Source: a virus. From it: 64,000 nucleotides of DNA. The stretch's first letter is position 1, and each line of letters opens with the position of its first letter. Where the stretch lies: IMG/VR virus record IMGVR_UViG_3300009149_000011, positions 32,001 to 96,000 of that record. One strand, 5' to 3'. Under the pieces are notes generated by a model. That model was not told where the DNA came from. It ran no database searches and was given only the letters and a program-made list of their open reading frames with translations. Both the position numbers and the translations under genes were made by a program. Shown here in pieces: positions 1 to 64,000 of the stretch.

Positions 1-658
1 TGTGATATAATCCATTGAGATACCATTTTTTAGTTCCATCAGCATTTTCAACGGCGGGACCATCTTCTCTATGCCTTTCTTTGTTGAGATACCAAGCTTT
101 ATCTCCATTGGAATATTCAATAGCTGGACCATCTTCTCTATGAAGATTTCCATTTAGGTACCAACATTTATATCCATTGGAATATTCAATAGCTGGACCA
201 TCTTCTCTATGCCTTTCTCCATTCAGATACCAATATTTACCCCCATCGGCATATTCAATAGCTGGACCATCTTCTCTATGCTTTTTTCCATTGAGATACC
301 AACATTTATATCCATTAGCATATTCAATAGCTGGACCATCTTCTCTATGTAGATTTCCATTGAAATACCACTCTTTATTTCCATTGGCATATTCAATAGC
401 AAGCCCACCTTCTCGATGTCTTCCCCCATTAAGGAACCATTCTTTGTCTCCGTTATCATATATGACAGCTGGACCATCTTCTCTATGAATCTTTCCATTT
501 AGACGCCACTCACCACCCAAATCACCTTTCTTTTTGAAGGCATGTTCTTCTACAATTGGCACGCTAGTGGGTACGGTATTAGATCTCTCTTCAAACTCTT
601 TCTGAGTTATTATAAGACCTTCCCATCTATAAATTTTTCTTTGTGTACTATCGCTCAT
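1..658 (-). CDS. HREDGPA 22-aa tandem-repeat protein (runs off window start)
   Basis: Manual translation from ATG 658 (TAATG overlap with upstream gene): MSDSTQRK...WRLNGKIHREDGPAVIYDNGDKEWFLNG..., about 7 repeats. Missed by the ORF track because no stop lies in the window. Confidence 0.85.
   Translation of the reverse strand, partial: MSDSTQRKIYRWEGLIITQKEFEERSNTVPTSVPIVEEHAFKKKGDLGGEWRLNGKIHREDGPAVIYDNGDKEWFLNGGRHREGGLAIEYANGNKEWYFNGNLHREDGPAIEYANGYKCWYLNGKKHREDGPAIEYADGGKYWYLNGERHREDGPAIEYSNGYKCWYLNGNLHREDGPAIEYSNGDKAWYLNKERHREDGPAVENADGTKKWYLNGLYH
20..505. repeat. 66-bp coding tandem repeat
   Basis: Recurring gctggaccatcttctctatg at about 66-bp period. Confidence 0.85.
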
Positions 659-1617
659 TATGATTTCAGTTTAATTCTTGAATAAACTACCGCTTCTCTT
701 TTTTGAAATTCGTAATAGTGTTCTATTTCCCAATCTCCTGGAGAAACTTCTACAGTAAAAGCTGAATATCTCTGCTCATCACCAGCATCATCTAACGTTT
801 TCTGATCGGCACATTGCCATCTCCAAACATCACAACAAATATCCCCAACAAGATCAAACCCTTCAAACACTTTCAAATCTACAGTTTCTAACTCTTTCAA
901 CCTTTTTCTATTTTCATCTCTAGCTTCATCTGGACATTCTTCAATAAACCCTCTTAAGTCTTCAATCTGATCTTCTATATAAGGGTCTCCAATTAATATC
1001 TCCTCTTTTTCTTTTGAGTAATAAACATTTACACTCATATTTCCCAGTTGTCCATACCCAACATTCTTTGACGCCAGGTGTTGCATTAGTTGGTTACGAC
1101 CCATTATATCATTAATAGAATGATAACCTTCTTCTTTCATATCATACAACGAATCAGTTATAAAGAAATTGTCAAATACCAGTTTTCCAGTTGGCACATT
1201 AATGGTAGCAGTTAATTTTCCAGCATCAATCAATGGAGTCGCTTTACATGGCTGAAAATCACTTGGAGATAGAGTGAAATCTTTTCCATTCTCTTTTCCT
1301 AAATTATTAAAATCAGTTACATTGAAGAAACCTAAAGTTTTTGCATCAATCATTACCAATGAATTCCTTCCCCCACAATTAAAGCAATAGTTATCATAGG
1401 TGTCGTGAATAGGGACTCCTATCTTGATGTTTTCTATAAAGCTTTTATAGAAGTTGGAAATTTCTTCGTTATTCTCCCTCTTTTCAATCATACTCTCAGT
1501 GAACTCAACAACTCTTTCCAAGTTGTCTATTACCGAATTTGTAAGATGCCCTTTCTTATCTAAGACAATACTTCCATCTTCAAGTCCTGCTATGATTTCT
1601 TTAACGCTAATTCCCAT
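658..1617 (-). CDS. hypothetical protein
   Basis: 319-aa ORF in co-directional gene run. Confidence 0.75.
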   Translation of the reverse strand: MGISVKEIIAGLEDGSIVLDKKGHLTNSVIDNLERVVEFTESMIEKRENNEEISNFYKSFIENIKIGVPIHDTYDNYCFNCGGRNSLVMIDAKTLGFFNVTDFNNLGKENGKDFTLSPSDFQPCKATPLIDAGKLTATINVPTGKLVFDNFFITDSLYDMKEEGYHSINDIMGRNQLMQHLASKNVGYGQLGNMSVNVYYSKEKEEILIGDPYIEDQIEDLRGFIEECPDEARDENRKRLKELETVDLKVFEGFDLVGDICCDVWRWQCADQKTLDDAGDEQRYSAFTVEVSPGDWEIEHYYEFQKREAVVYSRIKLKS

Positions 1618-1626
1618 CTCTGTTAT

Positions 1627-1950
1627 TTAATATAAGTCTTCACTATATAATTGATTTCCGTAATTCAATTTCTTTATCTGACCGCATCCTAAAGCTATAG
1701 CAGTTCCTTCTTTGCGATCAACAAATCGATTTTTACTGGTAATAAAACCATCTTCCCAAGCTCCAGCTTCCGCCTGTCTCAGTCCCGTAATAGCATTCAT
1801 TGTTCTAATGCATTGCAAATGTCTATGTCCACAAAATGTGATTCCAGATTCTATGTTCACAGGATTAACTTGTTCATTTGGAACATCTTTTTTAAACTCT
1901 AGCTCTTTAAACCAAACGGCTGAGCATGCTATATATTCTTGTTCAAACAT
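1627..1950 (-). CDS. hypothetical phage protein
   Basis: 107 aa; GHRH and GFITSKNRFVDR motifs. Confidence 0.7.
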   Translation of the reverse strand: MFEQEYIACSAVWFKELEFKKDVPNEQVNPVNIESGITFCGHRHLQCIRTMNAITGLRQAEAGAWEDGFITSKNRFVDRKEGTAIALGCGQIKKLNYGNQLYSEDLY

Positions 1951-1951
1951 A

Positions 1952-2254
1952 TTAACTTAACCTATCTGGAGTAAAAAGCTCCTTATCACATGTGTGAACT
2001 TTAATTGTTGTATAACTAGGAAACTCAGAACCCCAATATTCATTTGAGAATTTCATTTCCGCATGATAAGCAGTGCTGCTTAATACAGGCACCATTATCC
2101 TTTGCCCTTTTGTATATAAAGGCTGTTTGTTTTTTAAAATAAACCAAGCGTCTTCACAAATCTCTATTTCTACTACAAATATTCTTTTAGTTTTTTTCTT
2201 TTTATCAAAAGCCATATCACATAAATATTTTAAATTGTTCAACAAATATTTCAA
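1952..2254 (-). CDS. hypothetical protein
   Basis: ORF filling the gap; start uncertain. Confidence 0.6.
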   Translation of the reverse strand: MKYLLNNLKYLCDMAFDKKKKTKRIFVVEIEICEDAWFILKNKQPLYTKGQRIMVPVLSSTAYHAEMKFSNEYWGSEFPSYTTIKVHTCDKELFTPDRLS

Positions 2255-2256
2255 AA

Positions 2257-2793
2257 CTATTGCACACTATAGGCTCCATCTTTTCTTACTAAGTGAAATT
2301 CTTCATCATCATCTACACCATAGAAAAACTCTTCTTCCTCTGCTTGTTTCAAAACTGACTTGAGCCACATTTTTGTATTAAGAGTATTAAAATAATCTTC
2401 TGATTCTGGATCTACTCTAACCGAAAGATTGCCATCTTCTTCAATCTTAGCTATAAACATCACCCCCTCTAATGCTCTATCCCCGCAACCTTCAAACATA
2501 GCCTCTTTTCTCGGCTCAATTCTCTCTCCTTCTATTTGCCAATCTTCTAAGAGTCCAAAATAATCATATGGACCCTCTTTCCCAGGCTCTATATCTACTT
2601 CGAAACTGTCTGAAAACCCCTCTCCATATCCATAGTTTACTCTAATCTTGTTTTCAGATACAATATCAAAACCTTCATAGTAAGCTGAAGTTACATTTTC
2701 TTCGTTAAACTTTTTCTCAGCAAAATCATTAACAATGTTTTGTTGATCTTTAACTGATATAAGTTTTTTTAAAGCTTTATTTAATTTACTCAT
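2257..2793 (-). CDS. hypothetical protein
   Basis: 178-aa acidic ORF. Confidence 0.7.
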   Translation of the reverse strand: MSKLNKALKKLISVKDQQNIVNDFAEKKFNEENVTSAYYEGFDIVSENKIRVNYGYGEGFSDSFEVDIEPGKEGPYDYFGLLEDWQIEGERIEPRKEAMFEGCGDRALEGVMFIAKIEEDGNLSVRVDPESEDYFNTLNTKMWLKSVLKQAEEEEFFYGVDDDEEFHLVRKDGAYSVQ

Positions 2794-2806
2794 AATATTA
2801 AGAGTC

Positions 2807-3313
2807 TTATATTAAATTAATATGTCCAACAAATATATCAAAACTATCGCACACCACAATCTTTTCCCTTTCTTTTTTTACATAAACGATAGAGTCTAAA
2901 ATATCACGCCAATGAGCTCCAATCAAAAACACTGGAGGAGCATCTTTCTTCTTGCGAATAATATCCCAAATTAAGAAGAGTTCAGCAAGGGTTCCAACCC
3001 CCCCTTTTTGTACCACAAACAAATCAGCATTCATCAACTCTCTCAATCGATCAAAGATATCCTTAGCGGGCATAACTATATCTAAATAGTCATTACCCTT
3101 CAAGCTGCCAAAAGATTGACAAGTGACCCCTATAACATCGGCTCCACCCTCTTTCCCCCCTTTAGATACGGCTTCCATAAGCCCAGAGTAACCTCCAGAT
3201 TTAATTGTATAACCTTGCTCCGCTAATAACTTCCCTATCTTTATAGTATCTTTATACTCTTTCGTTGTAGTGTCATTAATTGCGCCACCAAACAAAGTTG
3301 CTACCTTTCCCAT
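2807..3313 (-). CDS. LOG/SLOG-family nucleotide-binding protein
   Basis: GGYSGLMEAVSKG and KGGVGTLAEL motifs. Confidence 0.85.
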   Translation of the reverse strand: MGKVATLFGGAINDTTTKEYKDTIKIGKLLAEQGYTIKSGGYSGLMEAVSKGGKEGGADVIGVTCQSFGSLKGNDYLDIVMPAKDIFDRLRELMNADLFVVQKGGVGTLAELFLIWDIIRKKKDAPPVFLIGAHWRDILDSIVYVKKEREKIVVCDSFDIFVGHINLI

Positions 3314-3315
3314 AT

Positions 3316-4041
3316 TTATGCTTCTACTATATTTCTATTAAAATGTTTTTCCAATAAATCTCCCACCTTGCTATTAAAATCTTCCTCGTAATCATGAAAT
3401 GAGAACCAATGCATAAATGCCATAGCAACAAACTCCCTAATGTTGAGCGCGCATCTTAATCCGCAATAACCCATTTCTTTTATTTTAGAATCATTTGTTC
3501 TATTACTCGCAAATAAACCCATTGCGGACACTATGTCGCCATTGAAGCCTGGATCTACCCCTATCTTCCAAGAGGAATCTTCAGATTCATGATATTTATA
3601 GCCAACAGCTTCAATCATTTCTCTATATTCATCCTCAAACTTTTTATATAAGTCTAAGTGACAATCTAAAGCGTGAGTATACTCATGTAAGAAAATTAAC
3701 TCCCAACCATACTGTCTATCTTGCCTTGATGATACTGGGTGGAGTTTTATAGTTTTTGTTTCTATACAAAAACCGCCTGGAGCATTATAAGGCATTTCGC
3801 CCATAGCTATTATCTTAACCGCGTCTGGGTTGATATCCATCTCGCATGAATGTTCAAAATCCGCAAGCATCTCCTCTAATAATTCAACATTCTCTGGAGA
3901 ACCAGCTAAAACAATTCCATTAGGCAAAGTTTTTTGAAAAGGCTCTGTCCACTCGTCTTCATATTTGAATATTAAGCCTTCAACAAATGAATCATATTTT
4001 TCTAATTGAGTTTTATTTTTCATAATTCTATAACTTATCAA
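3316..4041 (-). CDS. zincin-like metallopeptidase
   Basis: LHEYTHALD (HExxH) with downstream EFVA. Confidence 0.65.
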   Translation of the reverse strand: MISYRIMKNKTQLEKYDSFVEGLIFKYEDEWTEPFQKTLPNGIVLAGSPENVELLEEMLADFEHSCEMDINPDAVKIIAMGEMPYNAPGGFCIETKTIKLHPVSSRQDRQYGWELIFLHEYTHALDCHLDLYKKFEDEYREMIEAVGYKYHESEDSSWKIGVDPGFNGDIVSAMGLFASNRTNDSKIKEMGYCGLRCALNIREFVAMAFMHWFSFHDYEEDFNSKVGDLLEKHFNRNIVEA

Positions 4042-4225
4042 TTAAAATTCTTATAATTAAAGCTAGCGCCACATCAACAAGATACAAAGGCCAAAACTTA
4101 ATGACCATCTGCATTTGAGTTAATTCTGGATTGTTAAACCAAAAAACTATCGGTATCATTATCAAAAATAGGATAATTATAATCACTATAACTACTATTA
4201 CGGTTAAAGGTTTCAAGTTTTTCAT
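4028..4225 (-). CDS. small two-TM membrane protein
   Basis: Two hydrophobic stretches. Confidence 0.6.
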   Translation of the reverse strand: MKNLKPLTVIVVIVIIIILFLIMIPIVFWFNNPELTQMQMVIKFWPLYLVDVALALIIRILIDKL

Positions 4226-4350
4226 ATTATCTTATATTTAAAAACACTTATTTTAAATTCCAGTTACCTATATAACGAAAAAAGGCAACAATTTGTTGCC
4301 TTTTTAGAAATTTAAAATATGTAACCTAATATATACCTAAACAGATGTGA

Positions 4351-4632
4351 CTATTTAAAGCTTTGATTGAATCTGTATATAATCCCTCTATTTGTTTCAG
4401 GTTCACACTTCTCAACGTCCTCCAACTCTATCTCTTCACTATAAATATCTCCATTAAATCCTATTATATGGATCTCCGCAAAATCTTCTATTTCTGCAAA
4501 TATAAGACAACTATCAAATTGACTTGTAGCCGTATAAACTCCAGGGCTGTGAATAAACCCTCCTACGTTGGCTGTTGGATATCCACATTTAGTGGATAAT
4601 CCCATACCTCTTTCTACTTTATATTTTTCCAT
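4351..4632 (-). CDS. stand-alone riboflavin kinase-like protein
   Basis: GYPTANV and EIHIIGFNGDIY motifs of the RFK domain. Confidence 0.7.
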   Translation of the reverse strand: MEKYKVERGMGLSTKCGYPTANVGGFIHSPGVYTATSQFDSCLIFAEIEDFAEIHIIGFNGDIYSEEIELEDVEKCEPETNRGIIYRFNQSFK

Positions 4633-4636
4633 TGTA

Positions 4637-5527
4637 TTATTTAAAATCGGATGTATATTCAGTTACATAACGCTGCCTCATTAAAGTTATTTCTCCATGG
4701 TCTGGGGATATTTTCTCCGCTCTTTTAAGGCAAGACATTGCATATATAGGTAAACCATTTTGATCAAAGAAATATGCAAACTTCAAAAACTCTAGAGGAG
4801 ATGTAACGTCCATAGTAGATTCGATTTGATCCATCTCTATAGATATAGGACCTTCTTTTTCCATTGAGATTAGTGAAAATGTAGATTGACTGCTGTTTTT
4901 TGGATTACCTTTCTCCGTAACTCTTATAATGTAATCGCTAAAGTAGCTTAAAAGCATGAAATTTATATCAACTACAGTTTCAGTCCCAAAAGCTTCAGCC
5001 ATCCAAAAGGTTTCATCAAATAAATTCAAAACTTCTACTTTATATAATTTAGATTTTTCTCCCGTCCAAGAAATTTCAAATGGTTTAGAATGCAATACTT
5101 TAAACTTCCCTGGAAGTATAAGCTTAACATCTCCCAACCCTCTAGATACGCTACCTGTTACATTTGAATTTGATTTAGAATCTTGCTTCTCCATATTATT
5201 TAAAACAAAAGACGCGTATTTAGATGAAAAGCTGGATTTACTTCCTTGTAATTTTTCTTCCAAATTACTTGATACGTATGTACCATCAGTTTTTAATTCT
5301 AAAGTTTTTCCTGAAGAATGCATTAACCCAACGTATGATCCGCTAGATAATTTTATCTTAGAATCTAACAATATTTTACTCCCACTCTTAAGTAAGACCC
5401 ATCCATTTCCATCATTACCTTGAACCACCCCCTTACTAGCTAGCACTTTAAACGTGTACGCCGTATCTTGTCCAAATACTGATAAAATGCTCATAAACAA
5501 CATTATGCATAGTAAAAATTTTTTCAT
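4637..5527 (-). CDS. secreted protein (signal peptide), unknown function
   Basis: N-terminal MKKFLLCIMLFMSILSVFG signal. Confidence 0.7.
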   Translation of the reverse strand: MKKFLLCIMLFMSILSVFGQDTAYTFKVLASKGVVQGNDGNGWVLLKSGSKILLDSKIKLSSGSYVGLMHSSGKTLELKTDGTYVSSNLEEKLQGSKSSFSSKYASFVLNNMEKQDSKSNSNVTGSVSRGLGDVKLILPGKFKVLHSKPFEISWTGEKSKLYKVEVLNLFDETFWMAEAFGTETVVDINFMLLSYFSDYIIRVTEKGNPKNSSQSTFSLISMEKEGPISIEMDQIESTMDVTSPLEFLKFAYFFDQNGLPIYAMSCLKRAEKISPDHGEITLMRQRYVTEYTSDFK

Positions 5528-5601
5528 GTTCTTTTTTTTAAATTATCCTTTTGTAATAAATAACGATTCTTTTTAAGAATACCTAGTAAAACCCGATGTT
5601 T

Positions 5602-5808
5602 TTAACGCAAAAAAGCCAAAACATCTTGGGAATCATAATCTCTTCCTTTGTGCTTTGGCTTCTTATACTTTTTCTTTGACTCAACAATCTTGGATTGGAA
5701 TCTTCCGTCAAGAGCTCCTTGCTCTTTCAGGTCTCGGTGATGCTTAGACTTCTCAATTTGCATGAGCTTCTCTTTGCTGATCACCAAGGGTCTGTTTTTT
5801 CTAGACAT
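5602..5808 (-). CDS. ArfA-like alternative ribosome-rescue factor
   Basis: Small basic protein with GALDGRFQSKIVESKKKYKKPKHK; hairpin plus U-tract before its stop. Confidence 0.55.
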   Translation of the reverse strand: MSRKNRPLVISKEKLMQIEKSKHHRDLKEQGALDGRFQSKIVESKKKYKKPKHKGRDYDSQDVLAFLR

Positions 5809-5871
5809 ATCGGTAACATTTAAATTAGTGGGGCATCCGATAAATCGAACACCATTAACCTATATAGGTTG

Positions 5872-6025
5872 TGGGATAGGTAGGATTCGAACCTCAACCT
5901 TACTTTTGGATATCACTAGTAATACTAAGAATCTGCGCAGACTTCCTTTCTCACAAAGATTGTTTTACACAGTCGTAAAACGCCTTGCTCGCCGCAAGGT
6001 GGGCTCACCAGCGCCCAGCTACCCC
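5872..6025 (-). ncRNA. large tRNA-like RNA (154 nt) with multi-hairpin insert
   Basis: Acceptor GGGGTAG/CTATCCC, D-arm GGGC/GCCC, GGTTCGAATCC T-loop; no canonical anticodon arm. Confidence 0.6.
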
Positions 6026-6039
6026 ATGTAGCTTTATTG

Positions 6040-6120
6040 TGGGAGTAGCAGGGATCGAACCTGCACGTTGTTAAACCACGGAGTTACAGTCCGCTAAGCC
6101 ACCAGTTGCTCAATACTCCC
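6040..6120 (-). tRNA. tRNA-Tyr(GTA)
   Basis: GCGGA-CTGTAAC-TCCGT, long variable arm. Confidence 0.9.
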
Positions 6121-6121
6121 A

Positions 6122-6673
6122 TTAATTTTGTTTTGCTATAAAACTATCTCTGTATTTATTTACTCGCTCTGATATCAAATTTTTATATCTACTATGCATA
6201 TACATATGATGTGTAGGGCATAGTGGAATCAGATTATCTGGAGAGTTATTTTTTCTATCCTCATCATAATGATGAACATCTATAATTTTATCTTCTTCAC
6301 AAATAACACATTTTTTCTTATGATAATAAAAGCAAGTACTTCTATAAGCGTCATCTTTCCAATTAGGGTGATTAACTCCAGATCTATAATACGTATTAGC
6401 GCAAGAATGAGAACAGGTCACTTTTTCTTTAAGGCCTCCCAATCTTGTTTCAAATTTACCTAAACATATTGGACACTCTTTTTGGATTATGTCATATTTA
6501 ATATTTCTCTTAGATAACCCGCCATCAAAATGACTAACGTCCAACGAAAGGTCTTCAATCATTTTGGTGATTTTTCTTCGCCCTCCACCCCCAGTTACAT
6601 ATCCCATCTTTCTACATACATCGGATTTGCTTTTTGAACTTTTGACAGCTTCAATTAATTTTTCTTTATTCAT
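6122..6673 (-). CDS. HNH homing endonuclease
   Basis: CVIC...DVHHYDEDRKNNSPDNLIPLCPTHH. Confidence 0.9.
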   Translation of the reverse strand: MNKEKLIEAVKSSKSKSDVCRKMGYVTGGGGRRKITKMIEDLSLDVSHFDGGLSKRNIKYDIIQKECPICLGKFETRLGGLKEKVTCSHSCANTYYRSGVNHPNWKDDAYRSTCFYYHKKKCVICEEDKIIDVHHYDEDRKNNSPDNLIPLCPTHHMYMHSRYKNLISERVNKYRDSFIAKQN

Positions 6674-6762
6674 TATTTTTATTATAAATAATCAAATAAA
6701 AGTATACCACACATCTTTTGAATATGATTGTCCAAAAGTTGTAAGGTGTACCTAGTTTTATG

Positions 6763-6858
6763 TCAGGAGTGGGGGATTCGAACACCCGAACCACACTAAC
6801 TGTGCGCAGTTATCCGTGTCCAAAACGGATGCCTTAAACCTTACTCGATCAATTCCTG
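6763..6858 (-). tRNA. tRNA-Pro(TGG)-like with atypical long variable arm
   Basis: TCCGT-TTTGGAC-ACGGA; extra arm AACTG..CAGTT. Confidence 0.6.
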
Positions 6859-6896
6859 ATATCTCAAGGGAGTATACGCCTTACCCAAGAACTGCG

Positions 6897-6983
6897 TGGT
6901 GGGAGCGAGAGGGATCGAACCTCCTATCCATGCGGATTACCAGGGTTACAACCTGACGCCTAACCAATTTGTGCATCACTCCC
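6897..6983 (-). tRNA. tRNA-Tyr(GTA), CCA encoded
   Basis: TCAGG-TTGTAAC-CCTGG. Confidence 0.85.
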
Positions 6984-7003
6984 AATTTATGTGTCCTACT
7001 CCA

Positions 7004-7090
7004 AGAAGCAGACTGGACTCGAACCAGCGATCTTCGGCTTGGAATACGCAAATGCTTTTCCGACGCTCTATCCAACTGAGCTACAACCTC
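7004..7090 (-). ncRNA. tRNA-like RNA with enlarged anticodon loop
   Basis: Canonical D arm (TAGCTCAGTTGGATAGAGC) and T arm; 22 nt between TCGG and CCGA. Confidence 0.55.
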
Positions 7091-7285
7091 TCTTCAGACA
7101 CATACTTAATAGCTTCATCTACTTTATCAGATTGTTGCTTCCTTTCATTAAACTTTTACTTTCAGACCTGTCCAGCTCTTCCCTGGATCACAGTTTTTAA
7201 GGTCTAGCCTTTGCGTATGTTATCGTCCAGCTAATCGTTTAATTTCCAGAAACACTTCCCATCCATTTCCTTGAAGTGTTCGGTG

Positions 7286-7360
7286 TGGAGGATATCGGAG
7301 TCGAACCGATGACCTCTGCAGTGCAAGTGCAGCGCTCTAAGCCAGCTGAGCTAATCCCCC
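7286..7360 (-). tRNA. tRNA-Ala(TGC)
   Basis: CTGCA-CTTGCAC-TGCAG, G3:U70. Confidence 0.92.
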
Positions 7361-7418
7361 AAATATAATTCTATGCAGCTACTCTATAAGCTCTATGAAT
7401 TATTAACAGTCTCTCTCG

Positions 7419-7492
7419 TGGACACATACGGGCTTCGAACCCGTGACTCCTGGGTGCAAACCAAGTGTGATAGCCAACTTCACCAACGGCCC
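7419..7492 (-). tRNA. tRNA-Ala(TGC), divergent
   Basis: CTTGG-TTTGCAC-CCAGG; imperfect acceptor stem. Confidence 0.7.
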
Positions 7493-7503
7493 AAATATTA
7501 TTA

Positions 7504-7580
7504 TGGCGGTCCAGAAGGAATTCGAATCCTCAATCTCTCCCGTGACAGGGGAGCAACATGCGCCGATATGATGCTGGACC
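7504..7580 (-). tRNA. tRNA-Asp(GTC), CCA encoded
   Basis: CTCCC-CTGTCAC-GGGAG. Confidence 0.8.
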
Positions 7581-7660
7581 ATGGTGGAGGGATTTTAGTT
7601 GACCTGCAGGATCAATTTAACTTTCACCACCCCCCGATGTGAATCACAATGAAAGTATTG

Positions 7661-7736
7661 CGGGATATACGGGATTCGAACCCGTGACCTTCTGCGTGAC
7701 AGGCAGACATCCTAAGCCAGACTAGACCAATACCCC
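7661..7736 (-). tRNA. tRNA-Asp(GTC)
   Basis: TCTGC-CTGTCAC-GCAGA. Confidence 0.92.
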
Positions 7737-7944
7737 AATTAAAATTATCTATCCATTTCTAAGTGGAATATTTTCATTGACAAACGATCTGCTTTCACAG
7801 GCAATCCCTCAATATCTTACAATAAACAACGTCATCTTAGCATGACTATAAAACTTACCTAACGAACCTATCTCTGCCGCTCTAGGAGGTGTAGGGATTC
7901 AACCCACTTCATAGTTTTACTGCTTATCTTCAGTAGATAATTAG

Positions 7945-8017
7945 CTCTCGCGCCTGGGCTTGAACCAGGGACCATCGGAGTAACAATCCGAAGCTCTACC
8001 AGCTGAGCTACACGAGA
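7945..8017 (-). tRNA. tRNA-Asn(GTT)
   Basis: TCGGA-TTGTTAC-TCCGA. Confidence 0.9.
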
Positions 8018-8019
8018 AT

Positions 8020-8585
8020 TTACACTTTAATGATTCCAGCATGTATCTCTCTATGACAATTAGAACACACTAAAATACATTTATCAAGTTCTTTTTTTAC
8101 TTTATCCCAAGAGTAACAATAACCTCTATGGCTTAAGGAAAAATCTTTTTCATTAGGATCAATGTGGTGAAACTCTAAAGCTCCGATATACTTGTCATAT
8201 CCACAACACTGACATTTTTCACCTTTATAATCCACGGCCATATCTTTAACTTTTCTCCTTCTTTTTTGTACAGCTTCGATTCCCCTCTTTCTTTTTTCTT
8301 CCAGAGAATAGGTTTTATTTTTTTCAGCTGAATATAATTTGTAACAGTACTCCTGCTAAATCCAAATTTTTCAGCCACTTTATTACTTGACCCACATTCA
8401 TCATAATACCTTTGCATATCAGAAATTGTATTTTCATCTATTCTTAAATCAGGAGCTCCAATACCAGCTTTTCTGCAATGATGAGAGACAGTGGATTTAG
8501 AACACCCTAATTCTTCGCTTATCTCTTTGTAAATCTTACCTTGTTTTCTTAGATCAATAATCTTACCTTTTAGAACACTTGTCAT
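8020..8585 (-). pseudogene. HTH-HNH endonuclease split by a frameshift in an A7 run (about 8318-8324)
   Basis: ORF 8175-8585 (HTH) continues in another frame into CQCC..LEFHH..CSNCHREIH (8020-8241). Confidence 0.75.
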
Positions 8586-8642
8586 ATAAATTAATTTTTA
8601 TTGTTAATCTAAAAAGACGAAGGTCTAAAGTAAATAGTTTTG

Positions 8643-8715
8643 AGAATCATCTGAGACTCGAACTCAGATCTCTAAGTTTAACAAACTTGCATTTAAGCTA
8701 TTAAACTAAAAGTCC
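8643..8715 (-). pseudogene. degenerate tRNA-Asn(GTT)
   Basis: T arm intact, loop TTGTTAA, acceptor stem mismatched. Confidence 0.55.
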
Positions 8716-8722
8716 TTTTTTG

Positions 8723-8896
8723 CTGTAGGAGAAGGATTCGAACCTTCAAGGTGCAGTTACCGATTAGACATTTTGCTTACTCTAAGTATTTTAATGCTTA
8801 GTGGTCAATCCATTATCTAACGTTTATCCCGTGATCACCGCCTTCGAGACAGGAAGGTGCGTTTGCCCAGACCGAAGTCCGTTTCGCCACCCTACA
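8723..8896 (-). ncRNA. large tRNA-like RNA (174 nt), GTC loop, about 95-nt variable region
   Basis: Acceptor TGTAGGG/TCCTACA; CCTTC-CTGTCTC-GAAGG; GAAGG-TTCGAAT-CCTTC. Confidence 0.7.
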
Positions 8897-8912
8897 ATTT
8901 GTTATTACCAAC

Positions 8913-8947
8913 ATGTCAAAGAACTGGAAGTAAACTTTTTTACTTCT
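8913..8947 (-). promoter_or_regulatory. rrn-type boxB hairpin plus boxA-like antitermination element
   Basis: GAAGTAAA..TTTACTTC hairpin followed by AGTTCTTTGACAT. Confidence 0.5.
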
Positions 8948-8949
8948 CG

Positions 8950-9023
8950 TCGGAGCAGTAGGATTCGAACCTACGACCTCACCCCTCCAAAGGGCGTAAA
9001 CAACCTGACCGTTATCTACTCCG
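8950..9023 (-). tRNA. tRNA-Pro(TGG)
   Basis: CGCCC-TTTGGAG-GGGTG; C1:G72, A73. Confidence 0.85.
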
Positions 9024-9037
9024 TTTTATTTAAACAC

Positions 9038-18975: not shown

Positions 18976-20508
18976 TTAGTTTTCAATTAACTCAAAGTCT
19001 GTTCTCCTATTTTTAGACCTACCTTTTGAGGTAGAGTTGTCAGCTACAGGTTTATCTGGACCGTTACCTACAACTACGAACCTATTTGGATCAAATCCAT
19101 GTTCTGAAGCCAAGTAGTCAGCAACCGCTTGAGCTCTTTGTTTAGATATTCTCTTATTAGTAGATAAGCTTCCTGTGTTATCAGTGTTACCTTGAATTCT
19201 AATACGAGCGTTACCGAAACTCTTAGCTATTTCCAAAAACTGTAAGTCAATTATATATTTAGAATTCTCATCTAACTTATAAGCTCCAGTGGGGAATGTA
19301 ATAGTTACTTGTTTAGTTGAAATTGCTTCTTTAGTTATTAGAGCCGCAGTAGGCGCTTCGAAAGTTACCCCTCCTTCAGCATCATTTTCAGAACCACTTA
19401 ATGAAACGCTGCTTACAATTTCCTTGGTAGATACAGATCTCCAATTAGGAACTGTGCTAACAAAACCTAACTGGCTATATTTGTTACCCATATTTCTATA
19501 AAGATCTTCACCAGTAACCCCTCTATAAGAACCATCAAGTCCAAAGAAAGCTTGATTATCTCCCAGCGTTGCTAATCTTACATTATTAATAGCTGAGTAG
19601 CAGAAATTATAATCCATACCTAATCCTTTTTGAAGGATTTGAGCTGCTTCTTTCTTAGCTGATTCAGTTGTATTAATTGCGGCAGAACCTTTCATCCAAC
19701 CTTCAAACAATTGCGTCAACTCTTTATTATTATTATCTATGAAATCTTGCTTAGCAAAGAATACATCAGCGATAATATTAGAAGCCGTTTTAGTAGACTG
19801 TAATACCTTAGAGCCTTTTACGTTATCAACACAGTCAGCATCGTCTGGAGACCACACTACAGCCCCATCTACACTGCCAGATTTAAACATAGACGCGGCA
19901 TCAATTGCACTAGCTACCTCTATAATATTTACATCAGATGTTTTTAGATTACTAGTTTCAAGTAAATTGATTAAGAAAGAGTGAGACGGAGTCATATAAG
20001 CTACCGCAATTTTCTTTCCTTTTAAATCAGATACATTACCAATACCTCTTCGAACTACTATAGCATCTCCTCCACGGGACCAATCTGCCTGGAATACAAT
20101 CTTAGGATCAAACTCCTTAAGAGCATCAGCTTCAGTAGGGAAGGCATCAACTGTTGCCCATAATAAATCCACATCTCCTGATTTCCAAGCTTCTCTTGAG
20201 GCAACGAAGTCATCTAAAACTTTGAACTCTACTAGGAATCCGTAGTCTTTATAAAATTTAGAGGCAGTGTTAGCTTCAAAGCCTTTATTCCAAAACTGGC
20301 CTCCAGCATATCCACCCCAAGTCACTACTCCGACTTTAATGGTTTTTGTATCTTCAGATACGTCTGCAGCTTCTGCAGTTTGTTTATTTTCTTCAGGTGT
20401 TGGAATCACGCTATCTAGCGCTCCAGTGAAGTGAAGAGCCGCATAGATACCCCCGAACACGAGAGTAAATATAAAGATCTTAGCAAATGGTGTCATTGAT
20501 TTCCACAT
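18976..20508 (-). CDS. ABC substrate-binding protein fused to C-terminal OmpA-like domain
   Basis: SsuA-like SBP; GNTDNTG..SKQRAQAV..NRR OmpA motif. Confidence 0.85.
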   Translation of the reverse strand: MWKSMTPFAKIFIFTLVFGGIYAALHFTGALDSVIPTPEENKQTAEAADVSEDTKTIKVGVVTWGGYAGGQFWNKGFEANTASKFYKDYGFLVEFKVLDDFVASREAWKSGDVDLLWATVDAFPTEADALKEFDPKIVFQADWSRGGDAIVVRRGIGNVSDLKGKKIAVAYMTPSHSFLINLLETSNLKTSDVNIIEVASAIDAASMFKSGSVDGAVVWSPDDADCVDNVKGSKVLQSTKTASNIIADVFFAKQDFIDNNNKELTQLFEGWMKGSAAINTTESAKKEAAQILQKGLGMDYNFCYSAINNVRLATLGDNQAFFGLDGSYRGVTGEDLYRNMGNKYSQLGFVSTVPNWRSVSTKEIVSSVSLSGSENDAEGGVTFEAPTAALITKEAISTKQVTITFPTGAYKLDENSKYIIDLQFLEIAKSFGNARIRIQGNTDNTGSLSTNKRISKQRAQAVADYLASEHGFDPNRFVVVGNGPDKPVADNSTSKGRSKNRRTDFELIEN

Positions 20509-20539
20509 AATTAATTAAATTTAAAGTTATACGTTTATT

Positions 20540-21577
20540 TTACAAGAATTTATCGTAACCTGTTTGATTACCCTTTTTTGACCTAGATGCTGGTAAAGCA
20601 ATCTTTTGTTTAGTTCCAACCTTAGCTTGTGAGCTATTAAGACTGTCTATTATAGAGTAGTCAGTACCCTCTTCTAAAAGAATGGTGTTAATTTTATTAT
20701 CCCATTCTTCAAGCATTTTTTCCCCCCTGGCTTCGAATACTCCATTTTGGATATCCATGTTTTCCATAAAAGATTGAGATTGCTCCATAAAACTATCCAT
20801 CTCACCAAGTTTCATTCCGATGTCATCTACCACATATTCCATTGCTTGGTCGAATAACATCTTCTTGTCATTATCACCCGCTATAATGGATTTAGCTGAC
20901 TTCATTACACTGTGACTTTTAAGGACAGCTTCTCGCTCAATTTTCATATGCTTAACTTTATCATCAGTATCTTCGATCATAAAATTAGAAGCTTTGTGCA
21001 TTTTCTTAATAACTTCCTCAAGAATACCCATTGTTCTATATAGGTTAATCAATTTCTGATTAGTAGCTTCAGAACGAGCGGCTTTGTTAGAGTATAAAGT
21101 AACGCTAGCCTTACTCTTACCTTGAGATTGAGCAGATTTAGCTTTCTCAATATTCTCTTTCATTTCTTGAGTATTGTTATCTATCTGTCGTTTAACCTTA
21201 CCTCTTTGGCCAGATAATTGAGTTATTTGTTCAGACATCTTATGACTCTTCTTATGAAGATCTTCTACATATGTTTCCAATATACCAATAGGGTCTATTT
21301 GAATAAAGGCCGCAGTCATTTTACGCATAGCCAGTTTGTAGAAATACCATAAAAGAGTTCTAAATCTTTTATCGGTTGCCAATACAAAGATAACTCCAAG
21401 GCCAGCAATTAAAGCTAAAGCCGTATAGATGTTAGTAAGTAAAGTTATTAAAAAAGGAAGTATATGATACAATCCTATACCCGCGCCTACTATGATAGCA
21501 GCCATGACTATCATACCTGGCGTACCTTCGGGTCTTTGCCAAAATGTTTTTATTGGCTTATTTCCTCCGTTTTCCAT
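20540..21577 (-). CDS. membrane-anchored coiled-coil (PspA-like) protein
   Basis: Two TM helices then a long coiled coil. Confidence 0.6.
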   Translation of the reverse strand: MENGGNKPIKTFWQRPEGTPGMIVMAAIIVGAGIGLYHILPFLITLLTNIYTALALIAGLGVIFVLATDKRFRTLLWYFYKLAMRKMTAAFIQIDPIGILETYVEDLHKKSHKMSEQITQLSGQRGKVKRQIDNNTQEMKENIEKAKSAQSQGKSKASVTLYSNKAARSEATNQKLINLYRTMGILEEVIKKMHKASNFMIEDTDDKVKHMKIEREAVLKSHSVMKSAKSIIAGDNDKKMLFDQAMEYVVDDIGMKLGEMDSFMEQSQSFMENMDIQNGVFEARGEKMLEEWDNKINTILLEEGTDYSIIDSLNSSQAKVGTKQKIALPASRSKKGNQTGYDKFL

Positions 21578-22269
21578 TATGCGTTTTCTTTAGTAGTTGA
21601 AAGATACTTTTCAATATTAGCTTTATCTTCCTCAAGCTCTTGTCTAAGAGTATCAGCCGTAGCAATAAAGTTTGTTACGCTTGATGTTATGTTATCGCCT
21701 TCTGTGATGATTTCAGAATCAAGCTCTTTGTTCCTAGCACTTAACTCTTGAATTTCTTCAGTTAACTTCTGAATTTGAGCCGACTTAACCTCAATAGAGG
21801 AAGTATTAGCTTCTTTCTCTTGCTCTCTTGATCCAACTTGACTATTTCTCTTTGAATCAGCCGCAGATTGGAAAGTCACCTTTTCCGAGTCTAACTTGGA
21901 TATATAAGAATTGATTGCTGATAAAAGCGACTCTTGAGTTAACCCTTGCGAAGTTTGAAGTGTAATAAACGCGGTTTGAAACTTAGCCGAATCAGGAATG
22001 TTTACTGCACTCAAATTATCTAGCGCTGCAGAGAATGATTCCAACCCTTTATCTGGAACTGAAGAAACAAGAACACCTTGTAAGTGGTCATAAATCTCTT
22101 TATTGAAAACCCCTTCTTCTGGAGCCCCTTGAACACCAGCCTCAGTAAATGAAAAGTTGAATTCAGCTTTCTCGCCATTTTCAAGCTCCACCTCTTCGGT
22201 CACTTTTTCTTTTGCTTCTACTTCTGAATCAGTTTCAGATTCTTTGAAGAATAATCCTTTTAATCCCAT
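21577..22269 (-). CDS. coiled-coil protein, first gene of ABC operon
   Basis: TAATG coupling to the next gene. Confidence 0.65.
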   Translation of the reverse strand: MGLKGLFFKESETDSEVEAKEKVTEEVELENGEKAEFNFSFTEAGVQGAPEEGVFNKEIYDHLQGVLVSSVPDKGLESFSAALDNLSAVNIPDSAKFQTAFITLQTSQGLTQESLLSAINSYISKLDSEKVTFQSAADSKRNSQVGSREQEKEANTSSIEVKSAQIQKLTEEIQELSARNKELDSEIITEGDNITSSVTNFIATADTLRQELEEDKANIEKYLSTTKENA

Positions 22270-22333
22270 TTGCTTTTTTTAGTTATAATATGTTAACGAA
22301 CAAAACTTGATAATGTTTCCAAAACGGAAATGT

Positions 22334-22804
22334 TTATTTACTAAGTTTAGGTATTAGATAATCTAATACTGCTTTATGATTTGGAAACTTTTCTGTTTTA
22401 TAGTGGATTAACTCCCCCGTGAAGTCTTTCCAAGTATCTGCGTGATCATCTATAAGATAATCTCCTATATTCAATTCTTTATAGCAACTTAAAATTAATC
22501 TTTCAACATAGCTTGAGCCAAAATGTTTTTGGATCCACATAGCCTTTGCCGTAAAACACCAAAGGTTTCTTGGAGAAGGTTTAGATAAGAACAACGCAAG
22601 AACACCTGGCTGCCTATCTACTTCCAAAAACGCTTCTATCGCCCCATCTATAGGCTCTAAATTTTCAAAGAATCCAAACTGACTCTGAGGCCAAGCAATG
22701 CCTGGCTCCTCTCGTAATGCTGCTGAGCTGGCTCCAGTGAAGTCGGCCATAACATCATCCATGTCGAAATATACTATCTTACGATTTTTGCTTTCTTTTG
22801 TCAT
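22334..22804 (-). CDS. 5'(3')-deoxyribonucleotidase (HAD, NT5C-like)
   Basis: YFDMDDVMADF, GDYLIDD. Confidence 0.85.
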   Translation of the reverse strand: MTKESKNRKIVYFDMDDVMADFTGASSAALREEPGIAWPQSQFGFFENLEPIDGAIEAFLEVDRQPGVLALFLSKPSPRNLWCFTAKAMWIQKHFGSSYVERLILSCYKELNIGDYLIDDHADTWKDFTGELIHYKTEKFPNHKAVLDYLIPKLSK

Positions 22805-22927
22805 CTTTTTCTCGCCATTTTACTAGCTCTTTTTGAAGCTTTTCTTCTGCAAAGTCTAAAGGTATGTTTTTTCTTTGCATTTTTTTAATAAAACCTTGAC
22901 TTTATGTCTATTTTTATATCAAACATA

Positions 22928-23812
22928 TTACTTCAAGCTTATGTGTTTGGTCCAAAACTCAACAGACTCTCTATACTTATCCTCATCTATAGGTTCTCCA
23001 TTTCCACCGTACTCTTTACCTGCAGCATTACGCAACATAGTAATAGGTTTCATAGGCTCTTGTTCCTCGGCGTTGTGAGCTAATATAGCTACAACACACC
23101 AATCGGCATCAAGATTAGCGCTAGAATTATTACTTATTAAATCTCTTACGTTGATGTGGTCTGGAAAATTGTAGCCATCCAAGCTCAATTGTTCAGCAAC
23201 TGATTTAGCTGCAAACTTCTCTTTCTCTCTATAGGCTGAAGCTTTATCATACTCAGCGTCTTTAGCTGCTTTATTTTTTAAAGTTTTAATATCTCCTATA
23301 GCCCCTAGTCTAGAGCACACTATATCAAAAGCTTCATCTTTTTTTACTTGACCTAGCTCAGAATAATCAATCAACTCTTTCGCAACTTGAGAAGCATTCT
23401 CTTTGATCACCTGCTCTTTTGAATAAAGGACAATTGTTAAATTATTAGCAACAGGCTTTAGATGATCTAATCTCTTTGGCAATTCAAGCCATTCAGATAA
23501 AACTGGAAGCTCACTATTTGTTCTTGCTGAATATCCAGATCTAACAAAAGGGTAATAAGCTGGAGACAGCTCAACAACAGATAACTTAGCATTGGTGAAG
23601 TTTTCAAATGTAATTAAACGAGAAAATTCATAATCTCCTTTTCTTACATTTTTAACTCTAGTGTGTTCAGCATCATCTTGAATTTCCAAATTCATATTAA
23701 CACCTTCAATGAACGATTCATACGTTCTATCCGTAATCTTCGTTCCTCCAAATCCTGGATCGAAATGCCTTTTGGCAAAATCGGTCATGCATATACTTTG
23801 TACGTCTTTCAT
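22928..23812 (-). CDS. DUF3228-like protein with inserted UVR-like motif
   Basis: RSGYSART..ELPVL, PMKPITMLRNA.G.EYGGNG; AKDAEYDKASAYRE. Confidence 0.6.
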   Translation of the reverse strand: MKDVQSICMTDFAKRHFDPGFGGTKITDRTYESFIEGVNMNLEIQDDAEHTRVKNVRKGDYEFSRLITFENFTNAKLSVVELSPAYYPFVRSGYSARTNSELPVLSEWLELPKRLDHLKPVANNLTIVLYSKEQVIKENASQVAKELIDYSELGQVKKDEAFDIVCSRLGAIGDIKTLKNKAAKDAEYDKASAYREKEKFAAKSVAEQLSLDGYNFPDHINVRDLISNNSSANLDADWCVVAILAHNAEEQEPMKPITMLRNAAGKEYGGNGEPIDEDKYRESVEFWTKHISLK

Positions 23813-23824
23813 AATTTCGGCAAT

Positions 23825-24325
23825 TTAATGAGAATAAGTGATTACACCAAATTTAATTTCCACTTCTTTATAGAAATCTTTCAAAGCGGATATCTCGTTA
23901 GAGTACTCCACTTCAAATTCTTGCTTTGATTTTTCTATGTGATGAAACTCTATCTCAGTAGTATATTGCTCACCTCTACCTGAGTCTGATGTTGATATGG
24001 TTCCCTTGCCTCCATTAGGCATAAGAATTGTGTAACCTGTCTTTTGGTCTATATATTCAGGCTGAAAGAAAGCGTCCTCGTTTAAGTTTTCAGGCTCATT
24101 AAGCTCTCTATACAAATCATGCCAACCACAAAACGTTTCAGGAACCTCAATAGTTTCAGTCAACCTTTCTACTGGATCTCCAGTATCTGGATCAAACTTA
24201 ACTTTTTTCTTGAATATTTTATTAGTCTTTTGATTTTTATATATCATCTTTATCTCTTTCTTAATAATGACTTTATTCTTAACAAGTAGATAAGACCCTA
24301 CTACTGTTGTTGTATCTATTCCCAT
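23825..24325 (-). CDS. hypothetical protein
   Basis: ORF. Confidence 0.7.
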   Translation of the reverse strand: MGIDTTTVVGSYLLVKNKVIIKKEIKMIYKNQKTNKIFKKKVKFDPDTGDPVERLTETIEVPETFCGWHDLYRELNEPENLNEDAFFQPEYIDQKTGYTILMPNGGKGTISTSDSGRGEQYTTEIEFHHIEKSKQEFEVEYSNEISALKDFYKEVEIKFGVITYSH

Positions 24326-24385
24326 ATTTTCTATTCGTTTTATATTATAACGAAAAAAATGGATAAATGTTTCTATAATGGCAAC

Positions 24386-24416
24386 AAAAAACCGAAAGGT
24401 TTCCCTATCGGCTTTT
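24386..24416 (-). terminator. terminator after tmRNA/tRNA-Met unit
   Basis: GCCGATAGG..CCTTTCGGTTTTTT. Confidence 0.65.
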
Positions 24417-24424
24417 GTTTCAAG

Positions 24425-24511
24425 TTGCGGTGGGTAGGATTCGAACCTACGTTCTCTTTCGAGTTAGAGCTTATGAGACTCCGCTGGTACCAGACTCCAG
24501 TCGACCCCGCG
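24425..24511 (-). tRNA. tRNA-Met(CAT), initiator-like (C1:A72) with long variable arm
   Basis: Loop CTCATAA; extra CTC-GAAA-GAG arm. Confidence 0.75.
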
Positions 24512-24543
24512 ATATACCTTCAAGATTGATATTCATCTAATTG

Positions 24544-24629
24544 TAGCGGGAGAAGGACTCGAACCTCCGCAAGCGCCTACGCGTCTCTGGGTTATGAGCC
24601 CAGCGTGTTACCAATTACACCACCCCGCA
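24544..24629 (-). tRNA. tRNA-fMet(CAT) with long variable arm
   Basis: CTGGG-CTCATAA-CCCAG (3 G-C pairs), 1:72 mismatch. Confidence 0.8.
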
Positions 24630-24699
24630 ATATATGCTTTGTATCTCATGGGTCAGGATGAACCTGTCTCATGTGATATGAATACCAATAAAATTTTTC

Positions 24700-25110
24700 G
24701 AATGTTTGAGTTTCTCTACGGAAATCGCTTGTGTCGTTTTGTTGTTTAGTTTAAAGACCTGAGAGGAGGCTCCGCCTCCCCTAAAGTCTCGAATTCTTTT
24801 AATTGAATGAATGCTGATTAGGCAGCCATTGCAAGAGATTCTGTGTTTACGTTTATTTCGCCGTTTACTTGTTTTGATCTAACTCTTTTCACTCCGTTCA
24901 TCATGACCAGTCAAGTGCCAGTTAATCCCCATTTAAACTCTTTACCTTAAAGTTTGATTTCTCAGGGACAATAAGGAATCAGATAACTGTTTCCATGTCA
25001 TAGTTACGTTTCCGAAGAAAGAGGCTTTACTAGACCTAGTGGAGAATTGGGGAGTTGAACCCCAGTCCTGTGAAACTTCTCGAAACAAATACGAACGAGT
25101 AGCGATCCTG
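24700..25110 (-). ncRNA. ssrA: permuted (two-piece) tmRNA; outer ends approximate
   Basis: T-arm and acceptor (..GGGGTTCAACTCCCCAATTCTCCA, ends 25040) precede the 5' piece GGGGATT (24930); G3:U70; tag GEINVNTESLAMAA* at 24862-24818. Confidence 0.85.
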
Positions 25111-25177
25111 TATAAATACAAAACAAAATTACAAAAAGTTCAAACTAATATCAAATTATTTTGATATTATTTTAATA

Positions 25178-25465
25178 TTAGTATAAATCATCTAAAAATA
25201 CGGGCGTAGTTTCACCTAAATAACCTCCAATTATGTTATAGTAAAAATACTCCAAAGCATCCTCGTGAGTCATATCATCCTTCATAAGGATATCTATGAT
25301 TCCCTTCTTACTGTATAATACGGCCATATCATTTCCGAATTTCTCTACAACCCCTACTATAGCATCGTCTAATCCATCGAAGAATATCAATCCATAATCT
25401 TCATCATAGTTTTGCTCTATCTCTTCACGTTTAGATATCTTTTTAATCTCTTTTTTTTCGCTCAT
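25178..25465 (-). CDS. conserved phage hypothetical
   Basis: DGLDDAIVG..EYFYYNIIGGYLGETTP; probable start MSEKK. Confidence 0.75.
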   Translation of the reverse strand: MSEKKEIKKISKREEIEQNYDEDYGLIFFDGLDDAIVGVVEKFGNDMAVLYSKKGIIDILMKDDMTHEDALEYFYYNIIGGYLGETTPVFLDDLY

Positions 25466-25656
25466 TATTTTGGTTTTCTTATTGCTAATTGATATACGGT
25501 TATCGGCCATGTTAATGTTACTGCTATTATCATAATCAGCTCTTTTTTAGGGACAGTTTGCTCCAAGTTAGTACCATACTTAAAAAGAAGCAAAGTAGAT
25601 AACGAGAAACAACCACCCATCAAAAAATACATTGAAATATATAATCCCCAGTCCAT
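25465..25656 (-). CDS. small membrane protein
   Basis: Two TM segments, WP motif. Confidence 0.65.
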   Translation of the reverse strand: MDWGLYISMYFLMGGCFSLSTLLLFKYGTNLEQTVPKKELIMIIAVTLTWPITVYQLAIRKPK

Positions 25657-26624
25657 TAGAAGTTTGTTTCTATAATCTTTTTTACTGGAAAAAATTCATT
25701 TACAGCACTAGACTCCTCGTCTTTATTAAACTTGTTACCATCCCAAAGAAAAGCCGATGCGTGAGTTGATCTTTGTATATATTTAATTACAAAATTATAC
25801 AACTCAACAAATGGCTGATCCTGTTTAAATCCTGGTAAAGTCATTCCCCAATAATTTAAAAAGAACTCCATAAATACCTCCAAATGAGCCGATCCCACAT
25901 GTTTCCAGTAATCTGCTGTCGGAGTCCATATATCTGTGTGAGGATGCACATCTACTATAGCTGAGGCAATTGCGAAACAAGCTTCATCAGGAACTTGTTG
26001 AGCCCATTTACTCATTTCAATATCAACGTCTCCATTAGACACCGCATCATATACCTCTAATGCTTTGTCAAACAATTTTTCAGCTGAGCCTCCTTTCTTC
26101 CAATAAATAAAGTGGCTATGTATTTGAGACATTGTTCCTTCTTTTAAATCAAAAGCTTTTGCAAAATTACCAACAGTACCCCAGTCCATTATTTTTTGAT
26201 TTGACTTTTTAGCAATGTCAAATTTACCAGAAACATATGAAGTAAAATCATGCTCCTGCAATTCATACATAAGCCATGAGACCTTTTTACCAGGAAACCA
26301 TAATGAATCAGAATCAATAAATGCAACTTCATCAAACGGGTTATAATGATTAATCATGCATTTAAATCTACTAGGCATCATAACGTCATCAACGTATAAA
26401 TCCTCCCTTTTAGCTAATATCTTTAAAGTGAATATCTTTTGCTGTTTATAATCCAATTCTGCAAACACCTCATCGCCATAATATATAATGGCAATTGGTA
26501 TTGTAGGGTCTTCAGATCTAATGCTTAGAGCTAGATTGTAGGCATACTTGCCATACACCGATTGCCCTGCCGCAAACAATAATACCCCTTTAGATAAATC
26601 TGTTTTTTCAGTTTTTACTCCCAT
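25656..26624 (-). CDS. GT-A-like glycosyltransferase
   Basis: FIDSD (DxD), PDE motif. Confidence 0.65.
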   Translation of the reverse strand: MGVKTEKTDLSKGVLLFAAGQSVYGKYAYNLALSIRSEDPTIPIAIIYYGDEVFAELDYKQQKIFTLKILAKREDLYVDDVMMPSRFKCMINHYNPFDEVAFIDSDSLWFPGKKVSWLMYELQEHDFTSYVSGKFDIAKKSNQKIMDWGTVGNFAKAFDLKEGTMSQIHSHFIYWKKGGSAEKLFDKALEVYDAVSNGDVDIEMSKWAQQVPDEACFAIASAIVDVHPHTDIWTPTADYWKHVGSAHLEVFMEFFLNYWGMTLPGFKQDQPFVELYNFVIKYIQRSTHASAFLWDGNKFNKDEESSAVNEFFPVKKIIETNF

Positions 26625-27127
26625 TAGAAATCTTCGTTTTTTACTTTAATGTCTGCGTAGTAATCAGCAAACTCTTTCTTTTCCCAAGAAAGTCTAGTGT
26701 CAATCTTTCCATCTTCCCAACCTCTACCAGACTTCATTCTCTTAATTCTTATATCCTCATCAATGTCAAATCCAATCACCACAAATTGATCATGGTATTC
26801 TTTAGGTATCTTGGATATACCTGAAGGAGTCATGATAAAAAGGTCAAATAACTCAAACTGTTCTTTGGTGGTGCCGTAATAATCAGATATCACCGTTCCA
26901 TCTTCCAATTTGTTATCAACTCTATCATATTCAAGCCACATATCTTGCTCTATCATACCTTCAAAATCTTCTTTAGTTATAAAAAGGTAATCCTCTCCAT
27001 TAACTTCTCCAGGTCTTGGATCTCTAGTAGTAAATGAAACGCCTAATTTAAAACCTTTAGTTTCAAACTTTTTTCTAGCGTAATCTTTTCCAGATGCGGA
27101 TGGCCCGCATAAAATAACTTTTCCCAT
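26624..27127 (-). CDS. gmk: guanylate kinase
   Basis: GPSASGK, TTRDPRPGEVNGEDYLF, YYGT. Confidence 0.9.
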   Translation of the reverse strand: MGKVILCGPSASGKDYARKKFETKGFKLGVSFTTRDPRPGEVNGEDYLFITKEDFEGMIEQDMWLEYDRVDNKLEDGTVISDYYGTTKEQFELFDLFIMTPSGISKIPKEYHDQFVVIGFDIDEDIRIKRMKSGRGWEDGKIDTRLSWEKKEFADYYADIKVKNEDF

Positions 27128-27149
27128 TGTATTATACTTTTATCTTTCT

Positions 27150-27977
27150 TTAACTATTAGTGCTATATTTACCGTTTATAGATCTTCGATCTTTGTTCCT
27201 TTGAATAAATTCAATCATTTGCTGATTTTGTTGTTGAGCTAATATAGCATCAGAATGAGCTCTTTCTTCAGCTCTAATCTTCATTTCTGACCTACGTTCA
27301 TCTGAAATGTTTGGGACCTTATCCCAATAGCTTGCCGCACTATTACTTATAGATGCGTTATGAGATTGCATTTGATCTCCCGCTACACTTACATGATTAT
27401 TATGAGTTGCAGAAACGGTATCTGATACAGATATAAGTCTAATCTTAGGCTTTTTTCTACCAACAATTACTCTACTTGACCACCAATGTTTAAAGTCCTT
27501 ACTCATCCTACTATCTTTCTCGAAAATAGGAAATTTGTCTTGATACGTTATTATAAATTCATTAGATAAAATTTGAGTTTGCCAAATAACTTCCCAACAT
27601 CTATCATCTAGATATTTTATATGACCCCTAATGAAAGACTCACTCATTTCTTGATATTTACACACCAAAAACCAATTAATTTCTTCTTTGAAGCTTTCTA
27701 TAAAAGCTTCTGAAACAATTTGATCTTTTATAACCAAGGGCCATTCAATGTATTCAAAGTATGCTTCTAAAACTTCCTCTGGAATAAAGTAGTCTTGAGA
27801 AATAGATGTTATAACTTTCTCTATAGCAGAGAACTTTAGATTACGTGCATATTCTGCAGCATCACTGTAAGGGCTTACGATAACTCCATCTTCTTTATTC
27901 AAATAACTTTCAGCTATGTACTTTCTAGTTTCCTTGAATATAAGTTTCTCAGCTAAAGATATACTAATCTCTTTCAT
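27150..27977 (-). CDS. Trp-repeat hypothetical protein
   Basis: INW..VCKYQ.MSESFI-type repeats. Confidence 0.6.
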   Translation of the reverse strand: MKEISISLAEKLIFKETRKYIAESYLNKEDGVIVSPYSDAAEYARNLKFSAIEKVITSISQDYFIPEEVLEAYFEYIEWPLVIKDQIVSEAFIESFKEEINWFLVCKYQEMSESFIRGHIKYLDDRCWEVIWQTQILSNEFIITYQDKFPIFEKDSRMSKDFKHWWSSRVIVGRKKPKIRLISVSDTVSATHNNHVSVAGDQMQSHNASISNSAASYWDKVPNISDERRSEMKIRAEERAHSDAILAQQQNQQMIEFIQRNKDRRSINGKYSTNS

Positions 27978-28008
27978 CTTGCGTTTTAATTCAAGACAAA
28001 TATAGGAA

Positions 28009-28734
28009 TTAATTATCTCTTAAGCAAATAGGAGATACTTCAAAATTCACAATCACAGATATTCCTAATGGGTATTCGCCAATTCCCTCTACAGGTTCCA
28101 CTTGTAGATTTATATAAGAAACTTTATCTCCAGAATTTAGACTGTCATGAATAGATGAGAATAGAGACACTTCAAACAGGTTATGCTTCTTTCTGAGGTC
28201 ATCCACGATTCCTACAAGCTCATCCTTTGAAACATCTGACTTAAACCCGTTAAAAAATGCTTCATAAATGTCTAGATTAAATTGAGCGGCTCTTTGAAAC
28301 ACGTGAAAAGATATGTTGTTTCCATGCTCTTTTTCAAAGTAAGATTTTAAATCTGAAGCTTCTAAATTTGTAAATATTTCGTGTATATGATGAGAGTCCC
28401 TACTGACATATCTATATAGCCTACTCCTATCATCGTTGTGTTGAGCAAAATGCTCTACCATATCCAATAATACATTTTCATCCCCTTTAGCATCCAGCTC
28501 AGCTAATGTATATATTGCTTTATATTTATCATATCTATCACCCAGGTAATCTTTATGATTCTCTAAAAATTCCCTTGATAGCTTTTGTTTTTTTAATACT
28601 AGATCTATATTTATAAACTCTATAAACTCGGAAAGAAATTCTTCAGGTATTTCTTCATGATTATCATATATAGCATCCCAATCGTCACCGCCATTTACAT
28701 CTTCAAGAATCTGTTCCTTTAATAATTCAGTCAT
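28009..28734 (-). CDS. hypothetical protein
   Basis: ORF. Confidence 0.7.
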   Translation of the reverse strand: MTELLKEQILEDVNGGDDWDAIYDNHEEIPEEFLSEFIEFINIDLVLKKQKLSREFLENHKDYLGDRYDKYKAIYTLAELDAKGDENVLLDMVEHFAQHNDDRSRLYRYVSRDSHHIHEIFTNLEASDLKSYFEKEHGNNISFHVFQRAAQFNLDIYEAFFNGFKSDVSKDELVGIVDDLRKKHNLFEVSLFSSIHDSLNSGDKVSYINLQVEPVEGIGEYPLGISVIVNFEVSPICLRDN

Positions 28735-28812
28735 GTAAAAAATATACTATTATGAATTATTAAAATAAAGCAAAAAAAAGGAGACCTTAATAGGTCTCCT
28801 TTTTAATATTAT

Positions 28813-38721: not shown

Positions 38722-39156
38722 CTACATATTATTTATTGGACCTGAATGCCCATTCTTATTATATAGCTTGTAAAGCTGTCTAGCTATGACTCCTTCACCT
38801 TTCTTCTGATTACCACACTCTCCTATGTAATTATCAATATCACCCTTATAAGCATGATATATAGACTCAACTCTAGCTTGAACATCTTGTACAGCTCTCA
38901 ATGAATCCTTTTTAATATTTTCAGCGTCTAGAATGTTCTCCACCCAAACCTCTTTTACTCTTTGCGTAAAAGTTCTGCTCTTAGGTTTAAACCCAAACCC
39001 TCCCATAGTCCCCACTTCGGTGTCTAGAAAGAAATCCATCCAATCACCATCACCTCTCTCTAGATATGAGTTAGGCCACATCTTTCTAGGGTCATACCCA
39101 TGTTCGTTGATGTATTTTTTAATTTCTTCTTGAATTATTTCCTGTAGACTAATCAT
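38722..39156 (-). CDS. hypothetical (IIQEE motif)
   Basis: ORF. Confidence 0.7.
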   Translation of the reverse strand: MISLQEIIQEEIKKYINEHGYDPRKMWPNSYLERGDGDWMDFFLDTEVGTMGGFGFKPKSRTFTQRVKEVWVENILDAENIKKDSLRAVQDVQARVESIYHAYKGDIDNYIGECGNQKKGEGVIARQLYKLYNKNGHSGPINNM

Positions 39157-39386
39157 TTATTTTTCTTATCAACAAATAACCAGTTTTGTAAAAGAGTCCC
39201 TATACTTGTCTCTTTTTTATTAAAAAAAGACATTATTATAATAAATAGAAGACCTAAAGGAGTGCATGAAACTAGCATAGTTTTCCATAAAGAGTATATT
39301 TGATTACTAGGGAACAATGCTGGAACAGTGAGGAAAACAAATTGTATTCCTGTTATGAAAATATATATAAACATTAAACTACTCAT
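39153..39386 (-). CDS. small membrane protein
   Basis: Two TM segments. Confidence 0.55.
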   Translation of the reverse strand: MSSLMFIYIFITGIQFVFLTVPALFPSNQIYSLWKTMLVSCTPLGLLFIIIMSFFNKKETSIGTLLQNWLFVDKKNK

Positions 39387-39398
39387 GGTTTTTTTATT

Positions 39399-40418
39399 TT
39401 ATGATGTACCTTTTATAAAGCTATGATATTTGCCAATAGCCCCTTTTAAAGTTGGAGCTGTATTATAAGCTCTATGGGTATGAGTGACGTAAGTCATCTT
39501 ACCATCTTTACCCTTACTCTTCCAAACTGCTGGAGAAGGCTTTCCTCCAGGTCCGTGATTCCAAGTTGCTTTAGCATCCATAACCTTCGCTCTTTCCTCA
39601 TCGGTCAATGGAACCTTGTTATCTTCCAACTTTTCAAACTTACTTTTTTTACCCTCATGTATATTAGGATCCGCTTTTTCTCTCGCATAAGCCTGTCTAT
39701 ACATGTTCCGCTTTTCTTCTCTCTCTTTTTCTTGATAATATTCATCTCGTCCAACAGCATCCTCTTTTGACTCTACGCTCTCTGACCCAACTTTGATTAT
39801 ATTAATGCGCTTTGTTGGAAATAGTCTCATGTAACTATCTTGTCTATGTTGAGACTCTCCTGGTCTATAAGTTGTCGCAAAAAAGGAATTATTCTTCTGG
39901 CCAGCAAAAAAAACATTCTGTTTTTTACCATCCTTAACAATAGTTATTGAATCTCCTACTTTTGATTTCTTTAATACGTGTTCAATTCTACTTCTGTTAA
40001 TTTGTTCAGATATAAAATCTTCTTTAGATAACTCTTCATAACCTTCATAATCATAACCCTTACTAACATAAACGGTTTTACCATCTGTTACTGGTCCACT
40101 ATAAAGATATTCTCCAGGGTTGGAGTCTTGATGTAAATTATCATTATCAACAACGGATGATATTACTTTGAATTTTTCACTAAAATCAGAGTATACTTCA
40201 TTATTCTCAGCGTGACCAACAGCAAACTCTAAAGACATAGTTACATAGTCTTTGTCAAGAAATTGGTTAACGTCTTCAGCAACGGCTCGGTAAATCTTAG
40301 ACTTACCAGACCCTTTTACATCACTAAACTTTTTGCCCAACTTTCTCTGATACTCTTCAAAAAACAGTTGAATCTCTTCTCGTATTATGTTATGAAGTTT
40401 ATTCACCACTATCAGCAA
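39399..40418 (-). CDS. multidomain hypothetical (IIREE motif)
   Basis: ORF. Confidence 0.7.
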   Translation of the reverse strand: MLIVVNKLHNIIREEIQLFFEEYQRKLGKKFSDVKGSGKSKIYRAVAEDVNQFLDKDYVTMSLEFAVGHAENNEVYSDFSEKFKVISSVVDNDNLHQDSNPGEYLYSGPVTDGKTVYVSKGYDYEGYEELSKEDFISEQINRSRIEHVLKKSKVGDSITIVKDGKKQNVFFAGQKNNSFFATTYRPGESQHRQDSYMRLFPTKRINIIKVGSESVESKEDAVGRDEYYQEKEREEKRNMYRQAYAREKADPNIHEGKKSKFEKLEDNKVPLTDEERAKVMDAKATWNHGPGGKPSPAVWKSKGKDGKMTYVTHTHRAYNTAPTLKGAIGKYHSFIKGTS

Positions 40419-41301
40419 TCAATGACTCTATAGATTCTCTATTTCTTATATCAAACCTTTTTCTTATATTAGGATCAGCTTTAAACACTATGTGATCATC
40501 TCCCATTTCTTCCCACTGACCTGTTGCTTGATTCTTTACATACCATTTATCATATGTAAAATTAACTTCTTGGTATTCAGCAGGCTCTTCCTGAGTGGCA
40601 GATGAATATGTTCCATCCACGTTACCGCTATAGTCTACTCCTATCTGAAAATAGTCGTGCTCATATTCATTTGGATCATAATCCAAAGAATATGCCTTAT
40701 AATTTTCTGGCTTCACTATACCAGCTCTAAAAGAATCTCCAGTATAAGCTTCGTATTCATCATCAATATATGCTGGCTCAGCAGCTCCCAATTCCTGTAA
40801 CTGAAGATTTACTTCATTTAACCTTTGTTCCAGCTTTCTCTTTTTCAATTCTTTGTGAAGAGTCTCGGTTACCAGTTGTTTTAATTCACTTTTTTTAACT
40901 TGTTTCATATTATTCTCCTTTAATCTATGTGTACTTAACCATTTGCTATATTGAATTTTATCTGATTGAACAAATGCTTTTATAAATTTGTCGCCATTCA
41001 CTTTAGCTTGAGTTACCCTGTGATTACCATCCCATAAAATATAAATATCTAAATCAGGATTGTATTTAACCTCAATAGGTTTTGTTATTTTTTGACCTGG
41101 TTTAAAGTCGTTATAATTTCCATCATCATCTGACCATGATCCAGGCTCTGGATCCAAACCATCAATTTTTTCAACAGGTATATTCATCAAAATCCCATGT
41201 TGCACATGGTATTTTCCTCCCATAGAAACAATTTCTCTTTGACTTAAAATTCTAGGTATAATAATTTTTTCTTCCACAATATTACCACCATTTACCTCCA
41301 C
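40399..41301 (-). CDS. ParB-like domain protein
   Basis: WDGNHRV. Confidence 0.65.
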   Translation of the reverse strand: MEVNGGNIVEEKIIIPRILSQREIVSMGGKYHVQHGILMNIPVEKIDGLDPEPGSWSDDDGNYNDFKPGQKITKPIEVKYNPDLDIYILWDGNHRVTQAKVNGDKFIKAFVQSDKIQYSKWLSTHRLKENNMKQVKKSELKQLVTETLHKELKKRKLEQRLNEVNLQLQELGAAEPAYIDDEYEAYTGDSFRAGIVKPENYKAYSLDYDPNEYEHDYFQIGVDYSGNVDGTYSSATQEEPAEYQEVNFTYDKWYVKNQATGQWEEMGDDHIVFKADPNIRKRFDIRNRESIESLIADSGE

Positions 41302-41881
41302 CAGACAACCCTAAAGACTTCGCATACCTTGGAAGTCTGCAAGACCAATATCCTGGCTTTGTTTTATCATTTTTTTGTTCACAATTATGTCTATCAGCAA
41401 AAGCTTTCTTAGCTTTTGGATCTTTAAGCTTTACCGAGAGATTACCTCCACCATCTTTAGCTCCAAAAGAAACTTTTTTAACATTTCCAGATTTAGGATC
41501 CTTCACATAAACATAAAACTTCTTACTACCACCTCTTTTAGGCTTGTTGAGACTCACTTCTTTACCTTGGTACTCAGCTTCATTGATTTGATTCACATCC
41601 TCATAAATGAAGTCAAGATATACTTGCCCTACTTTTTTAAGCCTAATAGATTCTCCAGAAAATTCTTCAACAAGAACTTGATCATTCTCATTTAAGATGA
41701 CACTGCCCTCTCCATAAAGTTTTTTAGCTTCATTCATTAATGAAAAATGTTTTTCTGATCCATATCTAAAAACATTGTCTCCAAGAGGCATGTTATTATC
41801 GATATGATATTTAAGGTCTTCACTGACCTTAATATCACTCTCCGTAAGAGAAAGCTTTACTCCTATTTCCCAGGTATTCAT
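41282..41881 (-). CDS. conserved phage protein
   Basis: KKFYVYV..KKVSFG..RHNC..YWSC. Confidence 0.7.
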   Translation of the reverse strand: MNTWEIGVKLSLTESDIKVSEDLKYHIDNNMPLGDNVFRYGSEKHFSLMNEAKKLYGEGSVILNENDQVLVEEFSGESIRLKKVGQVYLDFIYEDVNQINEAEYQGKEVSLNKPKRGGSKKFYVYVKDPKSGNVKKVSFGAKDGGGNLSVKLKDPKAKKAFADRHNCEQKNDKTKPGYWSCRLPRYAKSLGLSGGGKWW

Positions 41882-41896
41882 ACCTATAAATAGAAC

Positions 41897-41930
41897 AAAA
41901 AACCCGTAGCCAATTTCTTAGCTACGGGTC
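41897..41930 (-). terminator. intrinsic terminator
   Basis: CCCGTAGC..GCTACGGG-T6. Confidence 0.75.
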
Positions 41931-42313
41931 TTAAGCGTTTGTATATGGAAAGAAACGCGTATTAATCACAAGCTCTTATCAAACTTATGAATGAAGTTAA
42001 TGTATTAATAATATAAACTTTATCGCCAGAAAAGTCAACAATAAAAGTTATTTATATCACTTTTTAATAAACAAAACTTTATCACACTTGTATTCTCCGT
42101 CATGAAAATGTATATGAGGCTTGCCAGTTCTATTAATAACCTGTTCCAGCTCCATAATTTTCTATTTTAACACCAATTGTATTTTTTCATCTTTTTCCTT
42201 ATCCAACTCTCTTAGCCAAGAGCTTATGACATCATGAACACAATGTCTCATATCGTCCTCAAAATTGAATTGTATTTTTTAGCCTTTATAACCATGCGCT
42301 CACTTGTTATTTT

Positions 42314-42721
42314 CTACCCTTTTTTAGACTCTATTTCTTTACATGCATTACATTGAGTAGTGCATCCGTATTGAGGTATGTTAGGCCTATGAACTTCATA
42401 GCATTTTATCTTCTCAACCTCTTTTTCTTTTACGCGCTTGCCAGTTAACCCATATATAATATCCTTTATTCTTTCCAGAGTTATACATCCGCCATCGTAA
42501 TCATAATTATGTAACACAATTAAATCGGAAGGCACTACCGAATCTTTAGACTTCTGAGCAATGCATAACATTTCATTTGGCGTAGAAATACACCCTATAG
42601 TTAAATACCTCCCTCTAGGAAGTTGATAATTTAGAGAATTTGTAATGGTTTCGTGAGGTAACTCATGAAAGCCTATGTCAATTAAATCTTGTCTATTCAT
42701 CAATGATATGGAGCCGTGCAT
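42314..42721 (-). CDS. hypothetical protein
   Basis: ORF. Confidence 0.6.
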   Translation of the reverse strand: MHGSISLMNRQDLIDIGFHELPHETITNSLNYQLPRGRYLTIGCISTPNEMLCIAQKSKDSVVPSDLIVLHNYDYDGGCITLERIKDIIYGLTGKRVKEKEVEKIKCYEVHRPNIPQYGCTTQCNACKEIESKKG

Positions 42722-42951
42722 TCAGTCCTTATGAATGTTTGATCCTCCTTTAAAGTTTTTTCAAATTTAGCTATTACAGCTGGAGTTACACCTAGCCCTT
42801 TATAAACGCATTTCCCGTCAACAAACAAAGCTCTTCCAAATCTTGTTGCTGTATTGTAATCGATATGCCCTTGCAAGTCTTCAGAGTCAACCCCATTCAC
42901 CTTATAGTCTCCACTAGGATATAACCCTACGGTTGTGTGTATTTTACTCAT
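42700..42951 (-). CDS. hypothetical protein
   Basis: ORF. Confidence 0.65.
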   Translation of the reverse strand: MSKIHTTVGLYPSGDYKVNGVDSEDLQGHIDYNTATRFGRALFVDGKCVYKGLGVTPAVIAKFEKTLKEDQTFIRTECTAPYH

Positions 42952-42954
42952 AAA

Positions 42955-43296
42955 TTATAAATTAGATAAAATTGCCATTTTTTTTACGATCCCTATTTTC
43001 TTACCAGCATCCATGATATCAAATTCACCTTTTTCATTTGGAATTAACATACCTTTGGCTTGAAGAGCTCTTACTTCAAATGCGTATTTAGGTTCATACT
43101 GAAGCATTCTCCCTTTAAACCTTATCATAAGCTCATTATAAGCTAATTCATCTGCCATTTTACTATTTTGAGTATTGATGTATTTTTTATAATAAATCAA
43201 ATTACACAAATGGCTATGATCCATCTCACAAAATTTAACCTTTATCCCGCGAGCGGTTTCAAACTCTAAACTTCTTAATTCTTCAGCTATCTCCAT
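42955..43296 (-). CDS. hypothetical protein
   Basis: ORF. Confidence 0.65.
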   Translation of the reverse strand: MEIAEELRSLEFETARGIKVKFCEMDHSHLCNLIYYKKYINTQNSKMADELAYNELMIRFKGRMLQYEPKYAFEVRALQAKGMLIPNEKGEFDIMDAGKKIGIVKKMAILSNL

Positions 43297-43340
43297 AATT
43301 AGATAACGAATAAAAACAAAAATTTGTTGCTTTTATTTCT

Positions 43341-44153
43341 TTAAATCTCATCTAAAGGATTACTCAGTCCCAAAAGCCACCTCTTGTATAACTCTGTATT
43401 TTCTTCTTTCCACGCATTGAAAGTTGTTTTATTCCTACCTCTATGCTCTGGGTATAACAACCAGCATTGAGTTGATTGCGTATATTCCTTTGAGTCAATA
43501 TCCATAATTGATAGAGATCCATCATAGGTAGCTCCAGTATCCATGGCCCAGAAGTTTTGCCATTTCTGAGGAGTGTCATATTCTCTACCAAACCCTATGG
43601 TTGGCGTATGCCCTACATATATCTCTTCCCACCTGCCGTCTGATAGCATGCCATTTTCTTTATCTTTATTATTAAAAGCGTGCTTTATCTTGTCTCTAGG
43701 CCATAGGAAATGATAATCGTCAGCAAGATCTAATTTTATAGCTACATGAGGAGGCCCAGCATGAGCAAAGAATTTAGTGTTGTCATCAATTATATGATAA
43801 AGTTTGCCCTCTTCTAGGAATTTTAAATATTTAGGATCTATATCCTCTGGATTCTTACCTAATGATTTAAGAGTAGCCTCCCCACCTTGTTCAAACCATG
43901 CCCCATAAGGGCCTTGTTTCATTTCTTTTTTATAAAACTGAAGACTCCACTCATCGTGATTACCTCTAAGGTTGGTAAATTTTTTAATCTTAAGCAATTC
44001 ATCAATACACTCTTTCACCTCTGGTTAACCATCGCACACGTCCCCTAGCCCAATTAGCTCATCATTATCATAATCAAAACCAACTTTATTAAGAACTTGT
44101 ATTAAAGCTTTATAAGCTCCATGAATGTCTCCTATAACGTATCTTTTAGCCAT
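43341..44153 (-). pseudogene. PPP-family metallophosphoesterase interrupted by TAA (44027-44025)
   Basis: MAKRYVIGDIHG..LGDVCDG*PEVKEC..RGNHD..HAG..GHTP..DTG, all in one frame. Confidence 0.8.
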
Positions 44154-44583
44154 TTTTACCAAAATAATTATTAGCCTTTTGTTTTAATTCTGTAATTTTA
44201 TTGTTAAAAGTATCATCAAGAACTTTTTCCCTAAGATTCAAATATTTTAAAACTATTTCTGAAATATCAATCTTACCTATCTCAATGGATGGTTTTGAAT
44301 TTTGTTTGAATGCATCATGGCCAGAAGGCACAAAGCTGGTCTCACCCCCTAAGTAAACTGTGACATGAAAAAATTTTTTAGAAACTTCTTCAAAAGGCAT
44401 GTCTTCCTTTACTATAAACTGCTTATCATTGCTAATAAAAAAAGCATACAAACCCTTATCAAGCCTTAATTGTACCATACCTTGATATGTGTATACAGAT
44501 ACTTTACCCGTATACAAATCGGTATCATCCACTACAGTTTCTACAGCGTTAACGAGATCTTGTTTTATTTTTTCTAAATCCAT
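44146..44583 (-). CDS. hypothetical protein
   Basis: ORF. Confidence 0.65.
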   Translation of the reverse strand: MDLEKIKQDLVNAVETVVDDTDLYTGKVSVYTYQGMVQLRLDKGLYAFFISNDKQFIVKEDMPFEEVSKKFFHVTVYLGGETSFVPSGHDAFKQNSKPSIEIGKIDISEIVLKYLNLREKVLDDTFNNKITELKQKANNYFGKNG

Positions 44584-44626
44584 AAATCAATTTAAACAAA
44601 AAAGTGTATAAAAACAAAAAGAGAGC

Positions 44627-44926
44627 TTAAAGCTCTCTTTTTTCAATCCATGCATCACCTGAAGCGATTAATTGGTCAATGTATCCCATTGGCGAATTTC
44701 CTGGCGGCAAGGTTTTGATGTTCTTAAAACCATTTTCTTCTTTGATGATAGAATCATCTGGATGTACTGCGCCAGGATTCTTGCTTCCATATGATCCAGT
44801 AAACTTTTTAGTTATTGGATCATAATCTCCCCACAACTTCTTTTTACCGACATAGGGATCAATCGGTTCTACACAAAAAAGTCTCCCCTCTTTTGTGCGT
44901 ACATAATACCTTCCTGTTACGCTCAT
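44627..44926 (-). CDS. hypothetical protein
   Basis: ORF. Confidence 0.7.
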   Translation of the reverse strand: MSVTGRYYVRTKEGRLFCVEPIDPYVGKKKLWGDYDPITKKFTGSYGSKNPGAVHPDDSIIKEENGFKNIKTLPPGNSPMGYIDQLIASGDAWIEKREL

Positions 44927-44927
44927 C

Positions 44928-45185
44928 TTATTTATCTTTTTGGTCTTTCAACCAATATTGTTTCTGCTGACGTACATATTTGTTATCTCCGCTGCACATC
45001 CAGCAATTACACGGATTAAGAGTAGTTCTTAAAAATGTACAATCCTTTCCGCTGTACACATCTTTAATATACTGTTCTTTACTTGTTGAGCTATACACCC
45101 AACTAAATTGAGTCCAAATCCTTACTCTCCTTCTGAATTTAGTCTCCGAGATTTTTCTTCTCTTTGCTTTTTTATAATCTTTCAT
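44928..45185 (-). CDS. small basic Cys-containing protein
   Basis: CNCWMC motif. Confidence 0.65.
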   Translation of the reverse strand: MKDYKKAKRRKISETKFRRRVRIWTQFSWVYSSTSKEQYIKDVYSGKDCTFLRTTLNPCNCWMCSGDNKYVRQQKQYWLKDQKDK

Positions 45186-45270
45186 GACTTATCAGGTTAT
45201 GGCCATTATCCCTAAGCTGGGATAACGACTCGTTACCTGAACAAGTCTTTATCTTTATTCTTCATAAACA

Positions 45271-45969
45271 CTAATTTATAATTCCATATTTTTTTGCCCA
45301 TTTCCTAACAGCATTATCACTAACTCCATACTTTTTACCAACCGCAACAAAAGACGTTTCACCCAACATCTTTCTCAACTCTTTTTCAGTGGGTCTATTT
45401 TTTACTTTTCTATAAAACACTGTTCTCAATTTCTTTGTTTCATTAGAACAGGTTTTACATTTTTTAGCCTTTTTTGTTTTTATGTTTCCACAATCACAAA
45501 AATACTTAATTTTAGTATTTCCCCCTGCGAAAGTTGTAGTCTGACTATGACAATTCGGACATAAGAGACTTAGATTTCCCAACCTATTATCATTATTAAC
45601 GCCATTTTTATGCTCTAACTGCAAAGATATTGGTTTATTATTCCATTCTTTTATACCGCACTCTTCACATCTATACTTCAAAACTCCTTCGTTTACCAAC
45701 CTCCTCTTAAGACTAGATCTATTTTGATATGTTGAATTCGCTATCAAAATATCTTCTAAAGGCATTTTATCAGAAGTACTAAAAGAAAATCTTCCATTTG
45801 TTTTAAACTTTGGAAGATGTACACCTATTCTATCGCAATGAATCCTAAGAGTTTTATAAGCTCCAGACCCATTAGAGTTTACACCAATACTTTCTAGCAT
45901 TTGCCTTATGGACGAATGCTTGGAGATTAGATCTTCTATCTGATCTTTAGTTAAATCTGCAATTTTCAT
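45271..45969 (-). CDS. HNH homing endonuclease with C-terminal HTH
   Basis: CEEC..LQLEHKNGVNNDNRLGNLSLLCPNCH; YGVSDNAVRKW. Confidence 0.9.
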   Translation of the reverse strand: MKIADLTKDQIEDLISKHSSIRQMLESIGVNSNGSGAYKTLRIHCDRIGVHLPKFKTNGRFSFSTSDKMPLEDILIANSTYQNRSSLKRRLVNEGVLKYRCEECGIKEWNNKPISLQLEHKNGVNNDNRLGNLSLLCPNCHSQTTTFAGGNTKIKYFCDCGNIKTKKAKKCKTCSNETKKLRTVFYRKVKNRPTEKELRKMLGETSFVAVGKKYGVSDNAVRKWAKKYGIIN

Positions 45970-46017
45970 TTTTCTCTATAAATAGTGAGAAAAACTCGAA
46001 CCTTGCAAATGGTTTTG

Positions 46018-46092
46018 CACACCCGATAGGACTCGAACCTATAACCTTCGCTTTTGGAGGGCGCTGCTCTGACGCAATTGAGCTACGGATGC
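46018..46092 (-). tRNA. tRNA with CCA (Trp) anticodon on an Arg-like body
   Basis: Loop CTCCAAA; acceptor GCATCCG/CGGGTGT; weak anticodon stem. Confidence 0.65.
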
Positions 46093-46098
46093 ATATTG

Positions 46099-46185
46099 TA
46101 GAGAGTATGGGATTCGAACCCATGTATCGCTTTCGCGATAACACGCTTTCCAAGCGTGCGCCTTAAACCACTCGGCCAACTCTCT
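46099..46185 (-). tRNA. tRNA-Ser(GGA)
   Basis: CACGC-TTGGAAA-GCGTG, long arm. Confidence 0.92.
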
Positions 46186-46295
46186 AAGTAAGAGAAGTAA
46201 GGGTAGCGTGTACTTTGCATCCTTACTTTCGATTTCCTTCCGCATGCCAAACGCCCTTTATCAGGAACGAAGACCTCCAGTCACCTATCTCTCTG

Positions 46296-46381
46296 CGGAG
46301 AGGGTGGGGTTCGAACCCACGCAGCTTTTACACCCTAACGATTTAGCAAAATGTCCCCTTTAACCACTTGGGTACCTCTCC
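46296..46381 (-). tRNA. tRNA-Ser(GCT)
   Basis: Loop TTGCTAA, long arm, imperfect stem. Confidence 0.8.
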
Positions 46382-46409
46382 GTAATAAAGCTTTCGCTTT
46401 AAATATTTG

Positions 46410-46483
46410 TGACCCAGAGAGGATTCGAACCTCTAACGATTCGGGTAGAAGCCGAACATTCTATCCAGTTGAATTACTGGGCC
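46410..46483 (-). tRNA. tRNA-Arg(TCT)
   Basis: TTCGG-CTTCTAC-CCGAA. Confidence 0.92.
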
Positions 46484-46489
46484 ATTTAG

Positions 46490-46563
46490 TACCGATGGAG
46501 GGACTCGAACCCCCGACACTTCCCTGATGAGGGGAACGCTCTACGCAACTGAGCTACATCGGC
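46490..46563 (-). tRNA. tRNA with CAT anticodon (Met/Ile), Thr-like acceptor, C37
   Basis: TTCCC-CTCATCA-GGGAA. Confidence 0.7.
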
Positions 46564-46568
46564 AAATA

Positions 46569-46647
46569 AAGAAAGACTGGGATTCGAACCCAGGGACCTC
46601 AGTCACCGCGTTTCGCGCGGCACAATCAACCACTCTGTCACCTTTCT
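46569..46647 (-). tRNA. tRNA-Ser(CGA)-like with 5-nt anticodon loop
   Basis: CCGCG-CGAAA-CGCGG; Ser-type D arm and variable arm. Confidence 0.6.
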
Positions 46648-46649
46648 AG

Positions 46650-46737
46650 CAGAGGATTTGGGACTCGAACCCAAACGGCTTTTACACCCAACGGTTTTCA
46701 AGACCGCGACCCGTAGACCAACTTGGTTTAACCCTCT
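46650..46737 (-). tRNA. tRNA-Ser(TGA)
   Basis: GCGGT-CTTGAAA-ACCGT, long arm. Confidence 0.9.
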
Positions 46738-46755
46738 GTATTAATTCTTAAGCAT

Positions 46756-46787
46756 AAAAAAACCCCGACCAATTAAGGCCAGGGTTT
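46756..46787 (-). terminator. attenuator terminator before tRNA array 2
   Basis: CCCTGGCC-TTAATT-GGTCGGGG-T7. Confidence 0.85.
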
Positions 46788-46813
46788 CTGTAAATGTTTT
46801 ATTTCTTATGCTC

Positions 46814-46915
46814 TTAGAAAATAACACATACCCCAGCCGTTGAACTTGATCTACTAGACCAAGATCTCGATCTTGACGATCTTGACATGTTGTTGTATGT
46901 AATTGTTGTTTTCAT
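46814..46915 (-). CDS. Ser/Arg-rich leader peptide (33 aa)
   Basis: MKTTITYNNMSRSSRSRSWSSRSSSTAGVCVIF*; antiterminator GGCTGGGGT (46838-46830). Confidence 0.8.
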   Translation of the reverse strand: MKTTITYNNMSRSSRSRSWSSRSSSTAGVCVIF

Positions 46916-46978
46916 TTCGTATAAATAGTTAAACTTTTAACAAACTTAATAACTCTAACGTTAAAACGCAAGAAAATG

Positions 46979-47200
46979 TTACTTTTTTTTATTTTTATCT
47001 TTCTTTTTTTTATCAAAAAAGAATGCTACGTGATAAATAATTGTTAATATAGTGGTTATATATAGCCCTGTAGCGCTTCCACTGTAGTAATAGCTTCTTG
47101 AAGAAATAAAATAAGCTCCCAGCATAACTGCAAGTAAAATTATTGACTTTGGCCCCATTGAAGTATAAATGTGCTTATAAAAATCTGATATCTTTTTCAT
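46979..47200 (-). CDS. small membrane protein
   Basis: Two TM segments, basic tail. Confidence 0.6.
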   Translation of the reverse strand: MKKISDFYKHIYTSMGPKSIILLAVMLGAYFISSRSYYYSGSATGLYITTILTIIYHVAFFFDKKKKDKNKKK

Positions 47201-47234
47201 AGTCTTTTTATATAAATAGAAAATAATATCGTTT

Positions 47235-48158
47235 TTATGATCCTATAGATTTGGACGCGCCACCTACATATGTTTGTATTCTTCCATATATTTCTTGAAC
47301 TGACGTATTTCTTATGTTGCTCTGAACTACTGAGAAATGATGGTTTGAATGTGGGTGAAACATTAAGTTTAGATGATTGTCCTCCATGTTGTTATAAACG
47401 TCTTCATCCCAAACCGCTTTATCAACAAGTATAGTATCTCCCTCGTTATAGTAATCGTATAGACCTTTTTCTTTAATTACGAAAAGCCAATATAGACAAT
47501 ACTCAGTCCATCTAATTTTTGAATCACCTGCCGAATTAGGGCATAATTTTGACAATTCTTCTACCCAATTTTTATCTTTAAAAACTTTTACGCATAAATG
47601 CTCCATCAACTCCTTAACTAGAGAGGTGTGGAGTATTTGAGGGGTGCAGCCTGGAACTCTCTCCTTGAGATCATAATCTATTTCATACCCCATGATCTCG
47701 GCAGTATTTTCCCACCAGTCTTGATGTGTATGATATGGTATGGTTCCAATTTTCGCCTTCCCATTAACTATTAAATCGCTAAATGAAGTATGTCTTGTTG
47801 CAAACATATCAGCGTCTAGCAGTATATAATGATCAGTTTCTATATGCTCTGATACTTTTAATTTAAGGATTTGCTGTTTAAACCATCCTGAAGAGAAGTT
47901 GATGCTGTTATCAATTAATTGACTGTCAGGTATCAATCTAATGTTTAAGGGGGAGCTTTTAAGCGATTCCATATGTTCCAAGTCGTTGTCTGGACATATA
48001 TATATCACCTCATGCAGAGAGTCTCTATCCACAAACTTTTCAAGAGAAGGGCTAAGCATCATATGAACTCTTGCCAGGTCATTTATCTTGTGCCCTTCCC
48101 AATCTTCTCTACTAGCCCTACTTACAGCTATTACGAATGTAATTTTATTATTCACCAT
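47235..48158 (-). CDS. GT-A-like (DUF6492-like) protein
   Basis: GWFKQQILKL, LLDAD, WTEY. Confidence 0.65.
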   Translation of the reverse strand: MVNNKITFVIAVSRASREDWEGHKINDLARVHMMLSPSLEKFVDRDSLHEVIYICPDNDLEHMESLKSSPLNIRLIPDSQLIDNSINFSSGWFKQQILKLKVSEHIETDHYILLDADMFATRHTSFSDLIVNGKAKIGTIPYHTHQDWWENTAEIMGYEIDYDLKERVPGCTPQILHTSLVKELMEHLCVKVFKDKNWVEELSKLCPNSAGDSKIRWTEYCLYWLFVIKEKGLYDYYNEGDTILVDKAVWDEDVYNNMEDNHLNLMFHPHSNHHFSVVQSNIRNTSVQEIYGRIQTYVGGASKSIGS

Positions 48159-48900
48159 CTAACATCCACTCATATTTAGTTCCAGATATCCCTTCAGCTA
48201 CTTCATCGTAGTTTTCTAAAATTTCTCTCAAAGGAAATGGGTTTGTCTTTTTTAAATAAAAACAAGGCTCCTGTTCAGACTCAAGGTTTACAAACTTCAA
48301 AACCTTATCATAAGCTATTCTAGGATCATCTTTAATATCTTCTTCATAAGATATCTTAAGTAAATCATCATCCTTTAGTATTTCGCTCATTTCTAAATAC
48401 CACTCATCCATAGCTGGGAACAACGTGTTAACTATCCAATTTACATCACCTAGATCAATCTTAGTAATGTTATTCACCTCTGTGTTTGAATGCCAGTATC
48501 CATTTTTCTTAGCAACCATAGCTGAAACATATCTTCTTAGGTAATTTTTTCTATCCATAATAATGAATTTATTAATTCCCGCTTTACCTTTAATAGTATC
48601 AATATACTCTCTAGGAGTCATGTTTCTCACCTCATCACTCATATGCACATTACTGTACTTAAATGGCATTGTTTCAAAAAAATAAGCCTTTTTTTTATAT
48701 GCAGTGGATACCTGAATTCTACTTACCAAGTAAGGGAATATAGGCGTATCCATCGGCTTTGTAAATATATCCAAATCATGTTCGACATTACTTGGGTTGT
48801 ATAACTTTATTGTATTATTAATCAAATGGCTCCCACATCTACCTAGATGTAGAACAGCCACTTTTTCAATATCACCACCGCCTAAGTTAACCGTAACCAT
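48148..48900 (-). CDS. Stf0-like sulfotransferase
   Basis: GRCGSH, R.NYLRRYVS, ISYEED. Confidence 0.7.
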   Translation of the reverse strand: MVTVNLGGGDIEKVAVLHLGRCGSHLINNTIKLYNPSNVEHDLDIFTKPMDTPIFPYLVSRIQVSTAYKKKAYFFETMPFKYSNVHMSDEVRNMTPREYIDTIKGKAGINKFIIMDRKNYLRRYVSAMVAKKNGYWHSNTEVNNITKIDLGDVNWIVNTLFPAMDEWYLEMSEILKDDDLLKISYEEDIKDDPRIAYDKVLKFVNLESEQEPCFYLKKTNPFPLREILENYDEVAEGISGTKYEWMLDGE

Positions 48901-48901
48901 A

Positions 48902-49249
48902 TTACGATAATAATTTCTTTAAAGAATCTTTATCATCATTGATTGATGATATCATTGCATCAAATTCAGCTAGTTTTTGTTCCCAGAAACCCTCAGATTG
49001 TTCTTCTCCCATTTTATACCAAGTAGTCTCCTTAAATTCTACCCCGTCCATTTCAGTGAAATAGTCATCAAACATATCCCTTGCTTCAAATTGAGCAATA
49101 GGAAATCCCATTCCACCTGGAGTCTCCATAGATTCTGGATAAAACAACCCAGGCTTATCTCCATATTCTATAAACACTTCATCCTTTACAAATAAAGATC
49201 CGATCGTTACAAGATCTTTTTTTAATTGTACCTTTCTTACTTTTCCCAT
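48902..49249 (-). CDS. hypothetical protein
   Basis: ORF. Confidence 0.65.
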   Translation of the reverse strand: MGKVRKVQLKKDLVTIGSLFVKDEVFIEYGDKPGLFYPESMETPGGMGFPIAQFEARDMFDDYFTEMDGVEFKETTWYKMGEEQSEGFWEQKLAEFDAMISSINDDKDSLKKLLS

Positions 49250-49253
49250 TTTT

Positions 49254-49526
49254 TTATGCTTTTCCTGTTAATATTTGTTTAAGCTCCCACTCTTCTTCAG
49301 TGAAATCTATAATACGAGTTTCGTTTTTGTCAAAATAATTTTTTATAGACGCAGCCTTGTCATATTCTTCTATATCAGAAAAATATTCCAATGCATTATC
49401 GATCATAAAACTAGGAGTTTTAAATTTCTCTAGCTCGACACTTTTCTTACTTGCATAAACAAATAAAGCGTAAAACTTAACAATTTCTTTCTCACTAAAC
49501 CTTCTAGTAACGTCTTTCATTTTCAA
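49254..49526 (-). CDS. hypothetical protein
   Basis: ORF. Confidence 0.6.
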   Translation of the reverse strand: MKMKDVTRRFSEKEIVKFYALFVYASKKSVELEKFKTPSFMIDNALEYFSDIEEYDKAASIKNYFDKNETRIIDFTEEEWELKQILTGKA

Positions 49527-49593
49527 TCTTTATTCCCATATCAAATATAAACATTCTTAAGTACAAAAAAAAGTATTTGAAATACTTTATAGT

Positions 49594-50523
49594 TTATTCG
49601 AAAATGGTAAAATACTCTAAATTATCAATATTTATATCTAAATCTAACTCCCATAAAGTCTCATTCTCTCTCATGGGTATAGTCTTTTTAATTGAACAAT
49701 TTCTCCAGTCTTTACCTTTGGTGCTACATAATATTTTATTGTGAGGTATATCGATGTAAGAAAACACTTTTATATTTCCATTGAAAGAGCCTTCTAATCT
49801 AACCAGCTCTTCATTAGAATGAGCTAATTCAAAACTTATCTCTTTAAACTGTTGAGCGTGATATTTATTTCTAAACTCATTAAAAAACCCTCTATTTACA
49901 TGCAATTCATATACTCCCCCTTCTTTTGACTTAATTATCATAAACTTTATGAACATGTACCATTCCTGATCCTCTAATATGCTCGGCATGTTCTCAGCCT
50001 TGATCTCGCTTCTAAAGCTATACAAAAAATCTATTGAAAGTACCTGATTCTTTATAATATCTTTTATATCCATGAACTCTACCCATTCTTCTATAAACTT
50101 TTCTTCTAGAATATAGTTCCTACATAAACTATCCCATCCGTGCCTGTTTATGTGATCCACGATTTCAGCTTTACTTAATGATGAAGTCTTATGCTCCAGA
50201 TAATCCTCCACCCTGACTGTTCTTTCGCCCATTACAGACACAGCTCTTTGAGTTGTATTATTGACAAAGCTAGTTATTATGTATCTGCATTTAGCCTCCT
50301 GCTCTTGTTCCAAAGATTCTACAGAACCAGAATATAAATATGGAGCCAATTGAAGTGTTTCTTTCAACCCTCCTTCAACTTCTCCCACACCTGGCAAACT
50401 TGTGAGAATTAAATCAATATCTAACTGGTTTAACTTAGATTTGCCTAGATTAATTCCAGGGTATGGATTATAAAACATATCCAATTCTTCAAGGGACGGA
50501 ATCCTATTTCCAAAATTTTTCAT
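49594..50523 (-). CDS. hypothetical protein
   Basis: ORF. Confidence 0.7.
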   Translation of the reverse strand: MKNFGNRIPSLEELDMFYNPYPGINLGKSKLNQLDIDLILTSLPGVGEVEGGLKETLQLAPYLYSGSVESLEQEQEAKCRYIITSFVNNTTQRAVSVMGERTVRVEDYLEHKTSSLSKAEIVDHINRHGWDSLCRNYILEEKFIEEWVEFMDIKDIIKNQVLSIDFLYSFRSEIKAENMPSILEDQEWYMFIKFMIIKSKEGGVYELHVNRGFFNEFRNKYHAQQFKEISFELAHSNEELVRLEGSFNGNIKVFSYIDIPHNKILCSTKGKDWRNCSIKKTIPMRENETLWELDLDINIDNLEYFTIFE

Positions 50524-50563
50524 TTACACTACTATTTATAGCAAATAATTAAAAACTAAAGCT

Positions 50564-50959
50564 ATGTTTAAAACGTTAAAAAATCTCATCCCATCCTCTG
50601 TTAAAGATGCCGCAATGAGAACCTCATCCACAAGGATTCAGTCTTATTTAATAGTGCCTCTTATTTACATATTTGCACTATTTACAGTAATATCAGAAGG
50701 TGTTTTGTTATTCCATGCTATGAATCTGGATCAAGACCATGCTCTATCAGCTCAGTTTATAACTGTGTTCATTTCAATACTTACTCATCACTTAGCATTA
50801 CTTGGTATTAACAAGAACTCTAAATCTGAACCAAAGTATTCCGAACTTAACGGATTTTCTCAAGAAGCAAAGATGGAAGGTGGGGAGAAAACCCTCCTTC
50901 AGGAATCTAATAAAAAAGTGAACAAAGATCAAGGCTATTCAGAAGAGGATATGATTTAA
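50564..50959 (+). CDS. two-TM membrane protein
   Basis: ORF preceded by TATTTATA on the + strand. Confidence 0.65.
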   Translation: MFKTLKNLIPSSVKDAAMRTSSTRIQSYLIVPLIYIFALFTVISEGVLLFHAMNLDQDHALSAQFITVFISILTHHLALLGINKNSKSEPKYSELNGFSQEAKMEGGEKTLLQESNKKVNKDQGYSEEDMI

Positions 50960-50970
50960 TCATACCCTCT

Positions 50971-51717
50971 CTATAGCTTATCCTTGCTTAATTCATAGAA
51001 TTCATCAATATTTAAGAGTTTAAACTCAGTCTCTTTATACGGTGTGCTATGAGTGCTGTGGAAGTGTCCGTAAATATATTTTTTAGGGGCACACTCCATT
51101 TCCTCATCAATAGTCTTATAGAAATTGGTAACATTAGCTCTTTCATGATCTAGGTCTCTAATTAGATCCAAATCATTTTTAGCATAACTGTAAACAATGC
51201 TGCCCATAGTCTGAGGCCATGCAAACTCTGGAGATGTATGAGCTACTATAATATCTAAATTTTTCAAATCAAGAGACATTAACTTATCCTTATCAAAGTT
51301 AAAACCCTCCCCTTCCCAATAACTAGGAACGCTCCCAGGTTTGTGACCTTGAATTCTAGGTTTTCTATTAATAGACAAAGCCCCTCCTACAAATAACATC
51401 TTCATTCCATCTATTTCCTTAACAGTATAGTCTGGAATGAATTTAACATTTGAAAATTTTAAAGGAGTGTTACCTAAAGGGTCTTCTTTAAAGAAGTCTG
51501 GGTCATCATGATTACCTCGAATAGCATATAAATTGATAAATCTATCTGCAAGAAATTGATTTAACCCACCAATCATATCTCTATCCTTTTCGAAAGATTG
51601 AAATCCTATACCAAAGTCGCCAACTTGTATAATGTTAACCCCTGTAATATCTTTACTTTCTATTCTTTTTATAAGACGATGGAAAGCTCCATGAATATCT
51701 CCTAAAAACAGTGTCAT
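50971..51717 (-). CDS. calcineurin-like metallophosphoesterase
   Basis: GDIHG, GDFG, RGNHD, YGHFH. Confidence 0.9.
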   Translation of the reverse strand: MTLFLGDIHGAFHRLIKRIESKDITGVNIIQVGDFGIGFQSFEKDRDMIGGLNQFLADRFINLYAIRGNHDDPDFFKEDPLGNTPLKFSNVKFIPDYTVKEIDGMKMLFVGGALSINRKPRIQGHKPGSVPSYWEGEGFNFDKDKLMSLDLKNLDIIVAHTSPEFAWPQTMGSIVYSYAKNDLDLIRDLDHERANVTNFYKTIDEEMECAPKKYIYGHFHSTHSTPYKETEFKLLNIDEFYELSKDKL

Positions 51718-51738
51718 ATCGTTTAATTTAATTGTAAT

Positions 51739-52080
51739 CTAAAATAGCTTATCTATATCTAATGTTGAGTTTTCTTTAAGGATTTTAATGTTATCGTCTA
51801 TTTTTTTACATTCCCCCATAAAAGATTCAATCTCCAATGGTCCCAAACAAAACCATTCACCAACTAACCCTTCCCCATCCTGATCTTCTTTAGAAGAAGC
51901 GAAATGCCTATGCATAACCCCTTCAATCTTAGTGGCATACATGGAAGGGTATGCATATATAATCTCTACCTTATAAGGGCATCCAACTTGAATCCCTATT
52001 AATCTGGCATTCAAATCTTTAGTATGTCCTATTTTGAATAGGCTTTTGTTTTTATTGCCTATAAGATAAGTATAAGTCAT
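51739..52080 (-). CDS. GIY-YIG (T5orf172-like) protein
   Basis: YLI..KIGHT..R..Q.G.P..E..H..GEWF. Confidence 0.8.
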   Translation of the reverse strand: MTYTYLIGNKNKSLFKIGHTKDLNARLIGIQVGCPYKVEIIYAYPSMYATKIEGVMHRHFASSKEDQDGEGLVGEWFCLGPLEIESFMGECKKIDDNIKILKENSTLDIDKLF

Positions 52081-52160
52081 ATTTTAATGTATTAATTGAA
52101 TTTGACAAACTCAATTATTATTACATTAAAATTGTATATATTTATATTAAATCACTACCC

Positions 52161-52394
52161 ATGGATAAATCGGAAAATTTTGATATTGAAGATAGTCTGG
52201 ATCCGCAAAGAAATGTTACTGACTTTGTGGAGTTAGTAGTTTGTATAATGGAATACTATGGGACTGAGGCCAGAAAAACTGAGTCTGAAGAAGTTTGGAA
52301 GAGAGGTTCTCAATATGAAACTAAAAACATCCCTGATAATATCAACGACCTTGTGGAAGGAGCTTTTATTACTCAACTTAAAAAGTTTAACTAA
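52161..52394 (+). CDS. hypothetical protein
   Basis: TAATG-coupled to the PrsW gene. Confidence 0.55.
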   Translation: MDKSENFDIEDSLDPQRNVTDFVELVVCIMEYYGTEARKTESEEVWKRGSQYETKNIPDNINDLVEGAFITQLKKFN

Positions 52395-53227
52395 TGTTAC
52401 TAGGCACCTATTTATTGTACGTACTAGGGGCCATACTCCCTGCATTTTTATTTCTAATGCTATTCTTTTCAATAGCAAGACCTGTAGAATTTAATTACAA
52501 ATTTTTAGGAAGAGCATTTTTAATTTCAACTTTCTCCACTCAACTAGTATTATTAATGCACATTATATTTCCTCACTATAACGATGTAATGTTTAGCGAG
52601 AAAGTTGTGCATGTATTCTTCTTATCTTTTGTGCAAGTGGCCATGACTGAAGAGGTAGCTAAATATATAACCTTTAGATTTACTATACCTAGCAAAAAAC
52701 ACTCAATACAACCTATAACCATCATGTTGATATCTATGATATCGGCTGCGGCGTTTGCCACAATGGAGAACCTACTTTATCTTCAAAGCGCTATTAACGC
52801 CCTAGAGTCCAGTAAAAATTCATTTATGATGGTTAGTGTTAATATAGAAAAAGGCATATGGGAAATGCTTGCTGGAAGAGCTGCATTTGCTGTGCTAACT
52901 CATCTTTTTTGCGGAGCGGCTATTGGATACTTCACTTCTATAGGGATGACTCAAAACCCTAATCTGACAAACTGGTTTGATAAATTTGTTAATAAAAACA
53001 GGAATAGGAGAGTGCTTTTATATTCTTTATATGGAATATTTATAGCCGTAATGATACATGGAGCTTATGATTTTAACATTTTCATAGCAAAAGAAGGTTT
53101 ATCTTCAGTAGCTAAAATGAAGCAATACATGTATATTATGAGCGGTATAGGGTTGTTTATGATTAGGAATATGATATTAACTCTAAGAGATATGACTAAT
53201 CAATCTAAAGGCGAGATTCCTCGATAG
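52394..53227 (+). CDS. prsW: PrsW-family intramembrane protease
   Basis: EEVAK, FATMEN, H.., HGAYD, multi-TM. Confidence 0.85.
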   Translation: MLLGTYLLYVLGAILPAFLFLMLFFSIARPVEFNYKFLGRAFLISTFSTQLVLLMHIIFPHYNDVMFSEKVVHVFFLSFVQVAMTEEVAKYITFRFTIPSKKHSIQPITIMLISMISAAAFATMENLLYLQSAINALESSKNSFMMVSVNIEKGIWEMLAGRAAFAVLTHLFCGAAIGYFTSIGMTQNPNLTNWFDKFVNKNRNRRVLLYSLYGIFIAVMIHGAYDFNIFIAKEGLSSVAKMKQYMYIMSGIGLFMIRNMILTLRDMTNQSKGEIPR

Positions 53228-53813
53228 AATATATTAAATCCGTAAGAAAAGCTTCCATTAAATCTAATAAAGTAAATTCCATTTTATATTCACCTTGAAT
53301 TCTTGGGTTTAAATCTTTTTCGCTATCTAAATCAAGCCCTTCCATTAGTTTTTCAATATCCGCGCTTATATCATCTTGTTGTATGACAAGCTGATTTTCT
53401 AGAGACACTGGTATCTGAGATAAAAAGTCTGGCCTATTATTCTTATGTATATGTTCTTCCGAATATTTTACGAAGTCTACACAGGGCTCTATAAAAATAT
53501 AACCCCTGTCTACAGTAAGCTTCTTAAAAACTTTTACTTCTAAATATTTTTTACCTACCTGCTGACTGCTTATCATTGCTTGATATCTATCATAATAGTC
53601 ATTAAAATATTCGTAAATAAAATCTCTTGATAATGCAAAAAATTGCATTATATCTTCTACAGTAAGCCCTTCTTCCAACATAACACTCTGGCTTAAGCAA
53701 GATGTTACAAATTTGTTAGGGTCTACCTTATTGAAATCTACCAAGACTGGCTCCATTTCAGGATTAACATCGTCCAGGGTATATACTTGTTTATTTTTAC
53801 AGATTTTAATCAC
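53205..53813 (-). CDS. hypothetical protein
   Basis: ORF. Confidence 0.65.
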   Translation of the reverse strand: MIKICKNKQVYTLDDVNPEMEPVLVDFNKVDPNKFVTSCLSQSVMLEEGLTVEDIMQFFALSRDFIYEYFNDYYDRYQAMISSQQVGKKYLEVKVFKKLTVDRGYIFIEPCVDFVKYSEEHIHKNNRPDFLSQIPVSLENQLVIQQDDISADIEKLMEGLDLDSEKDLNPRIQGEYKMEFTLLDLMEAFLTDLIYSIEESRL

Positions 53814-53869
53814 GATTATCTCTTTTTATACTACAATGTAAACATAATTTAAAAAAAATTAAACTGGAT

Positions 53870-54142
53870 CTACCTTTTTGAGACCCAGTTTACAAATTTA
53901 ATAACCTTTGGATGAGATAATAACAACTCTATTGTATGATAGAGCCTAGCCATATCCTTTTCAGACACAAGCCTGTGAATGTTTTTGTGGCAATCAACAC
54001 AAAGATCAACGGTGAAATTCCGTTGATCTTTGATGAATAGCTTCTTGCACTAATTTCTTCGATGCTGACTTTTTGGCGCAAGATGGTGTCGAGTTGTTTC
54101 CAACTCTTCACGATCACAAAGTTTACATTTATTTTTTAGCAA
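53870..54142 (-). CDS. YisB-like small HNH protein with in-frame TAG (54052-54050)
   Basis: (TTG)LKNKCKLCDREELETTRHHLAPKSQHRRN*CKK..LCVDCHKNIH..HPKVIKFVNWVSKR*. Confidence 0.7.
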
Positions 54143-56282
54143 CCTTAACAATTACATCTCCCGATTTATTAAGGTCAATAGTAATCTTGTCGCCATCCTT
54201 AACTTCTTTCTTCATGATAGACATAGAAAGAGTATTCTCAACATATTTGGAGATCATTCTCTTTAAAGGTCTAGCTCCATATCGATGGTCATACCCTTTT
54301 TCAGCAAGAAGGCTAACTACAGCATCAGTTACCTTAATTGTAATTTCTCTATCAAGCAACATCCTCTTTTTAAGAATATCAAGTTGAATATTCACAATCT
54401 CCTTGATACCTGCTTCTGAAAGAGTTTTGAATACAACTACCTCATCTATTCTATTGATAAATTCTGGTGTTGTCATCTTATGCTTTTCAAGCTCTCCCAT
54501 TACAGCAGACTCCATTTCGTCTTGAGTTAATTTTTCAGAACTAGAGAAACCAATACTATCGCTTTGAACAATTTTATTTGTCCCAATGTTAGAAGTCATT
54601 ATAATGATAGTATTTTTAAAATCTACATCTCTACCCTTTGAATCCGTCAACCTACCTTCATCAAGTATTTGTAACAGATAGTTTTTAAGGTCTTCATGAG
54701 CTTTTTCAATCTCATCAAACAATATGATTGAATAAGGTTTTTGCTTAACTTTCTCCGTAAGCTGACCACCTTCTTCATGGCCAACAAATCCTGGAGGAGA
54801 TCCAATCAACTTAGCAGCTTCATGCTTCATTGAATATTCACTCATATCCATTCTAATTATATTCTCTTGATTTCCAAAAAGGAATTCAGACAATTGTTTA
54901 GACATCTCAGTTTTACCAACACCAGTTGGCCCTAAGAATAAGAAAGATCCGATTGGTTTTTTAGGGTCTCTAACGCCAGTCTTTGCTCTTTGTATAGCAG
55001 TAACTATCTTGTCAACAGCCTCATCTTGACCTACGATCTTCTCTTTCAATTCATCTGGCATAGTAAGAAGGCGATCGTTTTCTTCATCAGTAAGATTGTT
55101 AATTGGAATACCTGTATTATTAGAAATAATTGTAGCTACGTTCTCAAGAGTTACTTCAGTTTTCTCTATGTTCTTCTTATCTTCTTCATAAGAGTTCTTT
55201 AGAGCTTCTAATTCTTCCTCTAAACGCTTTTCTTTATCCTTGATCTTAGCGGCTTCTTCAAACTCTTGACCATCAACAGCTATCTTCTTACTCTTACCAA
55301 CTTCAATAAGCTCTTTTTCTTTGTCCTTGATATTCTCTGGAACAGGAGGTGCATTGTTTATTTTAATACTAGCTCCAACTTCATCCATTAAATCTATCGC
55401 TTTATCTGGATTATTTTTAGATGGAACATATCTCTCAGACCAGTCAACTATTTTGACTAAAATGTCATCAGGATAACTTACCCCATGATGATCTTCGTAC
55501 TTATCTTTGATGTTTGTAAGTATTTCTAAAACCTCTTCTCTCTTTGGGTGAGGAACCTTAACTGGCTGAAACCTTCTTTCCAAAGCTTTGTCACTTTCGA
55601 TGTGTTTTTGATATTCTTCATAAGTAGTTGCTCCAATCACTTTCATTTCACCCCTAGCTAAAGCTGGCTTTAAAATGTTTGATGCATCCATTGCTCCTGA
55701 AGAACTTCCTGCTCCCATTATGTTGTGAAGCTCATCAATGAATATTATAATGTCTGGATTCTCAGAAGCTTCCTTCATAATAGCTTCCATTCTCTCTTCG
55801 AATTGACCTCTGTATTTTGTTCCCGCAACAATAGAAGTTAAGCTAAGCTCTATAATTTTTACATTTAAAAGGCTAGAGTCAATATCTTTACTAGCTATTT
55901 TCTGAGCAAGACCTTCAACTACTGCAGTTTTTCCAATACCAGCATCACCAATAAGGACTGCGTTATTTTTCTTTCTTTTGCTAAGAATTCTAACCAACTG
56001 GTCAATCTCTTTCTGCCTACCTACAACTGGGTCTAAACCCCCATCAATAGCTTTTTGAGTCAAATCTCTACCAAAGTGATCTAAAACTGGAGTCTTAGAT
56101 TTATCGGATTTAGACTTACCTTTAGCTTTGTCCATTTGATAGTCTTTCTCTTCATCATCTTGAGGAGAATACCCATCCCCGCCAGCGTTGCGAGGATTTT
56201 CACCTCTAGGACCCGCTCCTGGGATTTTATTTTCATCGTCTTCGTCCTCGTATCTTCCGAACCCTTTTTTGTCTTTACTCAT
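54129..56282 (-). CDS. clpC: ClpC/ClpE-like AAA+ chaperone lacking the Clp N-domain
   Basis: Two Walker A motifs (GDAGIGKT, GPTGVGKT), UVR-like middle motif, GARPL. Confidence 0.9.
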   Translation of the reverse strand: MSKDKKGFGRYEDEDDENKIPGAGPRGENPRNAGGDGYSPQDDEEKDYQMDKAKGKSKSDKSKTPVLDHFGRDLTQKAIDGGLDPVVGRQKEIDQLVRILSKRKKNNAVLIGDAGIGKTAVVEGLAQKIASKDIDSSLLNVKIIELSLTSIVAGTKYRGQFEERMEAIMKEASENPDIIIFIDELHNIMGAGSSSGAMDASNILKPALARGEMKVIGATTYEEYQKHIESDKALERRFQPVKVPHPKREEVLEILTNIKDKYEDHHGVSYPDDILVKIVDWSERYVPSKNNPDKAIDLMDEVGASIKINNAPPVPENIKDKEKELIEVGKSKKIAVDGQEFEEAAKIKDKEKRLEEELEALKNSYEEDKKNIEKTEVTLENVATIISNNTGIPINNLTDEENDRLLTMPDELKEKIVGQDEAVDKIVTAIQRAKTGVRDPKKPIGSFLFLGPTGVGKTEMSKQLSEFLFGNQENIIRMDMSEYSMKHEAAKLIGSPPGFVGHEEGGQLTEKVKQKPYSIILFDEIEKAHEDLKNYLLQILDEGRLTDSKGRDVDFKNTIIIMTSNIGTNKIVQSDSIGFSSSEKLTQDEMESAVMGELEKHKMTTPEFINRIDEVVVFKTLSEAGIKEIVNIQLDILKKRMLLDREITIKVTDAVVSLLAEKGYDHRYGARPLKRMISKYVENTLSMSIMKKEVKDGDKITIDLNKSGDVIVKVAKK

Positions 56283-56288
56283 AATAAT

Positions 56289-56597
56289 TTAGGTTTTAGA
56301 AAGCTTATGCCTCCATTTATTCATTAACTCTTTTGTTGCTGTAAATTTAACTCTATTCCTTTTAATATAAAAAGAATCGGAGTGAGAAAAAAGGTTAAAG
56401 ACATTATTTTCTAAAGATCCGATGTATCCATCTTCTCCGTAAATACTAACTTTAACATCATAAGGTGTTTCAGTGAAGATAAACTTTACCCTATCTGTAT
56501 CTCCCCAGTAGTGAAATAACACGTATTCATCTGGAGATTTCTGAACCTTAACATCTCTACCTTGGTAGTCTTTAAACACCTTTGGGTACATAGACAT
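56289..56597 (-). CDS. hypothetical protein
   Basis: ORF. Confidence 0.6.
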   Translation of the reverse strand: MSMYPKVFKDYQGRDVKVQKSPDEYVLFHYWGDTDRVKFIFTETPYDVKVSIYGEDGYIGSLENNVFNLFSHSDSFYIKRNRVKFTATKELMNKWRHKLSKT

Positions 56598-56666
56598 CTT
56601 ATTTCCTTTTTTACTAACAATAGCAAATATAGGGAAGGGTAATCAAATAAAAAAGAAAATATAGAT

Positions 56667-56867
56667 CTAATTTTTGACTTTATTTTTTTTCAAGTCAAAC
56701 TCTACGAACATAGACTTGTCTTCGTCGGTGATACTGAAGAGGTTATATGTAGCATCTGGATAATAAAATCTTACTTCATCCCAAAGGTGGTCAAAGCCAA
56801 CTTCCTTCAATTTAGACTTTTTAATTTCTAACACTACTTTTTTTGGAGTTTTTGTAATCAATTTCAT
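56667..56867 (-). CDS. hypothetical protein
   Basis: ORF. Confidence 0.6.
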   Translation of the reverse strand: MKLITKTPKKVVLEIKKSKLKEVGFDHLWDEVRFYYPDATYNLFSITDEDKSMFVEFDLKKNKVKN

Positions 56868-56869
56868 AG

Positions 56870-57301
56870 CTACTTCTTTTTTGTTTCAGGACCATAATTA
56901 GTTGCATCCTGTTGTATTTTCCCCGCATCAAATTTTTCACCTTCTTGATCACTGCTAAACAGTTTGCTATAAAACTGTGAATCGTCTTTCAGGTTGCTAA
57001 TAACAATATCGGCTACATCAAAGTGATTCAACTTAGGGTTCTTTGCTTTCTCAAGCTTAAGCCCCTTCTTCAGTTCATCAAAAGGAAACTTATCTTTGTC
57101 AAGATCTTGATTAGTAGATGAAGATTGAAATTGGAGATATTCGTTTGCTTTATCGATTTCTTCAGGTCTTTTGAAATAGTCCTGATCGAGCATTGGAAAC
57201 TCGGCGCCGCTCTCTGGATAATTAACAAACATTGTTCCGTTAGCAACTTCGTTTATTATTATCTCCTCTCGTATGATTTGCTGTAATCTTTGCTTGTTCA
57301 T
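56870..57301 (-). CDS. hypothetical (IIREE motif)
   Basis: ORF. Confidence 0.7.
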   Translation of the reverse strand: MNKQRLQQIIREEIIINEVANGTMFVNYPESGAEFPMLDQDYFKRPEEIDKANEYLQFQSSSTNQDLDKDKFPFDELKKGLKLEKAKNPKLNHFDVADIVISNLKDDSQFYSKLFSSDQEGEKFDAGKIQQDATNYGPETKKK

Positions 57302-57452
57302 ATCGCGCCTATCTTTAGATATAAATAGCAGAATAATTTAAGTTTCACCCCAGTTGAAAACTTATATTTATAAAAGTAAGTTTACTTTAAACAACACAAG
57401 AGCCAAATTATTGGCTCTTGCATTACTTATTGATAATATGTTACATTGATGA

Positions 57453-57938
57453 TTAAGCGTTCAATATCTTGTAAAACATTGTCCCGACTTTTGCGTACAA
57501 TACATCCCACGCGTCTCTCAATAAAGTTCCGCATAACCAAGTTATAGCTGATATAGGGAATAAAAACCACCATCTGAAAACGCTGCTTTTAAGATCATAC
57601 TCTTTCTTAAATTGTTCTAAAGATTGTGTAGGGTTTTTATGACTACCTATCCCAACATTATACTTTTTAGTCAACTCTTTACCTTTAAAGTATGTTCTTA
57701 ATATTGCAAACAGTAACCCTATAAATACATACATTCCAATCAGCTGCCAGGATATATAGGATTCAATAGGGAAATTGCCCCAAAAATAATTCAAACCAAT
57801 AAAGATACCTGCTGAAACCGTTGCTCCAGTTCCAACTTCAGCTATATCGAATGCGATAAAAGCTATAAATAAAGCTACTACTGCTACAATAAACAGTGAA
57901 GCGTATCCAAATAATGTAAATGCTGTTAATAATTCCAT
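57453..57938 (-). CDS. membrane protein
   Basis: About 4 TM segments. Confidence 0.7.
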   Translation of the reverse strand: MELLTAFTLFGYASLFIVAVVALFIAFIAFDIAEVGTGATVSAGIFIGLNYFWGNFPIESYISWQLIGMYVFIGLLFAILRTYFKGKELTKKYNVGIGSHKNPTQSLEQFKKEYDLKSSVFRWWFLFPISAITWLCGTLLRDAWDVLYAKVGTMFYKILNA

Positions 57939-57977
57939 GATTTTCTAAATGAGTTTTTAAGCCGCTCAAGCTATTTT

Positions 57978-58442
57978 TTAATAATGCAAATAGCATATTG
58001 TAAAATTGAATATGGTGTGCGTTATTGATGTTATTGTCAATGCGAATGGATGGTTTACAGACAAACCTTTTATATACATTAAAGATAACCCTATTCCGCC
58101 AAAACCTTGAATTAATACATGTTCCCACCCACCATGAAGATACCCGAATAAGCATGAGACTATGACCATTACAGGAATAGTGTACTTTTCAAAGTATTTA
58201 ACAAGTATATAGATTGGTATAAATCTAAACGCTACTTCTTCCAAAACAGCCATCAAAGGTATAATTAAAAACAAGAAAACATTAATTCCAACCTTTTCAA
58301 CTAAAGCATCTAAATCGCTACTATCAACACTTTCACTATTAAGCAATATGTATCCTATTGTAATTGACACCGCACATAACGTTACATATATAATAGAGAC
58401 CTTTAAATAAGACCACCCTTTTATCTTCTGTACATTTACCAT
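57978..58442 (-). CDS. CPBP/Abi (CAAX) intramembrane protease
   Basis: EEVAFR, FGYLH, H..FN. Confidence 0.85.
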   Translation of the reverse strand: MVNVQKIKGWSYLKVSIIYVTLCAVSITIGYILLNSESVDSSDLDALVEKVGINVFLFLIIPLMAVLEEVAFRFIPIYILVKYFEKYTIPVMVIVSCLFGYLHGGWEHVLIQGFGGIGLSLMYIKGLSVNHPFALTITSITHTIFNFTICYLHY

Positions 58443-58443
58443 A

Positions 58444-58971
58444 TTATTTAAAACCTATTTTTAGACCCATCTCTTTCATCGCTAGGAGAGCTTCTGCGTT
58501 ACCTTTAGCGTCATCCAAAGCATTATGTGTATGCTTCGTTTTTCTTAGCTTACGCTTCCACTCATGGTTCTTAGACGCATCCTTTACTAAACCGCAATAT
58601 AAATCACCTAACCTTCTTGCAGAGAACCCCATAGGATTACTTTCCGTGAAGAAGTGAAAATAGTAATTGATCCATTGCCAGTCAAATGCTGGATTATCAG
58701 AAATCATAGTAGGTCTTCCTTTTGAGTTTTCATTAAGCCATTCGGAAAATTCTATCATTGCCTGTAAAGGGTCTCCGAAAGATTCATGCTCCTCTCTTGA
58801 ATAACCCGACACTGCTAGAGCGTCTGGTATCCATTTTTCGGATATTGGCTTAACTTCCCTGTAGAAAGTTTTAGTCAACCCTTCTTCAACTATAACGGCC
58901 CCAAAGGAAACCATTGAATAGACTCCAGGTATTGGACCGTCTGCTTCTACATCGATTGATATAAAGCTCAT
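58444..58971 (-). CDS. DEDDh 3'-5' exonuclease
   Basis: DVEADG, AFDW, HNALDDA. Confidence 0.88.
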   Translation of the reverse strand: MSFISIDVEADGPIPGVYSMVSFGAVIVEEGLTKTFYREVKPISEKWIPDALAVSGYSREEHESFGDPLQAMIEFSEWLNENSKGRPTMISDNPAFDWQWINYYFHFFTESNPMGFSARRLGDLYCGLVKDASKNHEWKRKLRKTKHTHNALDDAKGNAEALLAMKEMGLKIGFK

Positions 58972-59267
58972 CTTTTTCTACCAGTTTCTTTCATGCTTTT
59001 CTCAATTATTGTCTTAGCTTTTATGTTTCTCCTAAATACAGGATCTGCATAAAATCTACGCAAATTAATAATCCCTATTATCAAAAACAGAGATAACAAT
59101 ATAACAGCCGTCCAAACCAATCTCATATATTCATTTGGAACATAGTGTTGCGGGTTGTTATAATAATATACCCTAAGAGCAATTAGTAGTGAGGCAAATA
59201 TGCCTAATAAAATATAAGTTTGTTTACTCTTTGCTATTTGAACTATAGCTTTCCTTGTTGCTTTCAT
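58968..59267 (-). CDS. membrane protein
   Basis: Two TM segments. Confidence 0.6.
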   Translation of the reverse strand: MKATRKAIVQIAKSKQTYILLGIFASLLIALRVYYYNNPQHYVPNEYMRLVWTAVILLSLFLIIGIINLRRFYADPVFRRNIKAKTIIEKSMKETGRKR

Positions 59268-59269
59268 TT

Positions 59270-59905
59270 TTAATTCTTTAATTTATTCATTGCTTCATCC
59301 CTTAATGGGAGATACTTTTTTATTTTCTCTTTTGTAAAGACTCCTTTATCCAATAACATCTTTTCCCATAATTCATTTGATGCTTGGAAATTTACTATTT
59401 TTTGATGTTCTTTTATTTGAAGCCCTAACTCCAATATTCTAAGGGTGTGGAATATGCCTTTCTCAGCTTGCTCATAGTTCTCGTAACTAGACGCTTTAGA
59501 AGCTATATGCCACGAAGATGAGGCTTTGGTTATAATTGCCTTAATCATTTGCTTCTCTTCGTATTTTCGCACCTTAAAAGGCCATTTATTCTTTATAACC
59601 TTTTCATCTGGCAAAGATAAACATTCCCAAGCTGCAATTTCATAGTTATTAATTGCATCTATAAAACCTCCCCTTGAATAACACACTCCTTGTATACTGC
59701 CATCTTCTGATGATATAGCATTATTTTTAAACCCTGCTCTACCATCCCTGGACTTGATCATAGAACTTTTAAATACTATAATGAAATCATCATCCGAGAA
59801 CTCATCATCGGTCCCGTACACTCTAGATCCATAAGGGTAGATATTTACGACCTCCTCTTCATTGATACCTAAAGCGTCACAAATGCTCTTAGCGTTTAAT
59901 TCCAT
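59270..59905 (-). CDS. Pol-beta-like nucleotidyltransferase
   Basis: YGSRVYGT..SDDD. Confidence 0.75.
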   Translation of the reverse strand: MELNAKSICDALGINEEEVVNIYPYGSRVYGTDDEFSDDDFIIVFKSSMIKSRDGRAGFKNNAISSEDGSIQGVCYSRGGFIDAINNYEIAAWECLSLPDEKVIKNKWPFKVRKYEEKQMIKAIITKASSSWHIASKASSYENYEQAEKGIFHTLRILELGLQIKEHQKIVNFQASNELWEKMLLDKGVFTKEKIKKYLPLRDEAMNKLKN

Positions 59906-59968
59906 ATCGCAAATATATGACTTATTATTATAAAATACAAATGACGCCCTTTTGAGGCGTCATTTTTA

Positions 59969-60898
59969 TTAAGCGGAAACTAGACCATTTTCTTTTGTTA
60001 ATCTATCAACTAATTGCATTACTGCTATAGTTACTTCCATTTCTGAAGTTGCTCCTGAATTTTGAACCTCTTTGACACCTGCGTTGAATTGTGCTTTGAA
60101 CGTTTGGTAATTTGCGTGGTTCTTATTTAGTGTAGAAACAAACCCTTGAACTACATTGTTAACCGCATCCATTACTGTTTTAGTTACAGCTCTTGAAGAC
60201 CACTCATCTTCAGTAAAGAAAACCATAGAGTCGGTAGAAAATTCATAATACAATTTGATTTTAGTATCTCCTTTTCTGTTTTTTGTCCAAGTAAGAGTTC
60301 TCTCATCTTTAGCTTGATCAAAATCCATGTGCATGTGAGCATCAAACATGTGCTTGATTGTATTCTTGCCTTCGAAAGAACCATCTTTGTTAACGTGACC
60401 GATAACGAATAAGATAGCATTATTTTTACTAGTCCAATCTCTTAAGTCAGCAATAAGGTTCCATAAATCATCAGCAGCGCTCTCTCCGTTACAATCTTCT
60501 TGCAATAACACTTGCAAAGAATCTATTATAACTATTTTTGGCTTAGAGATATCGATTGCTTTGATGAACTCTCCAACATTTGCACAATCATCCTTATCAG
60601 CTATAAGAGCGTTTCTGTGGTCAATTCCGAATCTCTCAGTTTGCTCCTTAACATCACACGCTGGCATTTCACGAGAATAAAGTGCAGACACTTCATTTTT
60701 AAACAATTTCTGTAAAAAGATTGCAAAAGAAGTTTTCCCTGCTCCAGAAGTTCCTGTAAAGAAAACAGCTGAACCTATAACAAATCCATTCTTGTTAGAA
60801 GCAAAGTTGTCAATTCTACTTTCCCCTACAAGCATTGTTGGAGTGTTTCTAGTTTCTACGTCTACGTATGTTTGTAATGCTGAGTTAGAGTTCGTCAT
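59969..60898 (-). CDS. RadA/Sms-like RecA-family ATPase
   Basis: GTSGAGKT, IIDSLQ, GHVNKDG..G..H..D, KNR. Confidence 0.8.
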   Translation of the reverse strand: MTNSNSALQTYVDVETRNTPTMLVGESRIDNFASNKNGFVIGSAVFFTGTSGAGKTSFAIFLQKLFKNEVSALYSREMPACDVKEQTERFGIDHRNALIADKDDCANVGEFIKAIDISKPKIVIIDSLQVLLQEDCNGESAADDLWNLIADLRDWTSKNNAILFVIGHVNKDGSFEGKNTIKHMFDAHMHMDFDQAKDERTLTWTKNRKGDTKIKLYYEFSTDSMVFFTEDEWSSRAVTKTVMDAVNNVVQGFVSTLNKNHANYQTFKAQFNAGVKEVQNSGATSEMEVTIAVMQLVDRLTKENGLVSA

Positions 60899-60979
60899 AG
60901 TTGTATAGTTTGTGTTATACTTATCTAACGAACAAATTTGCTAAATGTTTCCATTTTGGAAACTTTTTTACAATAAACT

Positions 60980-62395
60980 TTAAATATTGGACACTAGAGC
61001 CTTAGCAACGCTATAATCTTTAAGGACAGTTCTCTTATTTTTATCTGTTTTTATAATCTTTAGAAGATTACAAATTAAAAAGAAGTCTTGAAGATCCTTT
61101 TCTGAATAATCCACCTTAGCTTCTTGAAGCTTTGTTTTTAATTCTTGAAAAGATGGGATCTGATCTCCAGCTGACAATTCTCCTTTATTAAATACGAATT
61201 CTAGAAAGTTTAAATAAATAGATTCTTTATCATTGCTGAAATCTATAACCTCTTTTTCTGATCCAGACTTTAACTCGTTTAACTTTTCTGTAAATTCCTT
61301 ATTTCTTTCTTCTTTTTTTTCGAAAAATTCTTTCACCTTTTCTTTCACGTCCCCATCTTCTCCTAATCCAGAATATACTACATTACCAATTTCTTCAGGC
61401 TCAGGCTCAACCTTATTTTCCCCATTCATATCTAAGTCTACCTTATTTTCATTAGGAAATAACTCAACTTCTTCTAAATTCTCTATTTCATCACTTAAAG
61501 GATTTGGCTCTATCGTATCGTTAAAAGCCTCAATTTCTATCCTAGCTTTAATTCTATCAAATGATCTGTTAGCAGCCAAAAGCAACACTATCGCAAAAGG
61601 ATCAAACACAAGCATAATCACCATTATAAGATAATTAACAATTAGATCCATATTAATTCCAGTAACATTAGAAAGATACAATAAAGGTCCAACTTCTCCA
61701 ACAGCGGAACCATTAGAGACTTCTATTTTCTCTACTTCTAATTTAGTAATTTCATCTCTTATAACTTGAATTGTTGAATCTGACTTAGAAACAGATTTCG
61801 TTAATCTGATTATTTCAGCATTTGATTCATCTATCTGCTTTCTTGTCGCATTTACCGAACTCCACCACCTTCTAGCATAAAGAGAATCTAATCTTACCTC
61901 AAGAGCTCCTCTTTGTTCATTTAGAGTAGTTATTCTTACAGTGCTTGTTTCCTTAGCTCCTTCAAAATTTGTAATGCTTTCATTTTTAGATTCTATCTTC
62001 TTATCTAATAACTCTATCTCCTTATTACTTTTAGAAAGTTGATTAGCTGTGGCCATGTATCCATGGGAAAGAAATCCGTAGATCCCAAAACTAGTAATAG
62101 CCATTACAACTACAACCATAATAGACATAACGATACTTAATGATTTTTGTTTCAATTTATTAAAGAAACCTTTCACGCTCTCTTCAGCCGTTTGTCTATG
62201 TATCCATGTTGTAGCTACGAATTTTCCAGCTTCAATAAGGGACATCAAAATTATCATGGTAATTCCTGCTCCAGGAAAAGTTTTAGCCATACCAGATACG
62301 GACACGTAACCAGCGGCAATCCCTAAACCTAATGCAATGGATAACACCACTATAGGAAAAAAGTAAACTCCAATTTTCTTTAGTAACAACTTCAT
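60980..62395 (-). CDS. membrane coiled-coil protein
   Basis: N-terminal TMs, coil, VFDP TM. Confidence 0.7.
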   Translation of the reverse strand: MKLLLKKIGVYFFPIVVLSIALGLGIAAGYVSVSGMAKTFPGAGITMIILMSLIEAGKFVATTWIHRQTAEESVKGFFNKLKQKSLSIVMSIMVVVVMAITSFGIYGFLSHGYMATANQLSKSNKEIELLDKKIESKNESITNFEGAKETSTVRITTLNEQRGALEVRLDSLYARRWWSSVNATRKQIDESNAEIIRLTKSVSKSDSTIQVIRDEITKLEVEKIEVSNGSAVGEVGPLLYLSNVTGINMDLIVNYLIMVIMLVFDPFAIVLLLAANRSFDRIKARIEIEAFNDTIEPNPLSDEIENLEEVELFPNENKVDLDMNGENKVEPEPEEIGNVVYSGLGEDGDVKEKVKEFFEKKEERNKEFTEKLNELKSGSEKEVIDFSNDKESIYLNFLEFVFNKGELSAGDQIPSFQELKTKLQEAKVDYSEKDLQDFFLICNLLKIIKTDKNKRTVLKDYSVAKALVSNI

Positions 62396-62432
62396 GATAC
62401 AAATTTAATAAATTATAAGAGAAAAATAAAGA

Positions 62433-62906
62433 TTATTTTTCCCCAGGCTTTAACTCAGTATGAGTAAGGTCAACACCTTTCTTTTTCATGAAATCAGACA
62501 CAGTTTTTTTCATCCAGTGCTTTGGTTTTCCCGCTGTCTTTCCTGGGTCTAAATCAGCTAAATGTTTTTTAGTCCAAACGTTAACAGTTCCGTCAGCGTT
62601 TAATTTATCATCAGTGTTATGATACCACTTGTTGTCCTTGTATAGATAAAGAGGATGATTTCTATCATAAGAGAATACAACATACATATCACCAAAGCCT
62701 CCAAGATCCTCTCCAAAAGTATGGCTTCCTACAAAATTTTCTCTGTCCTTTACTTTAACAACAGCATCATCATGTGCCATTCTTTCTTCTTCAAAAGTCT
62801 CTTCTGAGAGACTTTTGTTACTGTTTTCCTTGAAAATTCCGCTTTCTTGAAGGTATTTTTTTAGAATTGAACGTACAATTTTCCTTGTTTCTTCCTTGTT
62901 TTCCAT
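62433..62906 (-). CDS. hypothetical protein
   Basis: ORF. Confidence 0.7.
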   Translation of the reverse strand: MENKEETRKIVRSILKKYLQESGIFKENSNKSLSEETFEEERMAHDDAVVKVKDRENFVGSHTFGEDLGGFGDMYVVFSYDRNHPLYLYKDNKWYHNTDDKLNADGTVNVWTKKHLADLDPGKTAGKPKHWMKKTVSDFMKKKGVDLTHTELKPGEK

Positions 62907-63023
62907 GATTGGGATGCAATTTATTATAAATATCTTGAAAAAAGATCAAAAAATCAATAATTTACATATTTAGATTAGTGTTCGAAAATCGGACACGTAT
63001 ATGTTTCACCAAATAAACTTATT

Positions 63024-63845
63024 ATGGGAACATGGAAAAGGGTAAAGTTAACAACAATTTTTACATTATCGTTTGTGGTAGCAATGTTTGCTTACAACAT
63101 CGATCACATCAACAAAAACAATAGCAAACAAGTTATTGAAATTCACGAAACACACTCCATATCTAGTAGTCCAGATCTCAAAAAAGAAATAGAAGAGATC
63201 AAGATAAAGAACAAAAAATCACTAGATAAAGCAATTCAGCTAAAAAATAAGGAGAATTCAATTTACGTAAGATTCACATCAAAAAACCGAAGGTTAGACA
63301 AAAAACTGGCTCAAGAGTTTCTGAAAGCAGCTAAAGCTTTTGAGCTAGATGTATATGACAGAGATTTGAGCATGTTCATTTCTCAACTGCTTTATGAATC
63401 AAATGGGTACCAATACTATCCTAAAGACCATAAAAGTAAATCTAACCAATTAGTAGTTGGGACATCTGGAGAAATAGGGATTGGTCAAATAATGCCAAGA
63501 ACGGCTCACTTCCTGATGAAGAGACATATGCCTATAGATGTTCGTAAAAAGATGCTTTTAGCTGGAGCTGATAATTTTGACCACTTAAGTAATCAAAAAG
63601 ATTATACAGATAAAACAAAGACTCAAATGATTAAATGGCTTTCTAATAGGGAAAATAATTTAGCTATGTGGTCTTATGTGGTAACATATTATACTAAAGC
63701 TAATCAGGGAAACTTGACTCGCGGACTTGTTGCCTATAATAGAGGTCAGGGAGGGTTAAATAAATATGTGAGAAATGGAGGAATCCCTTCTCAATATATA
63801 TATTATAAAGCAATCAAAAAAATTCATAAAGAAATATCTATATAA
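63024..63845 (+). CDS. SLT-type lytic transglycosylase with N-terminal anchor
   Basis: YES, GIGQIMP, AYNRG. Confidence 0.75.
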   Translation: MGTWKRVKLTTIFTLSFVVAMFAYNIDHINKNNSKQVIEIHETHSISSSPDLKKEIEEIKIKNKKSLDKAIQLKNKENSIYVRFTSKNRRLDKKLAQEFLKAAKAFELDVYDRDLSMFISQLLYESNGYQYYPKDHKSKSNQLVVGTSGEIGIGQIMPRTAHFLMKRHMPIDVRKKMLLAGADNFDHLSNQKDYTDKTKTQMIKWLSNRENNLAMWSYVVTYYTKANQGNLTRGLVAYNRGQGGLNKYVRNGGIPSQYIYYKAIKKIHKEISI

Positions 63846-63879
63846 CTTATTCTAATACGTGAATAACAAATTAATAAAT

Positions 63880-63912
63880 AAAAAAGGGATGCTTATAAAG
63901 CATCCCTTTTTT
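63880..63912. terminator. bidirectional terminator
   Basis: A6-GGGATGC-TTATAAA-GCATCCC-T6 between convergent genes. Confidence 0.8.
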
Positions 63913-63934
63913 GTTTGTGTGTTTTTCACCAGTC

Positions 63935-64000
63935 TTAGAATGGCAAATCGTCGTCCTCACTTTGAGTCCAGTCAGCTGATGCAGTAGCTGCAGGTTGTGC
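63935..64000 (-). CDS. 3' end of a probable ssDNA-binding protein
   Basis: C-terminus ..DWTQSEDDDLPF*. Confidence 0.6.
   Translation of the reverse strand, partial: AQPAATASADWTQSEDDDLPF

Follow-up and report, generated by a model that had tools for sequence, protein, structure and literature searches.

Introduction

Leader-peptide attenuators of enterobacteria, such as those of ilvGMEDA (Ile/Leu/Val), thr (Thr/Ile), trpL, hisL, leuL and pheL, carry a short promoter-proximal ORF with regulatory codons. Their RNA contains four regions that pair as 1:2, 2:3 (the antiterminator) or 3:4 (the intrinsic terminator), and the position of the ribosome decides which pairing forms. In the ilvGMEDA and thr leaders, codons for several amino acids are mixed in one leader. 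Attenuators of this kind (trp, his) sense aminoacyl-tRNA, and a missing tRNA and an uncharged tRNA are indistinguishable to them. Leader-peptide attenuation also acts on a component of the decoding apparatus in E. coli, where the pheM leader of pheST senses decoding of its cognate codons and controls the synthetase for one amino acid on the bacterial chromosome. For attenuation of amino acid and aminoacyl-tRNA synthetase operons, a review is cited in PMC4833913 (ref. 7 therein). T-box riboswitches of Firmicutes likewise make readthrough into translation-related genes depend on the state of one specific tRNA, by a choice between terminator and antiterminator.

The usual view of phage tRNA genes is that they act constitutively to supplement codon usage, or that they replace tRNAs which host defence has destroyed. 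They are clustered, as in T4, T5 and vibriophages, and such clusters often include genes for homing endonucleases and for tRNA-like RNAs (checked here for T5). In this work we analysed a window of 64,000 nucleotides within the 149-kb record of a giant phage. Judged from the nucleotide sequence, a locus in this window has the layout of a trp/his/ilv-type attenuator, applied to tRNA genes. Similar cassettes recur in this phage and in others, and we propose, with a probability of about 0.8, that each of them is a ribosome-mediated (leader-peptide) transcription attenuator controlling a block of phage tRNA genes.

Results

The leader ORF of cassette G1 is matched to the tRNA array behind it

Cassette G1 occupies positions 46971-46738 on the minus strand. 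In order, it comprises a promoter of Bacteroidota type, an ORF of 33 codons and an intrinsic terminator, and a gap of 18 nt separates the terminator from the tRNA array. Its features are as follows.

46941-46971, minus strand: promoter of the Bacteroidota sigma-A type (-33/-7), with TTG at 46971-46969, 20 nt, and TAAGTTTG at 46948-46941
46922-46932, minus strand: 11-mer TTAACTATTTA in the 5' leader, common to cassette G2
46814-46915, minus strand: leader ORF, 33 codons plus TAA, MKTTITYNNMSRSSRSRSWSSRSSSTAGVCVIF
46884-46897, minus strand: region 1, pairing with region 2 in the nascent-RNA fold (anti-antiterminator state)
46841-46888, minus strand: regulatory run, codons 10-25, M S R S S R S R S W S S R S S S
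46829-46839, minus strand: region 2, antiterminator strand CGGCTGGGGTA, codons 26-29
46756-46789, minus strand: intrinsic terminator (regions 3 and 4), with 5' arm 46789-46777, loop 46776-46771, 3' arm 46770-46758 and T-run 46762-46756
46017-46737, minus strand: tRNA array putatively controlled by G1 (ARAGORN, Rfam and alignment of the odd member), comprising:
46737-46649, minus strand: Ser-TGA
46647-46569, minus strand: degenerate Ser-type tRNA-like gene
46563-46489, minus strand: Met-CAT
46483-46409, minus strand: Arg-TCT
46381-46295, minus strand: Ser-GCT
46185-46098, minus strand: Ser-GGA, after a 109-nt spacer
46092-46017, minus strand: Trp-CCA

The promoter motif TTG-N19-21-TAnnTTTG occurred 19 times on the gene strand and twice on the opposite strand of the 149-kb record, versus 5.2 times in shuffles, and it was found upstream of all three cassettes of this phage (G1, G2 and G3). 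A fourth copy, at genome position 1821, precedes an ordinary 105-aa gene and no cassette. The leader ORF that an earlier sequence-only reading had placed at 46915-46814 was recovered in full. It starts 25 nt past the TAAGTTTG -7 box, and a promoter-proximal short ORF is present in the nine other cassettes described below as well. The 11-mer TTAACTATTTA has only two copies in the record, each 6-12 nt upstream of a leader ATG, and the N-terminus of the G1 leader (MKTTITYNN) is similar to that of a leader in phage Calle_1 (MKTNMTYNN). The G1 leader is predicted to be translated.

Codons 10-25 are restricted to ATG, TCA, AGA, TCG, TCT, TGG and AGT. The six canonical tRNAs of the array together read all 16, and each of the six anticodons has at least one codon in the run. 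The sequence-only reading had claimed this complete match, which held, but it had listed a 'CGA-like' tRNA among the readers, which we rejected as a decoder; TCG is read via wobble by the TGA anticodon. The supposed decoder is the tRNA-like gene at 46647-46569, which ARAGORN called Phe-GAA and for which Rfam gave no tRNA match at E<=1; alignment revealed a Ser-type body with an anticodon arm about 7 nt shorter. The 109-nt spacer (46186-46294) had no Rfam match, and its fold was no better than those of shuffles.

The match was specific to the reading frame: the array reads 16/32 triplets in frame, but 1/32 and 2/32 in the two shifted frames. The 149-kb record contains 590 ATG ORFs of 20-45 codons, and the longest array-read run was 16 codons in G1 versus at most 5 in the 589 others. 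Against the phage's own codon usage, the binomial p value was 1.6e-6. Host tRNAs also read the leader codons, which we counted against the attenuator reading.

Region 2 of G1 is predicted to pair with either region 1 or the terminator

The terminator that had been noted ahead of the first tRNA is present as AGAAACCCTGGCC / TTAATT / GGTCGGGGTTTTT + TT, with a predicted dG of -20.1 kcal/mol. Since it ends 18 nt upstream of the first tRNA, the array can be transcribed by readthrough only. The antiterminator proposed earlier was confirmed as well: GGCTGGGGT (46838-46830) is complementary to CCCTGGCC of the terminator 5' arm over 9 bp (-17.2 kcal/mol), and only 0.2-1.3% of shuffled leaders equalled this pairing. 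In the minimum-free-energy fold of RNA ending at region 2, 8/11 nt of region 2 were predicted to pair with leader nt 19-32 (the putative 1:2 state), and the equilibrium free fold was concordant.

The sequence-only reading had called for mutually exclusive structures, and folding bore this out in part. Region 2 paired with the terminator 5' arm in nascent-RNA folds preceding the 3' arm, but the equilibrium fold lacked this pairing and kept the terminator, as would be expected of a kinetically controlled attenuator. A ribosome stalled on one of the last 4-5 regulatory codons of G1 would itself mask region 2 and thereby promote termination, so that signalling would be limited to the first part of the run.

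Searches of 44000-49000 with the Rfam leader families Trp_leader, His_leader, Leu_leader, Thr_leader and Phe_leader gave no match at E<=1. There was no Rfam T-box match in this interval either, and the G1 element is about 160 nt long and bears an ORF.

Two further cassettes occur in the same phage

The same cassette type recurs twice more in the phage, as G2 at 9292-9024 of the window and as G3 outside the window. The features of G2 are as follows.

9262-9292, minus strand: promoter, TTG, 20 nt, TAAGTTTG
9096-9209, minus strand: leader ORF, 37 codons, MKRANINIANNYPCNAGNPDYDRNRGLGDVIFDIISW
9126-9135, minus strand: region 2, AGGACTTGGA, complementary to CCAAGTCC of the G2 terminator
9038-9072, minus strand: intrinsic terminator, AAAGAAACCCAAGTCC / GAAA / GGCTTGGGTTTTTTT, 14 nt upstream of the first tRNA
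6039-9023, minus strand: tRNA array, Pro, Asn, Asn, Asp, Ala, Tyr, Pro, Tyr, with ORFs in between

Relaxed calling added Asp, Ala and Leu-AAG to this array. The G2 leader had 16/36 codons read by its own array, versus a background of 0.20 (p 9e-4), and ranked 1/590 among the small ORFs. Its antiterminator duplex was -15.1 kcal/mol, and for the G2 terminator its own leader ranked 1/10. In G3, the leader 'RIIGQGQGQVI' lies upstream of Gly, Ile, Gln, Ile, Arg, Gln, Val, Met and Val tRNAs.

Cassettes recur in cultured and uncultured phages

Seven cassettes were found in three cultured flavobacterial phage lineages, namely three in Calle_1/phi38:1, two in phi4:1/phi17:2 and two in Gundel_1. Together with the three of this phage they form the set of ten used below. 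Gundel_1 was chosen a priori as a test, a paper having given it 10 tRNAs, and a cassette was present at each of its two tRNA blocks. Among uncultured IMG/VR contigs, clear cassettes were found in L064, L073 and L109, and L122 had a weak one.

The leaders differ with their arrays. 'QRLHLQELEQP' in cassette P4_c stands upstream of Pro, Glu, Gln, His, Leu, Leu and Arg, and 'YNNFSWYSNCSFSSYN' in Calle_1 upstream of Tyr, Ser, Ser, Asn, Trp, Phe and Cys, where the Tyr and Cys tRNAs were called at relaxed ARAGORN settings only. The P4_d leader has no ATG; its translation would have to start at GTG. The regulatory runs of phi4:1 and phi17:2 are identical apart from one synonymous change (CCG to CCA), and the differences between phi38:1 and Calle_1 are all outside the run.

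Blastn for homologous arrays in other phages returned the same Cellulophaga phages only. The neighbouring DUF6492 protein led to no close relative in IMG/VR or JGI metagenomes, and a syntenic protein, 64% identical, was found in a Logan contig. The exact G1 leader DNA had no match, and the promoter-plus-11-mer pattern gave two chance matches only, inside ordinary genes. The tRNA region of T5 has small ORFs and no terminator-tRNA junctions, and a cassette is neither annotated nor detectable there. This result suggested that the cassette is not generic to phage tRNA arrays.

Leader codons and antiterminators covary with their own arrays and terminators

The sequence-only reading had named a lack of leader-anticodon covariation in homologous loci as grounds for refuting it, and such covariation was observed. 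In the ten cassettes, 58% of leader residues were matched by their own arrays and 29% by other arrays, and 0/200,000 random re-pairings of leader and array equalled the true codon match. When pairings were restricted to within phages, the true one alone (1/144) reached the observed match. The match was again frame-specific (48% in frame versus 14% and 16% out of frame). Consistently, the leader amino acid sets track the tRNA sets downstream in G2 and G3, in the seven cultured-lineage cassettes and in the four IMG/VR cassettes (three clear, one weak).

The antiterminator covaried as well. In 10/10 cassettes a segment directly after the matched codons, within codons 16-29, was complementary to its own terminator 5' arm and changed with each terminator. 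Its place is one that a ribosome at the stop codon would cover. Own pairings summed to -149 kcal/mol versus -98 for mismatched ones, and 0/200,000 re-pairings were as good. The duplexes of Ca_a and P4_c (shuffle p 0.08-0.09) and of the IMG/VR cassette L122 (0.51) were weak when taken alone.

These data bear on an alternative in which a chance or functional small ORF stands before a constitutive insulating terminator, and the tRNAs arise through leaky readthrough or from promoters elsewhere. AT-rich phage DNA is indeed rich in small ORFs and terminators, and a 9-nt tandem repeat and a palindrome containing four GATC sites coincide in part with the Ser/Arg run of G1. We rejected the GATC cluster, repeat and palindrome as a DNA-level feature: the GATC sites are a by-product of AGA-TCN (Arg-Ser) codon pairs, are specific to G1 and are missing from the other cassettes. 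Moreover, a promoter is part of the cassette and no space remains for another past the terminator, and the chance of the codon covariation and that of the antiterminator covariation are each below 1 in 200,000. This alternative is already disfavoured, and we give it almost no weight.

The terminator hairpins of the ten cassettes are G+C-rich (-13 to -21 kcal/mol), are followed by T6-8, and are predicted from their sequence to terminate transcription. The stop codon and the 5' arm are 23-27 nt apart in 9/10 cassettes. In 8/10, no more than about 20 nt separate the end of the terminator from the first tRNA or tRNA-like gene, which leaves too little space for a promoter and makes the arrays dependent on readthrough. 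The only match to a leader family was a sub-threshold one of the Gundel cassette to Rfam Phe_leader (27.9 bits against a cut-off of 55, E 0.058).

Structured 5' leaders are known in tRNA precursors. The hairpin and leader could thus be processing or stability elements of such a precursor, or a 5' cap-like structure, with the ORF translated incidentally or never, and the closeness of the hairpin to the first tRNA or tRNA-like gene in 8/10 cassettes would fit. Such a role leaves unexplained the in-frame match (48% versus 14-16%), the covariation with the array and the 23-27 nt between stop codon and hairpin, and the hairpins bear the U-tract typical of terminators. We regard it as very improbable.

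Nascent-RNA folds formed the 1:2 state first and, once the leader was masked, the 2:3 state in 10/10 cassettes. The putative 1:2 pairing involved 5-13 nt of region 2 and the regulatory-codon region in minimum-free-energy folds. Equilibrium folds with a ribosome masked on the run still kept the terminator in 9/10 cassettes, so the switch would have to be kinetic. This equilibrium approach was judged unsuited to a kinetic switch and was replaced by the nascent-RNA folds. In conclusion, the cassettes share a common anatomy, and their recurrence, codon-anticodon covariation and antiterminator-terminator covariation support the attenuator that the sequence-only reading had put forward.

Discussion

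In the proposed mechanism, transcription and translation would be coupled in the cassettes and would respond to a physiological trigger. Transcription would start at the Bacteroidota-type promoter, and a ribosome would translate the short leader closely behind the polymerase, meeting in its central part the codons of the downstream tRNAs (in G1, Ser TCA/TCG/TCT/AGT, Arg AGA, Met and Trp). When decoding is fast, the ribosome would traverse region 2 (46839-46829) and reach the stop codon, the hairpin 46789-46758 would form and transcription would stop 18 nt short of the first tRNA. When any cognate aminoacyl-tRNA is scarce, the ribosome would stall in the run, leaving region 2 free to pair with the terminator 5' arm, and the polymerase would continue into the array. 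Without a ribosome, region 1 would hold region 2, making termination the default. The net effect would be a negative feedback loop that supplies each tRNA block on demand, and a tRNA set is probably made only when its matching codons are decoded slowly.

The trigger would be tRNA shortage or cleavage rather than amino acid starvation. Tentatively, each cassette may sense, independently of the others, the damage or depletion of particular tRNAs, for example when host anticodon nucleases cleave them or when host tRNAs decay after shut-off, and each replacement block would be induced only when its codons stall ribosomes. Such a multivalent attenuator would serve as an inducible, self-limiting counter-defence and tRNA homeostat, possibly widespread in phages of several host phyla.

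The same attenuator could instead respond to amino acid supply or general translation capacity and tune tRNA output to the nutritional state. Leader attenuators are blind to the difference between missing and uncharged tRNA, and the present data fit either input. However, extra tRNA would not relieve amino acid starvation, so the feedback loop would not be closed, and the block-by-block match of leader and array is what product-specific feedback predicts. We therefore consider a nutritional signal unlikely.

If the tRNA-controlling attenuator is real, it would be the first case of a leader-peptide attenuator controlling tRNA genes, with the phage gauging decoding speed codon by codon and feeding back on its tRNA supply. 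The idea predicts which tRNAs share one regulatory unit, and a cassette would be a natural sensor of the availability of many tRNAs at once. It would also account for the recurrent 'hypothetical' mini-ORFs and terminators in the annotation of phage tRNA regions. Cultured systems are available in Cellulophaga phages phi38:1 and phi4:1 and in Tenacibaculum phage Gundel_1.

The sequence-only reading knew of no described system of this kind. Consistently, our literature searches, within the limits of their library, found no account of leader-peptide attenuation of tRNA genes or of phage arrays regulated by sensing decoding. Compared with the enterobacterial attenuators, the proposed targets are tRNA genes rather than genes for biosynthetic enzymes, a leader covers up to 6-10 amino acids with at least one codon per downstream tRNA, region 2 lies within the 3' end of the ORF, and the cassettes belong to a phage of Bacteroidota-type hosts. 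T-box riboswitches bind uncharged tRNA directly through a specifier loop and T-box sequence and have no ORF, whereas the cassettes have a translated-looking leader. T5 has no detectable counterpart of the leader-terminator cassettes in its tRNA region. In contrast to pheM/pheST, the product of the proposed attenuators is the tRNA itself, which would give direct feedback, and several tRNA species are assigned to each sensor.

Anatomy of cassette G1

A codon-matched attenuator controlling a tRNA operon had been proposed from the sequence-only reading. The layout it described (a 33-codon leader, a terminator and a tRNA array) was present as cassette G1, in a 149-kb IMG/VR virus record with a completeness of 46% (CheckV), of which the window spans bases 32001-96000.

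Features of cassette G1
46971-46941 (-), promoter, TTG-N20-TAAGTTTG
46915-46814 (-), leader ORF, 33 codons
24 nt (-), spacer from leader ORF to terminator
46789-46756 (-), intrinsic terminator, 18 nt before the first tRNA
46737-46017 (-), array of seven tRNA or tRNA-like genes

Leader codons 10-25 encode M S R S S R S R S W S S R S S S. As claimed, all 16 codons are decoded by the downstream array, through the canonical tRNAs Ser-TGA, Met-CAT, Arg-TCT, Ser-GCT, Ser-GGA and Trp-CCA, and all six of these anticodons are represented in the run. Array codons accounted for 50% of the leader versus 14% of the phage long ORFs (binomial p 1.6e-6). The longest array-read run was 16 codons in this leader; of the 590 ATG-initiated ORFs with 20-45 codons in the 149-kb record, no other exceeded 5. 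The two other frames of the stretch matched at 1/32 and 2/32 triplets. A 9-nt tandem repeat overlaps the run, which also contains four GATC sites arising from its AGA-TCN (Arg-Ser) codon pairs.

The 'CGA-like' tRNA of the sequence-only reading was not borne out. This tRNA-like gene (46569-46647, -) has Ser-type acceptor, D and T arms, but its anticodon arm is reduced to a stem of 6 bp and a loop of 5 nt; ARAGORN assigned it Phe-GAA, and no Rfam tRNA match was found. Within the array, a 109-nt spacer between Ser-GCT and Ser-GGA (46186-46294, -) gave no tRNA, no Rfam match and no folding above shuffles (z 0.31).

Two further cassettes in the same phage

Inspection upstream of the remaining tRNA arrays of this phage revealed cassettes G2 and G3.

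Features of cassettes G2 and G3
9292-9262 (-), G2 promoter, same type as G1
9209-9096 (-), G2 leader ORF, MKRANINIANNYPCNAGNPDYDRNRGLGDVIFDIISW
9072-9038 (-), G2 terminator
start 9023 (-), G2 array: Pro, Asn, Asn, Asp, Ala, Tyr, Pro, Tyr
genome 26491-26260 (-), G3 cassette, in the whole record (G000), ~5.5 kb before position 1 of the window
genome 26412-26323, G3, outside the window; leader ORF MKRMTNIISRIIGQGQGQVIFTLRDSYVF
behind the G3 terminator: Gly, Ile, Gln, Ile, Arg-ACG, Gln, Val, Met, Val

The 11-mer TTAACTATTTA is common to G1 and G2 and occurs at these two sites only in the 149-kb record. Segments complementary to the own terminator were found in both new leaders (GGACTTGG in G2, against the 5' arm; GGGATTCG in G3). 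Scored for its own array, each of the three leaders is among the best 1% of small ORFs.

Relaxed ARAGORN settings added Asp-GTC (7504-7580), Ala-TGC (7418-7491) and Leu-AAG (7003-7091), all (-), to the G2 array; CTT occurs once among the codons of the G2 leader. The G3 terminator is separated from the first called tRNA by a small ORF and tRNA-like sequences. A leaderless promoter motif stands directly before tRNA-Gln (genome 24534).

Promoters and neighbouring genes

The motif TTG-N19-21-TAnnTTTG occurred 19 times on the gene strand versus 2 on the other strand of the 149-kb record (5.2 in shuffles), a bias consistent with use of a Bacteroidota host sigma-A. It also precedes a two-piece tmRNA (window 25154) and a Pth2-like gene (window 33431). 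The leader ATG of several cassettes in Cellulophaga and Tenacibaculum phages is just 4 nt past the TAnnTTT(G/A) -7 box (L004 2208-2226 and 3448-3466; L005 446-463; L023 22925-22939 and 23577-23589), and translation of these ORFs may start on leaderless or nearly leaderless mRNAs.

Two ORFs that adjoin or sit within tRNA arrays (45271-45969 and 6122-6673, both -) carry Cys pairs and an HNH-like motif. Pfam gave weak HTH_50 and weak HNH_3/HNH_2 matches, and the ORFs are probably homing endonucleases like those of the T4, T5 and Gundel_1 tRNA regions. The DUF6492 protein at window 47235-48158 (-) has an identical counterpart on a contig of 494,080 nt, so the phage genome, when complete, may measure about 0.5 Mb. 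A syntenic relative with 64% identity lies on a Logan contig that breaks off at the cassette, right after the 73-aa ORF.

Cassettes in other phages

Cellulophaga phages, reached through blastn matches to this phage's tRNAs, contain cassettes built like G1 in their tRNA regions. Tenacibaculum phage Gundel_1, for which 10 tRNAs are listed (PMC8776804), was selected beforehand as a test phage on its tRNA count; both of its tRNA blocks are preceded by a cassette. A narrow pattern scan of IMG/VR contigs gave four more.

Leaders and the tRNAs behind them (brackets in Calle_1/phi38:1: called at relaxed ARAGORN settings only)
Calle_1/phi38:1, MKTIMNIATDIRTKGVKLLGRSRVL: Lys, Ile, Gly, Met, Asp, Thr, Val, Arg-TCT
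Calle_1/phi38:1, MKTNMTYNNFSWYSNCSFSSYNVERLYLS: (Tyr), Ser, Ser, Asn, Trp, Phe, (Cys)
Calle_1/phi38:1, MNARLLHQEPLEQLRLPS...: Pro, Glu, Gln, His, Leu, Arg-ACG
phi4:1/phi17:2, MKIQRLHLQELEQPIISGGTGV: Pro, Glu, Gln, His, Leu, Leu, Arg-ACG
phi4:1/phi17:2, QLTKTGITVIDKTKGARAYLGDTVIG, GTG start: Ala, Lys, Ile, Gly, Met, Asp, Thr, Val, Arg, Met, Tyr
Gundel_1, MKTKLYSYSCFSSWFKNRAG: (Tyr-like), Trp, Phe, Ser, odd tRNA, Ser
Gundel_1, MKTNNLHIQQNNLPVFLEGFLYM: Pro, Gln, Met, Asn, Leu
contig L064: Tyr, Ser, Asn, Trp, Phe, Cys
contig L073: Pro, Glu, Gln, His, Leu, Leu, Arg
contig L109, MKTNQSYQFNFNHESN...: Tyr, Asn, Gln, Glu, Phe
contig L122, weak case: Phe, the sole tRNA called

The L122 antiterminator duplex was no stronger than shuffles. 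No terminator-tRNA junctions were found in the T5 tRNA region, where small ORFs are present; the layout is therefore not general to phage tRNA clusters. In Caulobacter phage phiCbK (JX100813.1, 47000-53000), examined in part, annotated terminators stand immediately 5' of tRNA blocks, and by inspection small ORFs resemble the adjoining blocks in composition: gp083 (45 aa, Ser/Leu/Pro/Lys-rich) is followed by Pro, Pro, Lys, Lys, Leu x3 and Ser x2, and MSKTYRQFVRQIQVVRNI... by Phe, Val, Ile, Ile, Val, Gln and Gln. This likeness suggests that the layout may extend beyond Bacteroidota phages.

Covariation and folding across ten cassettes

Covariation of leader codons with array anticodons, predicted by the sequence-only reading, was observed over the ten cassettes of this phage, Calle_1/phi38:1, phi4:1/phi17:2 and Gundel_1. 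With strictly called tRNAs, the match of leaders to their own arrays was 58% by residue and 48% by codon, versus 29% and 22% for other arrays, and none of 200,000 re-pairings equalled the observed codon match. When re-pairing was confined within phages, the true pairing alone reached it (1/144). Matched triplets were 48% in frame versus 14% and 16% out of frame.

The claimed complementarity of the antiterminator to the terminator 5' arm likewise recurred. Each of the ten leaders has its own segment, complementary to its own terminator 5' arm or loop (-11 to -19 kcal/mol) and always at codons 16-29, immediately 3' of the matched run. Summed energies were -149 kcal/mol for own versus about -98 for mismatched pairs, and 0 of 200,000 re-pairings were as good. 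The stop codon lies 23-27 nt from the terminator 5' arm in 9 of 10 cassettes. The gap between terminator and first tRNA or tRNA-like gene is at most ~20 nt in 8 of 10, which leaves the array reachable by readthrough only.

Mutually exclusive folds had also been expected. Equilibrium folds retained the terminator, which is usual for attenuators. In nascent-RNA folds, region 2 (the antiterminator strand) pairs first with the regulatory-codon region; with the leader masked to mimic a stalled ribosome, and before synthesis of the 3' arm, the 5' arm paired with region 2 in 10/10 cassettes.

Proposed attenuation of tRNA blocks

Recurrence and both kinds of covariation support the attenuator interpretation, and the cassettes are best read as classical ribosome-mediated attenuation controlling tRNA blocks. 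We infer leader translation, termination and a trigger as follows. If the run is decoded fast, the ribosome would cover region 2 and the terminator would form. If it is decoded slowly, region 2 would stay free, the terminator would be blocked and the tRNA block transcribed. In G1, the signalling stalls would be at codons 10 to ~20; a ribosome halted on the final few codons would itself cover region 2. Such a sensor would measure tRNA, its own product, and would thus provide direct negative feedback per block. The trigger could be codon-usage mismatch, host tRNA loss, anticodon nucleases or amino-acid starvation.

The cassettes fall outside the Rfam leader families and the T-box family. No description of attenuation of phage tRNA genes was found in full-text literature searches; most subscription journals are outside this coverage, and novelty is therefore not proven. 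The layout is the same as that of the trp, his, leu, thr and ilv attenuators, and the known systems most like it are the ilv and thr leaders, which are multivalent, and pheM-pheST, where an attenuator controls a synthetase operon. Unlike in known attenuators, the targets here are phage tRNA genes, and the leaders sample up to ten amino acids.
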